A stretch of 64,000 nucleotides of DNA from an uncultured Spirochaetota bacterium (GTDB lineage: Bacteria; Spirochaetota; Brevinematia; Brevinematales; JAOACQ01): assembly GCA_963768055.1 (NCBI GenBank), contig CAVYGN010000002.1, forward strand, positions 256,001 through 320,000, in the 5' to 3' direction. The stretch's first letter is position 1. The number at the start of each line of letters is the position of its first letter. The notes under the pieces were generated by a model, which ran no database searches, was not told the DNA's origin, and saw only the letters and a program-made list of their open reading frames with translations. The position numbers and the translations under genes are program-made. This document shows positions 1-64,000 of this stretch, piece by piece.

Positions 1-2238
1 CAGCAACTCGCTGAATGAGAGCGGAACCTGATGATTAAATTCGGCTGTGCCGATGCTGATCTCGATTTTATAGGGCCTTCCGCTTTCCCGATTGAATTTT
101 TCCAGATTTTTATAAAGCTTGGTTTTGATAATATCCTCGTTTACAATAGAGCTATCGATTACTATCATTGTAAATTCATCACCGCCCATGCGGGCGATTA
201 TATCCGATTTTCTAAAAGAATCATGAAGGATTTGTGAAATTGATATTATCGCATTGTCCCCTTCCTTGTGCCCGTAATTATCGTTTATTGATTTTAAATT
301 ATCCATATCCGCGAAAAATAAAATAAAGTTATTTTTATTCCTTATAGATAATCTGATCTGCTGTTCCCCGAGCTGCTTGAATCCCCTTCTATTGTACAAG
401 CCGGTTAATTCATCAGTGAGAGAGAGATTATACAGGTTGTTGTTGATATGTTTAAGTTCTTCAAGGGTATCGCTTAATTTTTTCTCGGCGTTTTTCTGGT
501 CTTTGAATATCAGAGCGCCTTTTATGGAACTCGAAATCTGGCCGCTCAATGTGGAATAGACCAGACCTTTTGTCGTATCGGTATCGAAGATTATAAACCC
601 GAATATTTCATCGCAGAAAAAGAGCGGCTCTATTACGAACCCGTATCTTTTTTCTTTTACGCGAAGTATTTCCGGCAATAATTCTGTGGAAAGGAACAAC
701 CTGTCGCTGTCGTCGATCTTTTCCATTTTATTGTTATAGGCAAAAATCAATCTGGCCCATTCAGGCTCTCTGTCATAGTCCGGAAAATAATTCTGCTGCC
801 TGTCGAAGAAGGATATATAGCATGATTTTATTCCGAGGGCCGGAAGTTGTCTTTCGATCGTGGCCATCAGTTTGTCGATATCGAACATAGTGATCAATGT
901 CTGGCTTATATTATATAAAATTGTTGCCTGTTTTTCCCCGAGGATACGTTTAAACAATGTCCTTCGCTTTACTGTTTCACCGATCAGGATCGTGGCTGAA
1001 TACCAGATTTCCGAAATCCTGTTAAGAGTTTCATAATCAGCGGTAAAAAACTGGATCTGATGTTTTAGCGAGGCTAATATCCCATGCCAGACAGAGACAT
1101 CCATATAGCCGTTAGAGGTTTCGCTCAATACATCATTTAGTGTTTTCAGGAAAACTTTTTCCCCGCTTTCAGAATTAAAAAGCTGTTCTGTAAAGGCGGC
1201 GAGGAGTCTTCCGATATAGTTTTTGATTTCCCTGTTATTAAGATCCGCTGCATTAACAGACCGGAGGGCCTCTTTTATTATGTTCTCTTTATTCTTCTTT
1301 AACGCTATCCCGATTTCTTCGCTGTTCAGGAAAATTGACTCCTCCTTGATTTTTGTTTGAACGAAATCAGAACAGCCGCATGAGTACCTGACTACAATAT
1401 CAGTTTCAGGGGTAATAACCATAGGTACGTCGTTTCCGGCTATTTTCGCCAATACAATTTCTACCGCGATTTCGCCCAATTTAACGGTCGGCTGTTTAAA
1501 TGTGGTAAGGGGAGGATCGAAGGCTTCAGCTTCTTCAAGATCGTCAAATCCGGTAACGGCCACGCTTCCTGGCACCTGGATCTTTTGCCTTTTCAATTCC
1601 GCAATCACCCCGAAAGCCATGCTGTCGTTCGCGCATATTATAGCTTCAGGTCTCTTTTTGTTTTTATCGAATATTGTCCTGACTGCTTCGATTCCTGAAG
1701 GCTGTAAATAATCTCCGACGGCTACAAGGCCCCGGTCGAAAGAAATTTTATTTTCTTCCAGGGCGTTTTTATAGGCGTTCAGCCTGTCTTCAGCCTCAGG
1801 GATGCCTTCCGGGCCGCTGACAAATGCGATATTCTTAAATCCATGCGTTTTTATGAGGTGTTCGGTCAGTTTCTTAATACCGTTGTAATTCTCCACCAGG
1901 ATACTCGGGATATTTTTGAGCGGCCATCCGATGCTTACAGTGGGTATCGGATCGAATTTTTTATGAAATTCCAGGACCTTATCGTTATTTGTGTAGGTTC
2001 CTATCGATCCTGTAATTATTAACCCGTCGAAGTCTTTTTTGCTGATCAGGTTATAGATATAATTACGCCGGCTTTCAAATTCGTTGTTAGGATTACGCTC
2101 AAGTGTTCCCCCCACGAAACAAACCAAGTTCGCGCCATGTTTTTCCGAGCCTTTGACAACACCTTCCCAGATGGCGGTCTGGTAATTGCCAAGGCTGACC
2201 AGACTGTCAACAAGAAAACCAAGAGTAGGAATTTTCAT
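1..2238 (-). CDS. LacI-type periplasmic-binding-protein sensor domain fused to GGDEF diguanylate cyclase (3' end runs off window)
   Basis: Not in ORF track; read manually from ATG at 2238: MKIPTLGFLVDSLVSLGNYQTAIWEGVVKG...; near left edge LSLTDELTGLYNRRGF and ARMGGDEFT. Confidence 0.85.
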   Translation of the reverse strand, partial: MKIPTLGFLVDSLVSLGNYQTAIWEGVVKGSEKHGANLVCFVGGTLERNPNNEFESRRNYIYNLISKKDFDGLIITGSIGTYTNNDKVLEFHKKFDPIPTVSIGWPLKNIPSILVENYNGIKKLTEHLIKTHGFKNIAFVSGPEGIPEAEDRLNAYKNALEENKISFDRGLVAVGDYLQPSGIEAVRTIFDKNKKRPEAIICANDSMAFGVIAELKRQKIQVPGSVAVTGFDDLEEAEAFDPPLTTFKQPTVKLGEIAVEIVLAKIAGNDVPMVITPETDIVVRYSCGCSDFVQTKIKEESIFLNSEEIGIALKKNKENIIKEALRSVNAADLNNREIKNYIGRLLAAFTEQLFNSESGEKVFLKTLNDVLSETSNGYMDVSVWHGILASLKHQIQFFTADYETLNRISEIWYSATILIGETVKRRTLFKRILGEKQATILYNISQTLITMFDIDKLMATIERQLPALGIKSCYISFFDRQQNYFPDYDREPEWARLIFAYNNKMEKIDDSDRLFLSTELLPEILRVKEKRYGFVIEPLFFCDEIFGFIIFDTDTTKGLVYSTLSGQISSSIKGALIFKDQKNAEKKLSDTLEELKHINNNLYNLSLTDELTGLYNRRGFKQLGEQQIRLSIRNKNNFILFFADMDNLKSINDNYGHKEGDNAIISISQILHDSFRKSDIIARMGGDEFTMIVIDSSIVNEDIIKTKLYKNLEKFNRESGRPYKIEISIGTAEFNHQVPLSFSELL

Positions 2239-2361
2239 AATGCCTTATTATAAGCAAACGCTTGAATTTTTACAATAGGGCTGGAATAAATATGAAATCT
2301 GTATTAAAATCTATAGGATAGCGGTACATCACAGCTGGAGAGTCGGTCACAGGAGCTTATA

Positions 2362-2805
2362 GTGGAAATAATAAGAGACGCTATAGAAAACGATCTGCCG
2401 GGAATCGTTGAACTATATAAGCAATTAAACCCCGGGGACGATTATGAGGATAAAGAAAAATTAAACTTATGCTGGAAAGACATCATAAGTAATCCCGGAT
2501 ACATCCGCTTTTTTGTAGTAGAGATTGACAGGGTTATTGTCTCAGCTTGCAATATCGCTATAATTCCAAATTTAACCAGGGGGATCCGCCCCTTTTCAGT
2601 AATCGAGAATGTAATTACGCATTCAGGCTACAGAAACAGGGGTTACGGGAAAAAGGTTATTAATAAAGCGATTGATTTCGCAAAGCAAAATAACTGCTAT
2701 AAGGTAATGCTGCTCTCCAATGAAAAAAGAAAAGAAGCGCATAGATTCTATGAAAATCTGGGTTTTAATTCGAAGGATAAAATCGGATTTTTTATATATC
2801 TATAG
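2362..2805 (+). CDS. GNAT family N-acetyltransferase
   Basis: IENVITHSGYRNRGYGKK acetyl-CoA motif A; AHRFYENLGF. Confidence 0.9.
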   Translation: MEIIRDAIENDLPGIVELYKQLNPGDDYEDKEKLNLCWKDIISNPGYIRFFVVEIDRVIVSACNIAIIPNLTRGIRPFSVIENVITHSGYRNRGYGKKVINKAIDFAKQNNCYKVMLLSNEKRKEAHRFYENLGFNSKDKIGFFIYL

Positions 2806-3034
2806 GGCTCTTTTTTCCAGAATGGCCCGGTATTGGAGATGTATTTATGCCGGCGATCCTTTTAACATTTTACATCAGACCTGCATTTTTGTGTTTAGAA
2901 AAGTTTCAAAATTATAAAGAAAGTGTGAGCTTTAATCATCATACCGATAAGCAATCGTTATCGTTTTTTGTGTCTTTCCATTTACAACTGTATAATAATC
3001 CATAAAATAATTGAAATATTTTGGAAAATTTAAT

Positions 3035-3191
3035 ATGGAATACAACTTTGAATGGGATCCGAAAAAAGCAAAATGAAGAAAAGAATTTATCCTTTGTGGA
3101 AGAAATAGCTGAAAAAAAAACGGACATAGGAACCGTAGTAAATGAATTAATAAAACAAGACATGGAAATTGCTGAATATGTAGAAAAATAA
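3035..3191 (+). pseudogene. Deleted BrnT toxin / cognate antitoxin remnant
   Basis: MEYNFEWDPKKAK* (BrnT-type N-terminus) joined out of frame to NLSFVEEIAEKKTDIGTVVNELIKQDMEIAEYVEK*, which resembles an antitoxin C-terminus. Confidence 0.6.
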
Positions 3192-3246
3192 ATGCAATTC
3201 ACCTTTATAATATAAAATACATTCAATAAAAATAAAGGAGATACTT

Positions 3247-3432
3247 ATGCCGGTGATCACAGTTGAAATGACTCATCAAACAAAGGAAAAGAAAAAAGAG
3301 ATAATCGAGAAACTGACAAAAACAATGGTCGAAATAACCGATATTCCCGCCCAGGCGTTTACGGTGTTTATAAATGAATACGACAGGGAAAGTATAGGAG
3401 TCGGCGGAGTGCCCTTATCCGAGCGCAAGTAA
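3247..3432 (+). CDS. 4-oxalocrotonate tautomerase family protein
   Basis: 61 aa, catalytic Pro1 (MPVITV), C-terminal GVGG; AAGGAG RBS. Confidence 0.9.
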   Translation: MPVITVEMTHQTKEKKKEIIEKLTKTMVEITDIPAQAFTVFINEYDRESIGVGGVPLSERK

Positions 3433-3538
3433 GGCCAGGACCAGGGTAATAAGAATTGTTCGATATTTGCAGAAAAATAGGGAAACTCTCGCCTTTTTTG
3501 AGTCATCTGGGAAATCTCAGATATACTCCCTCATGTTT

Positions 3539-3567
3539 TTGACAAAACATAACTTTACGATTAATAT
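3539..3567 (+). promoter_or_regulatory. sigma70-like promoter
   Basis: TTGACA-N17-TAATAT upstream of the 3580 gene. Confidence 0.5.
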
Positions 3568-3579
3568 ATTTGGTATTTT

Positions 3580-4920
3580 ATGGAGGGACTGATGATTAGA
3601 GTTTTGTCTTATTTCCTGGCGATCTCTTTTCTTTTCCCCGGAATTATGCTGCCGCAGAAACTCGAGATGAAATCGGCTACGGTCGCAGGGTTTATAAACA
3701 GGGGCAAATCAAGCAAAGATAATATAAACCTTCTGATGGGCCGGTCGCTGACCACTTTCCTGATGAAAATATCGAAGAGCATCACGCCGTTCAGGGATGT
3801 GCAAGATTCTGCGGGAGCAAGCGGCTTCTGGGGGCAAAAGGAACTGAACAGTTCGCAGGCGATCAATATAGCGCAGCAGTTCTCAACGGAACAGGTAATA
3901 ACGGGCGATTACCTGGTAAACGATCAAAAAGATACGATAACGATCAATGTTTATGTATATAACGTAGTAAACGGAGAATTGCTATTCAAGCGGAATTACA
4001 AGGGGGACGCCGGTCCTGAAATATTCGAAACCATCGATAAAATGATACTCGACATATCGGGCCTGCTTGTCGGGAAGACCATTTCGATCGGGTACTTTAA
4101 ACTCGATGTTAAGCCGGATAAAACGAAGTACAGGCTGTTCATCAACGATTCGTTCGTGAAACTTGTCGGCAGCGGGGACGGATACTTCGACAAGTTTATA
4201 TCCGGGCAATCTATAGATATAAGCCTGAAACCGGAGAAGTCGGACGATGAGGCGCTGAGAAAGATAATAGAGATCAAAAGCGGGAAAACGAACGAGTTAG
4301 TCTACAACCCTTCAGGCGTTTTAATAGTCGAAGCAATGGAAAGCGGCATCGACGTTTATCTTAACGGAGCAAAGATCGGGAAAACTGATAGCTCGGGGGA
4401 ATTTATCATCCAGGGTATTGAAGCAGGTAAAGATAACGGGATAACCTTAAAAAACGGCAATTCCTTTTTATCCGGGACGAATATAAATATTAGGGAAGGC
4501 TCTACGAAAGTTGTTGTTTTTAAAACATCTCCTGTTCCGGTTGTCGATTATAAACAATCCGAAGAAATAGAGATTCAGGGTGATAACCCGAATGGCACAA
4601 AATATATTGCAGGAACATCCGGCTTTTACAGGTTTAGCATAGTCAGGGGCTGGTATAGAAGAAATTTAAATGGTATTCTTCCCCCATCAACAGCAATTGC
4701 CGTTTATACGAACCGGAATATTATTTGGTCAGGCGAGAGTTGGGGACAGCCGAAAAACTTTGATTATTATTTGGGAAGTAAAAAAGCGGGAACAAATGGG
4801 AATCAGTCCTTTACGGTTAATTTGAAAAAAGACGATTATGTGATTTTTATTGCGCAAAATGGTTATGGAGATTTCAATAGATTTGAAGGTAAAATTTATT
4901 TATCTGTTACCCATGAATAA
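3580..4920 (+). CDS. Secreted protein: TolB-N/CsgG-like N-domain, PEGA-like beta domains, lectin-like C-terminal domain (paralog of 41197..42537)
   Basis: Signal peptide; VITGDY...INVYVYNV motif; GIDVYLNG PEGA-like motif; long identical stretches shared with the 41197 ORF. Confidence 0.6.
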   Translation: MEGLMIRVLSYFLAISFLFPGIMLPQKLEMKSATVAGFINRGKSSKDNINLLMGRSLTTFLMKISKSITPFRDVQDSAGASGFWGQKELNSSQAINIAQQFSTEQVITGDYLVNDQKDTITINVYVYNVVNGELLFKRNYKGDAGPEIFETIDKMILDISGLLVGKTISIGYFKLDVKPDKTKYRLFINDSFVKLVGSGDGYFDKFISGQSIDISLKPEKSDDEALRKIIEIKSGKTNELVYNPSGVLIVEAMESGIDVYLNGAKIGKTDSSGEFIIQGIEAGKDNGITLKNGNSFLSGTNINIREGSTKVVVFKTSPVPVVDYKQSEEIEIQGDNPNGTKYIAGTSGFYRFSIVRGWYRRNLNGILPPSTAIAVYTNRNIIWSGESWGQPKNFDYYLGSKKAGTNGNQSFTVNLKKDDYVIFIAQNGYGDFNRFEGKIYLSVTHE

Positions 4921-5016
4921 TAAGCGGCTATTGAAGGCCGACTCATTATAGCGGTTCAGACAGGCGCCCGTTTCAATGCAATTCACATACATTGATAAAT
5001 ACGCCAATCCCCTCCC

Positions 5017-5109
5017 CTTTGCGTTCTTTGCACCCTGGCGGTGATCCCCAGGAGGATTTCTCGTCGCCCTGCCGGGCTCCTCGAAACGACATCTGTGTCT
5101 CCCTGTAAA
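5017..5109. repeat. Cluster of three REP-like / inverted-repeat arm remnants
   Basis: 9-bp periodic CTTTGCGTT-CTTTGCACC-CTGGCGGTG; GATTTCTCGTCGCCCTGCCGGGCTCCTCGAAACGACA; TCTGTGTCTCCCTGTAAA (17/18 to reverse complement of 45846-45863). Confidence 0.6.
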
Positions 5110-5170
5110 ATTCGTTTACTTGCTTTCTATCCGTTTATTCAATAAAATTTATTAATAAAAGGAGCGTCCT

Positions 5171-6142
5171 ATGAAATACTTTTTAAAATTCATCTCATTT
5201 ATCGTTATCCTGGCGGCAATTTTATCCTTTAACACCCCGGTTAAAGCGGATGACATTCAAAAAGTGATGTTCTGGGGGATCTTTAACGACCAAGTCAAAT
5301 TCAAACTTGACGATATGGATAAAATGTACGGCAAAAAGCCGGCGATAATCATGTGGTATATAAACTGGCGAGACGATTTTCCGGGCATTTACTGCACTTT
5401 ATTGAACCGGAAGGGCTATATGCCCCACATTGTCTGGGAGGCCTGGTACGGAGGCAATATGAATTCCATCAAACTGGCCGACATCCTCGGCGGCAGATGG
5501 GACGCCTATATTCAGAATTGGGGAAAAGCGGCAGGGGAATTCGCCAAGCCTCTCATGGTCCGCTGGGGCCATGAAATGAACGGCAACTGGTACCCATGGA
5601 GCGGCCCGCTGAACGGCAACTCCCCCGAGACTTATTTAAAAGCGTACCGCTATGTCCATGATATGGTCGTGAAGGCCGGCGGAACCAATGTTATATGGCT
5701 CTGGTCTCCTAACTGCGGCAGCGTTCCGGCCGACCCGCAAAACCAGGCGAAAAATTATTACCCGGGGAGCGGCTACGTCGACTGGATAGCGGTGGACGGG
5801 TATAATTGGGGAAAATCCCAGGTATGGTCGAGCTGGGAAAGTTTCGACGCCGTTTTCTCGAAGTCGCTTGGCGAGTTCAATTCTTTCGCTCCGGACAAGC
5901 CTGTAATGATCGGGGAAATGGGCTGCAGTTCCACAGGCGGAAATAAAGCGGAATGGATAAAGGGGTTTTTTGCTTCCGTTAAAGAGAGGTATCCTTCCGT
6001 TAGGGCATGGATCTGGTTCGATATAAATAAAGAGACCGACTGGCGCTTCGAATCGGATGATGAAAGCCTGGAGGCTTTCAAGGCAGGGATTGCAGACCCG
6101 ATATATTCTACAGATTTAAATGCTCTCGCTGTCGTACATTAA
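5171..6142 (+). CDS. Secreted glycoside hydrolase family 26 (beta-mannanase-like)
   Basis: Signal peptide; RWGHEMNGNWYPW acid/base motif; YYPG..YVDW.AVDGY; KPVMIGEMG nucleophile motif. Confidence 0.9.
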   Translation: MKYFLKFISFIVILAAILSFNTPVKADDIQKVMFWGIFNDQVKFKLDDMDKMYGKKPAIIMWYINWRDDFPGIYCTLLNRKGYMPHIVWEAWYGGNMNSIKLADILGGRWDAYIQNWGKAAGEFAKPLMVRWGHEMNGNWYPWSGPLNGNSPETYLKAYRYVHDMVVKAGGTNVIWLWSPNCGSVPADPQNQAKNYYPGSGYVDWIAVDGYNWGKSQVWSSWESFDAVFSKSLGEFNSFAPDKPVMIGEMGCSSTGGNKAEWIKGFFASVKERYPSVRAWIWFDINKETDWRFESDDESLEAFKAGIADPIYSTDLNALAVVH

Positions 6143-6153
6143 TTGGAGGCCCG

Positions 6154-7191
6154 ATGAAAATTTCTTCTTTAGCGGTCAACACGATAAGAACAATTATGAT
6201 AGACGTTCTTATAAGCGCATCGGTAAGTCTCTTCGTGCCTTTTTTTATCATGAGAAATCCCACCCTAAAAGTTTTTGCAGGGTCAGCTTGCATCGGCGCA
6301 TCATGCGCCCTGACCATTATCCTGATCTATACTGTGCTGACATCCAGGCGGATCCGCTGGTCAAATCTCTTTCTCGAACTTGTCGCCACCTCATTTTTAT
6401 ATGTTCTGGATCTGGCTTTTTTCACCTTTCTGTTTCTCTATATTTTCGATATGTTCGGAATTAAATCACAAACAGGCGGTAATCCTCTAAAACTTCTCCA
6501 AAATCCAATTTTTGTTTTAAGCATAATTGCAGGAGGTATTATAACCATATTATTTCTCTTTATGAACAATATCAACACAATGCTCGGCAGGGGGGTGCTG
6601 GGAAAGATCCTTACCGGGCGGTACCACCATCCGAAGGAGGAAGAGAGGATATTCATGTTCCTCGATATCGCCTCGTCGACATCCATTGCGGAAAGGATAG
6701 GCCATATGCGTTTTCTGTCCCTTCTCGACGACTTTTTCTTCGATATCGCCGAAGCCGCGCTCCATGCGCATGCCGAAATTTATAAATACGTAGGCGACGA
6801 GGCGATCCTTGTATGGAAAATGAAGGAGGGGATTAAAGACGCAAACTGCATAAACTGTTTTTTTTTGATGAAGGAAAATATTAAAAAAAATAAGAATAAA
6901 TATATCCGCAAATACGGGCTTGTCCCCAAATTCAAGGCGGGGCTCCATGGCGGCATGGCTGTCGTCGGGGAAATGGGGCTCATAAAAAGGGAGATCGCGT
7001 ATATAGGAGACGTCGTGAACACGGCGGCCCGGATAGAGGGGGAGTGCAATTCCTACGGTGAAACCCTCCTGATTTCGGGCGATATTTTCAGTAAGATAAA
7101 ACTTCCTGAATCGATTAATAAAAAAGATATAGGCAGGGTGAAACTTCGGGGAAAGGAGCAGGAAATAGAGCTTTTTGCATTATATTCTTGA
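6154..7191 (+). CDS. Membrane-bound class III adenylate/guanylate cyclase
   Basis: N-terminal TM helices; FMFLDIASST, KYVGDE, AYIGDVVNTAARIE. Confidence 0.9.
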   Translation: MKISSLAVNTIRTIMIDVLISASVSLFVPFFIMRNPTLKVFAGSACIGASCALTIILIYTVLTSRRIRWSNLFLELVATSFLYVLDLAFFTFLFLYIFDMFGIKSQTGGNPLKLLQNPIFVLSIIAGGIITILFLFMNNINTMLGRGVLGKILTGRYHHPKEEERIFMFLDIASSTSIAERIGHMRFLSLLDDFFFDIAEAALHAHAEIYKYVGDEAILVWKMKEGIKDANCINCFFLMKENIKKNKNKYIRKYGLVPKFKAGLHGGMAVVGEMGLIKREIAYIGDVVNTAARIEGECNSYGETLLISGDIFSKIKLPESINKKDIGRVKLRGKEQEIELFALYS

Positions 7192-7215
7192 ATAATCAAA
7201 GGCTTCAGGAAGGCT

Positions 7216-8025
7216 TTAGATCTTTCGTTCCCGCCACCATGCTATTATGCTCAGAATGCCTACGGCGGCTGTGGGCAGGGCGATGCTTACAAGCCCGTAA
7301 CGCCTTGTCAGGTAGGCGCCGAACCCCGCTCCGATCATGAATCCCAGCAGGGGAAATCCCGATTTCCTTGCGTTGCGGGCGGCGTCATGCTTTATCTTAT
7401 CACGTTCTTTCCTGTCGGGGATTGACGGCGGAAATGCAAAATCGACGAAATCGATAGTGAACTGCGTAAGATTGCCGGTCATGATCGTAGTCTGTGAAAA
7501 GCTCCTGAGCGCGCCCCGCATCAAGGCGTTCTGAACCCCCATCGCGATAACGCCAAGACCTCCTATCACTGCGACCCCCCATGAACCCGGATTATTCGCA
7601 TATCGGTATAAATAAGTACCGGCCAGTGTGAAAAGGGCGAGCGCCAGGGTCATCAGGGAAAGCAGGGGAGCAACCGTTTTTGCGCCCCGCCGCTTGATCG
7701 CCCGCGCGAAAAGCGATACCGCCGCGACGGAAATCATAAAAATCGGGATCATAGCAAGGCGGACAACGGCCCCGCCGTTGAGCTTCTTCGCGAAGCTGAC
7801 AGCAGCTATTATCAGGTCGCCTGTCACATGCGCGGTAAAAAGTTCGAAAAGCGCGAGAAAGCCAGACGTATCTACAAATCCGGCAACCGTGCTCAATACC
7901 GTCGATCCGAAATATTCGCCCACAAGAACCTTCGGCACATGCTTTGCCGTCATGTAAATCGAATCCTGGCTCCGGTCTATAATAGAACCGGGCCTGTCAC
8001 TTATTCCTTTCTTCGATCTCGGCAT
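7216..8025 (-). CDS. YoaK/DUF1275 family membrane protein
   Basis: AGFVD..GF...LFTAHVTG; AMGVQNA; TTIMTGNLT. Confidence 0.85.
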   Translation of the reverse strand: MPRSKKGISDRPGSIIDRSQDSIYMTAKHVPKVLVGEYFGSTVLSTVAGFVDTSGFLALFELFTAHVTGDLIIAAVSFAKKLNGGAVVRLAMIPIFMISVAAVSLFARAIKRRGAKTVAPLLSLMTLALALFTLAGTYLYRYANNPGSWGVAVIGGLGVIAMGVQNALMRGALRSFSQTTIMTGNLTQFTIDFVDFAFPPSIPDRKERDKIKHDAARNARKSGFPLLGFMIGAGFGAYLTRRYGLVSIALPTAAVGILSIIAWWRERKI

Positions 8026-8129
8026 ATATTATAGAAACTCCTATCCAATGTATCCGGCGACCCCCCAGAACTGGAGCTTCAGGCGGTTTATATCTAATAT
8101 AAGAATAAATAATAGAGTATATACTTATT

Positions 8130-8628
8130 CTATAATATATAGCCTGTTGTAATTCCTATACCTAAATTAAAAGGGGTAAAACCATTGCCGAAATCCATAT
8201 AACAATTCAAACCGACATTAAACCTATCGATTGTAAACCCGATTTCAGGACAAACTCGAAAAGTTAAATCCAATTCCCGGAAATCAGTCTGGAATGTATT
8301 TTCATAGATACAGTAATCATTTAAGCAAAATTTACCGGCTCCTTTAAAATAAAAATAATCATTGACATAAAATGTTAAAGCCAATCCGGTAAGAAATTTT
8401 GCTTCGTAACTCAATGTCCCATAATAATCTCCGACTTTATCGATGGTTTCACCGCCGGGCGTATATCCTAATTGAATCGGCAGACTGAGAATAAGACGAA
8501 ACGGCAGCCGGTACGGCGACAGAGGACACGATGAGATCGCCCGGAGGTTCGTTTAACCCGATAATAAGCGAACATGAAGAAGCGACTATAATAGCGGCAA
8601 TTGCAGCCAAATATTTTAGGCCTTTCAT
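8130..8628 (-). pseudogene. Chimeric remnant: lipoprotein N-terminus joined out of frame to the C-terminal part of a probable outer-membrane beta-barrel protein
   Basis: ATG 8628 with GGAGG RBS gives MKGLKYLAAIAAIIVASSC... which stops after about 59 codons; another frame carries an alternating aromatic beta-strand pattern ending ...NLGIGITTGYIL. Confidence 0.5.
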
Positions 8629-8762
8629 ACCGGCCTCCGCAACTTAACAGATTATATATTAAATAAAATAATTACTCAATTTTGGACAATTCTATTGTAG
8701 CTAATTGCAATTTAAAAATCTCCGATTTACAATAATTAATATCGCTCAATTCGGGAGGCAAT

Positions 8763-10136
8763 ATGGCTGTAAAGACTTTTCGAACCGCCCTGGCGGTTTT
8801 AATATTTTTATTTTCAGCAAGCGCAGTTATCAGGGCGTCTGAACTGGATAAGGAATTTATCACTGCTATCACAAACGGTGACATCAGCCAGGTCAAACAG
8901 CTGCTTAACGGCTGGAGAGATGTGAACGCCAGGGACAGCAAGGGGCTTACGCCACTTATGTACGCTGCAGGGAGGCGCCAGGCTGAAATTGCCAGGCTCC
9001 TCATCGATAAAGGCGCTAACATCAACGCTCAAAGCTCCGGCAACGATACCGTGCTGATATGGGCAGTTCGGGGCGGAGATCCAGGACTTGTGAAGGATCT
9101 CATCGAAAAGGGCGCGGATATAAATGCGAAGAACAAGGGCGGCAGGAACTCGCTCATGATAGCGTCGCTCTGGGGGTACACCGAGATTGCCGGAATCCTT
9201 CTCGATAAAGGGGCGGATATCAACGCCCATGAGAGAGACGGTTTTACGGCCCTTATGCTGGCTTCAACAAACGGCCAGGCTGAAACCGTGAACCTTCTTA
9301 TCGTTAAAGGGGCCGATTTAAACGCCAGGGAAACGGAGGGAAGAACGGCGCTGATGCTTACTTCCATGACCGGCTACACCAATGTTGCCGGCATTCTCTG
9401 CGCTAACGGCGCCGACGCCAAAACGGGCAATAAATACGGGACGACAGCCGTCATGTACGCATCCGTCAACGGACAGAATGAAATAATAAAAATACTCCTT
9501 AAATACGGCGCCGATATAAATGCCAGGGACAACGAGGGCGAAACCCCCGTTATCTTCGCGTCATTCAGCGGACAGACGGAAACCGTAAAACTGCTTCTTG
9601 AAAACGGCGCCGATCCGGGGACAAGGGATAAAAAGGGACAGACAGCCCTTGAAATTGCGAAGGTCAAAAAATATCTCGATATTGCAAAGATCCTGTCCGA
9701 AAAGATTTCTGCGGAAACCGAACAAAATACGATAAGGATTGCCGTTTTCGACCTGGAATCTAAATCGAAGGAAATATCCAAAGACGAGATCGAAACGCTT
9801 TCCGATTATATAAGATCGACTTTTATAAATACAGGCGTTTTTACCGTTGTTTCAAGGGAGGAGCTGGGCAAAACCATTGAAGAGTCAAGGCTTCAGATGA
9901 CCGGGCTGACCGAGGAATCGAATGCAATAAAAGTAGGAAAGATACTTAACGTCAGGAAAACGGTCCTGGGAACTATCGGTAAATTCGGCAAGAATTATAT
10001 CATCAATATAAAGCTCCTCGACCTTGAAACCGGCAAGTACGTTTCCGCCGAATCTATTGAAGCGGCAACAAAAGAAGAGTCTCTGAGGCTTATAAAACAA
10101 AAAGTCACAGAAATGGCGAATAAAGTCGCCGAATAG
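8763..10136 (+). CDS. Secreted ankyrin-repeat protein with C-terminal CsgG/TolB-N-like domain
   Basis: Signal peptide; repeated G.T.L..A...G...V.LL...GADIN units; C-terminal RIAVFDL...FTVVSRE...VGKILNV...GTIGKFG. Confidence 0.85.
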   Translation: MAVKTFRTALAVLIFLFSASAVIRASELDKEFITAITNGDISQVKQLLNGWRDVNARDSKGLTPLMYAAGRRQAEIARLLIDKGANINAQSSGNDTVLIWAVRGGDPGLVKDLIEKGADINAKNKGGRNSLMIASLWGYTEIAGILLDKGADINAHERDGFTALMLASTNGQAETVNLLIVKGADLNARETEGRTALMLTSMTGYTNVAGILCANGADAKTGNKYGTTAVMYASVNGQNEIIKILLKYGADINARDNEGETPVIFASFSGQTETVKLLLENGADPGTRDKKGQTALEIAKVKKYLDIAKILSEKISAETEQNTIRIAVFDLESKSKEISKDEIETLSDYIRSTFINTGVFTVVSREELGKTIEESRLQMTGLTEESNAIKVGKILNVRKTVLGTIGKFGKNYIINIKLLDLETGKYVSAESIEAATKEESLRLIKQKVTEMANKVAE

Positions 10137-10146
10137 GAGTTTATTC

Positions 10147-10692
10147 ATGCTAACAAAAGCCGTCTATGAAAAATTCAAATCAAGGGCGCTCCTGTACCTG
10201 AAAAAAGCCCGCATCGCCGTGACTCCCGCTGAAGCCGGCGAAATAGAAGTGGCCGAGTACAACCTGGGGATGCCCGAAAGCATAGGGCTTGAACTTATAG
10301 TATATGTCAATACCGACCGGTGCTGCGCCAAGGAATTGATACTCTTTCCGGGGCAGACCTGCCCCGAGCACCGCCACCCGCCTATGGAAAACGGCCCCGG
10401 CAAAGAAGAAACTTTCCGCTGCAGGTGGGGCGAGGTTTACCTGTATATAAACGGAGAAGCAGGCAAAAAGATCAAGGCGATACTTCCGGAGGGAAAAGAG
10501 AAATTTTTCACGGCAAGGCATGAGATCGTCCTCAGGCCTGGCAGCCAGTTTACGATCCCCCCCGATACCCTTCACTGGTTTCAGGCCGGTCCTGAAGGGG
10601 CTATTATCTCAGAATTTTCCACGAAAAGCAGGGATTATGCAGACATCTATACAGACCCGGCGATTAACGCGGCAGAGCCGCGTCATATTTAG
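10147..10692 (+). CDS. D-lyxose/D-mannose isomerase family (cupin)
   Basis: CAKEL..FPGQTCPEHRHP, GKEETFR, HWFQAG..GA..SEFST. Confidence 0.9.
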   Translation: MLTKAVYEKFKSRALLYLKKARIAVTPAEAGEIEVAEYNLGMPESIGLELIVYVNTDRCCAKELILFPGQTCPEHRHPPMENGPGKEETFRCRWGEVYLYINGEAGKKIKAILPEGKEKFFTARHEIVLRPGSQFTIPPDTLHWFQAGPEGAIISEFSTKSRDYADIYTDPAINAAEPRHI

Positions 10693-10701
10693 GAAATCCA
10701 G

Positions 10702-11664
10702 ATGTTCGATGTGACATCCCTCGGAGAGATATTGATAGATTTCACTCCCGCAGGAAATTCAAAAAACGGGAACCTGCTGTTCGAAAGAAACCCGGGCGGG
10801 GCGCCGGCCAACATCGCCGTAAGCATCTCAAGGCTCGGCGGAAGCGCTTCCTTTATAGGGAAAGCGGGCGACGATATTTTCGGGCGGTTCCTTAAAAGGA
10901 CGCTCCGTGAAGAGCATGTCGACGATTCCGGCCTTATACTGACTAAAGAATCCGGTACAACCCTGGCGTTCGTCGAACTCAAGGATAACGGCGATAGGGA
11001 TTTCAGTTTCTACAGAAATAACAGCGCCGACACGCTATTAAAACCTTCCGAAGTGAGGTTCGATCTTGTTAAAAATTCCCGTTTTTTTCATTTTGGTTCA
11101 CTGTCTCTAACCAGCAGCAGTTCCAGGAAGGCGACAATGGCCGCTATAAAAACGGCCTTAGCATCCAAGGTGAATATATCTTATGACCCTAACCTCCGTA
11201 AACCCCTATGGAAAAACCTCGATGAAGCGAGAAAATCCATTCTCTCGGTCATGCATTACGCTTCTATTGTAAAAGTTTCCGATGAAGAGCTTTTTTTTAT
11301 TACCGGCGAAAATGATATAGACAAGGGCGCGGAAAATATCATAAAAAGATTCGGTATGCCCATACTCCTCGTAACCAGGGGAAAGCAAGGCGCAAGCTCG
11401 TATTTTTGCGGAAAGGTGATCCGCCGGGACGCTTTTTCAGGCGTAAAAGTCCTTGACACTACCGGGGCCGGCGACGCTTTTTTCGGGGCTTTCCTGTATT
11501 CCATTTTGCATGAAGCCTGCATGGACATACATTATCCCATCGAAGCAGGGGTTGAGCTCTGCATGCGTTTTGCAAGCGCTGCGGCGGCGATCTGCGTGTC
11601 CCGCAAGGGTGCCATACCCTCCCTGCCGGACCGCGGCGAGGTGTTGGCGCTGCTCAATGATTGA
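10702..11664 (+). CDS. PfkB family carbohydrate kinase (fructokinase-like)
   Basis: GEILIDF, PGGAPAN, SYDPNLR, DTTGAGDAF. Confidence 0.9.
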   Translation: MFDVTSLGEILIDFTPAGNSKNGNLLFERNPGGAPANIAVSISRLGGSASFIGKAGDDIFGRFLKRTLREEHVDDSGLILTKESGTTLAFVELKDNGDRDFSFYRNNSADTLLKPSEVRFDLVKNSRFFHFGSLSLTSSSSRKATMAAIKTALASKVNISYDPNLRKPLWKNLDEARKSILSVMHYASIVKVSDEELFFITGENDIDKGAENIIKRFGMPILLVTRGKQGASSYFCGKVIRRDAFSGVKVLDTTGAGDAFFGAFLYSILHEACMDIHYPIEAGVELCMRFASAAAAICVSRKGAIPSLPDRGEVLALLND

Positions 11665-11689
11665 CAATTGCAGGCTTCAAAATTATAAT
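11661..11689 (+). promoter_or_regulatory. Perfect-consensus sigma70 promoter upstream of mgtA
   Basis: TTGACA-N17-TATAAT; the -35 box overlaps the kinase stop codon. Confidence 0.75.
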
Positions 11690-11749
11690 TCTTAGCTTTT
11701 AAGATATAACGAAAACGGACTACAATTTTATTGTTGACGGAGGCTGTTC

Positions 11750-14407
11750 GTGAAGGATGATCGCAAAAACCGTTCAGGAAAAAATGAAGAATATTCAAAA
11801 AAGCTTATTGAAATCTGCCGGTTAAGCGAGGAAGAGGCCCTTAAAAAAATGAAAAGCCGTATTCAGGGCCTTACTTCCGCCGAGGCTGAAGAACGCCTTA
11901 AAACATTCGGCAGTAATATACTCCAGAAAGAAAAAAAGATAAATTTTTTACTTGACCTGATTTTAAGGTTCAAAGACCCTCTTGTAATACTGCTTGTAAT
12001 TATCTGTGTCGCCCTCGCCTGGACCAGCGACCCTGGAGATCCGAGCCCCTACATAGTCGGTGGTATGATATTTATTAGCGTTTTTATCGCTTTTTTCCAG
12101 GAGAGGCGTTCGGGCAGGGCTGTCGAAGCACTGAAAAACATGATAAAGACGAATGTTTTAGTCCTTCGGAACGGCAAGGAGGAAACAGTACCTATAGCAG
12201 AAATTGCAGTCGGCGACATAGTTATCCTTAACGCCGGTTCTATAATCCCCGCCGATGTCAGGGTTATTACGGCAAAGGATTTTTTCTTAAGCCAGTCGGT
12301 CCTCACCGGCGAATCCATGCCCGTAGAGAAATTTTCAATTCCACAATCACAATCCGTTAAAGAGGCTATCGAACTTTCCAACGCCTGTTTCGAGGGCAGT
12401 AATGTGGTAAGCGGTTCAGCAAAGGCTGTAGTAGTCAATACCGGTGCAGGGACCATGCTCGGGGCGGTTTCAGGCGCCCTGGCAGGAGAGAAGGGAGTAA
12501 CCGGTTTTGACAAGGGAGTCCATTCCTTCGTATGGCTGATGATAAGATTCATGGTGGTAATGGTGAGCGCAGTTTTCCTGATCGTCGGCTTTACAAAACA
12601 CAATTGGACGCAGGCTTTTATTTACGGATTAGCGGTCGCAGTCGGCCTTACCCCTGAAATGCTGCCCATGATAGTGACCGTCTGTTTGTCAAAGGGCGCT
12701 ATAGCCATGTCTCATAAGAAGGTTATCATAAAAAAGCTCAAGGCTATCCAGAATTTCGGCGCCATGGATATTCTCTGCACGGACAAGACCGGCACCCTGA
12801 CACAGGACAATATAGTTCTTGAAAAATACGTGGATATTACCAATAAAAAAAGCGACGACGTTATAACATATGCATATATGAACAGCTACTACCAGACCGG
12901 CCTTCGCAACCTCATGGACAGGGCTATCCTTTCACATGAGGACCTTGAAGTGGAAAGGAGCGCGAAGAAGCTCGACGAGATCCCCTTCGATTTCATAAGG
13001 AAAAGGATGTCGGTCATTATCGAATGGGAGGACGCTCCTGTCCTCATCTGCAAGGGGGCGGTGGAGGACGTTTACAACGTCTGTTCCAGCTACCAGGTCG
13101 ACGACGATATATACCCGCTTATAGATATGATCAGGAACGATCTTTTCGATGAATACAGGCATCTTTCGCTTGACGGGTACAGGGTTCTTGCCATAGCATA
13201 CAAGGAATTTCCGAAGGGCAGGGAGAATTATTCGGCCCAGGATGAAAAGAATATGGTCCTTTTAGGTTACGTGGCGTTTTTCGACCCTCCGAAGGATTCC
13301 GCAGCCAGAGCCATCGAGGCCCTTGCAGCCTCAGGCGTTGATGTTAAAATCCTTACGGGGGATAACGAACTTGTCACACAAAAGGTTTGCTGCGATGTAG
13401 GGCTCCAGATTAGAAATATCGTTACCGGCCCGGCACTTTCAGGAATGGACGAAAAGGCGTTTAAAGAAGCCGTAACCGATGGAAATGTTTTCGCAAGACT
13501 TTCCCCGGCCCAGAAAGAGAAGATCATAAAAGTCCTTCGCGGTATGAACCACATTGTGGGCTTCATGGGGGACGGGATCAACGATGCGCCGGCTATGAAA
13601 GCCGCCGATGTAGGCATTTCAGTGGATACGGCGGTGGATATAGCCAAGGAATCTGCCGATATAATCCTGCTCGAAAAAAGCCTGATGATCCTGGAAGAGG
13701 GGATTAAAGAGGGCCGCAAGGTCTTCGCAAATATTATCAAGTATATAAAAATGGGAGCCAGTTCCAACTTCGGCAACATGTTCAGCCAGGTCGGGGGCAG
13801 CTATTTCCTCCCCTTCATACCTATGGAACCTATTCAGCTGCTGACGAATAATTTTATGTACGACATTTCCCAGACAGGGATCCCCCTTGACAATGTAGAC
13901 GATGAATTCGTTAAAAAACCTCAGAAATGGGATATTTCATTCATAAGCAAATTCATGCTGTTCGTCGGCCCTACGAGTTCCTTTTTCGATTATGCAACAT
14001 GGTTTTTGATGCTCTATTTCTTTAACTGCGCGCTTTTCACGGTCATTCCCTACGAACAGCTTTACCATTCAGGGGGTTTGCCCGATATTAACTCATATTA
14101 CGTTAAAGTTTTTCATTCGGCCTGGTTCGTTGAATCGATACTTACCCAGACACTGGTCGTTCATTTCCTGCGGACGAACAGGATACCTTTTTTCCAGAGC
14201 AGGGCAAGCTTTACACTTACAATAACTACCCTCGCCGTGGTCGCCGCCGGCATATGCCTGCCTTATTCCCCTATCGCATCAGTATTCGGGCTTGTTCCAC
14301 TGCCCCCGCTATTCTGGCTCTGGATAGCAGGCTTCATGTTCCTTTACGCCATACTGGTCCACACGATAAAAACCTGGTTCAATAAAAGATTCGGAGCGAA
14401 AGCATGA
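11750..14407 (+). CDS. mgtA: Magnesium-translocating P-type ATPase
   Basis: LTGES, GLTPEMLP, DKTGTLT, GDGINDAP, KMGASSNFGN, YDISQ motifs typical of the MgtA/B subfamily. Confidence 0.9.
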   Translation: MKDDRKNRSGKNEEYSKKLIEICRLSEEEALKKMKSRIQGLTSAEAEERLKTFGSNILQKEKKINFLLDLILRFKDPLVILLVIICVALAWTSDPGDPSPYIVGGMIFISVFIAFFQERRSGRAVEALKNMIKTNVLVLRNGKEETVPIAEIAVGDIVILNAGSIIPADVRVITAKDFFLSQSVLTGESMPVEKFSIPQSQSVKEAIELSNACFEGSNVVSGSAKAVVVNTGAGTMLGAVSGALAGEKGVTGFDKGVHSFVWLMIRFMVVMVSAVFLIVGFTKHNWTQAFIYGLAVAVGLTPEMLPMIVTVCLSKGAIAMSHKKVIIKKLKAIQNFGAMDILCTDKTGTLTQDNIVLEKYVDITNKKSDDVITYAYMNSYYQTGLRNLMDRAILSHEDLEVERSAKKLDEIPFDFIRKRMSVIIEWEDAPVLICKGAVEDVYNVCSSYQVDDDIYPLIDMIRNDLFDEYRHLSLDGYRVLAIAYKEFPKGRENYSAQDEKNMVLLGYVAFFDPPKDSAARAIEALAASGVDVKILTGDNELVTQKVCCDVGLQIRNIVTGPALSGMDEKAFKEAVTDGNVFARLSPAQKEKIIKVLRGMNHIVGFMGDGINDAPAMKAADVGISVDTAVDIAKESADIILLEKSLMILEEGIKEGRKVFANIIKYIKMGASSNFGNMFSQVGGSYFLPFIPMEPIQLLTNNFMYDISQTGIPLDNVDDEFVKKPQKWDISFISKFMLFVGPTSSFFDYATWFLMLYFFNCALFTVIPYEQLYHSGGLPDINSYYVKVFHSAWFVESILTQTLVVHFLRTNRIPFFQSRASFTLTITTLAVVAAGICLPYSPIASVFGLVPLPPLFWLWIAGFMFLYAILVHTIKTWFNKRFGAKA

Positions 14408-15195
14408 AAAGTCTATTAAACGCTTTACAGGAAGGCAGGCTTGTCGAACTTCCCGTGAACGAAAAGGATAAGGCCCTCGAGTACCTCGCTATCCTTATAG
14501 AGGCCATACCCGACATCGGAAGCGGTCAGGATCTGGTCGGGGATGTTAAAAAAAGGGAAGCGGGTTTTAACTCCGGGATAGGAATGGGGATAGCATGCCC
14601 TCACATCAGGACGGCACAGAAGGGCGAAATGTTATGCGCTGTGGGCTGGTCGCCAAAGGGAATAGATTACGGTTCAGCGGATGGTAAACCTGTCCACCTT
14701 GTGATAATGTATTATATACCGGATTCTGAAAAGAACGAATACCTGAAAGAGGTATCGGGGCTTGCCAAGGCAGTAAGTTCAAGCCCCGGAATAGAAATGT
14801 TCGCAAGTATGACCGAAGTTTCAGACATCAGGAATATGCTCCTGGACTGGGTGGAACTTGCGTTCGATAAAGCTGTCCCGGACTCGAAAGCAAGGATGAT
14901 CAAGCTTGAGGAAAAGAGCGCTGCAGCCGCGAAAGTCACTTCAGCGGAGGAATTAAAAAAGACCGGTTTCGATGTTAATTCTTTTTCCGTTGTTTTATTC
15001 GAGACCTCAAAAAGCCTTGTTTTATCGGGAAATCCTGAAATCGTCAATATCTTCGAATCTTCGGCGGAAGCCCGGAAATTGCTCGAAGAAAGTACGGATT
15101 TTGAATTCAAGGATTACAGGATATCGGTCCTTTCAAAGGTAAATTACCCGAAAAACCGGGCCCTGTTGAATTGTGTCGGGATAAAATTCAAGTAA
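14404..15195 (+). CDS. PTS EIIA (Ntr/fructose-type) domain protein with C-terminal extension
   Basis: RE...SGIGMGIACPH phospho-His motif; GIDYGSADGKPVHLV; 4-bp overlap with mgtA. Confidence 0.8.
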   Translation: MKSLLNALQEGRLVELPVNEKDKALEYLAILIEAIPDIGSGQDLVGDVKKREAGFNSGIGMGIACPHIRTAQKGEMLCAVGWSPKGIDYGSADGKPVHLVIMYYIPDSEKNEYLKEVSGLAKAVSSSPGIEMFASMTEVSDIRNMLLDWVELAFDKAVPDSKARMIKLEEKSAAAAKVTSAEELKKTGFDVNSFSVVLFETSKSLVLSGNPEIVNIFESSAEARKLLEESTDFEFKDYRISVLSKVNYPKNRALLNCVGIKFK

Positions 15196-15202
15196 GAAAT
15201 GA

Positions 15203-15811
15203 TCAGACTTCCTCATCGGGACTGTTAAGCTTATCCTTTCCGTTCCCGTCAGGGGGTTTTACTACGGGAACTTCGACTACGACCGAACCGCTGAAGAAAT
15301 CATGGATACGCTGCTGATAGACCGGGTTGAAAACAACGATCTGAAGGATATAAAAAGCCATTTCCGTAAGGTAAATGATGACATAACGCACGATCCCCTG
15401 CAGGATCGATAATCTTTTCCTTTGAAGATTCATAACAAAGATCTTCATGATCCTTCCGCCGATAGTCTGGCCGCTTGCCCTCCAGGAAAGTGCAAAATAA
15501 GAGGTCTCGATTACCAGCCTGGCAATAATAAACTGGAAAATGTGTGAATTGACAAAATAATTAATCGACTGCGTCAGGGTATCCAGCGAACCGTCGGTAA
15601 GTTTGGATAAATCTTTACCCGCCGCAGAGTTCATGATCAGGAAAAGCTCCCTGTGATAGACCGTCATTATGAAAATAAAGAGGATCAAAAATAATATAGC
15701 CCTATCGATTATATAAGACAGCACCCTTTTCCAGGGCGGGGCAAACCTTAGCGCTATGGGAGGGGTGTTTTCCGCCGCTGCGCTGGTTTCTTCCTGTCCG
15801 TTTATTTTCAT
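15203..15811 (-). CDS. RDD family membrane protein
   Basis: APPWKRVLSYIID, GQTIGGRIMKI, QRIHDFFSGSVVV. Confidence 0.85.
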   Translation of the reverse strand: MKINGQEETSAAAENTPPIALRFAPPWKRVLSYIIDRAILFLILFIFIMTVYHRELFLIMNSAAGKDLSKLTDGSLDTLTQSINYFVNSHIFQFIIARLVIETSYFALSWRASGQTIGGRIMKIFVMNLQRKRLSILQGIVRYVIIYLTEMAFYILQIVVFNPVYQQRIHDFFSGSVVVEVPVVKPPDGNGKDKLNSPDEEV

Positions 15812-15814
15812 AAT

Positions 15815-16705
15815 TTACACTATCTCCGCTATCACTTTGAAAAGTTTTTTATATTTTTCATGCGTTTTCTCAATAATATCAGCCGGAAGCTGAGGGGGCG
15901 GGGGTTTTCTGTCCCACCCGATGGAGTTAAGATAGTCCCTTACAAACTGCTTGTCGTAACTTTTGGGGCTTGAACCGGTTTTATAACTTGAGCTGTCCCA
16001 ATAACGCGACGAATCCGGGGTCAGCACCTCGTCGACCAATATGATATTTCCTATTTCGTCCAGACCGAATTCAAATTTCGTATCCGCAAGGATTATACCC
16101 TCTTTTTCCATAATTGAATGAGCCTCTGTATATATTCTGATCGAATATTCTACGATCCGGTCTGCAACTTTTTTATCTACGGCCGAGCACATTTCACTGT
16201 ATGTGATGTTACGGTCATGCCCTTCCGACTCCTTGGTAGAGGGTGTAAAAATTGGATCGGTCAGTTTCTCCGCGAGTTCTATACCCTTTTTCAGCGTTAT
16301 CCCGCCGGCAGTCCCGTTTTTTTTATACTCTTCGTAAACACTCCCGAAAAGATAGCCCCGCACTACACATTCTATAGGAAGACGGTTTACTCTTTTAACA
16401 AGCACCGAACGAAGAGAAAGCCCTTCGTAATTGTCAAGAAAAGCCAATTCCCCGGCCGGTTCGGTCGATAGAATGTGGTTCGGAATGAATTTCATCCTGT
16501 TAAACCATTTGTTGGATATTGCATTCAGGATCAGGCCCTTTTGCGGAACGCCTTCATCGAAAACCACGTCAAACGCCGAAATCCTGTCCGTAGTAACAAT
16601 CAGCCATTTGTCCCGCGTAACCTCGTATATATCGCGGACCTTGCCGCTGAACAGTTTTTTAAGCTCTTTGATGCGGGTCTGCGTGACGGCTTTTTCCATC
16701 AGCAT
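15815..16705 (-). CDS. purC: Phosphoribosylaminoimidazole-succinocarboxamide synthase
   Basis: GKVRDIY, TDRISAFD, ECVVRGY, ADTKFEFG, DEVLTPDSSR, DKQFVR. Confidence 0.95.
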   Translation of the reverse strand: MLMEKAVTQTRIKELKKLFSGKVRDIYEVTRDKWLIVTTDRISAFDVVFDEGVPQKGLILNAISNKWFNRMKFIPNHILSTEPAGELAFLDNYEGLSLRSVLVKRVNRLPIECVVRGYLFGSVYEEYKKNGTAGGITLKKGIELAEKLTDPIFTPSTKESEGHDRNITYSEMCSAVDKKVADRIVEYSIRIYTEAHSIMEKEGIILADTKFEFGLDEIGNIILVDEVLTPDSSRYWDSSSYKTGSSPKSYDKQFVRDYLNSIGWDRKPPPPQLPADIIEKTHEKYKKLFKVIAEIV

Positions 16706-16723
16706 TTACTCCTAATAATAAGA

Positions 16724-16747
16724 ATCGCCCTGCTTTCGCAAGGCGAT
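16724..16747 (-). terminator. Hairpin downstream of ilvC, probable intrinsic terminator
   Basis: ATCGCCTTGC-GAAA-GCAGGGCGAT followed by TCTTATTATT. Confidence 0.5.
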
Positions 16748-16760
16748 CTTTATAAACAAA

Positions 16761-17861
16761 TTAATCTTCGCCCCTTCCGGAAATCCCTTTCGTATTCGAA
16801 TCTATCTTTTTGACAGGTTCCTTCGGCCTCAGGCTCCTGACAGCCGCGCCTGCCCGCCACATCTCGGAATTCTTTATTGTCATAAGTTCTTCATTTAATT
16901 TTTTCTGATAATCGGGCTTGCTACATTCTTTGATCACCCTTGCTGTCTCGACGCCGGCTTTTACGCTCTTGTAAAGATTCTTGAACGTAGGCAGAACTGC
17001 AGCCTTAAAACGGGGTTTCCAATCGAGCGCGCCCCTCTGGGCTGTAGCGGAACAGTTGGAGTACATCCAGTCCATTCCATTCTCGTCGACCAGGCGGATA
17101 AGGCTCTGGGTCAGTTCCTCGACGGTCTCATTGAATGCTTCACTGGGTGTATGGCCGTTTTCTCTTAACACCTGGTATTGCGCTTCCATTATTCCTGCAA
17201 GAGCGCCCATTAATACTCCCCGCTCGCCCGTCAGGTCGCTGAAAACTTCCTGCTCGAAGGTGGTTGGGAAAAGGTAGCCGGAACCGATTGCAATACCGAC
17301 AGCTATGCACCTCTCGTTAGCTTTTTTAGTATAATCCTGGGCTACGGCGTAACTTGAATTAATTCCTGCTCCTGAAAGGAAATTCCTTCGCACCGAAGTG
17401 CCGGAACCCTTGGGCGCTACCATAATGACATCGACGTCTGCAGGCGGTATGACATCGGTCTGATTTTTATAAACGATTGAGAATCCATGTGAAAAATAAA
17501 TGGCATTACCAGGCTTAAGATGCTTTTTAACCATGGGCCATATCTGCCTCTGCGCCGCATCGCTTACAAGCATCATAACGATAGTACCCTTTTCAGCCGC
17601 TTCATCAAGTTCGAAGAGGTCCTTTCCCGGCACCCAGCCGTCCTTCACGGCCCTGTCCCAGTCCCTGGCGAACTGCTTGGACTGCCCTACTATAACGTTA
17701 AGCCCGTTGTCCTTCATATTTAAACCCTGCGCGGGGCCCTGAACCCCGTAACCTAAAATAGCAATAACCTCGTCTTTTAACACTTCTCTCGCTCTTGACA
17801 AGGGAAATTCGTCACGTGTAACAACGTCTTCCATTGTTCCGCCAAAATCGATCCGGGCCAT
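16761..17861 (-). CDS. ilvC: Ketol-acid reductoisomerase
   Basis: ILGYGVQGPAQ, FSHGF, VAPKGSG, SDLTGERGVLMG; start moved to the RBS-supported ATG. Confidence 0.95.
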   Translation of the reverse strand: MARIDFGGTMEDVVTRDEFPLSRAREVLKDEVIAILGYGVQGPAQGLNMKDNGLNVIVGQSKQFARDWDRAVKDGWVPGKDLFELDEAAEKGTIVMMLVSDAAQRQIWPMVKKHLKPGNAIYFSHGFSIVYKNQTDVIPPADVDVIMVAPKGSGTSVRRNFLSGAGINSSYAVAQDYTKKANERCIAVGIAIGSGYLFPTTFEQEVFSDLTGERGVLMGALAGIMEAQYQVLRENGHTPSEAFNETVEELTQSLIRLVDENGMDWMYSNCSATAQRGALDWKPRFKAAVLPTFKNLYKSVKAGVETARVIKECSKPDYQKKLNEELMTIKNSEMWRAGAAVRSLRPKEPVKKIDSNTKGISGRGED

Positions 17862-17996
17862 AATACCCTCCTTTTTTATTATTTCAATTGCCTGCAATGT
17901 TGGGGTTTATTATATTACCGGCAGACATAAAAATCAATTTTTCCGAGGACTCGTGAAGTCGAAAAGGGCCGAATCAATCAATATGATAATCTCTTT

Positions 17997-18079
17997 ATGA
18001 AGTAAATTTTTCCCGCGCAGGATTCGATAGCGCTTGTGCTGAAAGCATGAGCCGCTAAGGCTCAAAACAACTACAAGCG
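17997..18079 (+). mobile_element. Truncated copy of MITE family A
   Basis: ATGAAGTAAATTTTT...GAGCCG..GCTCAAAACAACTACAAGCG aligns by eye with 60843-60910. Confidence 0.55.
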
Positions 18080-18086
18080 CTGACGG

Positions 18087-18360
18087 GGGCCGTTCAAACA
18101 ACAATTTTCTGGATGAAGTCAATTTTTATCTCGCATTTATAAAGAAAATGTAGAACTGCCATCGAAAAAAGGCGAAAGCAAGCACTTATCCAAGCAGCTC
18201 ATAGTATTATATCTACTCAATATATGAATATAAAAATTTCTTTATTAAAAAAGTATTCCATCCGTGCTTGCAGCCTTTTTGAGATGATGCAGTTCAAATT
18301 TTCGAATACCGCGAAATAAAAATTGACTCCATGCAAAGCCGGATGTTGTTTGAACTGCCC
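18087..18360. mobile_element. MITE-like element, family A (about 275 bp)
   Basis: Long imperfect terminal inverted repeats GGGC(C/A)GTTCAAACAACA...ATG(A/G)AGTCAATTTTTAT(C/T)TCGC; inverted homolog at 60814-61105. Confidence 0.75.
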
Positions 18361-19589
18361 TAAAAACTGATGATCTCCTCGAATAGTTTTATCGCGAATG
18401 TATCCGTCATACTGGCTATAAAATCAACTACCGCTCTTTTGTAATGCAAGAGATCCTCTAAATCATATATTCTTTTAATCTCTTCATATTTTTTTTCTTT
18501 TTCCTTGTAGAAATTCGAGTATTTAACCAGCCACTTCCTGAAATATTTTATTAACTGTTCATAATTTTTTTCAAGCCGGCTTAAAAATTGTCTTAATTTA
18601 TTTATATCGTAGGCAAAATCCATTTTTGTAAGCAGCTCATAAATCGATTCTATTACAAGAATGGCGTATTTTTTAAAATAATCCAGCCTCCGGTTTTTAT
18701 AGATATTATTAATACTGAAGTCTTTAATATAGGACAGCAGCCTGGCAAATGGTTCGCTGAATCGCAGTCCCTCTCCAGGGCTGCTGTTTTCACACAAATC
18801 CACCATAAAATAATGGATGATATTGGTATTGTTGATTTCTTCAATATTTATACCGGGTATGACTTTCGCAACTTCCTTTGCCAGTTTATTCAGTTCGCTT
18901 TGAGTTATTATATTCAATAATACCGCGTCCTCGATATCCCTTCCGAGAAAAGCTACTTTATCCGCGATTTTAACAATGCACCCCTCCCATGTATAAGGCG
19001 TGGGCTGGTCTTTTTTGCTGATAGATTCCAGTTTTATTACCTCGTCCCTGGGTGTTAAAATTTTATCATCCATTTCTCCGCAGTGGCATATTATCCCGTC
19101 CCTTACGCCGTAGGTTAAATTCAGGTTATTGTATTTTCCGGCAGGGTTTTGTAATATTTCAATATTATCGACGAAATACAGGCTGTTATTTTCATGCCAG
19201 AAATTCAAACCAAGTTCCCTCTGAGTTATGGAATTCAAAATTTCTTCACCTGTATGCCCGAATGGGGTGTGGCCTATATCATGGCCGATGGCTATGGCCG
19301 TCGTAAGCTCCGTATTAAGACCCAGGAAAGACGCGAGTGTGTAGCTGATCGAAGAGACATGGTTTACATGCTCTATTCTCGTGCATACGTGATCGTTTTT
19401 TGTGGCGAAAAATACCTGGGTTTTATGCTTCAATCTCCTGTAAGATTTTGAATGCAGGATCCTGTTGTAATCCCTCTGGAACTTGCTCCTTAACTCATTT
19501 ACTCTGTCATAAATTATAGATTCCCTGTGTACCGCATTGTCATATTTATCCTTGATATTCTCGATCGATAATTCCTGGAATTTTTTCAT
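18360..19589 (-). CDS. dGTP triphosphohydrolase-like HD-domain protein
   Basis: FQRDYNRILHS..YRRLKHKTQVF, HDIGHTPFGH.GE, VVDFIASMTD. Confidence 0.9.
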   Translation of the reverse strand: MKKFQELSIENIKDKYDNAVHRESIIYDRVNELRSKFQRDYNRILHSKSYRRLKHKTQVFFATKNDHVCTRIEHVNHVSSISYTLASFLGLNTELTTAIAIGHDIGHTPFGHTGEEILNSITQRELGLNFWHENNSLYFVDNIEILQNPAGKYNNLNLTYGVRDGIICHCGEMDDKILTPRDEVIKLESISKKDQPTPYTWEGCIVKIADKVAFLGRDIEDAVLLNIITQSELNKLAKEVAKVIPGINIEEINNTNIIHYFMVDLCENSSPGEGLRFSEPFARLLSYIKDFSINNIYKNRRLDYFKKYAILVIESIYELLTKMDFAYDINKLRQFLSRLEKNYEQLIKYFRKWLVKYSNFYKEKEKKYEEIKRIYDLEDLLHYKRAVVDFIASMTDTFAIKLFEEIISF

Positions 19590-19676
19590 ATTATCCCCTC
19601 CGGGGCCAGCGCTCCGTAAACCTTTACACTATAAAGGATTGAATACCGGAAGTCAAATATAAAAAAGGAGAAGCGG

Positions 19677-20888
19677 TTAAATATGGCGGAGGGCTTCAAC
19701 CGGAGGAAGTTTTCGAGCATACCATGCCGGTATCGCAGCGGAAATTGCAGAAATAAGGACAGCCATACAAACGGCAATGACCAGCACCTGGAGGTCTGCT
19801 GAAGGATATACGATCATATCGATGGGTGTTTCCCTGTTTTTCAGCCAGCTGCTGAAATTAAGGCCTTTTATCGAAGTGTATAATACTAACAGGTATCCTG
19901 ATAATCCTCCTGCTATTCCTCCTATGCCTCCGATTATTACTCCTTCCAGTGCGAAGTTCATGAAAATCTCGTCGTCTATCATACCGAGGGCCTTCAATGT
20001 GCCGATTTCCTTCATTCTTTCATAAACAGCCATTATCATAGTGTTTACAATAACAAATGAGGCAAGTAAAAGTATCAGCATAAGCATTATATACATTACG
20101 TATAATGCCGACTGCATCACGTTGTAAAGCCCGCCTGTCTGCTGGCCGGGGTCTCTTATAATTAATCCCGAAGGCAATATACTGTTTATTTTACCGCAGA
20201 TCCCCGGCAGGTCTGCTTTTTTATCCGTAAAGACGGTAATCTCGGTTATACCATCCTGCATTTTTAAAAGCCTCCGGGAATTCCGGAGATCTATAAAAAA
20301 AGACCTTTTATCGATCATACTTATGCCGAAACGTACTATCCCCTTCACTTTCATTTTAATGCCGTTCAAACCCCTTTGTGTTGTCGAGGTCACCAGAAGG
20401 AGCTCATCGCCTGTTTTGATGTTGATTTTTGATGCGAATCCCTCGCAGACATAGAGCCCTTCATCCTCCAATTTTCCATTCAGGAGCTTTTTTGACAGAT
20501 CGAACTTCTTACTGCGAAGATCCGTTCCTATTCCCATCGCAGTTTCGGACTTATCCCCTTTTCCTAAAATAATGCCGAAGCGGACTCTTTGTTCAACTGA
20601 AGATACCCCATGTATTTTTAAAATACCCGAGACTATTTCACCCGAATTCGATATATAGTCATACATCGGCAGAAACCGCTCATATTTGGCAAAATCGGCA
20701 GTCGTAACCTTGAAATTTCCCGTCGAATAATTAATATAATTTCTTAGAATACTGTCAAAAATACCGTTGAAAAACCCGATGCCGAAGGTTACGATAATCG
20801 AAGCGGTGAAGATCGAACTCGCCGTTAAAAGGGACCTCTTTTTATTTCTTAAAACGTTTCTTAAAGCAAATTTTATTATATTTATCAT
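19677..20888 (-). CDS. ABC transporter permease (LolE/MacB/FtsX family)
   Basis: ALRNVLRNKKRSLLT; NTMIMAVYERMKEIGTLKALG; PPVEALR. Confidence 0.9.
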   Translation of the reverse strand: MINIIKFALRNVLRNKKRSLLTASSIFTASIIVTFGIGFFNGIFDSILRNYINYSTGNFKVTTADFAKYERFLPMYDYISNSGEIVSGILKIHGVSSVEQRVRFGIILGKGDKSETAMGIGTDLRSKKFDLSKKLLNGKLEDEGLYVCEGFASKINIKTGDELLLVTSTTQRGLNGIKMKVKGIVRFGISMIDKRSFFIDLRNSRRLLKMQDGITEITVFTDKKADLPGICGKINSILPSGLIIRDPGQQTGGLYNVMQSALYVMYIMLMLILLLASFVIVNTMIMAVYERMKEIGTLKALGMIDDEIFMNFALEGVIIGGIGGIAGGLSGYLLVLYTSIKGLNFSSWLKNRETPIDMIVYPSADLQVLVIAVCMAVLISAISAAIPAWYARKLPPVEALRHI

Positions 20889-20896
20889 AAAATACC

Positions 20897-22117
20897 CTAT
20901 TGATTAGCCTTGAGGCAATCGACTATTTTTTGGCCGATCGTTTTTTTCGCAGGATAATAACTGGCGGCAGCGCTGAAAATAATACCGATAATAAAAGCCC
21001 CCGTAACGGAGCCGATTTCTAATTTAGATTTTACAACCCCCATTACATTAAATCCGCTCACATTAGAGGCTTTAAAAATTGATGTGATATTTACACCTAT
21101 GATCATTGGATAAAGGCTCGCTAAAACGCCTGTTATCACCCCTATAGCGCTTCCAAGCAAGCCGATCATAAATCCTTCAAGGACAAAAAGAGTCTGAACA
21201 TCCCGGTCGGTCATACCAAGGGCTTTTAATGTGCCGATTTCTCTCTGTTTCTGGTAAACCGATATAAGCATTGTATTGATTATACCGACAAGCCCGATAA
21301 TCGCGATAAAGATAAGGAAAATCATGAAAATCTTTTCCCTGCTCTCTGTATTGACAACCGTATCCTCGCCAAGAGTTACCCAGTCATATACTTTATATAC
21401 GGGTAAAGATTTTTTCAGATCCGGTTCAAAACCTTCATATTTTTTATAGTTGGCGGTCTTGATGTCGATTTCCGAGACACTGTCGGCGTTCAAAAATTTC
21501 AACGCTTCATCCAGGTTTATAAATACTGTCGAATTATTTACCTGAGGATCAGGAGAATCTATCAATCCCGTAATTTCAAAGTCTATGGAATCCATCATAT
21601 TCTGGCTGTTATGAAAAGTAATATAAACCGTATCTCCAATGCCGGCGCCCATGTCGCTGGCCAGTATATTGCCCAGGACAACCCCGCCGGGTTTAAGCTT
21701 CCCGGAATAAATAAAGTTCGTTAAGTTAAAGACATAATTATCTGCCGAAGGATCGATGCCTACAACCAGTATCGGGGAAGATACTCTGCCGTTATCCAGG
21801 TCGGCTGTAAATTTGACCCTCTCCGTAAAAGCCTTTATATAGGGTTTTGTTTTTAGAATAACCTCGATTGAACGATAATCGGTTATAAAATTACTCATAT
21901 CATAAGGGCTGTCCTCATCGAACCCGGAGCTCCTGACCTTGAAATCGCCGGATTCTAATCCTATCTGGTTTTCAAAGGCCTGAACGCTGAGCCCTTTTAT
22001 AAAACCCATCATAAAAATATAGAGGGCGATTCCAAATACCAGTATAGAAACGGTTAAAATCGTTCTTCTTTTATATCGTAAAATATTCTTAACGGCAAGG
22101 GATAAAATAAATTTCAT
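20897..22117 (-). CDS. ABC transporter permease (LolE/MacB/FtsX family)
   Basis: KNILRYKRRTILT; NTMLISVYQKQREIGTLKALG. Confidence 0.9.
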   Translation of the reverse strand: MKFILSLAVKNILRYKRRTILTVSILVFGIALYIFMMGFIKGLSVQAFENQIGLESGDFKVRSSGFDEDSPYDMSNFITDYRSIEVILKTKPYIKAFTERVKFTADLDNGRVSSPILVVGIDPSADNYVFNLTNFIYSGKLKPGGVVLGNILASDMGAGIGDTVYITFHNSQNMMDSIDFEITGLIDSPDPQVNNSTVFINLDEALKFLNADSVSEIDIKTANYKKYEGFEPDLKKSLPVYKVYDWVTLGEDTVVNTESREKIFMIFLIFIAIIGLVGIINTMLISVYQKQREIGTLKALGMTDRDVQTLFVLEGFMIGLLGSAIGVITGVLASLYPMIIGVNITSIFKASNVSGFNVMGVVKSKLEIGSVTGAFIIGIIFSAAASYYPAKKTIGQKIVDCLKANQ

Positions 22118-22134
22118 ATCAAACCTTTACACGG

Positions 22135-22458
22135 CTAATTTCTATTTTTATAAGAATCGATCAATTTTTCCATGGTGCTGAAATATGCATCAAGCGCCTT
22201 TATGCCTTTTTCATTAATTGTTAACGTCGTCAGGGGCTTATTATTTTTAAAAGTCTTTTCAATTGCAATATATTCCCCCGCCTCTAAAATCTTGAGGTGT
22301 GTTGAAAGATTACCGGAACTGAAATTCAGGAACTCTTTTAAATCCGTAAAGCTCATATTTTTTTGAGGAGAGCCTGCCAGCTTCATCAATATTAATAGCC
22401 TGGACCGCTCGTTTAAAACTTTATCATCGAAAATATTATTATCTATTTCCGGCGCCAT
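22135..22458 (-). CDS. Winged-helix transcriptional regulator (ArsR/MarR-like)
   Basis: RLLILMKL...FTDLKEFL..SSGNLSTHLKILE..EYI.IEKTF...KP.T. Confidence 0.85.
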   Translation of the reverse strand: MAPEIDNNIFDDKVLNERSRLLILMKLAGSPQKNMSFTDLKEFLNFSSGNLSTHLKILEAGEYIAIEKTFKNNKPLTTLTINEKGIKALDAYFSTMEKLIDSYKNRN

Positions 22459-22459
22459 A

Positions 22460-23143
22460 TCAACTCTCTTTATTTTTAATCAAACCGAACTTTATTTCAT
22501 CAATTATGCCTAAAGTCAGAACGGCCAGGCCGAACGAGGCCCCTTCCCATATCAGGGCGTCCAGGGGTGATTTAAGAATGTATGGAACCGACAACGCTCC
22601 GGGAATTATCATTAAGAGTCCGCAAATAATAAATTCAAAGAGAGAATAAAAATTCCCAATGGTCGTAAAACCAATGCCCGCGCCGACAGTAAATACTACA
22701 AAAATAAATTGATACTGGCCGGTTATATAAAAATAAGAGGCAAAATATAATATTAATACGCCAATTACAATTAACGATTTCAGCATCGGTTTCCCTACAA
22801 TGTTTAAAACAATATTCAGTATGGTTTTAGCGGAATCGAATTTTCTTTCACGCCTCAGCAGCAGTATTTTATAAAATCCTATAACAGCTATTGCAAAAAT
22901 CCCTGAAATAATGAGAATTTCTCTGATCCCTGCAGGAATCTTATAAAAATCACCGTAATTTTTTATAAAAAAATAAAATAGTAAGGAAAATAAAATTATC
23001 AATACTCCGCCTGCAAAAATAATGACGCGGTATGATGTCAGATAAAGATATTCCCGTATATTTTCACGGTCCTGCTCCAGCATGGAGCGCAGGTATTTGA
23101 TGTCCGAACTTAACTTAAGTATTTCTTCAGGGATTTGTTTCAT
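22460..23143 (-). CDS. Multi-pass membrane protein preceding the regulator
   Basis: About 6 hydrophobic helices; AAAGGAG RBS; first gene of the operon. Confidence 0.7.
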   Translation of the reverse strand: MKQIPEEILKLSSDIKYLRSMLEQDRENIREYLYLTSYRVIIFAGGVLIILFSLLFYFFIKNYGDFYKIPAGIREILIISGIFAIAVIGFYKILLLRRERKFDSAKTILNIVLNIVGKPMLKSLIVIGVLILYFASYFYITGQYQFIFVVFTVGAGIGFTTIGNFYSLFEFIICGLLMIIPGALSVPYILKSPLDALIWEGASFGLAVLTLGIIDEIKFGLIKNKES

Positions 23144-23165
23144 AAACAACTCCTTTCATACAAAT

Positions 23166-23201
23166 TAGTTTGTATAACAAACTAGTTTATTATAAGAACT
23201 A
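23166..23201. promoter_or_regulatory. Tandem palindromic operator, probably for the 22135 regulator
   Basis: TAGTTTGT-ATA-ACAAACTA overlapping a second copy TAGTTTAT-TAT-AAGAACTA. Confidence 0.6.
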
Positions 23202-23237
23202 TTTTTATAAAAGTCAAGTGTTTTTTAAGGATCAGGA

Positions 23238-23735
23238 CTAATTATTTGTCAGCAGCCACAAATTGGTATGAAAATATTTATTGTACGCCTCTATCCAGTT
23301 TGTCGAAATTTCCATCTGCGCCTGCCGCAGAGTAATCTTATTTCCAATCACCAATTTATGCAGGCGGTTTTCAAGCCTGTCTTTCGTATGCGCGTTTATT
23401 TTCCCGAAATAAGCCTCAGGCCACAAATTGGTTATGGAATTATCCCCTCCCAATTCAAGGCTGATAAGGTGGTCGATTTCGAACGATCCCCGGGGATAAT
23501 CTCCGGGGTTAATGCCGTAAATTTTAAAAATGAGTTTTTTCTCTTCTTCGGATACATGCCTGATCTTCCTGGTCGTCCATCCCGGGGCCTTCATTACTTC
23601 CACTGTAATATAGGGATCTATCCCTCCAGGGGTTAATTTCGGATCCGGAATAATAGGGACTTTATCGGTTAAAGCTAAAATTAAGGTAAAGCAGGCAAAT
23701 AAAATCAGACCTGCTGATAGAATCTTTTTTATCAT
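23238..23735 (-). CDS. Secreted HNH-endonuclease-like protein
   Basis: Signal peptide; PDPKLTPG; EIDHLISLELGGDN..TNLWPE; KDRLENRLH. Confidence 0.75.
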   Translation of the reverse strand: MIKKILSAGLILFACFTLILALTDKVPIIPDPKLTPGGIDPYITVEVMKAPGWTTRKIRHVSEEEKKLIFKIYGINPGDYPRGSFEIDHLISLELGGDNSITNLWPEAYFGKINAHTKDRLENRLHKLVIGNKITLRQAQMEISTNWIEAYNKYFHTNLWLLTNN

Positions 23736-23811
23736 TTTAATATTCTCCAATTTTTTTATTTTTTAATTATTCAGAAATATTGTATGAAATTTTTATTCGC
23801 TCGACTGATGG

Positions 23812-24160
23812 TCAACCCTGCATCAATATCCTTCCCCAATCCGGACTGATCTCCAGGGATAAAACGCCGGCCCCGGAATCGAAAGCTTTTCCCGGATCCA
23901 GCAGATCCTTCCAGCGGGAAGGCCAGCCTCGCGGTAAAATTACAGACACTCTATCTGTTTTATCGGATGCGTTAACGCAGACGATAACCTAATCCCGAAA
24001 GAGCCCGCATAAAACCCATATCGAGCGAATCTGCGGCATCCAGCCTCAACCCGTCGATCCCGAATTCGTTTTTCCAGAAACGGACGCTCTCGAACAGATA
24101 ATTCCGTACTTCCGGATTATCAGGAATGAATTTTACCAGGCTGTAGTGTCCGTTCCAGCC
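23812..24160 (-). pseudogene. GH13 alpha-amylase family remnant with two deletions
   Basis: GWNGHYSLVK...EVRNYLFESVRFWKNEFGIDGLRLDAAD, then in another frame the C-terminal VIVCVNAS...WKDLL...WGRILMQG*. Confidence 0.8.
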
Positions 24161-24178
24161 TCCTATTTCTTTCTATAC

Positions 24179-24193
24179 GTACCGGTGGGTATA
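24179..24193. promoter_or_regulatory. Second putative TetR operator, upstream of the GH13 remnant
   Basis: GTACCGGTGGGTATA, 12/15 match to ATACCGATCGGTATA. Confidence 0.5.
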
Positions 24194-24218
24194 TAGATAT
24201 AACAAAAAAAAGTTTATT

Positions 24219-24785
24219 TCAGGTGTAAATCCCGTACTGCACGGTCCTCAAACTCTGCCGGATAATGTCGTCAGTCAACTCGATAAATCCGTTAAGCCAC
24301 AGCCCGATACATGTGTTGATTGCCCCGATTATGATCGCTGTAATAATTTTTTCCCTTCCCCGCATATTACCATATTTCGGGACGGCTTTATTGATCACTT
24401 CCTCGAGAATACCGAATACCTGTTTATCAAGTTCCGTAAAGGCCTTGTTGGGTTCGCTATCTCTTGGTGAGAAGTACATGGAAAGCTTCATCCGGTTGAA
24501 AACAGCATTTTCTTTCGCGAACCTGAAAAGAGCAAAAGCCATGTTTTCCAGAGAAAGCGGAAGATTCCCTGAATATCCGGACGCGTCGGAAATTTCTTTA
24601 GTCATTACATCCCCGTATTTCCTGACTATTGCGTCGAGAAGCCCTCGTTTACTTCCGAAATAATGATATAAGGTCGGTTTTGTCACTTTCGCCTCGTCGC
24701 AGATCTCCTGTACCCCGACAGCTTCATAACCCCTGTCGGCAAAAAGAGAAAGGCTTTTCAGGATCAGTATCTCGCGGTTATCCAT
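24219..24785 (-). CDS. TetR/AcrR family regulator
   Basis: LFADRGYEAVGVQEICDEAKVTKPTLYHYFGSK HTH; start at MDNRE. Confidence 0.92.
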   Translation of the reverse strand: MDNREILILKSLSLFADRGYEAVGVQEICDEAKVTKPTLYHYFGSKRGLLDAIVRKYGDVMTKEISDASGYSGNLPLSLENMAFALFRFAKENAVFNRMKLSMYFSPRDSEPNKAFTELDKQVFGILEEVINKAVPKYGNMRGREKIITAIIIGAINTCIGLWLNGFIELTDDIIRQSLRTVQYGIYT

Positions 24786-24803
24786 AATTTTTCCTCTGCA
24801 TGT

Positions 24804-24823
24804 ATTATACCGATCGGTATAAT
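24804..24823. promoter_or_regulatory. TetR operator
   Basis: Perfect 20-bp palindrome ATTATACCGATCGGTATAAT between divergent tetR and oxidoreductase genes. Confidence 0.75.
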
Positions 24824-24887
24824 GAAAGTCAAGTATTTTTGACAAAAATCCTGGCGTTAAATAAACTAAAAAAATGGAGGATATTTC

Positions 24888-26384
24888 ATGCAAAATAAAA
24901 AGATTATAATAATCGGCGCAGGTATAGCCGGTCTTTCTGCAGGATGCTACTCGGCAATGAACGGTTTTGAAACGCATATTTTCGAGGCGAATCATATTCC
25001 CGGCGGTTTATGCACGTCATGGAACAAGGGGAATTTTATCATTGACGGAAGCATCCATCATCTCGCGGGTTTAAATAAAAAAAGTTTATATTACAAAATC
25101 TGGGAAGAACTGGGAACAATGCCTGCTCCGGTCACATTTTTTAAAGACCTTTCCTCCGTTGAGACCCTTGACGGCATGAAATTTTATGTTTCAACCGATA
25201 TTGAAAAACTTAAAAGAGACATGCTCGATACAGCCCCTGAAGATAAAGAGACAATTTATAAATATTTTAAATTACTGTACAAATTTAAGAAAATGGACAT
25301 TCTTGAGGCGGGCCTCTGGGGTATCGGCGGTTTTATAAAAAACCTCGCAGGGTTCTTAAGCATTATGAAATACATGAAAGTCACCATGGCTTCCTTTGCC
25401 GATAACTTCAGTAATCCTTTTTTAAAAAAAGCTTTCCGGTTCATTCAGTATGACTGGCAGGATGTACCGATTCCTCTGCACGCGAATATAATGACCGGCT
25501 GCTACATGCAACGCTACGGCTGGTATAACGGCGGCTCGCTTGAATTCGCAAAAGCTATTGAGAAGAAATTTAAATCGCTTGGCGGCATGATTAACTACGG
25601 TACTAAAATCGAAAAAATAATTGCGGAAAACGGAAGAGCGGAAGCTTTTTTAACTTCAGATAAAACAAGAATAGAAGCCGATTATATCATCTCAAACAGC
25701 TTCGGATACAATACGATCTTTAACATGCTGGACGGCAGATATCTTTCCATAAGGGATAAGGAATTTTATAACAGGCCGGGCGATGACGCAAAAATGGGTT
25801 TGCAGGTATCTTTCGGTATAAACAGGGATATGAGAGACCAGCCGCATGCCGTTATTTTATTTCTTGATGGAAAGCTAAAAGCCGGTGGCAGGGATTTTGA
25901 CAGGCTCAATATTGAAATATTCAATTTCGATCAAAAAATCGCACCGGCAGGCAAGACAGTTATTAAAGTGATAATGGATACAGGCTTTAAATACTGGCGC
26001 GATCTATATAGAGAAAAAGACAACTACAAAAACGAAAAAGAAAAACTGGCAGAAGATATTTTAATGATCCTTGATAAAAAATATCCCGGCATAAAAAGCC
26101 AGGTAGAAATGACCGATGTGGCTACTCCTGTAACAACTGAAAGATTCACATCCAATGCAGAACCCTACGGGGCGCAGCTGGAAATGAAACCTTCCGATTT
26201 AATGAATTCCCTTTTCGGCAAACCTAAGAAACTGCCCGGCATTAAGAATTTATTTCTTGTCGGCCAGTCTGTGGGCGGAGCCGGTATTCCCGGATGCGCT
26301 TTAATGGGTAAAAACACTGTCAAAAATATTTGCATGCTTGAAAAAAGGAGATTCCGGGCAGACAGGCAGGGCAGGAATAAATGA
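24888..26384 (+). CDS. Phytoene-dehydrogenase-like FAD-dependent oxidoreductase
   Basis: IIGAGIAGLSAG, PGGLCTSW, DVATPVT.ER, NLFLVGQ. Confidence 0.85.
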   Translation: MQNKKIIIIGAGIAGLSAGCYSAMNGFETHIFEANHIPGGLCTSWNKGNFIIDGSIHHLAGLNKKSLYYKIWEELGTMPAPVTFFKDLSSVETLDGMKFYVSTDIEKLKRDMLDTAPEDKETIYKYFKLLYKFKKMDILEAGLWGIGGFIKNLAGFLSIMKYMKVTMASFADNFSNPFLKKAFRFIQYDWQDVPIPLHANIMTGCYMQRYGWYNGGSLEFAKAIEKKFKSLGGMINYGTKIEKIIAENGRAEAFLTSDKTRIEADYIISNSFGYNTIFNMLDGRYLSIRDKEFYNRPGDDAKMGLQVSFGINRDMRDQPHAVILFLDGKLKAGGRDFDRLNIEIFNFDQKIAPAGKTVIKVIMDTGFKYWRDLYREKDNYKNEKEKLAEDILMILDKKYPGIKSQVEMTDVATPVTTERFTSNAEPYGAQLEMKPSDLMNSLFGKPKKLPGIKNLFLVGQSVGGAGIPGCALMGKNTVKNICMLEKRRFRADRQGRNK

Positions 26385-26845
26385 AGATCCCTATGAGAAG
26401 GCGGGACAGGAAATTATCAGATGAAGAAGCCATGGAAATACTCGGGAATGGGGAATACGGGATTCTCTCCTTCTGTTCAATGGCGGGAGAACCCTATGGA
26501 ATACCTCTAAATTACGCCCTCGACGATAAAAACATTTACTTCCATTGCGCGATGGAAGGTTCTAAAATAAATTTTCTTAATGCAAACAGCAGGGTTTCAT
26601 TTTGTGTTGTTGGAGAGACCGAAGTTCTCCCGTCTGATTTCAGCACAAGATATGAAAGCGTTATTGTTTCGGGTAATGCATCTTTTATCGGCGGAGATGA
26701 GAAAAAGAAGGCGCTTATTAAATTAGTCGAGAAATATTCTGCGGATTTTACCCGGGAAGGATTACAGCATATCAAAAAAAATTTTGATAGAACAGGAGTA
26801 TTTAAGTTAGAGATAGGATCGGTTTCTGGAAAATCGAAGAAATGA
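26381..26845 (+). CDS. Pyridoxamine 5'-phosphate oxidase-like flavin-binding protein (NimA family)
   Basis: MRRRDR, PYGIPLNY, IYFHCA.EG.K, VSFCVV, YESVI. Confidence 0.9.
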   Translation: MKIPMRRRDRKLSDEEAMEILGNGEYGILSFCSMAGEPYGIPLNYALDDKNIYFHCAMEGSKINFLNANSRVSFCVVGETEVLPSDFSTRYESVIVSGNASFIGGDEKKKALIKLVEKYSADFTREGLQHIKKNFDRTGVFKLEIGSVSGKSKK

Positions 26846-26854
26846 GGTGTTTTC

Positions 26855-27256
26855 ATGAAAAATCGTAAGATCGATATTTTGTATTTAGGCATTTATATTT
26901 TATTATTCGCGGTTTTATTCAACCTGACAATAGATAATCCCTACCTGGAATTATTCAGGCGGTATTACTGGATAATAATAGCAGGATTGAGTTTTATATA
27001 CCCGTTTTTTAAACCTAAGAAACCGAATATTAAAAACATTATTTTAAGTTTCCTGGTTTTATCCGCCGTAACCATGATTCCTGAATGGATAGGCGATTTC
27101 ATATACTATATCTTTACAAGTTCCGCATATGAGACCATTCTTTTTTTTGAAATCTTCACCGCTCTCTCGATGGGCTCGTTAATAACAGGTTATATTACAG
27201 GGACATTGATCGCATTGATTTTTAAATATTTCATCACTCCCAATTCCAATAAATGA
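26855..27256 (+). CDS. Hypothetical membrane protein
   Basis: 4 hydrophobic segments; GAGGTG RBS. Confidence 0.6.
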   Translation: MKNRKIDILYLGIYILLFAVLFNLTIDNPYLELFRRYYWIIIAGLSFIYPFFKPKKPNIKNIILSFLVLSAVTMIPEWIGDFIYYIFTSSAYETILFFEIFTALSMGSLITGYITGTLIALIFKYFITPNSNK

Positions 27257-27974
27257 TCTTAAAACCCCGCCCTTCTACAGCGATTGATGAAACGTAATTC
27301 ATATCATTTAATCTGACATCTTCTAATGACCACTGTCGGCCGGAAAATCTGCCGTCATGTATTTCAATCTTAGATTTGATGCCCGGGTTTGGAGAAACTG
27401 AAAAACTATTCAGCGGCATATTTAAACCCTCTCCAATCGCCTTTATTAATGCTTCCTTTCTGGTCCAGCATGTAAAAAATGCCCTTTTTCTTATGGCGGC
27501 CGGTAATTCAAAATATTCGTTTATTTCTTTATTCGAGAAAAATCTTTTAACGATCCTGTCGGAATCGGGCATATCTTTCATGTATTGGATATCGATGCCG
27601 ACTTCCCTGCCTCTTGTCAGCGCGTAAATAATATATTTTCCAGAATGGGATAAATTAAACCTGATATCGTTATTTTCCGGATTTTTTATGACCGGTTTTC
27701 CCTTTTTTTCCCTCGCAAAATAAATAGTTTTCGAATCAAGGTGAATATACCGGCTTAATATTAACCTTAAAATGCCATGTGTGATGATAAATCTCTTTTT
27801 ATCTTTATCGAAAATAAACCTTTTTGACCGTTCAAGCTCATTATTCGAAAGCAGGCCCGATAAATACTCGTGATTACAGGCTTCTTTTTCAATATCGACC
27901 AGCCATATATGTACGATTCCTTCATGGATCGTTAATTCCTCATCCGGTAAATTCCATAAATCTTTATTCGGCAT
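27234..27974 (-). CDS. Sfp-type 4'-phosphopantetheinyl transferase
   Basis: GKP, FNLSHSG, VGIDIQ, WTRKEALIKAIGEGL. Confidence 0.92.
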   Translation of the reverse strand: MPNKDLWNLPDEELTIHEGIVHIWLVDIEKEACNHEYLSGLLSNNELERSKRFIFDKDKKRFIITHGILRLILSRYIHLDSKTIYFAREKKGKPVIKNPENNDIRFNLSHSGKYIIYALTRGREVGIDIQYMKDMPDSDRIVKRFFSNKEINEYFELPAAIRKRAFFTCWTRKEALIKAIGEGLNMPLNSFSVSPNPGIKSKIEIHDGRFSGRQWSLEDVRLNDMNYVSSIAVEGRGFKIIYWNWE

Positions 27975-27989
27975 TTAATTTAAAATCTC

Positions 27990-28619
27990 TTATTTATCTC
28001 CGTTCTTGATTTCTTTTTTATCTTTATCGTATAATACGGTTTTTGTAATTTTTTCCTTTCCATAGGGATCTGTTACATAATAATCCTTGCGCATAGAGAT
28101 GCCGTTTTGATCGATGTAGCTGTTTATATAATAGTAGTCCCATTCCTCTACAAAGCCCTTGACAAGAAACATAACAGCCTTGTCGTAGCCTTTTTTATTG
28201 GCAAAATCCGGAGTGTAGAAATAATCGATCCGGATCTTCTGACCGTTCTCGTCAAAATATTCGTTGTGCTGGTTATATTTCTCCTTTTGGGCGAATTCGT
28301 CGGTATGGATAACATAAGCCGACGCAACTTTTCCCTTCTCACTGTAATACTCTATACGCTTGGTGAAACCTTTTTCTTTGGCGGCGGCTGGAAGGTAGTA
28401 ATATTCTACCTGCTTTATCTTTTTACCATAGTCGTAAAATATAACAGAACGCTCGATGCCGAATTTATTGTAAAATTCGTCGCCGTTCTGGTAGTTGAAT
28501 TCGACCGTCGCTCCTCCAAAATCGTTCTTATCGGTCAGTGTTCTGGAATTCTCGGCAAATCCTTTCAAGGAGATTGCCGCAAAGAGTATGATTATAGCGG
28601 CTGTCAATTTGCTTCTCAT
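27990..28619 (-). CDS. Secreted hypothetical protein with internal repeats
   Basis: Signal peptide; recurring ..EYY...FA..KG..K unit; AGGAGG RBS. Confidence 0.7.
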   Translation of the reverse strand: MRSKLTAAIIILFAAISLKGFAENSRTLTDKNDFGGATVEFNYQNGDEFYNKFGIERSVIFYDYGKKIKQVEYYYLPAAAKEKGFTKRIEYYSEKGKVASAYVIHTDEFAQKEKYNQHNEYFDENGQKIRIDYFYTPDFANKKGYDKAVMFLVKGFVEEWDYYYINSYIDQNGISMRKDYYVTDPYGKEKITKTVLYDKDKKEIKNGDK

Positions 28620-28813
28620 GGCTTATCCTCCTATAGTTGCGCTCGTTACCCCTCCTATCCGAAAGGCCCGAAGGATAGAGCACCCTGAATAAATATAACA
28701 CGCTTTTTTTCTTTTGTAAATCAACCGGGGGACTTTACGCGGCGAAGACAATAAATACCAATTTGGTTGACAATATGCCCGAATCATTCTAAATTGATAT
28801 ATCCGGAGGGAAT

Positions 28814-31006
28814 GTGCCAGGCAAAAAAAACGGTCTTCAGCATGAACCTGCCCAAAGGGCTTTCGCAAGGCAGTTTATTAATGAGATCCGGGACGCATAC
28901 GCTTTATGCAAAATAGTAACCGATAAAAATATGAATCCCGTTGATTTCCGCATACTGGATTTCAATCCCGCATTTGAATTATTGACAGGATTGGACAGCA
29001 GCATACTTGCCGGGGAATGTCTTCTGGAATCCGATTTATCCTCCGATCCCTTCTGGAATCAGATATTTAAAAAAACGGCATCTGCGGTTAAGAACGCAGG
29101 ATTCGAGATTTATTCAAAAAAACTCGATAAACACTTCAGGATCACTGCGGCTGTGCCCGAAAAGGGGATTATCGCGCTTCTGCTCGAAGATATTACCGAC
29201 GTTAAATCGGTTGAAAGGGCTGCGATGGAAAAACTTAGTAAAAGCGAGGAAAAATTCCGCCTTCTTACCGAGAGAAGCAATGTTTTGATCTGTGAAATCG
29301 ATTCCGAAGGTATTTTTTTATATGTCAATCCCGCTTTTAAGGACATTCTCGGCTATGAACAGGAAGAGCTGATCGGCCGGTCGGCTTTTGAAATAGGATA
29401 TCCTCCAAGCTTCAGCAAAGCCTCAAAAAAATTGAAAGAGGCGGCTGAACGTAACAACAGGCAGGAAAACATCTGGAAGTTTAAAGACAAATCCGGAAAT
29501 TGGCATTGGCTTAACTGTTTTACAAAGACCAACATAAATTCTACCGGGGAAATACGCATTAACACGGTAGCGATCGATATAACAAAGCAGAAAAATGCCG
29601 AAGAAGAATTACATAGGCAGGAACAGGAATACAAGACCCTGGTGGAAAGCGTCCCGGACATCATCGCACGCTATGACAGGAATTTCAGGCATATTTTTGT
29701 AAACAAAGCGATTTTTTATGATACCGGGATCAGTCCGAAATCGCTCATCGGTAAAAACTTCAGGGAAATGAATATTAAATCGCAGAAATATATTGAAAAT
29801 GCGGAGGCTTTTCTGAGGGCTATTTTTGAAAAAGGGGAAGAGATGAATTCCGAGACTTTTTTACCCGGCAAGAAAGGCGCCCAGCATTATTTATCCAGGG
29901 GGATCCCCGAGTTCGGCCCTGACGGTTCGGTAGCTACCGCTCTGGTTATCAGCAGAAACATAACAGGCCGTAAAAAAGCCGAGAATGCTTTGAAAGAAAG
30001 CGAGAAGCGTTTTGAGACTGTTTTTCGCGACAGCCCCGTCTGCACAAGCCTCACCCGGCTGTCGGACGGCCGTTTCATAGACGTTAATGAAGCATTTTTA
30101 AGACTTTTCGGCTTCAACCGGAAAGAGGTGATCGGATGCGATCCGCTGACATTAAATATGTGGGCTGATCCGGAAGACCGGCTTAACATGGTCAAAGATC
30201 TCAATAAAAAAGGGAGATCGGAAAGTTTTGAAACGGTTTTCCGGACAAAATCGGGCGAATTGCGGAATGTTATAGTGAATTCTGAAGTGATCAATGTGGC
30301 CGGAGAATCAAATATTCTGGGCCTCACATTGGATATAACCGATCGTAAGATTGCCGAAAAGCAGATCAGGACCGCGCTTAAAGAGAAGGATGTGCTCCTG
30401 AGGGAACTTTACCACAGGACCAAAAACAACATGCAGGTGATCTGCTCCATGCTCAGTCTTTATTCGTCGGACAGCCCTGACCCGGTTTTAAAAAGGGCGT
30501 TTATGGATATGGTAAACCGGATACAATCCATGGCCCTTGTACACCAGAAACTTTACCATTCGCAGGATCTTTCAAGTATCAGCCTGAAAGAATATATAAT
30601 GGAGCTGGTTAAACTATTATTTTCAAGCTTCGATGTCGCACCGGGCATTATAAGTATTATTTATGAACTGGAAGATATATATTTACCGGTAGATTTAGCC
30701 ATACCCTGCGGCCTGATCATAAACGAACTTGTTACAAATTCACTCAAGCATGCCTTCCCCGGCGGCCGGAAGGGCCTGATCAGCATTATTTTAAAAAAAG
30801 AGGATGATAATATCATTCTTCAGATATCAGATAATGGTGCCGGTATACCCGAAGGCACCGATTTTAAAGTGAAAGCCGGCATGGGGATCAAGACAGTATT
30901 CAATTTAGCCGAAATGCAGCTCAAGGGCGAATTATCATATGAATCCCATAATGGAATTTCGTTCTGTATCCGCTTCGGCGAGCCGGCTCGTCAAAACTTT
31001 AAATAA
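28814..31006 (+). CDS. Cytoplasmic multi-PAS sensor histidine kinase (HisKA_2 type)
   Basis: Several PAS/PAC units; ELYHRTKNNMQVI H-box; NELVTNSLKHAF; DNGAG. Confidence 0.92.
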   Translation: MPGKKNGLQHEPAQRAFARQFINEIRDAYALCKIVTDKNMNPVDFRILDFNPAFELLTGLDSSILAGECLLESDLSSDPFWNQIFKKTASAVKNAGFEIYSKKLDKHFRITAAVPEKGIIALLLEDITDVKSVERAAMEKLSKSEEKFRLLTERSNVLICEIDSEGIFLYVNPAFKDILGYEQEELIGRSAFEIGYPPSFSKASKKLKEAAERNNRQENIWKFKDKSGNWHWLNCFTKTNINSTGEIRINTVAIDITKQKNAEEELHRQEQEYKTLVESVPDIIARYDRNFRHIFVNKAIFYDTGISPKSLIGKNFREMNIKSQKYIENAEAFLRAIFEKGEEMNSETFLPGKKGAQHYLSRGIPEFGPDGSVATALVISRNITGRKKAENALKESEKRFETVFRDSPVCTSLTRLSDGRFIDVNEAFLRLFGFNRKEVIGCDPLTLNMWADPEDRLNMVKDLNKKGRSESFETVFRTKSGELRNVIVNSEVINVAGESNILGLTLDITDRKIAEKQIRTALKEKDVLLRELYHRTKNNMQVICSMLSLYSSDSPDPVLKRAFMDMVNRIQSMALVHQKLYHSQDLSSISLKEYIMELVKLLFSSFDVAPGIISIIYELEDIYLPVDLAIPCGLIINELVTNSLKHAFPGGRKGLISIILKKEDDNIILQISDNGAGIPEGTDFKVKAGMGIKTVFNLAEMQLKGELSYESHNGISFCIRFGEPARQNFK

Positions 31007-31361
31007 AAATAGAATCGACCACTTTCTCTTTCCTGCCGTTCCAGATATTTACGGCCCTGCAGAAAAGCTTGAAACTGAAGCCGCTGCCCCTGAGATTCAT
31101 GAAATATATGGAAAATGCCAGCATCTTGAGGGAATTCAGGTAGGAACGGATTCCCGGGCTGTTCTCCCTTATCCACCTGTATACAGCTGTGCAATCTTCA
31201 GGATCGATGCACTCGAGGCAGAGGCGTCTTTCGATTTCAATTTTCTGAATCCCTGCGTCAACTTTCATTGGAGAATTCCCTGTTTTAACAACTTTGTAAT
31301 ATTCTTTTACATAATTGTAAGTTTTATCATCTTTTTCAAGGAGACAGAATACTCCCTTCAT
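30999..31361 (-). CDS. Hypothetical protein
   Basis: Open frame filling the gap between + strand genes; no family recognised. Confidence 0.5.
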   Translation of the reverse strand: MKGVFCLLEKDDKTYNYVKEYYKVVKTGNSPMKVDAGIQKIEIERRLCLECIDPEDCTAVYRWIRENSPGIRSYLNSLKMLAFSIYFMNLRGSGFSFKLFCRAVNIWNGRKEKVVDSIFI

Positions 31362-31482
31362 TTCCCGCTCCGATAATCTACTAAACAAATTATCGGCATT
31401 TCGTAAAAATTGTTGCAAAATCTAATGTTTGATAAGAATTAATATTAAATATATAATAAGTCCTCAAGCGAGGTGGTCCTCA

Positions 31483-32547
31483 ATGCTTTACCTTAAATTG
31501 TTTAATGTAACGATCTACGAATCCAATCTCAGCAACAGGTTATTTTCCGGAAAAGATTCCGACCCGATACTTGACGATATCAGCTTTAATATCGACAGGG
31601 GCGAGATCTTCGGGATCGTCGGACCGAGCGGCTGCGGTAAAACGGTTCTCCTGAAAACCATAGCCGGCCTTTTTTTCCCCGAAGAGGGGGAAATCTATAT
31701 CGACGGCGAGACGGTAACGAAAGCTAAACCATCAGAGCGGGGCGTATCTATGGTTTTCCAGGATTTCGTACTGTACCCTCATATGACAAATTTAAACAAC
31801 ATACGCTTTTCGGCGTCCGCAAACCCTATGAACCTGGAATCGGTTGCTCGGCTTCTGCATATTGAAGAAAAGAAGCTTCTCGATAAATTTCCCCGGTATA
31901 CCTCCCTGGGCGAGAGGCAGCGCGTATCTATAGGAAAAGCCCTGATCTCCCGCCCTAAAATCCTTCTGCTTGATGAACCCCTTTCAAACGTCGAGGACAG
32001 CCTCCGCATAGAGATAAGGCATAACATGAAAAAACTTATCAAAGAAAACGGCATCACAACGATATATGTCTCGCATAATCAGACGGAAATCGGCGAAATA
32101 TCCGACAATATCGCCGTAATGAGGAAGGGGAAATTCGAACAGACCGGCTCATACCTCGATCTTTATGACAACCCGAAGACCCTGTTTGTTTCAACTCTTA
32201 TCGGGGAAAAATCCAGCAATTTTCTTACCTCCGGGGAAGTGTCGAGCCTCACAGGCGGTAAGATAAAATATTCCCTCACGATCAGGCCGGGGGAATGCGG
32301 TCTTGAGGAAAAAGGGGAATCTATTTCAATCGAAGGCAAAGTTTCCTTCATAGAGAATTTTATCCAGGAAAGCAAAAAGATCGTTTTCTTAAACAAAGAG
32401 GGAGAACTCTTCGGCGTGGAGGTCAGTATCGACTACCCGGTAAATAAAGACGACAGCATTAAAATTTATATACCTATCGGCAAGGCCAAGTTTTTCGACG
32501 ACATAGAAAACTCTGAGTCTCCATCAAGGGTCTATAATCTATGGTGA
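31483..32547 (+). CDS. ABC transporter ATP-binding protein, MalK/PotA-like
   Basis: GPSGCGKT Walker A, MVFQDFVLYPHMT, LLLDEPLSN; signature degenerate (TSLGERQR). Confidence 0.85.
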   Translation: MLYLKLFNVTIYESNLSNRLFSGKDSDPILDDISFNIDRGEIFGIVGPSGCGKTVLLKTIAGLFFPEEGEIYIDGETVTKAKPSERGVSMVFQDFVLYPHMTNLNNIRFSASANPMNLESVARLLHIEEKKLLDKFPRYTSLGERQRVSIGKALISRPKILLLDEPLSNVEDSLRIEIRHNMKKLIKENGITTIYVSHNQTEIGEISDNIAVMRKGKFEQTGSYLDLYDNPKTLFVSTLIGEKSSNFLTSGEVSSLTGGKIKYSLTIRPGECGLEEKGESISIEGKVSFIENFIQESKKIVFLNKEGELFGVEVSIDYPVNKDDSIKIYIPIGKAKFFDDIENSESPSRVYNLW

Positions 32548-33827
32548 TAAAAAACGGCTTAGTATATGATTTTGAAGAAAAGATCGGCGGACGGAAACTG
32601 GACATCCTTATAAAAGAAGGCAGGATAAAAAAAATCTCCCCCTCTATCGATGCTGCAGACGGACCGGTGATAGACGCAAGCTCTATGTATGTAATTCCCG
32701 GGCTTGTCGACTTGCACGCTCATCTCAGGGAACCCGGCGAGACGCAAAAGGAAACGCTTGAATCGGGGTCCCGCGCTGCCGCAAGGGGAGGAATAACAAC
32801 CCTTCTGGCTATGCCGAATACCTTACCCCCCGCCGACAATCCCGAATTAATAAGCTCGCTCGTTAAAAAGGCGGCTTCCATCGCGCCGGTTTCGATATTG
32901 TTCGCGTCCTGCATGACTATTAAAAGGGAAGGCCTTTATCCCGTGGATATTGCGAAGAACAGGGAAGCGGGCTGCGCCGCCTTTTCGGACGACGGTTCGA
33001 GCATCCAGGACCTGAATGTCCTGATAGGCCTGTGCCGGGCTGCCGCGGATCAAAAAGTTCTCCTGATTGACCACCCCGAAATCAGGGCCTTGTCCGGGAA
33101 CGGCCCGGTAAGCTACGGGCAGCTTCCTTTGAAATTCGGCCTGGAGGGCCAGCCCGCCGAGGCTGAAAGCCTTGCAATTTGGACCCTTGGCTCTGCGGCA
33201 GGTTTATTCGGTGCGCAAGTCCATTTCACTCATATTTCGACCCGTAAATCCGCGGAAGCGGTCCGGATGCTGAAGTCTTACTATCCCGGAAGGATATCCT
33301 GCGATACAACCCCGCACCATCTCCTGCTCTCGGAGGAAGATCTCTTGAAAATCCTTGATACGAATAAAAAAATAAACCCTCCCCTCCGCCCGGAGGACGA
33401 CAGGCGAGCCGTCGAAGAAGCCCTTTGCGCCGGGGTAATAGATGCGATCGCGACAGACCATGCCCCTCATACGGATGAAGAGAAGAGCAGGCCCTTCGAA
33501 TCGGCACCCTTCGGGACTATAGGATTCGAGACATTTTTAGCCTCAACATACACACATCTTGTAAGGAAGAGGGGGCTAAATGTCCTTGACTGGCTCCGGA
33601 TGGTTACAAGCAGTCCTTCGGGAATCCTGGGAATAGAAAGAGGCGTGATAAGGACAGGCGGCAGGGCCGACATTACGGTATTCCATCCCGGGAAAAAATT
33701 CACCGTCGAAAGGGAAGCCATCATATCTAAATCCAAAAACAGCGCCTTCCTGGGCATGACTTTTTACGGCAATGTCGAATACACCATAGCAGGCGGAAGG
33801 ATAGCTTACCCTTTTAACCTTTTTTAG
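32541..33827 (+). CDS. pyrC: Dihydroorotase
   Basis: PGLVDLHAHLREPG, AMPNT, KINPPLR, ATDHAPH, APFG. Confidence 0.92.
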   Translation: MVIKNGLVYDFEEKIGGRKLDILIKEGRIKKISPSIDAADGPVIDASSMYVIPGLVDLHAHLREPGETQKETLESGSRAAARGGITTLLAMPNTLPPADNPELISSLVKKAASIAPVSILFASCMTIKREGLYPVDIAKNREAGCAAFSDDGSSIQDLNVLIGLCRAAADQKVLLIDHPEIRALSGNGPVSYGQLPLKFGLEGQPAEAESLAIWTLGSAAGLFGAQVHFTHISTRKSAEAVRMLKSYYPGRISCDTTPHHLLLSEEDLLKILDTNKKINPPLRPEDDRRAVEEALCAGVIDAIATDHAPHTDEEKSRPFESAPFGTIGFETFLASTYTHLVRKRGLNVLDWLRMVTSSPSGILGIERGVIRTGGRADITVFHPGKKFTVEREAIISKSKNSAFLGMTFYGNVEYTIAGGRIAYPFNLF

Positions 33828-34965
33828 CCAGCAGGCTTTCCCCGTCCCTCATCAGCCTCTCCTGCCTCAATACCTGGTAGGGAATGAAACTGTCGATGAA
33901 GCAGTTCCCCCCCACTTTCATACCCGACGGCACCCTCACATCCTTTCCGATAAGCGTCACGCCGAAATTGAGGATTTCAGGAAAATCCGCGTTGACCGCC
34001 GAAGAATTCTCGGCGCCGATAGAGGCATGGGACTCGATGGTAGGCATACTGCTGTCTTTCGAATACTCGTCTATGATGGAATTCACAATGACCGAATTAG
34101 GGCCTATATGATTGCCCGGCAGGATCAGGGAGTTTTTAACATGGGCATGCTTATCCACCCTTACATTCGAGAATATTATCGAATTCTCGACCCTGCCGAA
34201 AAGGTCCACATTTTCACCTACAATTGAATTCTTGACGTATGAACCGCGCCCGAAGGTGGAAGAACTTGAAAGGGATAGGCCCCCGTTGACAGGGACATAA
34301 GCGTTGTAAAGGTCGAGCATCAGGTAGTCGTCGATCATGTCGAGATGTATGTTGTAATATTCCTTGAGGCTTTTGAAAGGCATTATATATCCCTTGGTTT
34401 CAACAGATTTGATATCGAATTCCTTGATGATCTTTTCCATAATATCCAGGTCCAGGTTGGATTCGTCGAGGAAAAAGCTTTCATATTTCTTGATAAATAT
34501 ATTTTTCTCTACAACAAGGCCTGAATAAATATTTTTTAAGTTATATTTAGTTTTAATGGCAAGATTAGTGTTTTTTTCAAGCTCGTCCGCCAGGACCCTC
34601 ATATCGAACCATATGGGATAATTCCCCTTAAGGATAACTATTCCCTCAAGCGAATGCTCTTTAGAGAATTCCGTCAAAAACGTGGAAAATTTTTCCGAAA
34701 TATCGAGGTAATCGAAGATATAAAATTTTACCGAAGGCCAGCCCTTTACGAGGTAATTCAGTACAATATCCTTGTCTCTTTTAACAAAAACGACGACATT
34801 CCTTACCTGGATCGATGACAGGGAACTGATGGCGAAATCGATATTGCAGAAGCGGGGCGAATAAGGCAGAAGGAAATGTTCGGCGTATTCGTCGAAAGAC
34901 AGAAAATTATAACTATTCTCCCCGATTATAATGCCCAGGTCAAGACTTTTCTTTGATGAGGCCAT
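33814..34965 (-). CDS. Degenerate glucose-1-phosphate adenylyltransferase-like protein (GlgC/GlgD-like)
   Basis: LLPY..RF..IDFAISSL; SLKEYY..HLD; hexapeptide beta-helix VKNSIVG/VENSIIF; GVTLIGK. Confidence 0.65.
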   Translation of the reverse strand: MASSKKSLDLGIIIGENSYNFLSFDEYAEHFLLPYSPRFCNIDFAISSLSSIQVRNVVVFVKRDKDIVLNYLVKGWPSVKFYIFDYLDISEKFSTFLTEFSKEHSLEGIVILKGNYPIWFDMRVLADELEKNTNLAIKTKYNLKNIYSGLVVEKNIFIKKYESFFLDESNLDLDIMEKIIKEFDIKSVETKGYIMPFKSLKEYYNIHLDMIDDYLMLDLYNAYVPVNGGLSLSSSSTFGRGSYVKNSIVGENVDLFGRVENSIIFSNVRVDKHAHVKNSLILPGNHIGPNSVIVNSIIDEYSKDSSMPTIESHASIGAENSSAVNADFPEILNFGVTLIGKDVRVPSGMKVGGNCFIDSFIPYQVLRQERLMRDGESLLAKKG

Positions 34966-34970
34966 ATCGA

Positions 34971-36014
34971 CTACCTTTTAATCATCTTCTGTATATTTTC
35001 CTTGAATGGCGGATAAATGACCCCAAATTCCGTGACAATCCCCGTAACAAGCCTGTGCGGGGTTACATCGAAGGCGGGGTTGTAGGCGTCGGCATTTTCA
35101 GGGGCGCTCTGCATTCCCCTGAATTTGATAACTTCCTCCTTGTCCCTCTCTTCTATGGGTATAAGTTCACCGTTTTCAATACCGGGATCAAATGTCGAGA
35201 CCGGCGCAGCGGTATAAAAAGGCACTCCATGATAATGGGCCATAACGGCCAGGGAATAAGTGCCTATCTTGTTAGCGAAATCCCCGTTCAGTGCGATCCT
35301 ATCGGCGCCGACAATGACCAGGTCGATCCCTTTTTTGGCCATTACCGCGGCAGCCATGTTGTCGCATATTACTTTATATGGAATTCCTGTTTTTCCCAGC
35401 TCCCAGGCGGTCAATCGCGAACCCTGAAGGAGGGGCCTTGTTTCATCGGCATACACGAAGACGTTTTTTCCCTCCTCATGCGCTTTGAATACCACTGAAA
35501 GCGCGGTACCGTTTCCTCCGGTGGCAAGCCCCCCCGTATTGCAATGTGTGAGGATTTTAGCGTTTTCCGGTATCAGATTTAGGCCGTATTTCGCGATTCC
35601 CTCGGATTTATTCAGATCTTCCTTATGAATAGAAAGGGCCTCTTTTTTCCAGCCTGCGAGAATCTCCCTCTGATCGGCGCTTCCGTCAAGCACGGCTTTC
35701 ATTCTCTTTATCGCATAAAAGAGATTATATGCAGTCGGCCTGCTTTTCCCTATATAATCCAGTATTTCCCTGCCCTTTTCCCTATACGCCTTAAAATCCT
35801 TGATCGATGAATAACCGGCCAGCGATATATAAGCCCCGTAAGCCGCCGTGATGCCGATCGCCGGCGCGCCTCTGACGGCAAGCGTGTAGATCGCTTCAAA
35901 GACCTCGGATTCATTCCTGAGCTCTATAACCTTTTCCTGCTGGGGAAGGGCCCGCTGATCGATTATGAACAGCCTGTCATCATCAAGGAAAACGGTTTTA
36001 ATGACCTGATTCAT
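34971..36014 (-). CDS. mtnA: Methylthioribose-1-phosphate isomerase
   Basis: VRGAPAIG, RPTA, THCNTGGLAT, ETRPLLQGSRLTAWE, NKIGTY, NPAFDVTP. Confidence 0.95.
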   Translation of the reverse strand: MNQVIKTVFLDDDRLFIIDQRALPQQEKVIELRNESEVFEAIYTLAVRGAPAIGITAAYGAYISLAGYSSIKDFKAYREKGREILDYIGKSRPTAYNLFYAIKRMKAVLDGSADQREILAGWKKEALSIHKEDLNKSEGIAKYGLNLIPENAKILTHCNTGGLATGGNGTALSVVFKAHEEGKNVFVYADETRPLLQGSRLTAWELGKTGIPYKVICDNMAAAVMAKKGIDLVIVGADRIALNGDFANKIGTYSLAVMAHYHGVPFYTAAPVSTFDPGIENGELIPIEERDKEEVIKFRGMQSAPENADAYNPAFDVTPHRLVTGIVTEFGVIYPPFKENIQKMIKR

Positions 36015-36769
36015 ACCGTCGCCCTGCTGAATTTGCTTTTTAATTTATAAAACAGGGTAAATAAAAACAAAAAGAAAATCCTGAAAATACGGGCTAAATT
36101 ATACGGATGGATGAGGGTCGTATAAAACCCGTTCCATCCCTTCTTCTGGAACCAGATCGGCGGCATTTTCTTCTTGCCGGCTATAACCTTAAAAGAATTT
36201 CCGACCCCGACCGTTATCGAAGACTGGTAATAACCGAAATTTTTCGTAATCCATTTTTCCTGCTTCGGCCCTGAACCGTAGCTGGCTATAAATATCTGCG
36301 GCGAACTTTTCCTTATTGTGATCAGGACGTCCTGGAGTTCCTGGTTTTTGATATTGGAACGGTAGCTCCCGACAATCCTCGCCTGTGCGAAGGATTTCCG
36401 TATTCTCTTCAGGGTTTCCAGCGCCACGTTTTTTGTCCCCCCGAAAAGAAAGACCGTGTAATTCATCTCGTCGGCGGCGCGCATGAGATCGAGGTATAAT
36501 GTAACAGGCATGATGACATGGACCGTTTTTCCGGTTAGAAGCCTGACCATCCATGCGACGGTCTGGGAAGCGCAGATCACAATTTCAGTCTTTTTAAGGA
36601 TCTGCCGGAGTTCATGATTGAATAAAGAAAAGAACATTATCTTTTCATCCAGCAGCAATATTCGGAACCTTTCCTTGTCATAGATTGTCTGGATAAGGCA
36701 TTCTTTTAATTCTTCACGGTTCGTAAGGCTTATTTTTACTCCGAGCAAATTAACCGATTGAGGCAGCAT
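36011..36769 (-). CDS. WecB/TagA/CpsF family glycosyltransferase
   Basis: VFLFGG, RIVG, PKQEKWI, GVG.SF.VIAG...P.W. Confidence 0.8.
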   Translation of the reverse strand: MLPQSVNLLGVKISLTNREELKECLIQTIYDKERFRILLLDEKIMFFSLFNHELRQILKKTEIVICASQTVAWMVRLLTGKTVHVIMPVTLYLDLMRAADEMNYTVFLFGGTKNVALETLKRIRKSFAQARIVGSYRSNIKNQELQDVLITIRKSSPQIFIASYGSGPKQEKWITKNFGYYQSSITVGVGNSFKVIAGKKKMPPIWFQKKGWNGFYTTLIHPYNLARIFRIFFLFLFTLFYKLKSKFSRATV

Positions 36770-36823
36770 CAGCAAGTCCCTCCTCCCCGAAGATTCTAAT
36801 ACAAAAGTGAAATTAATACAAAT

Positions 36824-38281
36824 CTATCCGAAGCAGACCCTTGTTTCCCTGGCGGCCTTTGTCTCATCCAGTCTTGTGACAGGGGTATTTCCGGGAGCGG
36901 CCAGAAGTTTACCGGGAGCCGCGGCCGCGGTTTCGGCTATTTCCTTCATTACCCCGATAAAATTATCGAGGGTTTCCTTATTCTCGGTTTCAGTCGGCTC
37001 TATCATTATCGCTTCTTTAACGATCAGGGGAAAATAAACCGTAGGAGGGTGGATACCCCTCTCAATCAGGCCCTTTGCTATGTCGAGGGCATGGACGCCG
37101 TAAGGCAATTGCTTTTCCGCCGAAAAGACGCATTCATGCATGCAGGTCCTGTCATATGGAAGATGATAATATTTTTTTAATTTTTCCTTTATATAATTCG
37201 CGTTAAGCACGGCCTGCTCCGAAACCCTTATCAGGCCCTCCCTGCCCAGAAGCAGGATATAAGCGTAAGCCTTGACCAGCACCCCGAAATTACCGAAAAA
37301 TCCGGATACGCGCCCGATGCTGTTTTTATTTTCGGGCGGCAGGAAATAACCGCCGGAGGCATTCCTTTTTATCACGGGAGATGGCAGAAATTCTATAAGC
37401 TCCTTTTTTACTCCGACAGGTCCGGCTCCGGGACCGCCGCCGCCATGAGGAGTCCCGAATGTTTTATGGAGGTTGACATGTACTACGTCAAACCCCGCAT
37501 CGCCGGGCTTTACCTTGCCCATTATCGCATTCAAATTTGCCCCGTCATAGTACATCAGGGCCCCGGCGGAATGGGCGAGCCCCGCTATTTCGGCGATCCT
37601 GGTTTCAAAAATCCCAAGGGTGTTTGGGCAGGTCATCATGACCGCAGCGGTTTCTTCATTCAATACTTTTTTAAATTCTTCAAGGTCCATTTCGCCATTT
37701 TCCAGGCTTTTGACGGTCACTATCTCGTAACCCGCCATCGCAGCCGAGGCAGGGTTCGTCCCATGGGAAGAATCCGGTACAATGACATATTTTTTCTTAT
37801 TCCCTTTCGATTTATGATAAGCGCCTATAAGGAGTATGCCCGTCATCTCGCCCTGAGCCCCCGCCATAGGCGCGGTTGTGACGCTGTCCATCCCGGTGAT
37901 CTCCGCGATGAGGCCTTCCAGGTCTTTTATAACGGCAAGACAGCCCTGGACAAGGCTTTCACCGCCGTCAATGTAACTTGAGAGAGGGTGGGCCCCCCGA
38001 AATCCGGGGAGATCGGCAGCTTTTTCCATAACCTTCGGGTTGTATTTCATAGTGCAGGATCCCAGGGGATAAAATTCAGTGTCGGCCGAAAAATTCAAAC
38101 GCGACAGCCTGGTGTAATGACGCACAACGTCGGGTTCGCTAACCTCTGGAAGGGCCGGCACTGAAAGTGTCAGCAATTCCGGGGGAAGACCGGGGGCCTC
38201 GGGTATATCAGCCCCGGGAATATCCAGGCCTCTTCTTCCCGGGACCGATTTCTCGAAGATCAGTTTTTCCATCCCGTTCAT
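36824..38281 (-). CDS. gcvPB: Glycine dehydrogenase subunit 2
   Basis: PLGSCTMKYNPK, HGTNPASA, NLHKTFGTPHGGGGPG, IEPTETE. Confidence 0.95.
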   Translation of the reverse strand: MNGMEKLIFEKSVPGRRGLDIPGADIPEAPGLPPELLTLSVPALPEVSEPDVVRHYTRLSRLNFSADTEFYPLGSCTMKYNPKVMEKAADLPGFRGAHPLSSYIDGGESLVQGCLAVIKDLEGLIAEITGMDSVTTAPMAGAQGEMTGILLIGAYHKSKGNKKKYVIVPDSSHGTNPASAAMAGYEIVTVKSLENGEMDLEEFKKVLNEETAAVMMTCPNTLGIFETRIAEIAGLAHSAGALMYYDGANLNAIMGKVKPGDAGFDVVHVNLHKTFGTPHGGGGPGAGPVGVKKELIEFLPSPVIKRNASGGYFLPPENKNSIGRVSGFFGNFGVLVKAYAYILLLGREGLIRVSEQAVLNANYIKEKLKKYYHLPYDRTCMHECVFSAEKQLPYGVHALDIAKGLIERGIHPPTVYFPLIVKEAIMIEPTETENKETLDNFIGVMKEIAETAAAAPGKLLAAPGNTPVTRLDETKAARETRVCFG

Positions 38282-39582
38282 AAAATTCCCTCCAGGCAGG
38301 CTGCGTAGCCTTCCATTTCAGCCCTGGTCCTCATTTCAGTAACCGCTACCAGCAGCATTTTTTCCATCCCGGTATACAACCTTCCGAGAGGGAAACCGGC
38401 TAAAAACCCCTTTGTTCTCATCTCTTTTTCAATTTCTTCCGCGCTCACTGGCAGTTCGATTGTAAACTCGTTAAATGTAGGATATCTATTGTATATGCGG
38501 ACATTTTTAATCCTTCCGGCGAGATTTTTAAGAAATTCCGCCTTCCTGTAATTCAGGACGGCAAGTTCTCTGAATCCCTCCTTCCCCAGGAGCGAAAGGT
38601 ATATAACAGCTCGAAGGGCGCATAGGCTCTGGTTTGAGCAGATATTCGATGTGGCTTTATGACGCCTTATATGCTGCTCCCTTGCCTGAAGGGTCAAAAC
38701 AAACCCCCTTTTACCGTTCCTGTCGGCAGTCTCGCCCACTATCCTTCCGGGCAGATTTCTAATAAGTTCTTTTTTCGACGTTATAAACCCGAAAGAAGGG
38801 CCCCCGAAGCTTAAGGGTATGCCGAGGCTCTGTCCGTCCCCCGCGGCTATGTCTGCACCCATCTCCGACGGTTTTTTCAACATCCCAAGCGACACCGGAT
38901 ATACGGACATTATTAAAAGGGACCCGCTTTCATGTACCTTGCGGGCCAATTCAGCAAAGTCTTTTACGTTCCCGAAAAAGTCCGGGTTTTGAACGATAAC
39001 CGCGGCGGCACCGGAACCGGGGCCGCTGACATCCAATGTGAATTCATCCAATTCGATCGAACGGTTTGAAAGATAGGTCTTTAACACCTGCCTGTAAAAC
39101 GGGTTTACGCCGGAATCGACACAGATGAGCGGCCTTCCCGTGACCCTGACAGCCATAAGCGAAGCTTCGGCAAGGGCGCTCGCCCCGTCGTAAAGCGAGG
39201 CGTTGGAGACTGCCATGCCCGTAATAGCGCACATCGCCGTCTGGTATTCGTAAAGGGCCTGGAGAGTACCCTGGGAGCATTCGGGCTGATAGGGTGTATA
39301 GGCGGTATAAAATTCGGACCTCCCCGCAAGTAAGTCCACTGCAGCAGGTACATAATGATCGTAAGTCCCGCCGCCTAAAAAAGAAAGGTGATCCGAAATA
39401 TTCCGTTCGGAATACTCCCGCAATAAACTTATTACCTCTAACTCGGATCTTGCCCCCGGGATATCGAATTTCTTCGTCCTGAGGCTGTCCGGTATGGATG
39501 AAAACAGCTCTTCTATCGAATTTACGCCAATGTCAAGAAGCATGCCTAAGCTTTCCGGACCGGTATTCGGACTGTAATTCAT
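38278..39582 (-). CDS. gcvPA: Glycine dehydrogenase subunit 1
   Basis: TAYTPYQPE.SQG.LQ, NASLYDGA, REQHIRR.KATSNICSNQ. Confidence 0.95.
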   Translation of the reverse strand: MNYSPNTGPESLGMLLDIGVNSIEELFSSIPDSLRTKKFDIPGARSELEVISLLREYSERNISDHLSFLGGGTYDHYVPAAVDLLAGRSEFYTAYTPYQPECSQGTLQALYEYQTAMCAITGMAVSNASLYDGASALAEASLMAVRVTGRPLICVDSGVNPFYRQVLKTYLSNRSIELDEFTLDVSGPGSGAAAVIVQNPDFFGNVKDFAELARKVHESGSLLIMSVYPVSLGMLKKPSEMGADIAAGDGQSLGIPLSFGGPSFGFITSKKELIRNLPGRIVGETADRNGKRGFVLTLQAREQHIRRHKATSNICSNQSLCALRAVIYLSLLGKEGFRELAVLNYRKAEFLKNLAGRIKNVRIYNRYPTFNEFTIELPVSAEEIEKEMRTKGFLAGFPLGRLYTGMEKMLLVAVTEMRTRAEMEGYAACLEGIL

Positions 39583-39953
39583 ATTAATCCTTTGATGTAC
39601 TCATCATAGGCCTTCCTGTCCATCAAGGCCGTCTTTTCAGCAGGTTCTGATAGCTCAATTACCGCGATCCAGCCCTCTTCCTCGGGGCTGCGGTTTACAA
39701 GCTCCGGGTTTTCTCCGAGGATTTCGTTCTCGCTTTTTACAACACCCGACATAGGTGCGAAGATATCGCTCGCGGCTTTTACCGATTCGATAGAGCAAAG
39801 TACGTCCCCGAGTTTCACCGTCTTCCCTGTTTTTGGAAGCTCCACAAAGGTAATGTCGCCGAGCTGATTCGCGGCGTATGCAGTAATTCCGACAGTCCCG
39901 CTGATGCCCTCGATCCTTACCCATTCGTGGTCCTTAGTGTAATAGACGTTCAT
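39579..39953 (-). CDS. gcvH: Glycine cleavage system H protein
   Basis: YTKDHEW, LGDITFVELP, ESVKAASD lipoyl-Lys motif. Confidence 0.95.
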   Translation of the reverse strand: MNVYYTKDHEWVRIEGISGTVGITAYAANQLGDITFVELPKTGKTVKLGDVLCSIESVKAASDIFAPMSGVVKSENEILGENPELVNRSPEEEGWIAVIELSEPAEKTALMDRKAYDEYIKGLI

Positions 39954-39964
39954 CCGGCCCTCCA

Positions 39965-41059
39965 TTATTTTCTCAAGCTGCCGTTTTTATAGAACGGCAA
40001 TTCGCATATTAGCGCCTCGATTTCTACACTGTCATGCTTTAAAAGCAGTTTTTCGCCTATTTTAGAATACTCAGGCCTCACATAGCCGAGCCCGATCCCG
40101 CATGAAAGCATGGGTGAAAAAACGCCGCTTGTAACATTACCGATCCAGGCCCCTCCTGAGGTTATGTCGTAACCCGGGCGCGGCGTACGCCGGCTATTTG
40201 TTATAAAAGCGATCTTCCTCTTCTCCACGCCGGTTTCCTTTCGCTTCGCCAGGGCCGTTTTGCCGGTAAAATCCTTCGAATAATCGACATAAGATTCCAG
40301 CCCGGCTTCTATCGGGTCGGTCCATTCCCCCAGGTCATGCCCGTAAAGGCTGTAGCCGACTTCGAGGCGAAGTATATCGCGCGCGCCCAGGCCCGCCGGT
40401 TTTACTCGCGGGTCCCCGAGAAGTTTTTCCCACAATTCCAATACCCTTCCGCTGTCGATATAAATCTCGTAACCCAGCTCTCCGGTGTAGCCTGTCCTGC
40501 TGATAAGGGTATTTATACCGCCCATGAGGGTGAATTTTTGAAAAGAGTAGTATTTTAAATGCTCTATACCGCTTCCGGCGACTTCTTTAAGCACATCCCT
40601 GGATAGCGGGCCCTGGAGATCGAGCTTGGCGGTATGGATTGAAATATCTTTAAAGACAGCGGAGGAATTAACAAAGGTTCTCATATTTTCAAAATCGCGG
40701 TCCTTCGTTTCCGCGTTTACTACGATCATAAGCTTTTCCCCGGACAGCCTGTAAATTATAAGGTCGTCGAGTATGCCGCCGGTTTCAGAGAGCATAAGGC
40801 CGTACTTGCAGCGCCCCTCCGGGATCTTAGATACCCTGAAGGTCACGGCTTCTTCGATGCCGCTTTTTTCAATGTCTCCCTCTAAATAAAACTCACCCAT
40901 ATGGCAGATGTCGAAAAGAGCCGCGGATTCCCGGCAAGTCTTATGTTCCGATAGGATGCCTTCGTACCGGATGGGCATTTCCCAGCCCCCGAATCCGGCC
41001 ATCCCGGCTTTAAGGCGTAAATGTTCGTTATAGAGTGGAGTTCTTAAAAGGTCCTGCAT
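39965..41059 (-). CDS. gcvT: Aminomethyltransferase (glycine cleavage T protein)
   Basis: FGGWEMP, FDICHMGE, SRTGYTGELGYE, GLGARDILRLE. Confidence 0.95.
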   Translation of the reverse strand: MQDLLRTPLYNEHLRLKAGMAGFGGWEMPIRYEGILSEHKTCRESAALFDICHMGEFYLEGDIEKSGIEEAVTFRVSKIPEGRCKYGLMLSETGGILDDLIIYRLSGEKLMIVVNAETKDRDFENMRTFVNSSAVFKDISIHTAKLDLQGPLSRDVLKEVAGSGIEHLKYYSFQKFTLMGGINTLISRTGYTGELGYEIYIDSGRVLELWEKLLGDPRVKPAGLGARDILRLEVGYSLYGHDLGEWTDPIEAGLESYVDYSKDFTGKTALAKRKETGVEKRKIAFITNSRRTPRPGYDITSGGAWIGNVTSGVFSPMLSCGIGLGYVRPEYSKIGEKLLLKHDSVEIEALICELPFYKNGSLRK

Positions 41060-41137
41060 ATTCCGTCCTTTTTGATCGGAATATTTTAACACCAAGCGCC
41101 GCTTTTCACAAGGGATTGGATAATAGATGAGGATGAT

Positions 41138-41166
41138 TTGACAAACATTATATACGGAAATAAAAT
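41138..41166 (+). promoter_or_regulatory. sigma70-like promoter
   Basis: TTGACA-N17-TAAAAT; resembles the promoter of the paralog at 3539. Confidence 0.55.
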
Positions 41167-41196
41167 AAGCGATAATTTTTTACCGGGGAAACTAAA

Positions 41197-42537
41197 ATGA
41201 TTAAAAAGATTTCGGCTTACTTGCTGATTTCATTCGGTTTTGCCGGCCTGGCCTGGCCGCAGCAGCTCGAGATGAAATCGGCGACCGTGGCGGGATTCAT
41301 AAACAGGGGAAAATCCAGCCAGGACAATATCAACATACTTATGACAAAGTCATTGTCAACCTTTCTTTCAAAGATATCGAAAAATATCACCCCGTACAAG
41401 GACGTGGAGGAAATAGCCGGGGGTACTAATTTCTGGGGCCAAAAGGCGCTGGACGGCAGCCGGGCGATAAATATCGCGCAGCATTTTTCAACAGAGCAGG
41501 TGATCACCGGGGATTACCTCGTCAATGACAAAAACAGCACAATTGTTATCGACGTCCTGGTTTACAATGTCATTAACGGCCAGGTACTGTTTAAAAGAAA
41601 TTACAAGGGCAATGCGGGCCCCGAGATTTTCGATACGGTCGATAAAATGATACTCGACGTATCGGGTCTTCTTGTCGGGAAGACTATTTCGCTCGGATAT
41701 TTCAAGCTCGATATAAAGCCTGAGAATGTGAAGTACAGATTGTTTGTTAATAATTCGTTCATAAAACTTGTGGACAGCAGGAACGGATACTTCGACAGGT
41801 TTATATCCGGGCAATCGATCGATATAAGCTTAAAGCCCGAGAAATCAGACGAGGAAACACTGAGGAAAATAATCGAGATCAAAAGCGGGACCAATGAGCT
41901 TGAGTTCAACCCATCCGGCGTCTTGATACTTGAAACGATGAAAGAGGGTGTTGATGTTTACCTGAACGGGATAAAAACAGGGAAAACCGACAGTTCGGGT
42001 GAATTGAAAATCCCGAATATTGGAGCCGGTAAAGAGAATGCAATATCATTGAAAAAAGGCGATACCATGTTATCGGAAACAAATATAAGCATCAAAGAAG
42101 GAGATACTAAAGTAATCGTTTTTAAAACCCCGGCGTTTCAGACAGATGAAAATAAGCAAATTGAAGAAATTGTGGTTTATGGAGATATTGAATTAGGAAC
42201 AAAATATATTGCCGGGACGACTGGTGTTTATAAATTTGAAATTAATAGAGGGGCTTATAAAGCAGGCCCTAATGCCTTCTATAAAACCAGTATAGTTGTC
42301 TATACAAACCGGAATATTATGTGGGGCGGGGGTGGAGGCGGCCCGATATCTTTTGATTACCAGCTGGGCAACGGCGAAGAAACAAGTTATGAAAAAGCCG
42401 AAAAAAAAGGAAAGGGCCAATTTATTACCGTTAATATGCAGAAGGACGATTTTATAATCTTTGTTGCTATTGACGGTAAAGGCGGTTTCGGAGATAACGA
42501 AGGCCGCGTTTATTTATCCGTTACCCGGGAAAAATAG
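41197..42537 (+). CDS. Secreted protein, paralog of 3580..4920, with LecA/PA-IL-like C-terminus
   Basis: Shared ATVAGFINRGKSS, FSTEQVITGDYLVND, FISGQSIDISLKPEKSD; ends FVAIDGKGGFGDNEGRVYLSV. Confidence 0.6.
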   Translation: MIKKISAYLLISFGFAGLAWPQQLEMKSATVAGFINRGKSSQDNINILMTKSLSTFLSKISKNITPYKDVEEIAGGTNFWGQKALDGSRAINIAQHFSTEQVITGDYLVNDKNSTIVIDVLVYNVINGQVLFKRNYKGNAGPEIFDTVDKMILDVSGLLVGKTISLGYFKLDIKPENVKYRLFVNNSFIKLVDSRNGYFDRFISGQSIDISLKPEKSDEETLRKIIEIKSGTNELEFNPSGVLILETMKEGVDVYLNGIKTGKTDSSGELKIPNIGAGKENAISLKKGDTMLSETNISIKEGDTKVIVFKTPAFQTDENKQIEEIVVYGDIELGTKYIAGTTGVYKFEINRGAYKAGPNAFYKTSIVVYTNRNIMWGGGGGGPISFDYQLGNGEETSYEKAEKKGKGQFITVNMQKDDFIIFVAIDGKGGFGDNEGRVYLSVTREK

Positions 42538-42540
42538 GAT

Positions 42541-44366
42541 TTATGGTTTTTCAAACTCTAAAATAATTTTTGTACCACAGGCACGAGTACCACAGGCACG
42601 AGTACCACAGGCACGACCTTCGGCCCTTCGGGCAGAACTACCTTTCCCCCTTACTATTCTGATGGTTCCGTTAATTTGTTTTACAAGTTCGCGCACCAGT
42701 TGAAGGCCGAAACTGTTTTTATTTTCAAAACCAACCGATCCCGGCATACCGATGCCGTTATCGGCAACCGTAATAGAAACAGTATTTTCACGCTGTTTAA
42801 CCGATACTTCAATTAATCCGTTATCCATTCCAGTAAACGCATACTTCATAATATTCGTTAGAAGCTCATTGATTATTATCCCTAACGGTTGTAATATTTT
42901 TGTATCGAGTACGAAATCATCTATATTTTTCATAAGTCTGACCGATTTGCTATTCGGAAAGTTTGCGATGACTTCATCCACCAGGTTCGAAAGATAATTC
43001 ATAACCGGGATATTATCTACACCCGTAAACTGGTATAGTTTATTATATAAAATCATCATATTTTTTACACGGTTTCCGGCGTCTTTAAGAGCATCTATAG
43101 CCGAAGGATCTTTCAGGGTCCCCGCCTGGAGCATGAGAAGCTTGCAATGGTATTCATATTGTTCTTTATGCGATGATGAACTTCTTGAAGAATAAGCTCT
43201 TTTTCTTCAAGAAGTTTTTTAATTTTTCCTTCGGATTGCTTATGTTCGGTATTATCGGCGATAATTGACATCCGGCCGTTCAAATTCCCGGCAGCGTCAT
43301 AAACAGGCGCTGAAGCGATGCTCACATCTACTAACGAACCATCCTTGCGCTGACGGACAGCCTCCAGGTTGACCACCGCTTTGCCGCTCAAGACCTTGGC
43401 GCTCAGGTTGGCGTATTCCTTTTGCTTACTTTCCGGTACAATCGGATTGGGGCGGCCGATAATTTCCCGGAATGTCCAGCCGAATATTTTTTCCGCCGCA
43501 GGGTTCCATAATTGAACTTTCCCATCGAGATCAAGCAGACTGATCCCGAGCGGTGAAAAATGAACCAGGGTTTCAAGTTTAGTGGTAAGAGAGCGGAGAT
43601 TCTCTTCAGTCTGTTTGCGTTCTGTAATATCATTGGAATATCCTGTCGTACCTATTACAGCCCCATTTTTATCGATAATCGGGGTTTTATAAGTCTCGAA
43701 CCATCTGATATTACCCTGGTCGGCAATCTGTTCTTCAACCATGTATGGTTTCCCGGATTTTATAACCTTTTTATCGACCTCGACGTATCCCTGGGCAAGG
43801 TTATGCGGCCAAATATCAAAATCGGATTTCCCTACAAGGAGTTCCGGATCATTGAAATTGCAGGAAATTGCGAATTTTTTATTGACTGACAGAAACCTGC
43901 TGTCAAGATCTTTAAGCCACAGCAGCCCGGGCTGGTTTTCAATGATTGCGGACAGGTAAGATTCCCGAAGGCGCAAAGCCTCATAGGCTTCAAAAAGTTT
44001 AAAAGCCATTTTTATTGTTGCATCCAAAACCGTGATGCCTGAATTCTTTGCAATAAATCCGTATGAAGTGATCTTTTCTGTTTTCTCGACGATTTCAACT
44101 TCGGTATGATTCGACAAAAAAATTATGGGAATGTTGCGTTCTTTTAAAATCAAAATAGCAGTATCTGTGCCGTCAATACCCGGGCCCAGGTCTATATCCA
44201 TAAGAACCATATCGATATCATGCCTGTTCCCGAATATTTTAATCGCTTCTTCCCCGGCTTTTGCTATGATTATATTATAGCCGTATTTCTCGAGGGCCAT
44301 TTTCTCCTGCATGGCTATGATTACTTCATCTTCGACAAGCAGAATGGTTTTCTGAATTTTATTCAT
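42541..44366 (-). pseudogene. REC-PAS-PAS-HisKA_2 histidine kinase, frameshifted near 43141 (or sequence error)
   Basis: ILLVEDE/LMDIDL receiver, two PAS, EVHHRIKNNMNTIAS then frame change to MLQAG...NELLTNIMKYAF...DNGIG. Confidence 0.8.
42573..42642. repeat. 66-bp in-frame insertion: three 15-bp tandem repeats plus GCCC-TTCG-GGC hairpin, flanked by TACC duplication
   Basis: (GTACCACAGGCACGA)x3 at 42572-42616; removing 66 bp restores VRGKGTKIILEF. Confidence 0.85.
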
Positions 44367-44483
44367 TCCATCTTTCCTTGATGAATAATAGTATTATATT
44401 AGTTAATTAATGTCAATACCTGAATTTAAAATGAAAGGACCCGTGTCTTTGCAGGGTGGTGCCCGGATATTTTAAAAGTTTTT

Positions 44484-44594
44484 GGGCACTTCTAATAACC
44501 GCCTTTTTAAGGCGGATAGGTAGTGCCCATTGGGCGGATTATAAATAATTAGAATACTAATTGTTAACAACATTGGTAATTATTGGAACCGCCC
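44484..44594. mobile_element. MITE-like element, family B
   Basis: Ends GGGCACTTCTAATAA / TTATTGGAACCGCCC; internal CCGCCTT..AAGGCGG hairpin; homolog at 53503-53653. Confidence 0.7.
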
Positions 44595-44600
44595 TTTATT

Positions 44601-44714
44601 CTATTCTTTTTTTGCCGGCTGTTTGTCCAATTTCTTTTTTGTTTCCTGCTTCAATTTGTCATCATGCTGCTTTTGCTGTTTTTCCTTGTTCTTCTTACCC
44701 TTCTTATCGCCCAT
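44601..44714 (-). CDS. Small Lys/Gln-rich protein (37 aa)
   Basis: GGGAGG RBS then MGDKKGKKNKEKQQKQHDDKLKQETKKKLDKQPAKKE*; below the ORF-track cutoff. Confidence 0.6.
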   Translation of the reverse strand: MGDKKGKKNKEKQQKQHDDKLKQETKKKLDKQPAKKE

Positions 44715-44931
44715 TAATAACCTCCCCGGTATATTTATATCCACCAGCATTGCATATTAAAAAATAAAAGGGAAACCCTTCGTTTTAAAATACCCTCTAT
44801 ATAGAAGGCTTTTACATAGGACTGCTAATTATCGGATATAGTATTATATTAGATAAGTAATATCATCGTGTAAAGTAAAATGAGAGGATTTTTCTAACAT
44901 TTACTTATTTTCATTAGAATCGATTCGGCCC

Positions 44932-45780
44932 CTACGCCAGTCCCCTTCCGACCTGGTTGACCGCCCTCGAAAGGGTTTCGTCGGCGGTCTGGATAACCTT
45001 TTGATTGGCTTCATAAAGGCGGTTGATCTCGATCATTCTGGTCATCTCGACAACGGGGTCTACGTTGGATTTCTCTATGAATCCCTGGTGGACCTGGGGC
45101 CTCGAATTGCCGTCGATTATCGCCGCCTTGCCTGAAAAATCGCTTTCCTTGTACATGGTGTAGCCGTCTTTTTGAAGGTAGCGCCTTTCGGGAAAATCTA
45201 CGATTTTAAGCCTGTCGATCTTCGTCATATTCTTCCATTCGTTGCCCGTTTTATCCACAAAATCCCCCGGTTTATAATCCAGGTTTTCATAAACGTTACC
45301 GTCTTTATCTATCTGAAAGTTGTTCCTTTCAAGCAGGATGTTCCCATTTTCCCCCATGAGTTTATTCCCATGTATATCCGTAAGATAACCTTCGTTGTCA
45401 ATTTTGAAATTCCCGTTCCTGGTATACCTTTCGCCCTCATCAGTCATGACCGTGAAAAAGCCCTCTCCGTCAAGAGCCAGGTCGAAATCGTTGGAGGTTT
45501 CCATGAGGCTTCCCTGTTCGAACCTTATATACGATTCGTTGAATTCGACACCGGTCCCAAGCTTGCCTACTACAGGGGCAAGATCGTAACTCCCCAGGGG
45601 GAACCTGACCTGCCCGTCGTCATTCTCCCTGCGTATCAGCATCTCGGGAAAAGACTTTGTTACAGTGGTCTCTTTTTTATAACCGTCCGTATTTACATTA
45701 GCCAGGTTGTTGGCGACGGTGTTCAACTCTTCCATCGTTACCATCATTCCGCTTGCGCCTGTAAAAATACTTCTGACCAT
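44932..45780 (-). CDS. flgF: Flagellar basal-body rod protein (FlgF/FlgG family)
   Basis: ASGM...ANNLANVNTDGYK, DLALDGEGFF, YTRNGNF, EKSNVDPVVEM..MI...R.YEANQK. Confidence 0.8.
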   Translation of the reverse strand: MVRSIFTGASGMMVTMEELNTVANNLANVNTDGYKKETTVTKSFPEMLIRRENDDGQVRFPLGSYDLAPVVGKLGTGVEFNESYIRFEQGSLMETSNDFDLALDGEGFFTVMTDEGERYTRNGNFKIDNEGYLTDIHGNKLMGENGNILLERNNFQIDKDGNVYENLDYKPGDFVDKTGNEWKNMTKIDRLKIVDFPERRYLQKDGYTMYKESDFSGKAAIIDGNSRPQVHQGFIEKSNVDPVVEMTRMIEINRLYEANQKVIQTADETLSRAVNQVGRGLA

Positions 45781-45805
45781 AAATACCTCCGAAACCTTAT
45801 TCAAA

Positions 45806-45832
45806 ATATCGGCCTAATAAAATAAATATTGA
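45806..45832 (-). promoter_or_regulatory. sigma28 (FliA)-type promoter
   Basis: TCAA-N15-GCCGATAT upstream of the rod gene. Confidence 0.7.
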
Positions 45833-45845
45833 GCGGTAACGGAAA

Positions 45846-45877
45846 TTTACAGGGAGACGCAGAGGCACGGAGAGGTT
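45846..45877 (+). repeat. Orphan left arm of the GxxExxY cassette-2 repeat family
   Basis: TTTACAGGGAGACGCAGAGGCACGGAGAG versus TTTACACAGAGGCACAGAGGAACGGAGAG at 48801. Confidence 0.7.
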
Positions 45878-45978
45878 CATCATACCGGGATTGCCAACAT
45901 ATATCATTATTTGTTAGTAACCGCTGTTATTGTTATATTATATTCCTACTCGTAAAATTAATCCTTAAAAGGTGAATT

Positions 45979-46840
45979 ATGACAAAAAATGACCTCGCAT
46001 CGATCCCCGAAAAAAAGGCAAGGGAATGGTCGCTTGTCCTTTCAGCCATGAATATACCGCATGGCCGTGAACTACAAGGGGATGATTCGTCTGTAATTGT
46101 TCCTGAAACATCCCTTGAAGAATCATTAAAACAGATAGACCTATACGAACAGGAGAATAAAGTCGAAACCATAAAAGAATTTCCGCATACCTCGCCCCTG
46201 GCGTCGGTTCTCTCAGTATTCCTCACCCTTTTCATTTTCCAGACATTTCTCTACCGGACAGGTTCTTATGATGACTGGCTTAAGGCGGGAAATTCATCGA
46301 ACCTGGATATCAGGAACGGCGCATTCTGGAGAATTTTTACAGCAATGACGCTTCATGCCCGGCATGGCCCATTTCCTTTCAAACGCATTCATGGGCAGTG
46401 TTGTTTTTTACAGCCTTTTTTCCATAACCGGCTCCGGGATAGGCCTCTTCCTTGCAATAATGGCAGGTGCCGCCGGTAATCTGGCCACCGCTTTAATTTT
46501 ACCTTTGGAATACCACAGTATCGGGGCTTCCGGTTCGATATTCGGCGCTTTCGGCATCCTCGCCGCTTACAGGATCATCAGGAGTCCGGCACGGATCACA
46601 AAACCGGACTGGAAACCCGCCGCCGCCGCTCTGGCATTCCTGGGTTTCCTCGGCACAGCGGCAGGTTCCGACTTTTATGGGCATTTTTTTTCTCTTCTGG
46701 CCGGATTTTTGATAGGTTTTTCCGCGGCAGCGCTATCCCCGAAAGAGAAACTGCCGCCCGCGGGTTTACGGGCAGTATTCGCTATGCTGTCAATCATCGT
46801 AATAATTATTTCATGGTACATGGCCATGGATCGATTTTAA
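45979..46840 (+). pseudogene. Rhomboid intramembrane serine protease, +1 frameshift near 46360 (or sequence error)
   Basis: WRIFTAMTLHA then frame change to GMAHFLSN; GASG catalytic Ser motif; GHFF catalytic His. Confidence 0.8.
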
Positions 46841-46884
46841 TTAAAGGGCGGCCCTGCCGATCATTATATTATAGACAAAAAATC

Positions 46885-47407
46885 GAAACCACTGATTTCA
46901 CAGATGACACTGATTTTAATTTTTGAAGAATCAGTGTAATCGTTTTTTAATTATGAATATGAATAAATTAACTAATAATGATCCACGGACATATGAAATT
47001 ATTGGAGCGGCAATTAATGTCCATAAAGAAATGGGTTCGGGTTTTCTAGAAGCTATATATCAGGAATGTCTTGAAATTGAATTTAGGCTGAAGAAAATAC
47101 CATACGAATCACAACCATTGCTTAAGGTTTTCTATAAAGGTGAAGAATTGAAGAAGTATTACATACCTGATTTTATTATTTATGAACAAATAATTTTAGA
47201 AATAAAAGCAGAACGATACTTAACGAGAGTGGATGAAGCTCAAATCATAAACAGTCTAAAGAATTCTGGAAAGAAGGTAGGTTTACTTATTAACTTTGGA
47301 GAAAGTTCATTAAAATTTAAGCGGTTTGTTTATTAATATAGCTTTAATTATAATTTTGTACTGATTTCACAGAAATTATCAATGAAATCAGTGAAATCTG
47401 TGGTTTC
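46885..47407 (+). mobile_element. GxxExxY cassette 1: gene bracketed by 9-bp-periodic inverted repeats
   Basis: Left arm 46885-46914 matches the reverse complement of 47378-47407 at 25/30 positions. Confidence 0.6.
46953..47336 (+). CDS. GxxExxY protein (PD-(D/E)xK-type nuclease fold)
   Basis: IIGAAINVH..MGSGFLEAIY, PDF....IILEIK, AQIINSLK, GLLINFG. Confidence 0.92.
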   Translation: MNMNKLTNNDPRTYEIIGAAINVHKEMGSGFLEAIYQECLEIEFRLKKIPYESQPLLKVFYKGEELKKYYIPDFIIYEQIILEIKAERYLTRVDEAQIINSLKNSGKKVGLLINFGESSLKFKRFVY

Positions 47408-47454
47408 AACAGTTGATGATACAAAATATTTTTTCATTTGGATAAAATATTTTT

Positions 47455-48780
47455 ATGATTATTCGAAAATTACGAATCATTATTCCCGCAATATTTATAT
47501 ATTTATTCACAAGTTTATATGCCTCTCCTCCGACGCCATATAGCCAATCCGGGCTTTCAGGTCTTATCAAAGACCTCGTAATAATGAATCGTCTTGAAGA
47601 TTTTGACAGGCTGCGCCTTAATAACCCGGAAAGATTTTCAAACCTTGACCTGTGCGAGGGTTTTTATGAAACCGGCACCTCTTTTTACACTACAAAAAAA
47701 AGAATGCTGTCCCTTAAAACTTTTCTGAAAGGCGCTTTAATATTTCAGGACAGTCCGTATAAAGAGTACTGCATGCTCTACGCCGCGAAGATCTACTATC
47801 AGAAAAACAATAGGAACAGCGCCCTGTTTTATATCAACAGGGGCATTGAAATGGGCAATGCTGATAAATCATTCCTTGAAGAAGCTGAAAAGCTCAAGCG
47901 TAGGATCCGATGGGAATATATTGACAGCTCTGCCGGCCTGCCTGACAACAGCATCAGCGCTATCGGATTCGACGGAGACGATGTATGGATCGGAATGTGG
48001 GTGGGGGGATTATGCCGCTTTACAAGGAGTTCGCGAAAACTTACCAGATTTACTTCTGCCGGAGGGCTTATATCGGGTCATGTAAGGAGCCTGGCCGTTA
48101 CCAAAGACAGGGTATGGGTCGGCACTTACGAGGGCCTTTTCAGCTTCGACAAGAAGAGGGAAAAGTGGTCCAGGGAAAAAAGCGAACTCGGAAGCGTCCC
48201 AGTTAAACAGTTAAAAACGTTCGGCGGCAGGTTGTATGCCGCTACTCTCGGCAACGGGCTTTATATGCTTGACGGGATATCGTCAAGATGGAAGAGGATC
48301 TTTCATCAGGGGTCCCAGGTGAGCGACATTCTGCTCTCAGGAGGTATTCTTTATATCGCTACTCTTGACAGCGGTTTGTATATCCATAAGGATGGGACCG
48401 ATCTGAAGATACTGAGTGACTGCTCCCCTAAATCGATCTGCATGCACGGGGGTCTTCTCTGGGTGGGGACACATGGAAACGGCATTTTCCTGCTGGACTC
48501 TAAAAACTCTGTAGTCAAACATATAACAACGGCAAACGGCCTGACTTCGGATTACATCGAATCGGTCCGGGACAGGAATAACAGCGTTTTCATCGGGACT
48601 CTCGGCGGCGGCGCAATGTCGTACAATTTTTTATCGCGCCGCTGGTCTTTTGTCAGCGTCCTGGGCGGCCTGCCTTCGGACGACGTTGTAGATATCAATT
48701 TCGAGAAAAACAGGATATGGTTCGGGACGCTGTCCGGAGGGATAGGGATACTCTTGACGGAGAATTTTGACGATATTTAA
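47455..48780 (+). CDS. Secreted TPR-like plus beta-propeller protein (two-component-regulator propeller repeats)
   Basis: Signal peptide; GLPDNSISAI...VWIG, GLISGHVRSL..VWVGT, GLPSDDV...IWFGT repeats. Confidence 0.75.
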   Translation: MIIRKLRIIIPAIFIYLFTSLYASPPTPYSQSGLSGLIKDLVIMNRLEDFDRLRLNNPERFSNLDLCEGFYETGTSFYTTKKRMLSLKTFLKGALIFQDSPYKEYCMLYAAKIYYQKNNRNSALFYINRGIEMGNADKSFLEEAEKLKRRIRWEYIDSSAGLPDNSISAIGFDGDDVWIGMWVGGLCRFTRSSRKLTRFTSAGGLISGHVRSLAVTKDRVWVGTYEGLFSFDKKREKWSREKSELGSVPVKQLKTFGGRLYAATLGNGLYMLDGISSRWKRIFHQGSQVSDILLSGGILYIATLDSGLYIHKDGTDLKILSDCSPKSICMHGGLLWVGTHGNGIFLLDSKNSVVKHITTANGLTSDYIESVRDRNNSVFIGTLGGGAMSYNFLSRRWSFVSVLGGLPSDDVVDINFEKNRIWFGTLSGGIGILLTENFDDI

Positions 48781-48801
48781 ATTTATAAAAATAAACTGGT
48801 T

Positions 48802-49253
48802 TTACACAGAGGCACAGAGGAACGGAGAGTTTTATTGGAAACAAAAAAAACAGAAATTAATAAGCTTACTGAGAAAATAATAGGGCTAGTAATTGAAGTA
48901 CATCGTAACCTTGGTCCAGGTCTTCTAGAAAATGTTTATAAAAAATGTCTTTCTTATGAATTAAAGCAAGCTAAGATTGATTTTGAATTAGAAAAAGAAT
49001 TGCCAATTTATTACAAGGGTATAAAAATTGATTGCAATTATAGATTGGATATAATAATAAACAAAATACTAATTCTTGAATTAAAAAGTGTTGATAAATT
49101 AATGCCTGTTCATGAAGCTCAAATATTAACTTATATGAAACTTACCAATACGCCTGTTGGATTGCTTATTAATTTTAATGAAGCTATTGTTATAAATGGT
49201 ATAAAAAGGTTTTTATTAAAACAATAGCTCCGTGCCTCTGTGCCTCCGTGTAA
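48802..49253 (+). mobile_element. GxxExxY cassette 2: gene bracketed by 9-bp-periodic inverted repeats
   Basis: Left arm 48802-48827 matches the reverse complement of 49228-49253 at 24/26 positions; right arm begins immediately after the stop codon. Confidence 0.65.
48835..49227 (+). CDS. GxxExxY protein (PD-(D/E)xK-type nuclease fold)
   Basis: IEVHRNLGPGLLENVY, YRLDII...ILELKSV, HEAQILTYMKL, GLLINFN. Confidence 0.92.
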   Translation: METKKTEINKLTEKIIGLVIEVHRNLGPGLLENVYKKCLSYELKQAKIDFELEKELPIYYKGIKIDCNYRLDIIINKILILELKSVDKLMPVHEAQILTYMKLTNTPVGLLINFNEAIVINGIKRFLLKQ

Positions 49254-49314
49254 TCCTCCGAAGGCATTTATGGCAATATCTGGCAGAAATATATAATAAA
49301 GGTAAAGGTATTTT

Positions 49315-50868
49315 ATGAAACTTGCATTAAAGGAAGATATCTACCGGATCGATAGGGAATGCGCCGAGAAGTTCGGGCTGACGCCCCTGCTTTTGATGGA
49401 AAACGCCGGAGGCGCGGCTTATAATATCATTAAAGATGTTATCCCCGGATATAGGCAAAAGAAATTCCTTGTACTTTGCGGTCCGGGCAATAACGGAGGC
49501 GACGGAGCTGTACTTGCGCGGCGGTTGTTCTCTTCAGGGATAAATGTAAGGGTCATATACACCGGGTCGATGGAAAAAACCTCTTCCGAAGCCTCGATAA
49601 ATTTTTCTATAATCGAGAAAATCGGGGTTAAAATCAATAAGTTTCCTCCTGATTTTTCAGATCTAATTGAAGCAGCCGGACAGTGCGATGTAATGGTGGA
49701 TGCAATTTTCGGCATCGGGTTTCATGGCGAACCGGATGATCTCACAAAAAAAATCATCGATTCGATCAATAAATCGGGGAAAAAGGTGATATCCCTGGAC
49801 ATACCCTCGGGGCTCCAGGCGGACGGGCGGGCGTCGGGGCACTGCGTTAAAGCGGATTACACAATAACGTTCGGGCTCGCCAAGTTAGGAATGGCCGACT
49901 TTCCCGGAAGGGACCTGGCCGGAAAGATCCTTACCGACCCTATATCAATTCCGCCGAAATTACTGGAGGATCCTTCGATTAAAAACAATCTCATTACATT
50001 CGGCGATATTCAACACGCATATTCCCCAAGAAAACGCGACACAAATAAGGGGTCCTTCGGCCATCTCCTGATCGCCGGAGTGCAGATGAGCGGCGCTGTC
50101 ATTCTTGCCGGCGTAGGCGCCCTTAAATCCGGAACGGGACTCTTAACAATAGCCGCACCGGAAAAGATCTTACCGGCTATACGGAGAAAACTCCCGGAGG
50201 CTATAACCCTGCCCCTCAATGCGGACAATACAGAGGAAACCATCAAAATTCTGGGCGGTTTCATCAAGGAAAGAAAAATACGGACGGTCCTCGCAGGGAA
50301 CGGTTTCGGCACGGGGCCTTTCCAGAAATCTTTGATGCAATTTTTGCTGGCAAACGGCCAGCTTGAAAGACTCGTCATCGACGCCGACGGGCTTAACAAT
50401 ATAGCGGGCGACCGGGACCTGGCGCTTATGTTAAAAAACTCTAAGATGGATAAAATACTTACGCCTCATATCGGAGAGATGGCAAGGCTCCTCAATACTG
50501 ATAACTTGCGGGTAAAAAACAACAAGGCCGAATGCGCAAGACAATTTGCAAGGGAGTACAAGCTTTATCTCGTTTTAAAAGATGCGGTAAGCGTCATCGC
50601 CGAACCCCGGGGCGATATTTATATAAGCGATCGCGGCAGTTCAAGCCTTGCAAAGGGCGGGAGCGGGGACATTCTGGCGGGCATAATCTCAGGCCTATGG
50701 GCATCGGGCTATCCGCCCCTCGCGGCATGCCAGCTGGGAACCTATCTCCTTGGAAGGGCCGGAGAAAAATACGAGGAAAAATGGGGTGCGGAATCGGCAC
50801 TCGCAAGAGATATTTTGAGAGTTGTCCCGGCTGTTTTCTCTGAGATCAATCGGGGGATTTCCAGATAA
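49315..50868 (+). CDS. nnr: Bifunctional NAD(P)H-hydrate epimerase/dehydratase
   Basis: LMENAG, GPGNNGGDG, DIPSG, DADGL, TPHIGEMARL, GGSGDILAG. Confidence 0.92.
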   Translation: MKLALKEDIYRIDRECAEKFGLTPLLLMENAGGAAYNIIKDVIPGYRQKKFLVLCGPGNNGGDGAVLARRLFSSGINVRVIYTGSMEKTSSEASINFSIIEKIGVKINKFPPDFSDLIEAAGQCDVMVDAIFGIGFHGEPDDLTKKIIDSINKSGKKVISLDIPSGLQADGRASGHCVKADYTITFGLAKLGMADFPGRDLAGKILTDPISIPPKLLEDPSIKNNLITFGDIQHAYSPRKRDTNKGSFGHLLIAGVQMSGAVILAGVGALKSGTGLLTIAAPEKILPAIRRKLPEAITLPLNADNTEETIKILGGFIKERKIRTVLAGNGFGTGPFQKSLMQFLLANGQLERLVIDADGLNNIAGDRDLALMLKNSKMDKILTPHIGEMARLLNTDNLRVKNNKAECARQFAREYKLYLVLKDAVSVIAEPRGDIYISDRGSSSLAKGGSGDILAGIISGLWASGYPPLAACQLGTYLLGRAGEKYEEKWGAESALARDILRVVPAVFSEINRGISR

Positions 50869-51301
50869 CCCTGATCTTCTCCCAGGCGCTTTCTTTATAG
50901 CGTTTGAAAGTATCCCTGGTTTCCTGGCTGTTTACATCCACGGAACTTTGAAAGGCGTCCGCCTCGTTAATTATTTTATCATAAGCGTCGATTATACTCA
51001 TAGCAAGCTGCCTGTCTTCAGGGCTTAATTTAACAGAATCCGATATCTTTCTGAAAGTTTCCCTGGATTTTCTCGCCGATAAGGATACATTCCCGGCCAT
51101 CTTTCTGGCGAAACCGCTGTCATAAATGCTTCCGTAATAAGAGTCGGCGAGAAGCCCGATCGATGTATAAAGATAATACAGGTTCTCTCCCCCGAGGAAA
51201 CCTATAACCTCCAGGTTCTGCTCCTGCGTATAAGTGGCGGCTTTCAGGACTAAAAATAAAATCGTTAAAATAATGGCCTTTTTCATATCTTTCTCCTGCA
51301 T
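50846..51301 (-). CDS. Secreted hypothetical helical protein
   Basis: MKKAII signal peptide; no family recognised. Confidence 0.6.
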   Translation of the reverse strand: MQEKDMKKAIILTILFLVLKAATYTQEQNLEVIGFLGGENLYYLYTSIGLLADSYYGSIYDSGFARKMAGNVSLSARKSRETFRKISDSVKLSPEDRQLAMSIIDAYDKIINEADAFQSSVDVNSQETRDTFKRYKESAWEKIRVIWKSPD

Positions 51302-51303
51302 AT

Positions 51304-52461
51304 TTAATGATCTATAACCTTGCCCGGTTCAAGCCCGCTTAAAAACTCCTCACAGGGCAGGCAAAGAATTCCATCGATCTTTAATCTTTCTTTTCCACGG
51401 TAAAGAAGATATGCATTTGACTCCGGGTAATCGTCCTTAAATGCCTTGAGAGACTTAAGGTCGGATCTGTCTATCCTGCCCGAATTTTTTACTTCCAGGG
51501 CAATAAATATTTTTTTGCCGTAAACCACAAAATCCACTTCGGTGCCGGATGAAGTGCGCCAGTAATATAACCGGCTGTCCAAACCCGAATAATCGCACCA
51601 TGCAGCAAGATGTTGAGCCACAATGCCTTCCAGTGCTGCCCCATCGATTTCGGATGGCCGGTCCAGGGGTCCCGACGGCCTGATAATATGAAAAACTCCG
51701 GCATCAAAAAAGTAAAATTTAGGATGTGCCGAAACCGCCCTTTTAGCTCTCCTGTCGAATACCTGCAGGCGGAAACCGAGAAGCAGGTCTTCGAGAATAG
51801 CAATATAACCTTCGACCACCTTTCTTTCAACCGCGCATTCCCGGGCTATGTTGCTGACATTTATCACACTGCCATGAGAAAAGCTTATAGATTCAAGAAA
51901 TCGTGAAAAATTTCCAATGTTCCTTGTAAGGCCTTCCATCATTATTTCTTCTTTTAGATATAAAGAAACATAGGAATTAAGAATTTCAGCAGGATCTTCC
52001 CTGAAATATACAAGCGGAAGCATGCCTGAATTAATCGCTTTTTCAAGTTCAAAATACTTTCCAAGTTCAGACGCCAAAAAAGGATGCATATGTTTCATTA
52101 CAGCCCTTCCCGCCAGAAGGTTCACACCTGTTCTTTTAAGTTTCCGGGGGCTTGAACAGGTCATTATAAAATGCAGATCCTTCCTATCTTCAATTAATTT
52201 ATGGATAACGTCAAGCAATTCAGGGACTTTTTGTATCTCATCGATTATTACAGCCGTTTTTTCAATGCCGCCCTCTATCATTTCAATCAGCCTTTCCGGC
52301 CTTGACGCCAGAAGGCGGAAGAGATCAGGTTCGAGAAGATCCACATACAAAGCATCGGGGAATTTCTTTTTCAGCCACGAAGACTTGCCGGTTCCCCTCG
52401 GCCCAAAAAGAAATACACTTCCTTCAGATATTGTCAATGATCTTGGAATCCATTTTTCCAT
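51304..52461 (-). CDS. AAA_14-type ATPase with DUF4143 / restriction-endonuclease-like C-terminus
   Basis: GPRGTGKS, IIDEIQK, PKFYFFDAG, YYWRT..G.EVDFV...ALEVK. Confidence 0.88.
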   Translation of the reverse strand: MEKWIPRSLTISEGSVFLFGPRGTGKSSWLKKKFPDALYVDLLEPDLFRLLASRPERLIEMIEGGIEKTAVIIDEIQKVPELLDVIHKLIEDRKDLHFIMTCSSPRKLKRTGVNLLAGRAVMKHMHPFLASELGKYFELEKAINSGMLPLVYFREDPAEILNSYVSLYLKEEIMMEGLTRNIGNFSRFLESISFSHGSVINVSNIARECAVERKVVEGYIAILEDLLLGFRLQVFDRRAKRAVSAHPKFYFFDAGVFHIIRPSGPLDRPSEIDGAALEGIVAQHLAAWCDYSGLDSRLYYWRTSSGTEVDFVVYGKKIFIALEVKNSGRIDRSDLKSLKAFKDDYPESNAYLLYRGKERLKIDGILCLPCEEFLSGLEPGKVIDH

Positions 52462-52474
52462 ATTTGGTCCATTT

Positions 52475-52493
52475 TTGGAATTATAACTTCCAA
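52475..52493. promoter_or_regulatory. Palindrome overlapping the ATPase promoter region
   Basis: TTGGAA-N7-TTCCAA just downstream of a minus-strand TTGACA-N17-TAGAAT. Confidence 0.45.
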
Positions 52494-52661
52494 TATTCTA
52501 AAATAATTTTTATCTGTTGTCAAGCAAGAGAATTGCATCAAGGGATAAGGCTGCCGGAAAGCGATACAAGCTGCGCCATCTCCGTGTTCATTGGCGTGGC
52601 TTAGCGGAAAACCTCAGAAGCTACGCTAATATAGCGTTGAATTGTAACAAATAATAATACT

Positions 52662-53477
52662 TCAATCGTTCACAACATTTTTCAATTGATTGGATATTAT
52701 GTCATAATCATTTGAGAAATCTATAGTACGGTCGTTTTCCCTGGGATAAATTATTGCCGTTACAACGGCTTTAGTGCCGTTCTGGTAAGGATACACGGTT
52801 AAATATATATCAGCCCTGGAGCTAGACGGCCCTTCAAAGGCAAAATATGATTTAACCATTTTCCCGGAAACCGGATCAATCGAAGGCTTATTCTGAACAT
52901 TCAGAAGCCTTTGAAAATTACCATTGATGGAATCAGGGTTATATTTCGAGATATATTCGAAACTTGCGACAAGATAAATATCCCTTGCAAAATCCGTATA
53001 AATCTGGCCGGCGTTTTTATAGTAGCTTCCCGAACTATAAACTAATAATTCAGAGTGTATCTTATCCTTGATGCCGCTATATTCAAGTATGTACTGGATA
53101 TTACCCGGTTCGCTATTCTTTTTACAGGTTAAAAACAAATTAAAATCGCTCTTGCCGTTATACTGCCTTTGTAAAATAATTGTATTCGATATGGATATAT
53201 ATTTCTTCCCATCCAGTAAAAAGCCTGCAGGATAATCAGTGTAGCCGTTAACATAATCGTAGATTTTCCAGCCCTGGTCGCCTTTAAACAGTACGGCATC
53301 TATCATGGAGCTGTTATTCGAGATATATTCGCCGGAGAGGGCAGGATTTTTAACTCCGGCGGGCGCTTTAATCGTTAAAAAAATTCCTCTTCCGACGCCG
53401 TAATCGGTTTTAACAATATCTAATTGGCATGAAGAACACGCTGTTATTAATATTAAAGGTAAAAAATAACGGAACAT
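52662..53477 (-). CDS. Hypothetical lipoprotein
   Basis: MFRYFLPLILITAC lipobox-like; GGAGG RBS. Confidence 0.65.
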   Translation of the reverse strand: MFRYFLPLILITACSSCQLDIVKTDYGVGRGIFLTIKAPAGVKNPALSGEYISNNSSMIDAVLFKGDQGWKIYDYVNGYTDYPAGFLLDGKKYISISNTIILQRQYNGKSDFNLFLTCKKNSEPGNIQYILEYSGIKDKIHSELLVYSSGSYYKNAGQIYTDFARDIYLVASFEYISKYNPDSINGNFQRLLNVQNKPSIDPVSGKMVKSYFAFEGPSSSRADIYLTVYPYQNGTKAVVTAIIYPRENDRTIDFSNDYDIISNQLKNVVND

Positions 53478-53502
53478 TTCCCTGACCTCCAAACATGCAT
53501 GA

Positions 53503-53653
53503 GGGCACTTCTAAATACCGCCTTTTCACCGGACAAGCCGGTACAGGCAAGGCGGCAAGGTAGCCCCCTTACGGGGACAAGTGCACCATAGGGCGATTTC
53601 ATTACTATTAGAAAATCATTTATTAATAACAAGGTTAGTTTTTAGAACCGCCC
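53503..53653. mobile_element. MITE-like element, family B, with extra internal hairpins
   Basis: Ends GGGCACTTCTAAA / TTTAGAACCGCCC; collinear with 44484-44594. Confidence 0.7.
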
Positions 53654-53757
53654 ATAAGAATAACATTTGTTTAATATAATTTCAAATAAAAAATATACAT
53701 TAATCAGGATTTCAATTTATAATAATTCCTTCATTTTAATGAAATCCCGGAGGGTTT

Positions 53758-54927
53758 ATGCAAAAGCTGTTTTTATTAAGTTTCCTTTTGTTATTTGCCG
53801 CTTCTATTTCTTTCTCCAGCCCCTCCGTTACTTTCGACATATTCAATTCGTCGTATGTTTACGATGACGAGAACGGCAATGGGAACGGAAACGACTGGGA
53901 CTTGACCCAGTATACGCTCACTTACATCCAGGACATTTTTCAGCCCACTTTCACTATAAAGATGAACGACTCCCTTTCTTTTAAAGCCGGCTCGGGCTTC
54001 CTTATAGATTTTAACCAGCAGTCGAAGGTTGACGGATATTACCCTTATGTTCAGACAAAGATCAATTTCGGTGAAACTGTGCTTACGGTCGGAAACATCG
54101 ACTGCAACCATAACATGCCCGCCCCAATGATGGACGAGGCTTCGAGCATCACCCCTTTCATCCGCATCACCAATCATAACCACATGATGTACAGCCTGTT
54201 CAGCAACGTCGCACCCAACGAGAACGGGGATTACAACCCCACGATCGACGACGATACATGCGGCTTCTATCAATACGGCGCCGCTTACAACTGGAATGCT
54301 AAAAACGGAGTGCAGGGCGAACTATATCTTAACTGGCAGGAGATGGACATCTCGAACTCTTTTGAGAGCCATCGTGAAAGGTTCGACTGCGCACTTATCG
54401 AAAGTTACCAGCTGTTCGACATTTTGCCGCTTTACGGCTGCGTCCATTACTGGCATAACGGCGGCCATGAAACATACCATCCTGTCCCGGTCACCGAAAA
54501 TTATACCGGTGCCTTCGGATTGCGTAATACCAATTTCGATATCCTTTACATGGTATCGCAAATGTACTACGACAGGGATATCCCATCCTTTTCAGTCTTC
54601 GGCCAGGCTATATACATTGACTACCATTTGAGATTCGGAGACCTTGATATACAGCCGGAATTTTTTGTTTCGGACGCGTGGATCAATCCCAGCGATCATT
54701 TCATATCAGTCGAGGGCGATCCTTATTTTTATGCGCCGTTTTATGCCGGGATTAATGTTTATTATAATTTCTATTTCGATAAGGAAAGGACGACTCTTTG
54801 CCAGATGGGATTTGTAAACGGGACGTACATTGCCGCACCCTTTGAGCCTTATGAGATTGAGGATTTAAGGAACGACTTCCTGCTAAGGGTAAATTTTCAG
54901 TATTCGTTCGATATAATCAAAAATTGA
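53758..54927 (+). CDS. Probable outer-membrane beta-barrel protein
   Basis: Signal peptide; aromatic-rich alternating strands; C-terminal LRVNFQYSF. Confidence 0.6.
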   Translation: MQKLFLLSFLLLFAASISFSSPSVTFDIFNSSYVYDDENGNGNGNDWDLTQYTLTYIQDIFQPTFTIKMNDSLSFKAGSGFLIDFNQQSKVDGYYPYVQTKINFGETVLTVGNIDCNHNMPAPMMDEASSITPFIRITNHNHMMYSLFSNVAPNENGDYNPTIDDDTCGFYQYGAAYNWNAKNGVQGELYLNWQEMDISNSFESHRERFDCALIESYQLFDILPLYGCVHYWHNGGHETYHPVPVTENYTGAFGLRNTNFDILYMVSQMYYDRDIPSFSVFGQAIYIDYHLRFGDLDIQPEFFVSDAWINPSDHFISVEGDPYFYAPFYAGINVYYNFYFDKERTTLCQMGFVNGTYIAAPFEPYEIEDLRNDFLLRVNFQYSFDIIKN

Positions 54928-55121
54928 CCGGGGATAAACTATCCGCAGATCCTTCGACGCAGATTATCATTAAAATATGAAGGGATCAAAATATAATTTT
55001 TGGATTGTTTCCCATTTTTCAAATGAAAATCCGTTCGTTCTATTAAAAATACATTGCTGATATGATTTGAGTATTTGCAGCAAACATTATAAAATAAACC
55101 AAAGGCAGGGAGAATTAATTT

Positions 55122-55709
55122 ATGCCCGACTACATTAAAGCATCTTACCTTGAATCTCTCAACGCTTTAAGCGATTTCATCGAAAACGGCGTCAACATTA
55201 ACAAAACCGCCGAGGTGTCGAAACTTATAGCCGAAACTTTTAAAAGCGGGAACAAGGTCATCATTGCGGGCAACGGCGGCAGCGCCTGCGACGCAATGCA
55301 TTTTGCGGAGGAATTTACGGGCAAGTTCAGGTCCGACAGGAAAAGCCTGCCCGTCATCGCCCTGACTGACCCTGCGCATATAACCGCGGTAGGCAACGAC
55401 TTCGGGTTCGAGCACGTATTCTCCCGCGGGATCGAGGCCTATGGGAAAAAAGGCGATGTTTTTATAGGCATATCGACCAGCGGAAATTCTAAAAATATCG
55501 TAAAAGCCCTGGAAAAATGCCTCGAACTGGGCATAACACCGGTCGCTCTCCTCGGAAAGGGCGGGGGTGTTATAAAGGGGACATGCCCTTACGAGTTCAT
55601 AGCGCCGGGGAAGACCTCGGACAGGGCGCAGGAGATCCACATGGTGATCCTGCATATAATAATCGAAGGGGCGGAAAGGCTCCTGTTTCCCGGGAATTAT
55701 TCAGGGTAA
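55122..55709 (+). CDS. gmhA: Phosphoheptose (sedoheptulose-7-phosphate) isomerase
   Basis: GNGGSACDAMHFAEE, GNDFGF, ISTSGNS.N, R.QE.H...H. Confidence 0.92.
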   Translation: MPDYIKASYLESLNALSDFIENGVNINKTAEVSKLIAETFKSGNKVIIAGNGGSACDAMHFAEEFTGKFRSDRKSLPVIALTDPAHITAVGNDFGFEHVFSRGIEAYGKKGDVFIGISTSGNSKNIVKALEKCLELGITPVALLGKGGGVIKGTCPYEFIAPGKTSDRAQEIHMVILHIIIEGAERLLFPGNYSG

Positions 55710-55726
55710 TACAGAAGGAGGAATAG

Positions 55727-56659
55727 ATGAAAAGAATATTGTTAATTGCAGTACTAATTTCCCTGTCCGCGGTTTTATCGACGGCAGGGTACGGCTCCGT
55801 GGACGACAACTCAAATTCGTTTAAAATCCAGGCCGGCGGGGAATGGATGTACGGGTACACCCTTTACGAGATAGGGGGTACAGTCCAGGATTATACAGGC
55901 GGAAATACGTGGACTCAGCCTTTTCCTACAAGCGAGCTCAAATATCCCGTCAACATTTTCCTTGCGACATTAAAAGCGGATTGGTCCTTCCATGACAGAT
56001 TCGAAATCGAGCTTACCGTCAAACAAAGCGTTTCGTCAAACTACGGGCTGGTTGAAGATTCAGACTGGTGGATACTGTCGGGCAATCCGAATACTCTGGA
56101 TGTTTACTCGACATCGGACGCATCCCTGGAATTTTCTTCAATCGACGCCCTATTCATGATCAAACTATTTTCCAGGTCGGGCTTCTCCTTGTCGGTCGGG
56201 CCCGGCTTTTTGTTCCAGTATTTTTATTACGATATAAGCAACCTTGACCAGACTTACCCCTCAGGCTATTATTCGGAAACTAATGTCTCCGGACAGATAG
56301 GGACTTACCAACTGGAAGAATATATATTCTACGCCGGATTTAAATTAAAATACTACACGGACTTTATTAATATCCAGTTGCTTCTCGGGCTGTCCCCGGC
56401 GGTCAGTTCGGACACGGATGAGCATTTACTCAGGAGTCTGGAGCTGGACGGTTCCGGTACCGGCCTCGGAGCGCTTGCGCGCCTTGACATAGCGATGTAT
56501 TTCACCGAAAATTTTTTCCTGGACCTGAAGGGCGGATTTATCTATATAACGACCAAAGGCACTCAGTATCAGTATACATCAGGAGACACAGCCTCTATAG
56601 ACTATTCGCATGAGAGCATGCAGGCCACGGCCGGCCTGGATATAGGGTTTGCTTTTTAA
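55727..56659 (+). CDS. Omptin family outer-membrane protease
   Basis: Signal peptide; SELKYP, EDSDW, DTDEHLLR; C-terminal Phe. Confidence 0.7.
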   Translation: MKRILLIAVLISLSAVLSTAGYGSVDDNSNSFKIQAGGEWMYGYTLYEIGGTVQDYTGGNTWTQPFPTSELKYPVNIFLATLKADWSFHDRFEIELTVKQSVSSNYGLVEDSDWWILSGNPNTLDVYSTSDASLEFSSIDALFMIKLFSRSGFSLSVGPGFLFQYFYYDISNLDQTYPSGYYSETNVSGQIGTYQLEEYIFYAGFKLKYYTDFINIQLLLGLSPAVSSDTDEHLLRSLELDGSGTGLGALARLDIAMYFTENFFLDLKGGFIYITTKGTQYQYTSGDTASIDYSHESMQATAGLDIGFAF

Positions 56660-56695
56660 ACAGGCGGATTCCGGAGGTTTTATGGACGGCGCAGA

Positions 56696-59560
56696 ATGAT
56701 AAGAAGATCGATGATCGTTTTTGCCGTAATGCTTTCCTGCTGCATATTTCATTCAAAAGACATTGAAATAAAGCCGATGCTTCATCTTAATACCTCCATG
56801 CACACCTCCGATATCTGGGGGCTTGACACGGATCAGCGCGGTAAATATGTCCTGACCGCTTCCCAGGATAAAACAGCAAGGCTCTGGGACACAAAAACAG
56901 GAGACCTTATAAGGATCTTCAGGCCTCCGATAGATACGGGAAGCGAGGGCATGCTTTACGCGGGGGCCATCTCCCCCGACGGAAAAACGGCCGCAGTAGG
57001 AGGATATACCGGTTATGACTGGACAGGCACATTCAATGTTTATATTTTCAACGCAAAAACCGGTGAATTAACCCATGAGCTGACAAATATTGACGAATCG
57101 CCTCAGAAAATCATCTATTCCCCCGACGGCAAATTTCTGGCCGTATGCCAGGGAAGAAAGGGCGGCGTATCGGTTTTCAATACTTCGGGCTGGTCTGAAA
57201 TACATCTAGGGGGATACGGGGACAAGGTCTTCGACGCCGTTTTTTATAAAAAAATGTTCGTTACCGTATCTTACGACGGCAAAATAAGGATTTACGACAT
57301 GGGCAAGCTTCCCCGCCCTGTCAAATCCGCCGTCCTGACTGGCGGTACCCAGCCCTGCAGCGTCGCGGTAAACCCTGACGGCAGCAAGATCGCTGTCGGC
57401 TACAGCGATGAGAACAGGATCCAGGTCCTGGACTTCGAATCCCTCGGCCTTCTTTATGAGCCTGACTGCACGGGAGGTTCCCAGATATATAACCTGTCAA
57501 GGGTCGCCTGGTCGCTCGATGGGAATTACCTTTACGCAGGCGGCAATTATATAGTTAAAATCAAAAACGAATGGTGGTGCCCTATCCGGATGTGGTCGGA
57601 AGGAGGCAAAGGGGAATACGATGAATCTCCGGCGGCTTACGGCTCTGTAAGAAATATAAAGGTACTTCCCGACAGCACTATCCTTTACAGCGGCTACGCC
57701 CCCGACTGGGGAAAAATGGACACTAACGGGAAAAAGTTGATATACAAAAGAGGGGAAATATTCCCGATGAATTCTTCCGACAGCGACTTCCTGAAAATCA
57801 AGGATGACGGCGAGGGCGTCAGCTTTACGCCGGTTGGAGGAATCCCTTATTCATTTTCGATACCGGACCGTAAACTCCTCGAAGGAGAGAGCATTTACAG
57901 CAATAACAGCCGGCCGGTCGAAGTGATGGAAATCAGCGATTTCGCTTATTCCACCGCTCCACGACTTAACGGCAAGATACTCAACATCCTTGACGACTAC
58001 GAGCATTCCAGATGCTACGCGGTGAATCCCTCAGGCGAATCCTTTCTTCTAGGAGCAGACTGGGACATTTATTATCTCGGTAAAAGCGGCGATATTATCT
58101 GGAAAAAGCAGGTTAACGCCGCCGTTTATTCCATAGGCATCGCGCAAACAAGGGAAATATTCGCCGCAGCTGTGGGGGACGGCACGATAAGGTGGTACAG
58201 GTTGAGGGACGGCATGGAACTTTTATCCCTTTATATAAACAGCGCCACGAAGAAATGGGTCCTCTGGACGCCTTCCGGCTACTACGATTGCTCAACCGGG
58301 GGCGACAATCTGATCGGATGGCATATTAATAACGGCCTTGAAAGGGCGGCGGACTTTTACCCGGCAAGCCGTTTCTCGGAAAAGTTCTACAGGCCGGATG
58401 TCATACCCCTGATATTCGATCATTATAACGACGAGTCGTTCGAGAACCTTGCCATAAACAATGCCACAAATGAAATAATGACTATACTGCCGCCGGTGGT
58501 TTCAATACTTTCGCCGGAAAACGGCGCAACGGTCGACAATCCCCGGGTAGAGCTTGTCATTAACGTGAGGACCCCTTTAAATACTAAAGTAATCGAGATC
58601 AAGACTCTGGTTAACGGCCGCCCTATAGCTAATAAAACAAAGGGGCTGACGGTTACCCCTGCAGGAAGGGAGGGTGAAACCGAGTCGATCGCCCTGACCC
58701 TTACCGGGGAAGTGAACGAAATTTCGGTCCTCGCCAGGAACGAAAACAGCTGGAGCGAACCCGCAACGATAAAAGTGACATACAGGAAGGGCGGTTCAGG
58801 CGAGGAATTCGTAATCAAGCCTAAGCTTTACCTTCTTGCGATAGGCGTCAGCCTTTACGACAACAAGGATATACGCCTGAAGTATCCGGCGAAAGACGCC
58901 GGCGATTTCGCACAGGCGATGATCCCTCAAAAGGGCGGCCTTTACAGGGATATTGAAGAAAAGATCTTAACAAATGAAAACGCAACGAAAGACAATATTT
59001 TAGACGCCCTGGATTGGATACAGAAGGAGACTACTTCCAAGGACGTGGCAATGATATTCCTTTCAGGACATGGAGTCGACGACGCCAATGGATTTTTCTA
59101 TTACCTGCCCGTAAACACGGACCTCGATAAACTGAAAAGGACCGCTGTACCTTTTACGGATATTAAAAACACAATAGCAAGCATTGCCGGAAAGACGGTC
59201 TTTTTCGTAGACGCCTGCCATTCCGGCAACATAATGGGGACAAGGAAGGGAATACCGGATATAAACGGGATAGTGAACGAACTTACATCAGCTGAAAACG
59301 GGGCCGTTGTCTTCACCTCGTCCACAGGCAACCAGTACTCGCTTGAATCCGACGAATGGGCGAACGGAGCCTTTACCAAGGCCCTCGTCGAAGGCTTGCG
59401 CGGAAAAGCGGACTATGATAAAACCGGAAGGATCACGATCAATATGATAGATCTGTACGTATCCGAAAGGGTCAAGGAATTGACCAAAGGTGCCCAAACC
59501 CCGTCGACGACTAAACCCCAGACGATACCGGATTTTCCCGTAGCTATCGAGAAAAAATGA
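56696..59560 (+). CDS. Secreted WD40-repeat protein with C-terminal caspase (peptidase C14) domain
   Basis: TASQDKTARLWD; FLSGHG and VDACHSG catalytic dyad; GAFTKALVEGL.G.AD; QTP. Confidence 0.9.
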   Translation: MIRRSMIVFAVMLSCCIFHSKDIEIKPMLHLNTSMHTSDIWGLDTDQRGKYVLTASQDKTARLWDTKTGDLIRIFRPPIDTGSEGMLYAGAISPDGKTAAVGGYTGYDWTGTFNVYIFNAKTGELTHELTNIDESPQKIIYSPDGKFLAVCQGRKGGVSVFNTSGWSEIHLGGYGDKVFDAVFYKKMFVTVSYDGKIRIYDMGKLPRPVKSAVLTGGTQPCSVAVNPDGSKIAVGYSDENRIQVLDFESLGLLYEPDCTGGSQIYNLSRVAWSLDGNYLYAGGNYIVKIKNEWWCPIRMWSEGGKGEYDESPAAYGSVRNIKVLPDSTILYSGYAPDWGKMDTNGKKLIYKRGEIFPMNSSDSDFLKIKDDGEGVSFTPVGGIPYSFSIPDRKLLEGESIYSNNSRPVEVMEISDFAYSTAPRLNGKILNILDDYEHSRCYAVNPSGESFLLGADWDIYYLGKSGDIIWKKQVNAAVYSIGIAQTREIFAAAVGDGTIRWYRLRDGMELLSLYINSATKKWVLWTPSGYYDCSTGGDNLIGWHINNGLERAADFYPASRFSEKFYRPDVIPLIFDHYNDESFENLAINNATNEIMTILPPVVSILSPENGATVDNPRVELVINVRTPLNTKVIEIKTLVNGRPIANKTKGLTVTPAGREGETESIALTLTGEVNEISVLARNENSWSEPATIKVTYRKGGSGEEFVIKPKLYLLAIGVSLYDNKDIRLKYPAKDAGDFAQAMIPQKGGLYRDIEEKILTNENATKDNILDALDWIQKETTSKDVAMIFLSGHGVDDANGFFYYLPVNTDLDKLKRTAVPFTDIKNTIASIAGKTVFFVDACHSGNIMGTRKGIPDINGIVNELTSAENGAVVFTSSTGNQYSLESDEWANGAFTKALVEGLRGKADYDKTGRITINMIDLYVSERVKELTKGAQTPSTTKPQTIPDFPVAIEKK

Positions 59561-59615
59561 CAGGGCTTTTACTGTAAAACCGCAGGGACGTTAAGGAGTT
59601 TGTGTAATTCCTTGT

Positions 59616-60161
59616 TTAAAAGCCGTATTTGGATTGCAACTCCACTACAACCTTGTTGTACTTTTCATGTATCATTTTCATATCGAATTCGTAGTATTCT
59701 TTAAGCTGAAGGTCAAGCTCCGCCGGGGTAAAATACTTTTCAGTATCGGGGAAAAACAAATCGTCCTCTTTACGAATATGAACAGGATAAAATTCGATAA
59801 GCCATGTCAAATGCCCCAGGATATCCTCGAGGGCTTTAAGATCCCCGTTGACATATCTCATTTTTGAATCGACAAGTTCGCCGACTGTTTTGCGCGCCCT
59901 ATTATGTTCGCCTATGAGGTCTTCCATCGATTTCCTGTCGCTATCGCTTAATTTTTTACTTTCCAGTTCTTTAAAGAGGATCCCCTCTTCCTTGCCATGA
60001 TGGGTCCGGTCGGCGTATGTCCTGATGAAATCAACCGCCGTATCTATGAAAACAGGATCGACTTTACCCTGCTTTTTAATATTGATCGATTCCTTGTCGA
60101 TTACAAAGAGCATCTTTTCTATCAGCCTGTGTTCGATCATAAGAAGGCCTCTCGGTTTCAT
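59616..60161 (-). CDS. Hemerythrin-domain protein
   Basis: EHRLI, HHGKEEGILF, EH...R, HIRKED..FFP. Confidence 0.88.
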   Translation of the reverse strand: MKPRGLLMIEHRLIEKMLFVIDKESINIKKQGKVDPVFIDTAVDFIRTYADRTHHGKEEGILFKELESKKLSDSDRKSMEDLIGEHNRARKTVGELVDSKMRYVNGDLKALEDILGHLTWLIEFYPVHIRKEDDLFFPDTEKYFTPAELDLQLKEYYEFDMKMIHEKYNKVVVELQSKYGF

Positions 60162-60754
60162 ACTTCCTCCATTATTTCAGCGAACATATATTTTGCTTCC
60201 ATAATAAAATCATCCTGCAGCATGACTTTTAAATAAACAGGGTTAAGTACGACAATATCCAATTTATTAGTCCAGCGGATATCAAGAGCGATACCTGGAA
60301 TATTCATATAGATATCTCTTTTCCAGTTTTGAAAATATTCTTCAAAACCGGAAGTTTTTGGAAATTTCTCTTTATCGAAGGCGTTAAAAAAAGTCATAAA
60401 ACGATTATTTATTTCATACGATCTATCCAGGTTATTTTTAATTATGCCGGGAAAGGCGGCAATGAATTTTTCATCGAATTTATACTTCACCTCGCAAAAA
60501 AATTCGTCAAGGTGGCTTGCGTTTAAGAGGAGCTGGTTTTTAGCGATAAGCTGAGAGCTTGTCGCCCAGTGCATCGATAATGGATAATCGTTATAACGCT
60601 TGTTCATATCCTTCGTCCAGTTCATAAAAACCACATCGTAATCCGTTGTGGAAGACTTATATCTTGAATAAAAATATTCGTTGAGTATATGGAATTCGCT
60701 TAAGATCTTCCTGATTATATCGATATAAACTCCAACCTGTATCAACATATGCAC
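60158..60754 (-). CDS. Hypothetical protein
   Basis: 198-aa ORF overlapping the hemerythrin start by 4 bp. Confidence 0.6.
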   Translation of the reverse strand: MHMLIQVGVYIDIIRKILSEFHILNEYFYSRYKSSTTDYDVVFMNWTKDMNKRYNDYPLSMHWATSSQLIAKNQLLLNASHLDEFFCEVKYKFDEKFIAAFPGIIKNNLDRSYEINNRFMTFFNAFDKEKFPKTSGFEEYFQNWKRDIYMNIPGIALDIRWTNKLDIVVLNPVYLKVMLQDDFIMEAKYMFAEIMEEV

Positions 60755-60813
60755 CGCCAGACTATTTTACATTCAAATGTGCCAATTTGCAATATTAAAA
60801 GCCACAATTCTAA

Positions 60814-61105
60814 GGAAGCCGTTCAAACAACATACTGTCTGTATGAAGTCAATTTTTATCGAGCAGCACTTGAGAGCTTGAGCCGTATCAGCTCAAAACG
60901 GCTGCAAGCGTAACTCAACCGCTCATTGAAAGTTTTTAAGCAAAGAAATATTTTTTTTATTATCAATTTAAATAATAAATACAATGAGCGGTCTCGGACA
61001 AAGCGCTTGCTTTTCGCCGTTTTTTCGCTGACGGCTTCTACGCTCTCTTCGTAAGGCTCGATAAAAATTGCTTCATAAAAGATTGTATATTGTTTCGAAT
61101 CCGGC
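60814..61105. mobile_element. MITE-like element, family A (inverted relative to the 18087 copy)
   Basis: GCCGTTCAAACAACA...ATGAAGTCAATTTTTATCGAGC paired with GCTCGATAAAAATTGCTTCAT; interior homologous to 18150-18300. Confidence 0.72.
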
Positions 61106-61201
61106 GTGAAAGTGAAGGACTTGCCTTTTCATCACCTTGTGTTTTTTTCAAAAAATAGTAATTAGGAAAATAATAATGTAAAATAATAAGGGAGAGGGAT
61201 C

Positions 61202-61648
61202 GTGAAAAAATTTGAATTCAAGCTTCAAAAGCTGCTTGAAATCAGGCAGAAAAAAGAGGACCAGGAGAAGATCGAACTCTCGAAAGCAAGCGGGGCTTAT
61301 CAATTCGTATTGAACAAAAAGGAAAAAATCCTTTCAAACGTCCAGAAAATGCTCGATGAGCTTAAAAAAAATAAAAACAATCTTTTACTGAAAGACCTGC
61401 AGGAATATGACAGGCTTGTAAAGAATTCGGAGGCATCCGTCGCCATGCTGGAGGATGAAATTGAGGAAAAACGGAAAATCATGCAGGAACATATAGACAA
61501 ATACTCGGCCCTGAAAAGGGAAAGGAAGGTCGTTGAAACCCTCAAGGAAAAGGCCTTGATAAGATATGAACTCGAAGCCGGCAGGGAAGAGCAAAAAGAG
61601 ACGGATGAAATCGGGCAGGACTTATTCCTTAGAAATAAAGAGAATTAA
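61202..61648 (+). CDS. fliJ: Flagellar export protein FliJ
   Basis: MKKFEFKLQKLLEIR; coiled coil; ERKVVETLKEK...EEQKETDE. Confidence 0.85.
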   Translation: MKKFEFKLQKLLEIRQKKEDQEKIELSKASGAYQFVLNKKEKILSNVQKMLDELKKNKNNLLLKDLQEYDRLVKNSEASVAMLEDEIEEKRKIMQEHIDKYSALKRERKVVETLKEKALIRYELEAGREEQKETDEIGQDLFLRNKEN

Positions 61649-61662
61649 ATAACTTCCGACAA
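61636..61662 (+). promoter_or_regulatory. sigma28-type internal promoter
   Basis: TAAA-N15-TCCGACAA upstream of the lytic transglycosylase gene. Confidence 0.5.
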
Positions 61663-61702
61663 TTAAAACAGGAGTATTGATTATTATTTAGAGGAGGGGA
61701 AA

Positions 61703-62404
61703 ATGCTTGAAAGTATAAGCGGCGTTTTCAACAGAATAAGCGAGATAAATTCGAGGATCGAGGAAATAAAGTCGATCGTGAAACGGCCTGAGACAAAACC
61801 TCTCGAACTGAAAAATAACGACGTAAAAGATGAAAATTCCCCCGATAATCAGAAATTCAGCGAAATTCTAAAACAGGTCCTTGAAGATAACAATACCCTG
61901 CCGGGCCGGGACAGCCTGCTTGATTACAACAAGGTAAATGAAGTCGTAGGGACAAGGAACGATTCAAAAGAACTTCTCAATTTGCTTTATAAAAAGGGTA
62001 TGAATAACGTTAACAGCGATGTAAACGGCATTATAGGAGACGCATCGGAATTATTTCATGTCGATAAATCCCTGATCAAGGCTGTAATTCAGCAGGAATC
62101 GGGCTTCAACCCGGAAGCGGTCTCCCCGAAGGGTGCGATGGGGCTTATGCAGCTTATGCCCCAGACGGCGGAGCTTCTCGGGGTCGGCAATCCATTCGAT
62201 ATAAAAGAAAATATCCTTGGAGGAACACGCTATCTCAAGGCGCTGTTGACAAAATATGACGGCGACCTGGACAAGACCCTTGCGGCGTATAACGCGGGGC
62301 CCGATTCGGTAGACAGATACGGCGGCATCCCTCCGTATGAGGAAACACAGGGGTATGTCAAAAATGTCCTCCAGTATTACAACGATTATAAAAATTTCAA
62401 GTGA
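61703..62404 (+). CDS. Soluble lytic transglycosylase (SLT)
   Basis: AVIQQESGFNP.AVS.KGAMGLMQLMP, LAAYNAGP, ETQGYV. Confidence 0.93.
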   Translation: MLESISGVFNRISEINSRIEEIKSIVKRPETKPLELKNNDVKDENSPDNQKFSEILKQVLEDNNTLPGRDSLLDYNKVNEVVGTRNDSKELLNLLYKKGMNNVNSDVNGIIGDASELFHVDKSLIKAVIQQESGFNPEAVSPKGAMGLMQLMPQTAELLGVGNPFDIKENILGGTRYLKALLTKYDGDLDKTLAAYNAGPDSVDRYGGIPPYEETQGYVKNVLQYYNDYKNFK

Positions 62405-62416
62405 CGGTCCTTCTCA

Positions 62417-62998
62417 ATGAATAGAAACAGGCGAATTATTTTCCTTCTTTTCATTAATCTTGGGCTGGCTTTCCTGTCAATCTATATACTGGATATTCTC
62501 CAGATAATCGATTACAGGCAGATCATAAACGAGGTCCCATTCCTGAGGGAATCCCCTTCCGCCAAGATCGAGGACCCTTACCTGCTCGAAAAGGTCGAAC
62601 TGGATAAAAAATGGCAGACGCTTGATGAGAGGATCAGGAATTTCGAGGAGGAAAAGAAAAAACTCGAGGAAGAATCGAGAAAAATAGAGATAGATAAGGA
62701 AAACGTCGCCAAGGATAAAGAAAACGTAAAGAATATGATCGATAATTTTCAAAAGGATAAAAATGAAAAGGATTCTTACGACAAAAGGGTAGACCAGGTC
62801 TCCATCCAGCTTGAAAATATGCCTCCGGAAGACGCGGTTAAGATACTCGGCAAGCAGGACGATATGATGATCATGGATATATTGAAAAGAATGGACGCCC
62901 GCGCACAGGAGGCAGGACGTTCCTCGCCTGTTTCCCACCTTCTCTCATTAATGGACCCGGACCAATCCGCCAGGATCCAGCGGAAAATGCTTCAATAA
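62417..62998 (+). CDS. flbB: FlbB/MotE-like periplasmic flagellar collar protein
   Basis: N-terminal TM, coiled coil, MPPEDAVKIL, S.VSHLLSLMDP..SARIQRKM; near fliJ. Confidence 0.65.
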   Translation: MNRNRRIIFLLFINLGLAFLSIYILDILQIIDYRQIINEVPFLRESPSAKIEDPYLLEKVELDKKWQTLDERIRNFEEEKKKLEEESRKIEIDKENVAKDKENVKNMIDNFQKDKNEKDSYDKRVDQVSIQLENMPPEDAVKILGKQDDMMIMDILKRMDARAQEAGRSSPVSHLLSLMDPDQSARIQRKMLQ

Positions 62999-63639
62999 TC
63001 CACTGCTTTAAGCCTGACATGTGCGAAGGCCCTGTAAAAATTAGCGGCGACATAATCTTTTTTGGAAAACCCTTCACCCCTGTCGATACGGAGATACGAA
63101 TTTATCGTATACAGATCGCCGTCGGAGAGTTTTACGGCATAAGTATCAGGATAATAAAGATTTAAACGGCTTTCTTCCACTCCGCGGTTCGCAAAATGGA
63201 TGAAATCAAGAGTATCGAATCTACCGTTCCCGACAACGATCCCGATATGGCTGAGAGGATTATTCCACCTCTTCCTGCCTTTTATATCGTATGTATTGTC
63301 AAAAAATACGATATCCCCGGGGTTCGCTATTTTTTCTTTATATACGAACCCGTATTTCTCAAGGCCGTCATAGAGCGTATCGACCCCGCCCCTTCCCTTT
63401 CCATAAGCAGTGTAGAGGTCGAAGCCCGCCCTGTAATAAACATAGTCGACGAAGCCTATGCAGTCGCTTGTAAAATGCTTTCCGTTAACCGGGGGAACGC
63501 TTTTAAGGCCTATCGAATCCCTTGCTATCTTGGCGACTTTTATATAGAAAGCGTCAACCCTGGGGTCCGACGGGTAGCATATCCCGCAAAAGAAAAAAAT
63601 CGTAATCGCAAATAAAATCCCTTTCATGTAATCCGCCAT
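62992..63639 (-). CDS. NlpC/P60-CHAP family amidase/peptidase
   Basis: SDCIGFV.YVY, PGDIVFFDNTYD, SHIGIV, FIH. Confidence 0.85.
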   Translation of the reverse strand: MADYMKGILFAITIFFFCGICYPSDPRVDAFYIKVAKIARDSIGLKSVPPVNGKHFTSDCIGFVDYVYYRAGFDLYTAYGKGRGGVDTLYDGLEKYGFVYKEKIANPGDIVFFDNTYDIKGRKRWNNPLSHIGIVVGNGRFDTLDFIHFANRGVEESRLNLYYPDTYAVKLSDGDLYTINSYLRIDRGEGFSKKDYVAANFYRAFAHVRLKAVDY

Positions 63640-63721
63640 ATGTATAACCCGCTTATTTATATCGACAATATACCTTAATTATATCACAAAAAAAGCTTTA
63701 CAAAAACAATCAATCTATATC

Positions 63722-63750
63722 TTGACAGAATCTTTTCCGGTCCATAAAAT
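63722..63750 (+). promoter_or_regulatory. sigma70-like promoter of acpP
   Basis: TTGACA-N17-TAAAAT. Confidence 0.6.
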
Positions 63751-63823
63751 GATGAATCTCGCTTTTTTCGGTTATATTTCAATACCGCAGGTCATGTTGT
63801 TATTTATATAGGAGGTTATTTTT

Positions 63824-64000
63824 ATGGCTGATGTTTTTGACAAGGTGAAGGAAATTATTGTTGACAAGCTTGGTGTCGATGAAACGGCCGTCAAGCTTGA
63901 GGCTTCGTTTATTGAGGATTTAGGTGCCGATTCCCTGGATATTGTCGATTTAATAATGGCTTTAGAAGAAGAATTCGGTGTTGATATTCCCGACGAGGAA
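63824..64000 (+). CDS. acpP: Acyl carrier protein (runs off window)
   Basis: [29 protein letters not shown]...[29 protein letters not shown]. Confidence 0.95.

Follow-up and report, generated by a model that had tools for sequence, protein, structure and literature searches.

Background

By analogy of layout, the closest described counterparts of the gene cassettes analysed here are the intervening sequences (IVSs) of 23S rRNA, in which a stem of tandem heptamers surrounds an S23p open reading frame (ORF). The IVS of Coxiella burnetii is described as closed by a terminal stem of 28 bp, with three GACAGAT heptamers in tandem, the copy number of which differs between strains, and with mapped RNase III cuts, while its function and origin are called unclear in the same paper (PMC4990558). 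As far as that account goes, the cassettes resemble the IVSs of C. burnetii, Leptospira and others in carrying a small ORF of ~120–130 aa within a 430–520-nt insert, in a stem of ~28 bp formed by the terminal inverted repeats, in a 5' arm built of tandem heptamers, in being read, probably in the case of the cassettes, as part of a host RNA and in a sporadic distribution, with an origin which, for the IVSs, has long been debated (PMC4990558). They differ in that the cassette ORF has a PD-(D/E)XK nuclease fold (PF13366), whereas the IVS ORF is an S23p/PF05635 four-helix bundle, and in lying between protein-coding genes, whereas IVSs occur in helix 45 of 23S rRNA. Furthermore, the cassette units have a period of 8–10 nt while the Coxiella heptamers are contiguous, and many gene-less copies and copies with other cargo occur in the same genome as the cassettes. 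RNase III processing has been shown for the Coxiella IVS, whereas the cassettes are known here from DNA and predicted folds.

The REP/REPIN repeats and their RAYT enzymes, the nature of which is taken here from published abstracts, show a second set of parallels. In both systems a few gene copies are flanked by the repeat and many palindromic intergenic copies are gene-less, the repeat type follows the enzyme clade, and the repeats are largely confined to gene-bearing genomes. Unlike the RAYTs, the GxxExxY enzymes have a fold other than HUH Y1, and their copies are multiple, diverged and horizontally spread, in elements that also hold other cargo; the cassette arms are arrays of tandem words, whereas a REP is a single palindrome. 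A RAYT was considered as the mover of the arms and rejected, as no match to PF01797 (Y1_Tnp) was found in the genome studied. With MITEs and mobile insertion cassettes, the cassettes share passenger DNA enclosed by terminal inverted repeats of ~30–65 bp, an abundance of short copies that are non-coding and presence/absence differences between relatives, but neither a cognate IS or transposase was found nor a target duplication seen by eye. An IS21-like element of 2589 bp, present in ~10 copies, lies inside one arm pair; the possibility that the arms are its ends was rejected, since it ends well inside the arms and its ends are unrelated to them. The GxxExxY/PF13366 family itself is entered as 'Unknown', with multiple transfers, in a 2012 survey of PD-(D/E)XK families (PMC3424549).

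Anatomy of the two cassettes

The window, the whole stretch of 64,000 nucleotides that was analysed, derives from an uncultured Spirochaetota bacterium (G000; genome 94.75 % complete). Two GxxExxY genes lie in it on either side of a host gene for a 441-aa Reg_prop/beta-propeller protein (47455–48780, + strand), with a rhomboid gene upstream and a YjeF_N/Carb_kinase gene (nnr) downstream. All are on the + strand, and profile matches uphold the arrangement given in the preliminary description, namely two GxxExxY genes co-oriented with their neighbours (Table 1). Since the cargo runs in the same direction as the host operon, its expression probably depends on host transcripts.

Table 1 Features of the cassettes and of solo arms in the window
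Feature	Coordinates	Strand	Details
Cassette 1, whole (arm, nuclease gene, arm)	46885..47407	+	523 bp; inverted repeat
Cassette 1, left arm	46885..46914	+	GAAACC, then CACTGAT, CACAGAT, CACTGAT at period 9
Cassette 1, inner inverted unit	46927..46941	+	Pairs locally with third left-arm unit (end hairpin); also a local stem in the fold
GxxExxY gene 1	46953..47336	+	127 aa from ATG; TTG upstream at 46923 a possible start
Cassette 1, inner direct copy (14/14) of left-arm 46891–46904	47360..47373	+	Breakpoint of gene-less allele
Cassette 1, right arm	47378..47407	+	Inverted units, GGTTTC at end
Cassette 2, whole	48802..49253	+	452 bp; inverted repeat
Cassette 2, left arm	48802..48827	+	TTA, then CACAGAG, CACAGAG, (A)ACGGAG; start codon 7 nt further on
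GxxExxY gene 2	48835..49227	+	130 aa, TTG start
Cassette 2, right arm	49228..49253	+	Begins right after stop codon of gene 2
Solo arm-like array (CGCAGAG, CACGGAG)	45853..45875	+	Upstream of rhomboid gene; no partner nearby
Solo arm, third family (CGCTAAG, CGCCAAT, CACGGAG units)	52580..52612	-	Unit pattern

The inverted arms of about three units each that had been described are present at both cassettes. Those of cassette 1 (30 nt, separated by 463 nt) are complementary at 25/30 positions (83 %), with left-arm units at 46890, 46899 and 46908 (period 9), and those of cassette 2 (26 nt, separated by 400 nt) at 24/26 positions (92 %), with units at 48805, 48813 and ~48821 (period 8–9). More generally, an end usually comprises three 7-nt words of the form C(A/G)CNNA(G/T), spaced 8–10 nt apart, with the two arrays inverted relative to each other; (C/A)AC often stands before the outermost word. 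The ends of cassette 1, like most CACAGAT ends, are hairpins in their own right, made up of three outer units and one inverted inner unit with a loop between them. Cassette 2 has no inner hairpins. The flank inverted-repeat scores of the five GxxExxY genes in the genome range from 15 to 20 (5/5), against a maximum of 13 at 1500 random places of the same geometry, and a chance origin of the arms is excluded by this control. The cassette interiors have a G+C content of 25–30 % (28 % in cassette 1), compared to 41 % for the genome. There is no transposase within either cassette, and inspection of the junctions by eye revealed no target-site duplication, the intergenic sequences of the relatives having diverged too far for the exact ends to be placed; both absences agree with the earlier account. 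The sole match in an Rfam scan of positions 46500–49600 at E ≤ 1 was a chance snoRNA (24.5 bits, the gathering score being 88).

The GxxExxY proteins

Both gene products match PF13366 (PDDEXK_3; cut-off 22), with E 7e-37 and 126.9 bits for gene 1 and E 9e-43 and 145.9 bits for gene 2, and TIGR04256 (GxxExxY; cut-off 35), with E 1.5e-39 and 134.9 bits and E 5e-44 and 149.3 bits, respectively. They share 40–41 % identity, which fits their characterisation as clearly diverged proteins, and the closest paralog of the gene 1 product is encoded at C1:1510222 (80 % identical). All of the 61 GxxExxY sequences compared have E32 and D72, and at least 90 % of them retain E82 and K84. The AF2 model of the gene 2 product (pLDDT 94.4) shows a PD-(D/E)XK fold with the expected alpha-beta-beta-beta-alpha-beta element order. 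All of the best structural matches are PD-(D/E)XK nucleases, including Cas4 SSO0001, restriction-endonuclease-like proteins, BpuSI, CinB, HsdR and Hjc (Z 5–7.8); these matches are generic to the fold and name no specific function (best Foldseek E 1.7e-3; Z ≤ 7.8). A sequence search of the PDB with a five-sequence profile returned nothing at E ≤ 0.01, and a homodimer prediction (two copies, alignment A2) gave 'no answer' with a score of 0.00, which speaks neither for nor against. On the basis of the conserved residues and the predicted fold, the GxxExxY proteins can be placed in the PD-(D/E)XK nuclease superfamily, with a D...ExK site that appears to be intact.

Insertion sites in related genomes

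The GxxExxY cassettes of the source genome are lineage-specific, recent insertions. The propeller–nnr spacer, which measures 534 nt in the source genome, is 14–44 nt long in 4/4 same-genus relatives (G001–G004), and the rhomboid–propeller spacer of 614 nt corresponds to one of ~50 nt in G001 and G002, with the same junction in G003 also lacking GxxExxY. The empty sites anticipated at these junctions are therefore found, in G001–G004 and G001–G003, respectively, and the proposal that gene and arms were inserted as one unit stands. The three other GxxExxY cassettes of the source genome are likewise missing at the orthologous places in the same-genus relatives, with no GxxExxY match at any of the eleven orthologous loci and spacers of 17–53 nt in 4/4 relatives and of 17–29 nt in 2/3. 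Also missing in 4/4 relatives are three further arm-bounded inserts, one of which is a gene-less hairpin of 60 bp.

Between near-identical strains, the gene is present or absent between kept arms, with breakpoints in direct unit repeats. Metagenome contigs of a strain ~98 % identical to the source genome carry the cassette 1 site with both arms and without the gene, with 3 differences over 274 nt in run X1 and 6 over 328 nt in run X3 (runs X1–X4, from peat and sediment samples, are DNA contigs; stretches without contig cover in X2–X4 are uninformative). In the gene-less contigs, 46904 is linked to 47386 through 27 intervening nt; a loose end is seen at 47360 in metagenome contigs, and the breakpoints fall within the 14-bp direct repeat of arm units (46891–46904/47360–47373). 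Relative to the source form, this allele has 15 extra loop bases, and a simple deletion from that form thus explains it incompletely.

Arm families and their cargo

The arms belong to multi-copy, genome-wide families, which are found without the gene and around other cargo too. Arrays of at least three units number 46 in the source genome, against 2 for a reversed-pattern control, and CACNGAT doublets 67 against 0; most arm copies are without a GxxExxY gene. Eighteen real convergent arm pairs could be distinguished, five of which enclose GxxExxY, nine other ORFs, three no ORF and one the IS21-like insertion. The self-contained unit with protein-specific ends put forward in the preliminary description is thus not sustained, as nine other cargoes and three inserts that are gene-less or non-coding lie between the same arms in this genome. 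It had further held that arms occurring genome-wide independently of the gene would speak against the element as a whole; their occurrence removes the private ends but leaves mobility untouched, because a REP/RAYT-like or MITE-like family would show the same.

The other cargo includes an AAA_15/AAA_21 ATPase pair, which resembles a defence system, a Hol_Tox-like protein, a D12 methylase-like protein and small membrane proteins. No homologues of the ATPase cargo were found at E ≤ 1e-10 in 40 relatives, and the homologues of a 119-aa cargo protein in G001 and G003 have no flanking arms in the available DNA, the G001 contig beginning 207 nt upstream. One cargo family reappears with arms at a second site in the source genome, and with one arm at a third. 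As most arm pairs carry other cargo, the nuclease could merely be the commonest passenger, and the arms, given that the ATPase pair is among what they carry, may be an exchange route for small accessory genes.

Association with the nuclease and spread across phyla

GxxExxY matches above the cut-off were found in 9/12 arm-rich genomes and 3/29 arm-poor genomes (Fisher 1e-4, a value that is overstated because kin genomes are not independent). No GxxExxY gene was found in three arm-rich genomes, namely G001 (96 % complete), G008 (99 %) and G025 (73 %). In line with the suggested co-phylogeny of arms and proteins, arm type appears to track the GxxExxY protein clade, with the protein tree showing 35 changes of arm-unit label, compared to 50.3 ± 1.5 for shuffled labels (300 shuffles, minimum 46), a signal confounded with that of host phylum, the labels of which cluster on the tree too (38 changes against 63.2 ± 2.0). 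The three CACAGAT-armed proteins of the source genome fall in one starred clade, and its CGCAAAG-armed protein in a starred cross-phylum clade where 5/6 members have xxCAAAG arms.

The inverted-repeat enrichment predicted around GxxExxY genes in general was observed in other phyla. Eighty loci from at least ten phyla were fetched, and 59 of the 76 usable loci scored above the 95th percentile of a shifted-geometry control (median score 16 against 8), which supports arm packaging as general for the GxxExxY family. Cassettes of this type occur in many Flavobacterium genomes. Among the 66 loci with both neighbours called, 52 genes are co-oriented with both and three are antisense to both. A literature search on GxxExxY, PDDEXK_3/PF13366, TIGR04256, the arm strings and REPIN/RAYT, with subscription journals and preprint supplements outside its scope, returned nothing that describes such cassettes, and the arm/gene units are apparently a widespread, undescribed class of selfish cassette.

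Possible mode of spread

Slightly better than even chances are given to the interpretation that the units are copies of a selfish, hairpin-armed insertion cassette that lands in the short spacers of co-transcribed genes, with the nuclease as its own mobility or maintenance enzyme. The GxxExxY nuclease probably acts on the arms, and would do so by recognising the unit arrays or their hairpin. It may also mobilise the gene-less and other-cargo copies in trans, as RAYTs are thought to do for REPINs, while recombination between direct unit repeats would remove the gene and give rise to solo hairpins. In the RNA, the arms would form a long paired stem that RNase III probably cuts, in the manner of the 23S rRNA IVSs, and such cutting would limit the harm to the host operon.

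It could be argued that this RNA stem is all there is, with an IVS-like insert removed by RNase III, GxxExxY having an unrelated cellular or defence role and the cassettes spreading by unrelated means. Arm pairing is seen in the MFE fold and in the centroid fold alike (z -4.4 and -1.9), and the arms are predicted to close a long-range RNA stem of the kind that RNase III is known to cut in Coxiella (PMC4990558). The strong sense-orientation bias (52 to 3) points the same way, as does a weak excess of arm mismatches that are G.U-compatible rather than A.C on the sense strand (79 vs 51, p 0.018). Furthermore, relatives carry S23p ORFs between inverted short-unit arrays, with the cases in G009 and G025 located in rRNA operon spacers; these cassettes share the layout but hold an ORF that is not a nuclease, and the nuclease is thus not needed for the layout. 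The idea that the source genome has S23p genes with identical arms was rejected, as no PF05635 match was found there and the S23p genes of relatives have their own units. A purely RNA-level element leaves unexplained how the cassettes arrive at new sites, that gene-less hairpins are insertions as well, and that arm type tracks the protein clade, and is considered unlikely. The arms might, on the other hand, be host repeats of a REP-like, regulatory or terminator kind that do not move, with AT-rich foreign genes gathering in insertion-tolerant spacers. This would accord with the clustering of arms of several families and with the different arm families found by species at the same intergenic sites (S2 in G001, S7 in G004), but arms and gene are jointly missing in relatives, CACNGAT doublets are entirely lacking in G001 and G002, and the same packaging, with arms tracking the protein clade, recurs in at least ten phyla, which makes immobile host repeats very improbable.

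Integron cassettes offer a further parallel, in that they are small, mostly promoterless, co-oriented ORFs of varied function bounded by hairpin-forming imperfect palindromes, and gene loss leaves one hairpin. The arms may accordingly be compared with attC-like exchange sites, at which another recombinase or host pathway moves any cargo and GxxExxY is only the most frequent one. The individual end hairpins of cassette 1 and most CACAGAT ends would fit such sites, the gene-less allele could be the one hairpin remaining after recombination between two, and the varied cargo, with one family recurring at a second armed site and at a third with one arm, would be expected. Unlike integron cassettes, however, those described here are scattered singly rather than arrayed, no integrase, attI or recombinase gene adjoins them, their ORF lies inside the hairpin loop and their arms are tandem words; cassette 2 is without inner hairpins, and the nuclease is the one cargo that recurs across phyla. 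The attC core consensus is GTTRRRY, and no such core was seen by eye in the arms. An exchange system of this type is regarded as quite unlikely.

A more specific mechanism can also be proposed, albeit as a speculative one with low odds of being correct. GxxExxY may be a structure-specific homing or maintenance nuclease that cuts short-looped, gene-less hairpins, which are able to fold back or extrude, and spares those with a gene-bearing loop. The break would be repaired from a gene-bearing copy via arm homology, with the consequence that solo hairpins would be reloaded and any DNA between two arms could be copied into further hairpins.

Implications

GxxExxY/PF13366 is a very large bacterial family, for which a DNA partner, in the form of inverted arrays of 7-nt words, and presence/absence polymorphism provide a testable role. 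The cassettes represent a widespread class of small insertions within operons, and for genome annotation the arms account for many AT-rich 'orphan' genes and for many hairpins in intergenic DNA. They also bear on a question standing since ~1990, that of the source and movement of the ORF-bearing IVSs of rRNA. If the homing mechanism is true, the cassettes would constitute an integrase-free gene-cassette system dispersed over the chromosome, which also carries defence-like and membrane-protein genes, and would provide the long-missing mechanism of DNA-level mobility for the IVSs of rRNA genes.

Anatomy of the two cassettes

The two GxxExxY proteins encoded in the window share 40-41 % amino acid identity, and their genes are separated by a single gene for a 441-aa Reg_prop/propeller protein, with a rhomboid gene upstream and a YjeF_N/Carb_kinase gene (nnr) downstream, all on the + strand. 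As claimed in the preliminary description, each GxxExxY gene is bracketed by inverted arms. These are arrays of 7-nt words (units), namely CACTGAT, CACAGAT and CACTGAT with a period of 9 nt in cassette 1, and CACAGAG, CACAGAG and ACGGAG with a period of 8-9 nt in cassette 2. The left arm of cassette 2 stops 7 nt short of the start codon, carrying the sole GGAG-like words there, and the right arm begins at the base directly after the stop codon. With both cassettes folded as RNA, MFE and centroid structures alike are predicted to have the arms paired over the full ORF (cassette 1: z -1.9, 1/100 shuffles as good; cassette 2: z -4.4, 0/100). Given the arm positions in cassette 2, the predicted stem would cover the ribosome-binding region. 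Arm mismatches at loci scoring at least 13 weakly favour G.U pairs on the sense strand (79 vs. 51).

The rhomboid gene is split into two overlapping frames and is one continuous gene in relatives; the shift (within 46340-46370, near a CCC run at approximately 46358-46360) could reflect either a genuine frameshift or a fault of the assembly. Two solo arm-like arrays occur in the window with no partner nearby, as do two copies of a MITE-like element of approximately 220 bp, bounded by inverted repeats of approximately 22 bp (type TATGGAGTCAATTTTTATCTCGC). A genome-wide inverted-repeat scan identified at least 25 such MITE-like pairs with interiors of 170-195 nt.

Coordinates of the features discussed. 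Unprefixed positions are those of the window; G000 is the genome containing it (contigs C1 and C2), other G numbers are relatives (G001-G004 of the same genus) and L numbers are loci fetched for comparison.
Feature	Position	Strand	Remarks
GxxExxY gene 1	46953-47336	+	PF13366 E 7e-37; TIGR04256 match
GxxExxY gene 2	48835-49227	+	PF13366 E 9e-43; TIGR04256 match
Cassette 1 inverted repeat	46885-46914 / 47378-47407		25/30 complementary; repeat search
Cassette 2 inverted repeat	48802-48827 / 49228-49253		24/26 complementary; repeat search
Direct repeat of cassette 1 (D19)	46891-46904 = 47360-47373		14 bp
Rhomboid frames	45979-46479, 46355-46840
Solo arm-like array	45853-45875		CGCAGAG/CACGGAG
Solo arm-like array	52580-52612		CGCTAAG/CGCCAAT/CACGGAG
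MITE-like element	18113-18332, ~60850-61070		G000:C2:274113-274332, 316850-317070
Two-gene cargo	G000:C1:1098738-1100935 (L135)		CACAGAT arms
IS21-like element	G000:C1:109745-112333		2589 bp
CGCTAAG-armed gene-less elements	L146 (G001), L154 (G004)		orthologous to G000:C1:477002, C2:149582 (CACAGAT elements in G000)
S23p (PF05635) ORF	L165 (G009:C5)		between tRNA-like sequence and start of 23S-like sequence; by eye
S23p (PF05635) ORF	L167 (G025:C108)		just upstream of 5S-like sequence; by eye

Arm families and their cargo in the genome

The genome (3.69 Mb, two contigs, 41 % G+C) encodes five GxxExxY genes, and the flank inverted-repeat score was 15-20 at all five, against a maximum of 13 at 1500 randomly chosen places with identical geometry. 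There are 67 CACNGAT doublets, with 0 for the reversed pattern. Under a looser unit doublets alone are noisy (197 vs. 89 in the control), and arrays of at least three periodic units number 46 vs. 2. Oriented arm copies have approximately 60 nt in common: (T)G(R)AAC comes first, then three units, a short loop and a single inverted unit, and last an AT-rich tail (e.g. CATATAAAATTA). Two further arm families are of the CACRGAG and CGCAAAG/CGCTAAG types.

Nineteen convergent arm pairs could be distinguished, one of which (C2:301858-305250) is spurious. The remaining eighteen enclose a GxxExxY gene (5), other ORFs (9), no ORF of at least 50 aa (3; a 60-bp hairpin and inserts with 112-nt and 286-nt interiors) or an IS21-like element (1), with an interior G+C content of 19-31 % in all but the last (41 %). 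Other cargo includes an AT-rich two-gene unit between CACAGAT arms, encoding an AAA_15/AAA_21 ATPase (452 aa) and a 258-aa protein with no Pfam match, an arrangement resembling small two-gene defence systems; a search of 40 relatives at E <= 1e-10 gave no homologue of this cargo ATPase. The remaining kinds are a Hol_Tox-like 119-aa protein, a D12-methylase-like ORF and small membrane proteins. Of two paralogs of the 119-aa cargo in the genome, one is a pseudogene flanked by both arms and the other has a right arm. The IS21-like element (513-aa and 248-aa ORFs) is also found at approximately ten other places, in copies 99.8-100 % identical, and the copy within a CACAGAT arm pair has its own ends inside the arms. 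The proposal of a self-contained unit with protein-specific ends has to be widened: the arms are multi-copy, genome-wide families rather than private to each gene, and 13/18 real pairs lack GxxExxY.

Empty sites and gene-less alleles

Using the propeller protein as a probe, the locus was fetched from nineteen relatives, and no GxxExxY match was found at any of the 19 propeller loci, including those of seven more distant relatives in which the propeller gene adjoins nnr. The empty sites anticipated at both junctions were recovered: the propeller-nnr spacer is 37, 17, 44 and 14 nt in four same-genus genomes vs. 534 nt in G000, and the rhomboid-propeller spacer approximately 50 nt in G002 and G001 vs. 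614 nt. At two further cassette sites, the spacer is 17-53 nt in 4/4 relatives vs. 610 nt (C1:1532), and 17-29 nt in 2/3 relatives vs. 602 nt (C1:1510), the third relative having a different neighbour. No GxxExxY gene follows the upstream gene of the C1:1559 site in 4/4 relatives.

Three of the thirteen non-GxxExxY sites were compared with G001-G004. The 60-bp hairpin site is arm-free in 4/4 relatives (12-112 nt), a 334-bp non-coding element is missing from G004 and G003, and the Hol_Tox-like cassette is missing from G002. Unexpectedly, a different gene-less, CGCTAAG-armed element occupies the site of the 334-bp element in G001 and the Hol_Tox-like site in G004, the latter genome containing 289 doublets of the CGCKAAK pattern, which covers this family. 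The presence of other-family elements in orthologous spacers suggests that these spacers are hit repeatedly or that the elements land on one another; the non-coding element of G000 also holds end-like CTTTGCGGTGAA words of another arm family. On this sequence comparison, gene-less copies and those with other cargo are insertions too.

Parts of the window are present in seven DNA metagenome runs, no RNA run being among those listed, and contigs of four of these (X1-X4) were aligned. A 629-nt X3 contig extends from the rhomboid gene as far as 46904 and picks up again at 47386 (3 differences in 274 aligned nt and 6 in 328), with 27 nt at the junction, the first 12 corresponding to 47374-47385 and followed by 15 extra bases. 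The same gene-less form occurs in X1, where a loose end follows the left flank to GAAACC and then continues from 47360. A strain approximately 98 % identical thus lacks the gene and retains the two arms as a single short hairpin. X1 also contains the cassette 2 gene and right arm, continuing into nnr, and fragments of the form with the gene are present in X2 and X4 (100 % identity). The breakpoints of the gene-less allele fall within the 14-bp direct repeat. Considering the 15 extra bases, a clean deletion from the G000 form in one step does not account for this allele, and both loss and gain of the gene are possible.

Distribution across genomes and phyla

Three arm patterns were summed over 41 genomes and set against GxxExxY matches. 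Nine of the twelve arm-rich genomes (at least 20 doublets) have a match over the cut-off, the exceptions being G001 (96 % complete), G008 (99 %) and G025 (73 %), as do three of the 29 arm-poor genomes, one being G003, the gene of which has CGCAGAT arms that fell outside the patterns counted. The association (Fisher 1e-4) is overstated, as kin are not independent.

Generality was assessed on 80 loci from a contig collection (Bacteroidota, Acidobacteriota, Pseudomonadota, Chloroflexota, Planctomycetota, Ignavibacteriota and others), 76 with 150-nt flanks. The expected inverted-repeat enrichment was borne out, with 59/76 loci above the 95th percentile of the control (medians 16 vs. 8), for which the same geometry was shifted by 520 nt and the maximum of 28 probably derives from neighbouring elements. 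Chains of at least two units occur in 160/190 arms (95 genes), with exactly three in 104, and the period is 8 nt in 137 cases, 9 nt in 70 and 10 nt in 42. CAC or AAC stands before the first unit in 73/160 arms, and mostly AGA or AGG before inner units. A crude ORF rule called both neighbours at 66 loci, where 52 genes are co-oriented with both, three are antisense to both and eleven lie between diverging or converging genes; sampling covered intact genes only, so that silent antisense copies may have been missed through decay.

The GxxExxY protein and its arm types

In an alignment of 61 sequences (five from G000 and 56/80 loci, excluding truncated ones and two with stops), E32, D72, Q96 and N113 are invariant, and E82 and K84 are conserved in at least 90 %. 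Confidence in the AlphaFold2 model is high (pLDDT 94.4, pTM 0.87), and its top matches are PD-(D/E)XK nucleases, including Cas4, restriction-enzyme nuclease domains, CinB, Hjc and a tRNA-splicing endonuclease, with no standout among them (best Foldseek E 1.7e-3; VIA Z <= 7.8). On the basis of this model a PD-(D/E)XK assignment is settled for the fold alone, not for the substrate. A 2012 survey classed PDDEXK_3 as 'Unknown', with mixed clades (PMC3424549).

In a quick tree of 93/95 proteins (100-160 aa; 131 columns; many forks unresolved), arm-unit labels require 35 changes vs. 50.3 +/- 1.5 when shuffled (minimum 46 in 300 shuffles). Host phylum labels cluster as well (38 vs. 63.2 +/- 2.0 changes), so that arm and host signals are confounded. 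The contrast within G000 is cleaner than the whole-tree count. Its three CACAGAT-armed proteins fall in one starred (97) genus-specific clade, with G003 and G004 sisters bearing CGCAGAT, CGCTAAG and CGCGAAG arms, while its CGCAAAG-armed protein groups with proteins from Pseudomonadota, Chloroflexota and Planctomycetota in a starred (95) clade, 5/6 members of which have xxCAAAG arms. The cassette 2 protein is placed elsewhere.

Comparison with 23S rRNA intervening sequences

As described in one account (PMC4990558), the Coxiella 23S rRNA intervening sequence (IVS) is an insert of 428 nt containing an S23p ORF, a 28-bp terminal stem and three tandem GACAGAT heptamers that differ in number among strains. 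RNase III cuts were mapped within the stem, an older proposal cited there holds that the ORF might serve mobility, and the origin is left unresolved (PMC4990558). Among relatives of G000, S23p genes are likewise bracketed by inverted arrays, built of short units particular to them (GTCGAAA-like, TAGGATT-like), and those of G009 and G025 are inside rRNA operons (rRNA and tRNA identities read by eye). A layout common to two unrelated ORF families speaks for a common class of element, and also cautions that this layout may not require the nuclease fold. No publication on GxxExxY genes with such arms was found in a search outside subscription journals.

Anatomy, distribution and the IVS precedent would be consistent with a mechanism in which the GxxExxY nuclease acts on the arms, the gene may be lost through recombination between unit repeats, and the transcript may be processed by RNase III. 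The units themselves are genuine insertions of recent date, belonging to a class of hairpin-armed cassettes that spans phyla and whose multi-copy arm families travel with particular nuclease clades and bracket other cargo too.
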